11,338 nt of DNA, taken from contig JBBDRK010000013.1 of the NCBI GenBank assembly GCA_040905465.1, positions 1 through 11,338 of the forward strand, in the 5' to 3' direction. Below the pieces are notes generated by a model, which saw only the letters and a program-made list of their open reading frames with translations, searched no databases and was not told the DNA's origin. Source of the stretch: Trueperaceae bacterium. Its GTDB lineage: Bacteria > Deinococcota > Deinococci > Deinococcales > Trueperaceae. Below are positions 1 through 11,338 of the stretch, one piece after another (the first letter of the stretch is position 1; each line of letters begins with the position of its first letter). The position numbers and the translations under genes are program-made.

Positions 1-2
1 TC

Positions 3-1454
<1,452 letters not shown>

Positions 1455-1507
1455 TCCAGCCGCCGCCAGCGTTTACCCCTGTTTCAGCGGGTCGCCGGAC
1501 AAACCGA

Positions 1508-2830
1508 TCAGCCAGCCTCCGGCACCGTGCCGGAAAGCCGGTCGCGCAGCAGCGGCTCCAGTTCCGGCCAGTCGATGCCGGTTACCCGTCCGTCGGCCCA
1601 CTGACGGTCGATATCGTCCTGCACCTGGCGAACGACGGGGTGATCCTTGGTCAGCTCGAGGCCAAGATGCTGGCGGATGAGGAAGAGCAGTCCGGCGGCA
1701 CCCGACTGCTTGGTGAGCGAGACCTCGAGCGGACGCCCCAAAAGTCCGGGAACGTCGAACGGAGCGTACATCGGCCAGAACTTGTTGAGGCCGTCGGCGT
1801 GGACTCCTGCCCGGGTACGGTGGGCATCACGCCCATAAAGCGGGTAGCTCGCCGGCAAGCCGTGACCCATCTCCTTGTATAGCTCTGCCAGCGAGTTGAG
1901 GGCATGGAAGTCGGGTGCGAGCCCTTCGTAGTAGCCCATGCCGATGAGATGCAGGAGAACCGCTTCGAGCGGGGCGTTGCCGGTTCGCTCCCCTTTTCCG
2001 AGGCAGGTTCCGTTGATCACGGCACATCCCTCGCGAATGGCCGCCAGGCAGTTGGGGACGATCAGCCAGGTGTCGTTGTGGGGGTGAAACTCCAGGTCTT
2101 CCGGTTCCAGTCCGAGAGCACGCAGTTCCCGAAAGATCCGCGGGACGCTTCTGGGCAAGGCCACATCGTCGTATGGCAGGCCGAGGCCCATCGTGTCGCA
2201 CACCCGGAATTTGGGCCGCAGCTCGCGCCCGTACGAGCCTGCGCTCTCCATTACGGCCTCGACGAACGGGGAGATGAACTCCATCGACGCTCGCGTGGCG
2301 TCCTCGAGGTGCAGCCGCGGCCTTATGCCGGCATCGAGCGCCATCCGCACGGCGTCGAGATACGCTGCAGCGGCGGCGGAGCGCCCTCCCGGCCGGAACT
2401 TGTGGAACGTGTGGTAGTCCGACGCCGAGGCCAGCATTCCGGTTTCCCGGACGCCCAGTTCCCGGATGCGCTCGACATCGGCCTGCAGGGCTCTGATCCA
2501 GGTGGTTGGTTCGATCGGGGCACCTGCCCGGTGACGTTCGAGCGCTCCCGCCAGCGCATCTCGATCGGATGGCCGGTAGGGGAAGAACTCCGCCTGGCGG
2601 ATGGCTCCGGACTCACCGGTGAACTCGCACAGGATGTCGTAGATGCGCAACGACTGGGCAGTGGTGAGCGGCAAGCCGCCCTGTTGGCCGTCCCTGTGAG
2701 TGGTTTCGGTGGTCCAGGCCCCCGCCGGCAGCCCGTTCGGTTTAGGGTCCCACTCGAAGCGGGGGAGAGCGTTCCGGGGGAAGCTGTTCTCGAAGTACTC
2801 CGGTTGCTCGCGGTCAGGAACGCTGTTCAT
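1508..2830 (-). CDS. DRE-TIM acetyl-CoA condensing enzyme, 2-phosphinomethylmalate synthase / Re-citrate synthase clade (440 aa)
   Basis: Motifs ETTHRDGQQ, EPTTWIRA, SDYHTFHKF, HLEDATR, CDTMGLG, HPHND (metal-binding His pair), GERTGNAPLE and RAGVHADG. Start moved from 2857 to the ATG at 2830 because AAGGAG (2842-2837) lies 6 nt upstream. Confidence 0.88.
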   Translation of the reverse strand: MNSVPDREQPEYFENSFPRNALPRFEWDPKPNGLPAGAWTTETTHRDGQQGGLPLTTAQSLRIYDILCEFTGESGAIRQAEFFPYRPSDRDALAGALERHRAGAPIEPTTWIRALQADVERIRELGVRETGMLASASDYHTFHKFRPGGRSAAAAAYLDAVRMALDAGIRPRLHLEDATRASMEFISPFVEAVMESAGSYGRELRPKFRVCDTMGLGLPYDDVALPRSVPRIFRELRALGLEPEDLEFHPHNDTWLIVPNCLAAIREGCAVINGTCLGKGERTGNAPLEAVLLHLIGMGYYEGLAPDFHALNSLAELYKEMGHGLPASYPLYGRDAHRTRAGVHADGLNKFWPMYAPFDVPGLLGRPLEVSLTKQSGAAGLLFLIRQHLGLELTKDHPVVRQVQDDIDRQWADGRVTGIDWPELEPLLRDRLSGTVPEAG

Positions 2831-2836
2831 CGCGCA

Positions 2837-2842
2837 CTCCTT
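2837..2842 (-). promoter_or_regulatory. Shine-Dalgarno site of the DRE-TIM synthase gene
   Basis: AAGGAG 6 nt before ATG 2830, within the 23-nt gap after the GntR stop. Confidence 0.75.
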
Positions 2843-2853
2843 GCTCCGATGCA

Positions 2854-3486
2854 TCAATCGGCAGCGGCGGGAAACTCTGGTCCGTAGGCCAGATAGGCGG
2901 GAAGAGGGCGGTCGGAAGCGGCGCCGGCGGGCGGCTCAGCGAACCTGCCGGTGAGTTGCGGGTCGACCACCGTCAGGTGATAGTCCACGCTGACGTACTC
3001 GGCCGGCGTGAGAGGGACGCACAGCACGGAAGATCCGAGGGCGCTGCCGGCCCGCCGTGCCAGATCGGCCGCTCGCAGGCCGGTGGCGGCCAGGACCGCG
3101 ACCTTCAGGCGTGGTGCCTCCGGTCGAATGACGCCGTGCACTGCTATCGCACGCACCAGGTCTGCCGGATCGAGCCCGGCGGCTCGTGCTCGCTCCGCCG
3201 CCTCGGCGGCCAGCCGGCCGACCAGTGCCCGCTCGAGCCGGCGGGGAGGCGACGGCGCCACCGTGGTACCGGCGCGCTTGCGCTGGGTCAGGTAGCCATC
3301 TTTCTCGAGCGCCCGGTAAGCGCCGGCGATGGTGTTGGGGTTTACCTCCAACCGGTCGGCGGCGTCCTTGATGGTGGGAAGCGAATCGCCGGGTTCCAGT
3401 TCGGCGGTCTCGATCAGCAGGCGGATCTGTTCGGTGAGCTGCTCGTGCAACGGCAGCGGGCTCTGGCGGTCGATTACCAATCGCAT
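2854..3486 (-). CDS. GntR-family transcriptional regulator (YtrA-like wHTH with C-terminal extension, 210 aa)
   Basis: N-terminal IDRQSPLPLHEQL...LEPGDSLPTIKDAADRLEVNPNTIAGAYRALEKDGYL...RAGTTV is a GntR/YtrA winged HTH. It is followed by a short helical dimerisation segment and about 85 extra residues. Confidence 0.92.
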   Translation of the reverse strand: MRLVIDRQSPLPLHEQLTEQIRLLIETAELEPGDSLPTIKDAADRLEVNPNTIAGAYRALEKDGYLTQRKRAGTTVAPSPPRRLERALVGRLAAEAAERARAAGLDPADLVRAIAVHGVIRPEAPRLKVAVLAATGLRAADLARRAGSALGSSVLCVPLTPAEYVSVDYHLTVVDPQLTGRFAEPPAGAASDRPLPAYLAYGPEFPAAAD

Positions 3487-3491
3487 GAACT

Positions 3492-3521
3492 ATTTTCACC
3501 ACCAGGCTAGTTGTTAGTCAA
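3492..3521 (-). promoter_or_regulatory. Putative sigma70 promoter for a leaderless gntR-synthase transcript
   Basis: The minus strand reads TTGACT (3521-3516), N18, GAAAAT (3497-3492), 5 nt, then ATG 3486. There is no SD, and the region is AT-richer than its flanks. The -10 is imperfect. Confidence 0.5.
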
Positions 3522-3580
3522 GCTTTTCGTCCGCTATTACCGGTTGTTACCACTGGTCCGCTAATCTTTCCGTTGGTGCA

Positions 3581-3602
3581 ATCGGAACCGCCGGGCTCCG
3601 AT
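3581..3602 (-). terminator. Stem-loop downstream of the comB-like gene (possible terminator or 3' stabiliser)
   Basis: The minus strand reads ATCGGAGCC-CGGC-GGTTCCGAT, a 9-bp stem with one G-U pair, about 37 nt after the stop. No U tract follows. Confidence 0.35.
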
Positions 3603-3639
3603 ATCGGTCGATGTGCGGACCCTCAGTCGCTAGTAACCC

Positions 3640-4371
3640 TCAAACCACGGTGGGCATTCGAAGCGGCTCGTCCACGAATGTCGCCGGTCGGCGCAGGGAG
3701 CGAATCGGGACGACGCAGGACCTGTTGAGCGCGGCCGCGAACTCGATGTCGGCGGTGAATCCCAGCTGCGCCAAGGTACGTCCGTGGCCGGTGGACATGA
3801 GCGACGCGCCCAGACCAGGACTCGACTCCAGCGCCAACAGCGCGAGTCTGGCGCCATCGTCCAGAGCCGCCTCCGGTTCCAGTTTCAGAAGCTCACGTGC
3901 GATCGAACCCGCGGCGAGGACATCGTCGAACGAGAGCCTGTTCCCAGTGCCGGCACATACCAGTGAGATGCGGTCCTGACTCAGCGAGACCGCCGATTGT
4001 GCCACCGCCCGGGCGTTGTTGATGCAACCCAGGAGGAGTTCGTCCGCTCCGGCGACCTCCTCGACGGCCCGCGACCCGTTGCTGGAACACAGAACGGCGC
4101 ACATCCCCTTCAGATCGCGTCCGACGTACTCGAGGGGCGAGTTCCCGCCGTCGAATCCGTCCAGCTCGACTCCTCCCCGCTCACCAACCAGCAGGGCGCC
4201 TCGAACCGCGGCCAGCTCACGGGCCGCGCCTATGTCCGCCACGACCATCAGCTCTTGCAGGCCGCTCTCGAACAACGCCGCGGCGGTGGTCGTCATGCGC
4301 AGGACGTCGATCACTACGACCACGTCGCCCGACACCTCTGCCGGCAGGTTGTGGCACTCGATCCTCAGCAA
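3640..4371 (-). CDS. comB: 2-phosphosulfolactate phosphatase family protein (ComB-like)
   Basis: Motifs VVVIDVLRMTTT, GERGG, FDGGNSP, SSNGS, LVCAG and SFDD..AAG match the ComB pattern. The TTG start has no clear SD, so the start is uncertain. The substrate is not established. Confidence 0.85.
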   Translation of the reverse strand: MLRIECHNLPAEVSGDVVVVIDVLRMTTTAAALFESGLQELMVVADIGAARELAAVRGALLVGERGGVELDGFDGGNSPLEYVGRDLKGMCAVLCSSNGSRAVEEVAGADELLLGCINNARAVAQSAVSLSQDRISLVCAGTGNRLSFDDVLAAGSIARELLKLEPEAALDDGARLALLALESSPGLGASLMSTGHGRTLAQLGFTADIEFAAALNRSCVVPIRSLRRPATFVDEPLRMPTVV

Positions 4372-4393
4372 GGAGCCGGTGCTTCGGGCCGAT

Positions 4394-4876
4394 TCAGCCG
4401 GCGCGCCAGGGATGCCACATCGACTCCTCGTCGGGCAGAGCGTGTCCGGACGTCTTCAGCGCCAGCAGGATCTGCCCGCGATGGTGGGCGTCGTGGACCA
4501 GCATGTGGATGAGATACATCTCCGGGCTGGCGTGGGGCAGCTCCCCCCGTTCACCGGCAGGCGCGTTCACCGCTTCGGCGAGCGCCACGGTGCGGGTCTC
4601 CCTGGCAACCTGGCCGATGCGCCCGGTGTCGGTTTCCGGGATCCACTGGTCGCCGACCCTCTCCGCCAGGTCCGGCAGCTCGGCGAGCCGATCCGGTTTC
4701 AGCTCCATGCCCCAGTGCTTGACCGTCCCGGTGATGTGGGCCAGATGCTCGGCCACCGTCATTCCGCCCCCGGGGGTGCGCGCCTGCAGCATGGCGGCGT
4801 CGAGGTGCTCGATCAGGGCGCCGTTGACCTCGTCGTTCGCCTGCCAGGCGATCTTCAGCGTTTCTCCTGCAGCCAT
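4394..4876 (-). CDS. DinB/YfiT-superfamily four-helix-bundle protein (160 aa)
   Basis: TVAEHLAH and HMLVHDAHHRGQI give the His metal triad of DinB proteins. SD AGGAGG lies at 4889-4884. Confidence 0.88.
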   Translation of the reverse strand: MAAGETLKIAWQANDEVNGALIEHLDAAMLQARTPGGGMTVAEHLAHITGTVKHWGMELKPDRLAELPDLAERVGDQWIPETDTGRIGQVARETRTVALAEAVNAPAGERGELPHASPEMYLIHMLVHDAHHRGQILLALKTSGHALPDEESMWHPWRAG

Positions 4877-4912
4877 CTCACGACCTCCTGGTGCCTGCCC
4901 CGAAGCGCGTCG

Positions 4913-4921
4913 AGTCTACCA
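4913..4921 (-). promoter_or_regulatory. Putative extended -10 promoter for the dinB-comB unit
   Basis: The minus strand reads TG-G-TAGACT (TGnTAnnnT), 36 nt upstream of the DinB ATG, in a 107-nt intergenic gap. Confidence 0.5.
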
Positions 4922-4983
4922 CCGCCGGCGCTCACGAGCGGGGGCGTCGTCCGGAACGCCCGCCGTGTCACCAGCGTCGACAT

Positions 4984-6315
4984 TCAGTTCTTCTCCATCA
5001 GCAGATCTATCAACAGAGCGGCGCTCCACGAAAATCCGGCGGCGCCGCACGGCGAGCCGTCGCGTGGATCGTAGTACTCGACGAATCCCGACCGTTCCAC
5101 GAGCTCGATGGTATCGCGCCGGATCGCGGCTGCCTCCTCTAAGTAGCCGTATTCGCGCAGCCCGCTTATCAACAGCCAGTTGATGTTGAGCCAGATCGGG
5201 CCGCGCCAGTAGCGGCGCGGTTCGAAGTAAGGGCTGCTCTTGCTGACAGACGGCAGGAAGTAACGGCTGCCTTCGCCCGGTGCGTAGCGCCCCGGGTCCA
5301 GCAGTTGATGGCGAACCAGCCGGCCGGCCTTGTCGGCATCGGCCACGCCGGCATACAGCGGCATCAACGCGGCGCAGGTACTCTCCTCTATCGCCCTGCC
5401 GGCGCGTACGTCCCAGTCGTAATAGAGGCCGGCGGACTCGTGCCACAGGCGCCGATCGAAAGCGGACGCGGCCGCGGCCAGCCAGCCGTCGATTTCCGCT
5501 ACAGGCTCGCCCAACCGCTCGGCCAGTACCCGCAGGTCGCGTTCGTCGCGATACACCAGCGAGTTGAACAGAACGTCCTGAACCAGAAAAGGCGCCTCGC
5601 GGTAAACGGTTTCGTCGTCCCAGCGCTGAGCTCGGTAGCGGCCGATCAGATACATGAATCGGTCGTAATCCCCCGCCTCCGGGCGCTCGCCCGGCTTTAC
5701 GAAGTGCTGGTCCTGCCGCGAGTAGGGCGGCGCGGCCACCTCTCCCAGGCGCTCCAGCGGAGCGGCGAAGCGCGTCGAGTTGTCGGTACCGGACTCCCAT
5801 GGATGGATGATCGCGATCAGCCCGGTTCCGTCCGGATCGCGTGCGCCGTGCAGCCAGCGATGCCAGGCGAGCAGCGACGGGTAGACCTCGCGGGCGAACG
5901 CGGCCGCCTCCTCGTCGTCGGCACGCTCGTACAGGCGCCGAACCGCAGAGGCCACCAGCGGGGGTTGGGTGAACCCGGAAGTTTCGATCGGGGGCCCGCC
6001 GGGCGCGCCTCGGGTTTGCCAGAACTCGGGCGTCGGAAAGTAGTTGGACGCCCCGTGGGGGTAGAGGATGTGGGGAACCATCCCGTTTGCCCATTGGGCG
6101 CGCAGCAGGGTTCGCAGCTCGTCGAATGCCCGCCGCCGGTCGATATGGCCCAGCCCGACGGCGATGAAGGCGGAATCCCAGTTCCATTGGTGCGGGTACT
6201 GGCCCGCGCTCGGTTTGGTGAACAGGCCGGTGTGGTTGTCAGCCAGGATCGTCGCCGCCCGCTCGATAAGCCGGTCGTACCGCGCTTCGCTGTCGCTGTC
6301 GTCAATTTCTGACAT
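4984..6315 (-). CDS. GH63-like (alpha/alpha)6 glycoside hydrolase, glucosylglycerate/mannosylglycerate hydrolase type (443 aa)
   Basis: Motifs YPHQWNWDSAF, GMVPHI, TSGFTQPP, IIHPWESGTDNS, YWRGPIWLNINWL, GFVEYYDP and FSWSAAL are characteristic of the MgH/GgH group. No signal peptide. AAGGAAGG lies upstream. Confidence 0.85.
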   Translation of the reverse strand: MSEIDDSDSEARYDRLIERAATILADNHTGLFTKPSAGQYPHQWNWDSAFIAVGLGHIDRRRAFDELRTLLRAQWANGMVPHILYPHGASNYFPTPEFWQTRGAPGGPPIETSGFTQPPLVASAVRRLYERADDEEAAAFAREVYPSLLAWHRWLHGARDPDGTGLIAIIHPWESGTDNSTRFAAPLERLGEVAAPPYSRQDQHFVKPGERPEAGDYDRFMYLIGRYRAQRWDDETVYREAPFLVQDVLFNSLVYRDERDLRVLAERLGEPVAEIDGWLAAAASAFDRRLWHESAGLYYDWDVRAGRAIEESTCAALMPLYAGVADADKAGRLVRHQLLDPGRYAPGEGSRYFLPSVSKSSPYFEPRRYWRGPIWLNINWLLISGLREYGYLEEAAAIRRDTIELVERSGFVEYYDPRDGSPCGAAGFSWSAALLIDLLMEKN

Positions 6316-6365
6316 TCACCGGTGACCTTCCTTCGTTCACGACGCCCCGCGCGACCTGCTGCGGC

Positions 6366-7634
6366 TCATCCCTTCACGCTTCCGGCAGTCAGTCCGCCGA
6401 CCAGATACCGTTCGAACCAGAAGAAGAGCACCATCACCGGCAAGGTGACTATCACCGCTCCGGCCATCAGGTACTGGCGGGGCACCTCCTGGGAATTGAG
6501 GTTGACCATTCCGCGCGGAAGTGTGAACAGCGCAGGCGAATCCAGGAACATGAAGGCGAACAGGAACTCGTTCCAGGCGATCATGAACACGTACAGTCCC
6601 ACCGAGGCGATCGCCGGCAACGCCAGCGGCAGGGTTATGCGCCAGATGACGCCGCCGCGGGTACAGCCGTCGATCAGCCCGGCTTCCTCCAGGTCGGCAG
6701 GCAACGTCTGGAAGTAACTCCGCAGCATGTAGAGAGCCACCGGTATCGTGGTCGCGGGATAGACGATCAACAGCCCCTGAAGTGTGTCGCGCAGGCCCAC
6801 CTGGGTGAACAGGCTGTACAGCGGCACCACCAGGACGATGGCCGGAAACATGTAGATGAGCAGGATCGACCTCGACAGAGTCTCCCGTCCCGGGAACCGC
6901 AGGCGGGTGACGGCGTAGGCACCCAATATCGCGAGGGTCAACGTGATGATCACGGTTGCCAGGGCGACAAGGGTGCTGTTGAGGATGTAGTTGGCGAAGT
7001 CGAATCTCACCAGCACCTCGCGGTACCCGACCAGCAACTCCGAGAAGCCGCGGCTGAAGTCGATGTTCAGTAGCGTGGGATCACGCAGGAACTCGGCGCG
7101 AGGCTTGAGGCTCGATACCACCATGAAGTAGAAGGGAAAGACCACGATCGACAGGAAGAAGACGAACCCGGCACCTCGCAGCAGCCGCAGAACCAACATC
7201 TCCAGACGGTCGCGCCGCAGGCCGACCAGTTCGATGTCGCGAAGCGAGTAGCGCGTCAGGTGCGCCGCCGCGAACGAGGCCCCGCCCACGCCGAGCAGGC
7301 TCCAGTGACTGGCGGCCGGCCCCATGCCGAACGGATCGAAGCCCGCCCAGGCGAACCAGGCCACGGCAAGCGCTGCTCCGAGACCGAGCGCCGCCGATGG
7401 CGGAGTGTCCTGGTCGCGGCGCACCAGCCCGGCGCCGGCACCGAGCAGCAGGCCCAACAGCAGGGGTTGCTCCACGGCCAGGCGGGGATCGAAGCGGGTG
7501 AGGATGCTCAGCAGGAACACCAGAACGCCGGCGACTGTCACCGTTGAAGCCGTGCCCATGATGGCAGCGGCCAGCAAGCCGACGTTCAGCGCTCTTGCCA
7601 GCCGGGTCCGTTTCGACTCCCTCACCCGTTGCAC
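6366..7634 (-). CDS. Carbohydrate ABC transporter permease, MalG/YcjP-like, with N-terminal membrane extension (422 aa)
   Basis: FPFYFMVVSSLK, NSTLVA, EAA loop LEEAGLIDG, AWNEFLFA and the C-terminal GLTAGSVKG. The GTG start directly abuts the upstream TAG, and GGAGG lies in the end of the upstream gene. Confidence 0.92.
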   Translation of the reverse strand: MQRVRESKRTRLARALNVGLLAAAIMGTASTVTVAGVLVFLLSILTRFDPRLAVEQPLLLGLLLGAGAGLVRRDQDTPPSAALGLGAALAVAWFAWAGFDPFGMGPAASHWSLLGVGGASFAAAHLTRYSLRDIELVGLRRDRLEMLVLRLLRGAGFVFFLSIVVFPFYFMVVSSLKPRAEFLRDPTLLNIDFSRGFSELLVGYREVLVRFDFANYILNSTLVALATVIITLTLAILGAYAVTRLRFPGRETLSRSILLIYMFPAIVLVVPLYSLFTQVGLRDTLQGLLIVYPATTIPVALYMLRSYFQTLPADLEEAGLIDGCTRGGVIWRITLPLALPAIASVGLYVFMIAWNEFLFAFMFLDSPALFTLPRGMVNLNSQEVPRQYLMAGAVIVTLPVMVLFFWFERYLVGGLTAGSVKG

Positions 7635-8921
7635 CTAGGCCCCCTCCGGGACGAATCTGAAGTAGAGCATCATGAACACCGCCAGGATGAAGAACAGAAG
7701 CACGGCAGTTGCGGCGCCGGCGCCGATGTCGGCGCGCGCGAAAGCGTTGTCATAGACCTGGATGGTGAGTGTCTCGGTGCCGGCAGCGCCCCCGGTGAGC
7801 AGGAAGATATCGTCGAACTTGTTGAACGTCCAGATGAAGCGCAGCAGGAACAGCGTGGACAAGACCCCAACGAGCTGTGGCAGGGTGATCCAGCGAAACT
7901 GCTGCAGCGGGCTGGCGCCGTCTACTTCCGCCGCCTCGTACATGTCTCGCGGCATGGCCTGGAAGCGGGCCAGGATGAATAGGAATGCGAACGGAAAATA
8001 GCGCCAGGCTTCGAATGCGATGACGGTGGAGAGCGCCAGCGGAATGCTCAGCGTTAGTCCGAAAAACGCGAGATCGAAGCTGCGTTGGCTCAGAAAGGCG
8101 ATCGGTCGCTCGAAGAAACCGAACTCCACTCCCAGGAGGTTCAGGCTGCCGCTGAACGGGTCCAGGAAGAACGCCCAGGTGAAGGCGACGGCGATGACCG
8201 GTGCCACGTAGGGGAACAGGAACAAGCCGCGCAGAAGCCCTTGGCCGGGAAAGCGTACGTTCAGCAACTGTGCCGCGAACAGGCCGAGCAGGATCGAGAA
8301 GACCGAGCCTCCCAAGGTGTAGCCGATCGTCACCCAGAACGCAGGCCAGAACTCGCTTCCGCTCAAGACGAAACGGAAGTTGCGCAGCGTGAATTCGAGG
8401 TTCGCAAGGACGCCGGCGGCTCGGCCGCTTACGGTAGCGGCGGTCGGGCTCCGCTCGTTCACGCCGGCCCCGAAATACTCGGACGCGGCCACGAACGACA
8501 GTTCCAGGTTCTCGCGCTGGCCGCCCTCCCAGTCTCCGACGAGGCAGCTCAAGCGGTCGTCACGAATCGTGCAGCGTTCGTCGAGTTCGACAGGTTCGAG
8601 CCCGGCCGGCAACGTCGCGCGCAGAGTTACCGCGGCGATACCGGCACGCGGGCTGCTGTTGCGCATCTGGTAGCGCAACTCGAGCAAGTCGCCCGGCGCC
8701 TCGGGAGCGCTCAACACCCGTTCGCGTAACACCGGCACCGGCGGCCGCAGGTCGCCCAGGCGAACCTCCTTGAGGCTGATCCAGAAGTTGGCCAGCACCG
8801 GGAACAGCACCACCAGGAAGACGATGGCGAACCCGGGGGCGAGCATTGCGAACGCCAACCGCCGCTCGCGGGCCGCCAGGCTGCCGGGTGTCCGATTGCG
8901 TGGTCGCTTGGGTACCGTCAT
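7635..8921 (-). CDS. Carbohydrate ABC transporter permease, MalF/YcjO-like, with inserted extracytoplasmic domain (about 428 aa)
   Basis: WRYFPFAF, EAA loop MYEAAEVDGAS, ITLPQL and FNKFDDIFLLTGG. Start placed at ATG 8921 (MTVPKR) because the 9029 start overlaps the SBP gene. Confidence 0.9.
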   Translation of the reverse strand: MTVPKRPRNRTPGSLAARERRLAFAMLAPGFAIVFLVVLFPVLANFWISLKEVRLGDLRPPVPVLRERVLSAPEAPGDLLELRYQMRNSSPRAGIAAVTLRATLPAGLEPVELDERCTIRDDRLSCLVGDWEGGQRENLELSFVAASEYFGAGVNERSPTAATVSGRAAGVLANLEFTLRNFRFVLSGSEFWPAFWVTIGYTLGGSVFSILLGLFAAQLLNVRFPGQGLLRGLFLFPYVAPVIAVAFTWAFFLDPFSGSLNLLGVEFGFFERPIAFLSQRSFDLAFFGLTLSIPLALSTVIAFEAWRYFPFAFLFILARFQAMPRDMYEAAEVDGASPLQQFRWITLPQLVGVLSTLFLLRFIWTFNKFDDIFLLTGGAAGTETLTIQVYDNAFARADIGAGAATAVLLFFILAVFMMLYFRFVPEGA

Positions 8922-8931
8922 GACGGGCGGA

Positions 8932-8954
8932 GTGGGGCGCGCGTGGCGCCCCAC
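8932..8954 (-). other. Intercistronic stem-loop after the binding-protein gene
   Basis: GTGGGGCGC (8932-8940) and GCGCCCCAC (8946-8954) form a perfect 9-bp inverted repeat with a 5-nt loop, 10 nt after the SBP stop. Confidence 0.65.
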
Positions 8955-8964
8955 CGAACCGCGC

Positions 8965-10296
8965 TCAGCGCTGGAGCGCTTCCACTTCGAGTTGCAGGAC
9001 CGACGCTGTCTCCTCGGCGGTGCGTTCACCGTCGATGAAGTCGCGGACGCCTTCGGACATTACACGCGTTCCATAGAGCGCCGACACCAGGGCACCCTGG
9101 CCCTCACGGTAACCCCAGCGACTGGCCTGGTCGAGGCCGGCCACTATGTCCTCGATCACGTCCTGTTCGTAGAAATCGCCGAGGGGCGCCTTACGGTCCA
9201 CACCCACCTCGAGCTGAGACCACTGCTCGACGAAGTCTCGGGAGCCGCTCTCCGCGCCACGCCGAACCGGGAACGTGCCTTCGGCCGCGATCGAGAGGGT
9301 GTCGATGTAGCCCTCAGTCATCGAGTACTCGACGAATCGCTGGGCCGACTCGATATCGGCGTCGACGGTGATGCCGTAGTAGCGCACGTCTGCCCAGCCG
9401 GCACCCTCGGGGTTGCTGGGGCCTGCGATGCGGGCGACGAAGCCGGAGTTGCGCGCCAACGTGCCGGACTCCTTGTCGGCATCGTAGGTCACTGGGGCCT
9501 CGTCGCGAAGTCCGGCCAGTTCGTCGAGGATGAAGGGCGACCAGACGATCATGGCGGCGTTGCCCGCGAAGTAGAGCTCGCGCGACTGCTGCCAATACAG
9601 GTTGCCGGGCGGGCTGGCGTCGACCAGCTCGTTGTAGAACTCCAGGGTCTCCACCATTTCGGGGGAGTCGACGGCGACATTGCCTTGTTCGTCGACCAGC
9701 CGCACGCCGTTGGCCAGGGCCATGTGTTCGAACACCTGCATCATGTAGTCTTCGCCCGGATCGGTCGCCGCCACGAATCCGTACATGTCGGGCGGATCGT
9801 GGAGCGCCTCGACGCCGGCGCGAATGCTCTCGTAGTCGGTCGGCGGAGCCAGGCCCGCCTCCTCGAACAGGTCGGCTCGATACACCAGTAGCTGAGTCCA
9901 GCCGCTGTGTGGCACCGCCGCCCAGCCGTCCTCGAAGCGCACCAGGTCCAGAGCGCCGGCACCGTATGTGTCCTCGCCAAGATTCTCCACGACTTCGGTA
10001 GCGGCGAACGTGTCGAGGATCCCCTCTTCGGCCCAGCCGATGCTGCGGGACAACGGGTGGTAGATGATGTCCGGCAGGCTGCCGGCCGCAAAGGCGGCCG
10101 TTGCACGCTCCCCTAGCGCGCTCTCGGTAACGGGCACCACTTCCACACTGATGCCTGTCTCCGCCTCGAAGTCGGCGGCGATACGGTTCTGGACTTCGAG
10201 GCGCTCGGGCTGCTCCTCGGTGGTCCACAGCACCAGTTGAGCGTGGGTGACGCCGGCCATAGCCAGCAACACGATCAGAATTTGGAATTTGCGCAT
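8965..10296 (-). CDS. Sugar ABC transporter substrate-binding protein, family 1, YcjN-like (443 aa)
   Basis: Signal peptide MRKFQILIVLLAMAGVTHA|Q with no lipobox Cys. Motifs FEAETGISVEVVPV, GSLPDII, LVYRADLFEEAGL and FAGNAAM. GGAGG lies 5 nt upstream of ATG 10296. Confidence 0.92.
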   Translation of the reverse strand: MRKFQILIVLLAMAGVTHAQLVLWTTEEQPERLEVQNRIAADFEAETGISVEVVPVTESALGERATAAFAAGSLPDIIYHPLSRSIGWAEEGILDTFAATEVVENLGEDTYGAGALDLVRFEDGWAAVPHSGWTQLLVYRADLFEEAGLAPPTDYESIRAGVEALHDPPDMYGFVAATDPGEDYMMQVFEHMALANGVRLVDEQGNVAVDSPEMVETLEFYNELVDASPPGNLYWQQSRELYFAGNAAMIVWSPFILDELAGLRDEAPVTYDADKESGTLARNSGFVARIAGPSNPEGAGWADVRYYGITVDADIESAQRFVEYSMTEGYIDTLSIAAEGTFPVRRGAESGSRDFVEQWSQLEVGVDRKAPLGDFYEQDVIEDIVAGLDQASRWGYREGQGALVSALYGTRVMSEGVRDFIDGERTAEETASVLQLEVEALQR

Positions 10297-10360
10297 GCAT
10301 GCCTCCAATTGAAGTTGCGATCAACGAAAGTGGAACGGCCGATATCTCCTCGGTCCAGCA

Positions 10361-11338
10361 TCACCTCCCCGGAAATGCGCGGCGGACGTTGACCGAATCG
10401 CGTTTGATGAGCCGCGCGGCGATCGAGATGTGTTGCACGACGTCGTCGCCACCGAGGGCGTCCAGCAACCTGCTGGCGGCGGCCCGGCCCATCGCCCGGG
10501 CAGGCTGACGTACGGTGGTAAGGGGTGGATCGAGATAAGCGCTCCAGGGAAGGTCGTCGAAACCGACGACCGAGATATCTTCCGGTATGCGTACTCCGGC
10601 GGACCGGGCCGCGTGGTACAACCCCACTGCTACCCGATCGTTGGTGCATACGACCGCGCTGACGGCATCGTGGCCGGGTAGCCCGGACAACAGCTCCGCA
10701 CCGGCGCGCAGGCCACCCCCTTCGCGGGAGTCGCTCTCCAGCATCGGGCCCGGCTCGAGCCCTCGAGAACGAGTCACCGACTCGAAGCATTGCCGTCGTT
10801 CGACTCCGTCGCGACGTACCCCGGCTATGTGCGCGATTCCGGTATGACCCAGCTCGATCAGGTGCTCGACTGCGGCGCTCACGCCGCTGTGGTTGTCGAG
10901 GCACAAGGTGGTGAACTCGTCGCCGTCGACAGGCCATTCGCGTTGGACGAGGACGGTTGCCGGGCCTCCCCTCAGGAGGGACTTCAGCTTGCCCGGTTCC
11001 AGCTGACTGCCGATGAGCACCAGGGCGTCCACCCGTCGCGCCAGCAGGAGCTCGAGCGCCGCCTCCTCCTGGGCAAGGCTTCGGTTGTCGGTGACCATCA
11101 TGTAGTGCATTCCCAACGGTTCGAGAACGTCCTCGATTCCCCTGGCCATCTGTGCGTAGAGCGGGCCGATGACGTCGGGAATGAGCACGCCGATCACCCC
11201 CGTCTTGCCGGTCACCAGTCCGCGGGCGAGATCGTTCCGGCGATAGTTGAGCTTGGCGACCGCCTGCTCTACCGCGCTTCGGGCCCGTGGCGACACATGC
11301 CCACCGTTGAGAACTCGGGAGACGGTCGCCGTAGAAAC
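10361..11338 (-). CDS. LacI-family transcriptional regulator (5'-truncated)
   Basis: The frame is open to the window edge and reads VSTATVSRVLN (LacI HTH), then LNYRRNDLARGL (hinge), CTNDRVAVG, IPEDISVVGFDD and PPLTTVRQP. Confidence 0.95.
   Translation of the reverse strand, partial: VSTATVSRVLNGGHVSPRARSAVEQAVAKLNYRRNDLARGLVTGKTGVIGVLIPDVIGPLYAQMARGIEDVLEPLGMHYMMVTDNRSLAQEEAALELLLARRVDALVLIGSQLEPGKLKSLLRGGPATVLVQREWPVDGDEFTTLCLDNHSGVSAAVEHLIELGHTGIAHIAGVRRDGVERRQCFESVTRSRGLEPGPMLESDSREGGGLRAGAELLSGLPGHDAVSAVVCTNDRVAVGLYHAARSAGVRIPEDISVVGFDDLPWSAYLDPPLTTVRQPARAMGRAAASRLLDALGGDDVVQHISIAARLIKRDSVNVRRAFPGR

Follow-up and report, generated by a model that had tools for sequence, protein, structure and literature searches.

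The question raised by this locus is what an enzyme resembling Pms/PmmS of phosphinothricin-tripeptide biosynthesis may be doing outside a phosphonate gene cluster. The window analysed here is an 11,338-nucleotide stretch of a Trueperaceae bacterium genome (contig JBBDRK010000013.1), and a profile search of its genes bore out the first-pass annotation in that it holds no PEP mutase, aconitase-like or other phosphonate gene. We consider it very likely that the gene at 1508-2830 encodes an active, intact condensing enzyme of the Re-citrate synthase/Pms family under the control of a local regulator. The full reading, in which oxaloacetate is the substrate and the enzyme would serve as a GntR-controlled, conditional second citrate synthase of the Re type, has in our judgement an even chance of being correct.

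The synthase gene and its enzyme family

A single open frame spans positions 1508-2857 in minus-strand translation, and it carries every string quoted in the first-pass annotation, namely EYFENSFP, ETTHRDGQQGGLPL, AEFFPYR, GAPIEPTTWIRA, SDYHTFHKFRPGGR, HPHNDTWL, NCLAAIREGC and HADGLNKFWPMYAPF. The coordinates 1508-2830 given there are exact, and the strand, which had been left unstated, is the minus strand, since translation of the same coordinates on the plus strand yields an unrelated sequence with a stop. Read directly, the stop codon occupies 1508-1510 and the ATG 2830-2828, which delimits a coding sequence of 440 amino acids for a DRE-TIM (HMGL-like) acetyl-CoA:2-oxoacid Claisen synthase of the Pms-like/Re-citrate synthase family. 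A Shine-Dalgarno sequence, AAGGAG at 2842-2837, is located 6 nt 5' of this ATG within the 23-nt spacer (2831-2853, minus strand) between gntR and the synthase gene; an alternative start, TTG at 2857, shares nucleotides with the gntR stop codon. This is no chance frame, because it has a Pfam match, many database homologues (more than 7,700 proteins match, and the best 120 of these are at least 70% identical) and a dN/dS value of 0.10 relative to the same-genus orthologue. The gene is under purifying selection.

The protein matches Pfam HMGL-like PF00682 with 82.5 bits (cut-off 29) and is a member of the DRE-TIM metallolyase superfamily, in its Claisen-condensation-like group. Its AF2 model (pLDDT 94.2) consists of alternating beta/alpha elements and ends in a short helical subdomain, and Foldseek matched the model best, with TM values of up to 0.81, to the catalytic domains of homocitrate synthase, MAM synthase and LeuA. 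That no LeuA regulatory domain is present, as had been noted earlier, is upheld by this short C-terminal end and by PF00682 being the sole Pfam match. The best solved-structure match is homocitrate synthase (PDB 6ktq, 3ivt, 2ztj; sequence E 1.4e-20), with TMq/TMt values of 0.73-0.74/0.80-0.81 when normalised by query/target length, but the identity is only 23-24% and the REGEQ motif of homocitrate synthase contrasts with RDGQQ in the synthase.

The catalytic motifs are ETTH-R46-D47-GQQ, E176-D177-x-T179-R180, D212-T213, H249-P-H251-ND and H344-ADG. In an alignment of 32 sequences, R46, D47, E176, D177, H249, H251 and H344 were invariant or nearly so. In LeuA and homocitrate synthase, catalytic roles belong to the Arg-Asp pair, the HxH metal ligands, the strand 5 Glu/Asp and the His of the C-terminal H-x-D-G. 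The clade to which the synthase belongs and the clade of canonical Re-citrate synthases jointly conserve 54 positions, including R46, D47, Q50, W111, R113, S137, D138, H140, E176, D177, T179, R180, D212, T213, H249, H251 and H344. The QQ pair after RDG, W111 and S-D-Y-H are missing from the LeuA-like and homocitrate synthase-like paralogues of the same genome in this alignment.

An additional isozyme of isopropylmalate, citramalate or homocitrate synthase could be suspected, as by sequence the protein matches homocitrate and isopropylmalate synthases best in both NCBIfam and the PDB. All scores are, however, far below the curated cut-offs: against the LeuA and citramalate synthase models the best LeuA-type score was 93.4 (cut-off 517) with no match to LeuA_dimer, and against the homocitrate synthase models (NifV/LysS) the scores were 134.6 versus 462.9 and 86.4 versus 413.55. 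Moreover, the genome already has two LeuA/CimA-like genes and one homocitrate synthase-like gene with a REGEQ motif, and these paralogues branch outside the whole Re-citrate synthase/Pms family (SH-aLRT 99, IQ-TREE). We therefore regard an extra isozyme as very unlikely, and the original assignment to the Re-citrate synthase/Pms type, as opposed to LeuA, CimA or homocitrate synthase, holds.

Relationship to Re-citrate synthases and Pms

Re-citrate synthase (C. kluyveri / S. aciditrophicus type, EC 2.3.3.3, K05942) was represented in our comparison by a canonical clade with the motifs DTTFRDGQQ and HGHNDF, which was identified by JGI labels and taxa and contains no named, assayed Re-citrate synthase. 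The taxa of this clade are Clostridia MAG proteins, Oceanidesulfovibrio, Holophaga and Gaiellales, and the homologues of its representatives P0131 and P0135 are Clostridia and Gaiellales/Chloroflexota MAG proteins. Its members share with the synthase a DRE-TIM domain without the LeuA regulatory domain, a similar length and the elements RDGQQ, W-I-R, S-D-Y-H, E-D-x-T-R, LPRSVP and GERTGN, but they are only 32-40% identical to it (13 sequences; at most 43% overall). The synthase clade itself is tight: its members, from Deinococcota, Chloroflexota and elsewhere, are 65-88% identical and fall into one 50%-identity cluster. It carries ETTHRDGQQ and HPHNDTW in place of the canonical motifs, and among the cluster representatives compared this pair was confined to it.

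A quick IQ-TREE reconstruction of 61 rows, which included no assayed enzyme and no FrbC anchor, placed the synthase clade (9 rows, SH-aLRT 98) inside an 18-row group (97); the 38 rows of the canonical DTTFRDGQQ/HGHNDF type formed a group of their own, with an SH-aLRT of only 83. Together, the motifs and the separate branch set the synthase apart from ordinary Re-citrate synthases. The alignment revealed nine positions that sharply divide the two clades. Three of them flank catalytic residues (F to H45, I to T141 and G to P250), and two of these are changes from a hydrophobic to a polar residue.

The first-pass annotation had gone further and placed the protein closer to Pms than to the clostridial Re-citrate synthases. 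The separation from the canonical clade is borne out by our data, and the closer likeness to Pms is supported only indirectly, by how JGI labels are divided: among the top 120 matches of the synthase clade, 20 of the 38 labelled proteins are named '2-phosphinomethylmalic acid synthase' and 2 'citrate (Re)-synthase', versus 0 pmmS and 19 'citrate (Re)-synthase' labels in the canonical clade. Pms/PmmS (EC 2.3.3.18, K15311), under which these labels place the synthase clade, occurs in a different setting, as neither the synthase genome nor 50 other carriers of the clade have PEP mutase or phosphinothricin-type genes. Pms accepts oxaloacetate as well, and its metal requirement is like that of Re-citrate synthase. 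It is plausible that Pms was recruited from the synthase clade, and if Pms nests within it, the clade would be the primary-metabolism source of the citrate synthase-like step in the phosphinothricin pathway. A search of plasmids at E≤1e-20 gave no FrbC-like match and recovered two Deinococcus members of the clade plus five Mesorhizobium matches, four annotated as nifV and one in an unannotated record. The FrbC-type enzymes of plasmids would thus be more distant than NifV.

Dedicated regulators of the synthase gene

Two neighbours of the synthase gene had been overlooked in the earlier annotation, a GntR-family gene at 2854-3486 and a ComB-family gene at 3640-4371. The former lies upstream on the same (minus) strand and encodes a protein of 210 amino acids with an N-terminal winged HTH domain (residues 14-76; PF00392, 47.3 bits) followed by two linker helices. 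With this domain and with Foldseek matches to the YtrA-type structures 6sbs, 3neu and 4r1h, the regulator belongs to the GntR family and is YtrA-like. The C-terminal end forms a small alpha/beta domain with the conserved tail EFPA(G/A)AD, for which neither a family or known ligand-binding match nor a fold match beyond the YtrA-like part was found. A weak match of the GntR protein to BusR (rank 31) was also seen.

A sigma-70-like promoter, TTGACT-18-GAAAAT, is located at 3492-3521 on the minus strand and ends 5 nt before the gntR ATG (1 site found versus 0.2 expected in shuffles). The gntR-synthase mRNA would accordingly be near-leaderless. Four of nine GntR-type loci have TTGACT 35 nt upstream of the start codon. 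Between the -35 and -10 elements, at 3498-3511 on the same strand, lies an operator-like inverted repeat, ACTA-N6-TGGT (consensus ACTA-N6-TAGT). In each of the nine GntR-type loci the repeat recurs 23 to 26 nt upstream of the gntR start with no more than one mismatch, and these loci, 49,686 nt in total, hold only 12 such matches. A scan of positions 1300-4100 found no terminator-like site and so none between gntR and the synthase gene. The two genes have the layout of a two-gene operon and, judged from this arrangement, are co-transcribed, with the synthase second and expressed from the near-leaderless promoter. GntR would most likely repress this operon through the ACTA-N6-TAGT-like palindrome, and repression would be lifted once a metabolite releases GntR from the DNA.

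At other loci, the same synthase clade follows the same logic of one enzyme gene with one dedicated one-component regulator, but the regulator differs. In 39 of 80 loci, and in 20 of the 30 Deinococcota loci, the divergent neighbour is an HTH domain fused to a full citrate synthase fold (PF00285, 231 bits), whereas the GntR loci (the window and seven other Deinococcota) have the unrelated GntR/YtrA-like protein upstream on the same strand. The HTH-citrate synthase regulators keep a His and R-P-R in 28 of 28 sequences, and GFGH, DPR and an Asp in 27 of 28, which are ligand-binding (oxaloacetate/citrate) and catalytic residues of citrate synthase. One His of a catalytic motif is replaced by Cys or Ser in all 28. 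These features fit a protein that would sense oxaloacetate, citrate or acetyl-CoA and thereby control a citrate-type synthase. Two unrelated dedicated regulators, one GntR-like and one enzyme-derived, on one enzyme gene amount to a natural experiment in regulator replacement.

Because it is the '2-methylcitrate synthase/citrate synthase II' model that the citrate synthase-fold regulator of other loci matches best, and because the genome has a single PF00285 gene, we considered a Re-type 2-methylcitrate synthase acting on propionyl-CoA and oxaloacetate. Against this, no PrpD exceeded the cut-off in the genome (28.4 versus 32.1 bits) and no member of the isocitrate lyase/PEP mutase superfamily is present there as a methylisocitrate lyase. 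2-Methylcitrate would therefore be a dead end, and we give this reaction very little credence.

Carrier genomes and the acceptor substrate

Searches for pepM and gltA, as proposed in the first-pass annotation, gave clear outcomes. In the own genome (95% complete), PEP mutase had no match at E≤0.001 with either TIGR02320 or Pfam PEP_mutase PF13714, and none of the 50 other clade-bearing genomes exceeded the TIGR02320 cut-off (best 134.6 bits versus 319.55). We therefore reject the phosphonate reading. That the enzyme makes 2-phosphinomethylmalate or 2-phosphonomethylmalate from phosphinopyruvate or phosphonopyruvate, as suggested by the JGI label and by the motif likeness to Pms noted in the first-pass annotation, is exceedingly improbable in view of these results and of the lack of an aconitase-like or phosphonate neighbour; the substrate options of this kind raised earlier are effectively excluded. 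By the same evidence, the 'orphan' position is nothing special: members of the clade normally stand apart from phosphonate clusters, as all 50 other carriers lack PEP mutase.

The database label that names the branch a phosphinothricin enzyme, or 2-phosphinomethylmalate synthase, is probably wrong for the whole of it, because none of the 51 carriers examined has PEP mutase. Metagenome surveys that count pmmS as bialaphos/phosphonate biosynthesis probably count the synthase clade; in one example, PMC12874732, pmmS accounts for 7% of the signal related to phosphonates in soils.

The genome does have a Si-citrate synthase, GltA (454.8 bits), which is its single PF00285 gene, and a canonical Si-citrate synthase of at least 396 bits is present in 47 of the 50 other carriers. 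The synthase is accessory for this reason, and in neither the own genome nor these 47 carriers does it stand in for a missing Si-type enzyme. In the textbook picture, the Re-type enzyme replaces the Si-type enzyme in anaerobes. The synthase clade departs from this picture, being accessory, tightly regulated and horizontally mobile in aerobic lineages, where it occurs beside Si-citrate synthase rather than in its place and with a transcription factor of its own.

The preferred reading is that the enzyme would catalyse a metal-dependent Claisen condensation of acetyl-CoA with a 2-oxo-dicarboxylate, without an allosteric LeuA-type domain. The most likely reaction would be that of acetyl-CoA and oxaloacetate to citrate, probably of the Re-face type, so that the synthase may be a second citrate synthase that is induced under certain conditions and complements the housekeeping Si-type GltA. 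Its citrate would enter the ordinary aconitase/TCA route, and the genome has an AcnA-type aconitase. The regulator is the sole recurrent neighbour of the synthase in the 80 loci, with no conserved downstream pathway genes, and for that reason the product must go to general metabolism.

A plain citrate synthase would nevertheless be redundant where GltA coexists, as in the own genome and in 47 of the 50 carriers. This duplication, the dedicated ligand-responsive regulators and the clade-specific H45, T141 and P250 beside catalytic residues, which could indicate a different substrate, speak for the same chemistry with another acceptor, either an analogue of oxaloacetate or a different polar 2-oxoacid (e.g. 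3-sulfopyruvate or hydroxypyruvate), giving a non-citrate product in an undescribed short pathway or in detoxification. 3-Sulfopyruvate is a candidate in the own genome, because the ComB-family 2-phosphosulfolactate phosphatase gene (198.8 bits) lies directly upstream on the same strand and a ComA phosphosulfolactate synthase gene, split over two contig ends, is present elsewhere. The sulfopyruvate option of the earlier annotation thus finds one hint locally, but no support across the clade: ComB adjoins the synthase at no other locus examined, the same-genus genome included, and ComA occurs in 9 of 50 clade-bearing genomes, which is close to the control rate (3 of 14). Furthermore, the own genome has no Ldh_2-type sulfolactate dehydrogenase, conserved downstream pathway genes are absent, and in the alternative regulator the sensor domain has retained the residues with which citrate synthase binds oxaloacetate or citrate. 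We consider another acceptor possible, though not probable. The broader proposal that the clade as a whole is no citrate synthase, but joins acetyl-CoA to a more polar oxaloacetate analogue to form, for example, sulfomethylmalate, with Pms recruited from this pre-adapted branch, appears unlikely. If the acceptor were an oxaloacetate analogue, a new small-molecule pathway would reside on mobile two-gene cassettes in aerobic soil and sediment bacteria.

A literature search found no assayed member of the ETTHRDGQQ/HPHNDTW clade, which is large and highly conserved (more than 7,700 matches) and is present in many Chloroflexota. Its culturable carriers include Calidithermus chliarophilus DSM 9957, Thermosporothrix hazakensis and Deinococcus wulumuqiensis. 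Counting against the preferred reading, its distribution is patchy: 72 of 301 Deinococcota genomes carry it, as do 9 of 102 in the own family. Copies are sometimes decayed: at least five matches have in-frame stops, and one plasmid copy is split.

The synthase and its place in the family

The synthase is encoded by a single ORF on the minus strand (1508-2830; 440 aa), the likely start being the ATG at 2830, which is preceded by AAGGAG 6 nt upstream. All protein strings quoted in the first-pass annotation were recovered from this one ORF in the minus-strand translation (2857 to 1508), and the plus-strand translation of the same coordinates is nonsense with a stop. HMGL-like (82.5 bits, residues 42-303) is the sole Pfam domain; a LeuA_dimer match is absent, in agreement with the earlier view that the protein has no LeuA regulatory domain. 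The top NCBIfam model is nifV homocitrate synthase (134.6 versus a cut-off of 462.9), and the synthase scores far below every cut-off of the LeuA/CimA models. By sequence, the nearest solved structure is Sulfolobus homocitrate synthase (E 1.4e-20). The AF2 model, built from 32 sequences (pLDDT 94.2, pTM 0.91), has homocitrate synthase, MAM-synthase and LeuA catalytic domains as its top fold matches. The Pfam, NCBIfam, sequence and fold matches therefore confirm that the synthase is a catalytic-domain-only DRE-TIM Claisen synthase. A dN/dS of 0.10 relative to the same-genus orthologue, obtained at a nearly saturated dS of 1.58, indicates purifying selection in this lineage. The gene is real and is an ordinary member within its own clade.

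A word-index search gave 7,711 significant matches among 8,000 scored candidates, with identities of 70% or more for the top 120. When every protein of a 50%-identity representative library was scored against the synthase, 3,428 representatives had E≤1e-3. One representative, P0122 (72% identity), stands for the whole of the window's clade in this library; the next full-length representatives do not exceed 43%, and one truncated representative reaches 47%. Of the 43 representatives that are 380 aa or longer, P0122 alone has ETTHRDGQQ and HPHND in common with the synthase, and a D/S/C-T-T-F/L-RDG motif, mostly with HGHND, is present in all others in which the motifs were located. In a quick IQ-TREE analysis (61 rows, LG+G4, SH-aLRT support only), the synthase falls in a 9-row clade (98), whose sister consists of two truncated, divergent representatives (99), followed by a 7-row clade without the Arg-Asp and first-His motifs (97). 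This 18-row group stands apart from a 38-row canonical group, supported at only 83, which takes in Oceanidesulfovibrio, Holophaga and Clostridia-MAG proteins. The LeuA/CimA-like and homocitrate-synthase-like paralogues of the window's own genome lie outside the whole family. In a 32-sequence alignment, 54 positions are conserved jointly in the window's and canonical clades, all catalytic residues among them, and only nine positions discriminate cleanly between the two (E42/D, H45/F, A104/P, T141/I, F145/L, P250/G, R266/L, M298/L and Y300/G). Judged by its conserved residues, the catalytic apparatus of the Re-citrate-synthase/Pms family is intact in the synthase. The window's clade is thus an uncharacterised, mislabelled variant of this family with an active-site signature of its own.

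In the 7-row clade (P0161, P0167, P0169, P0179, P0195, P0256 and P0244), both the Arg-Asp pair (DSTLGQG, for example) and the initial His of HxH have been lost, and by these motifs its members appear to be catalytically dead; JGI nonetheless labels one of them 2-phosphinomethylmalic acid synthase. For several Re-citrate-synthase-like proteins of the canonical clade (P0130, P0277, P0285, P0523, P0530) the NCBI name is 'histone-lysine N-methyltransferase', apparently through propagation of a misannotation.

Among the best 120 matches of the synthase, JGI assigns the label '2-phosphinomethylmalic acid synthase' to 20 proteins and 'citrate (Re)-synthase' to 2, and a further 16 bear the generic COG name. 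The best 120 matches of two canonical-clade queries include no Pms label and 1 and 18 Re-citrate synthase labels, respectively. This split agrees with the likeness to Pms noted in the first-pass annotation and suggests that, of the two reference enzymes, Pms lies closer than Re-citrate synthase to the window's side of the tree, but since labels can propagate, it is no proof of proximity to Pms. Re-citrate synthases comprise two distant sequence types, HM1_2993 sharing about 28% identity with the enzymes of C. kluyveri and S. aciditrophicus, and Re-citrate synthase genes are frequently annotated as homocitrate or isopropylmalate synthase (PMC12016533). A Kuenenia gene shares 55% identity with the C. 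kluyveri enzyme (PMC8027424), the KO of Re-citrate synthase is K05942 (PMC11964587), FrbC is a homocitrate-synthase homologue (PMC8942020), and in soils pmmS has been taken as a signal of the bialaphos pathway (PMC12874732). No study of the window's clade was found in the portions covered of the literature on Pms/PnMM synthase or Re-citrate synthase.

Regulators coupled to the synthase

Regulators are the only genes that recur beside the synthase in 80 related loci. In the window, a 210-aa GntR protein is encoded immediately upstream on the same strand (2854-3486, minus), separated by 23 nt that contain a Shine-Dalgarno site; no terminator-like site was found between the two genes. The gntR promoter (TTGACT-18-GAAAAT) ends 5 nt ahead of the ATG. 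A palindrome, ACTA-N6-TAGT with at most 1 mismatch, lies 23-26 nt ahead of the start codon in 9/9 GntR-type loci, and at this stringency only 12 matches occur in 49.7 kb of such loci. Together, gntR and the synthase gene form a two-gene operon that looks autoregulated. The AF2 model of GntR (pLDDT 75.7, built on 9 sequences) shows a winged HTH, a pair of helices of the kind seen in YtrA-type GntR proteins, and a small C-terminal alpha/beta domain (residues ~125-210, beta-alpha-beta-beta-alpha) that matched nothing in Pfam, NCBIfam or the PDB folds. A conserved EFPAGAD-like tail, with P206, A209 and D210 as its only invariant residues, closes all nine orthologues, and in the window it directly precedes the synthase gene.

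The best 30 Deinococcota loci include 8 of the GntR type (the window among them), 20 of a second type and 2 cut by a contig end. The second type, found at 39 of the 80 loci (e.g. locus L009, 4651-5859) and also at L087 and L088 on Deinococcus plasmids, has a divergently encoded protein of about 400 aa in which an HTH_17/MerR-type domain is fused to an entire citrate-synthase fold (PF00285, 231 bits, yet under every NCBIfam citrate-synthase cut-off). The first His of its LHA(D/E)H motif, which corresponds to the catalytic His274 of pig citrate synthase, is replaced in 28/28 full-length copies (by Cys in 25 and Ser in 3), and the remaining catalytic and ligand-binding motif residues are retained in 27-28 of the 28. 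From these residues the protein looks like a sensor derived from an enzyme, and it probably acts as the transcription factor of the synthase. A literature search for a helix-turn-helix together with citrate synthase and pyruvate carboxyltransferase found nothing relevant.

Accessory status and acceptor substrate

The genome to which the window belongs (3.53 Mb in 81 contigs, 95% complete) was searched for a Si-type citrate synthase, as proposed in the first-pass annotation, and has a standard GltA (454.8 bits); an AcnA-type aconitase gene is also present, broken by a contig end. Likewise, a canonical citrate synthase scoring 396 bits or more occurs in 47 of the 50 other carriers. Of the three exceptions, one genome has none, one only weak or fragmentary matches, and one only a regulator-type protein and a contig-end fragment. 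The synthase is therefore an accessory enzyme and not the cell's citrate synthase. The gene was found in 72/301 sampled Deinococcota genomes, a count that includes one genome flagged as unpublished (G301), and in 66/260 genomes of good quality. Per family, it occurs in 9/102 genomes of the window's own family and in 58/112, 4/62, 0/14 and 0/10 of others. At least five matches in Deinococcota genomes have an in-frame stop and several are split; on two Deinococcus megaplasmids the gene lies amid transposases, one copy being split. In aerobes, genes of the window's clade have an accessory role, are coupled to regulators and are mobile.

A phosphonate role was rejected. The own genome has no match to the TIGR02320 PEP mutase model or the broader Pfam PEP_mutase family, and none of the 50 other carriers has a match above the TIGR02320 cut-off (best 134.6 bits versus 319.55). 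The description of the synthase as an orphan outside a phosphonate cluster consequently holds for the own genome but is nothing peculiar, since with 0/50 carriers encoding PEP mutase it is the rule for the clade. At least one of the weak matches to the PEP mutase model, in genome G020, adjoins a citrate-synthase-like gene, the pattern expected of a methylisocitrate-lyase-type relative. A methylcitrate role is unlikely here, the own genome having neither PrpD above cut-off nor any member of the isocitrate-lyase/PEP-mutase superfamily.

A link to sulfopyruvate could be read from two further genes of the own genome. One lies directly upstream of the operon on the same strand (3640-4371, minus) and encodes a ComB-family (2-phosphosulfolactate phosphatase) protein of 243 aa (PF04029, 198.8 bits). 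The other, of the ComA family, is split between two contig ends (C25 and C70) and stands between TctC and TctB transporter genes. However, ComB adjoins the synthase in no other examined locus, including the same-genus one, ComA occurs in only 9/50 carriers versus 3/14 control genomes, and no Ldh_2-type sulfolactate dehydrogenase was found in the own genome. The adjacency is therefore probably coincidental. Contig C66 holds a 40%-identical paralogue of the ComB-like protein.

In the mechanism that we favour, GntR would repress the operon until it binds a metabolite, and the synthase would then join acetyl-CoA and oxaloacetate to form citrate. Oxaloacetate is proposed because the synthase has residues common to the canonical clade but not to the LeuA and homocitrate synthase paralogues, because no pathway partner gene is present, and because a citrate-synthase-fold sensor would govern the same enzyme elsewhere. 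Citrate production would, however, duplicate GltA, and polar substitutions adjoin the catalytic residues (H45, T141 and P250), so that there is a substantial chance of the acceptor being a different 2-oxoacid.

Other genes of the window

The contig start truncates a UvrA-like ABC ATPase to its C-terminal part (3-1454, plus), whose gene runs convergently towards that of the synthase, and a DinB-family protein is encoded upstream of the ComB-like gene (4394-4876, minus). A block of genes for sugar utilisation occupies 4984-11338 (minus). It encodes a LacI regulator, a solute-binding protein, an MGH1-like glycoside hydrolase (369 bits, mannosylglycerate-hydrolase type) and two ABC permeases (422 and 464 aa) whose N-terminal extensions are long. 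From about 6500 to 9000 the AT skew has strongly positive values (0.19-0.29).
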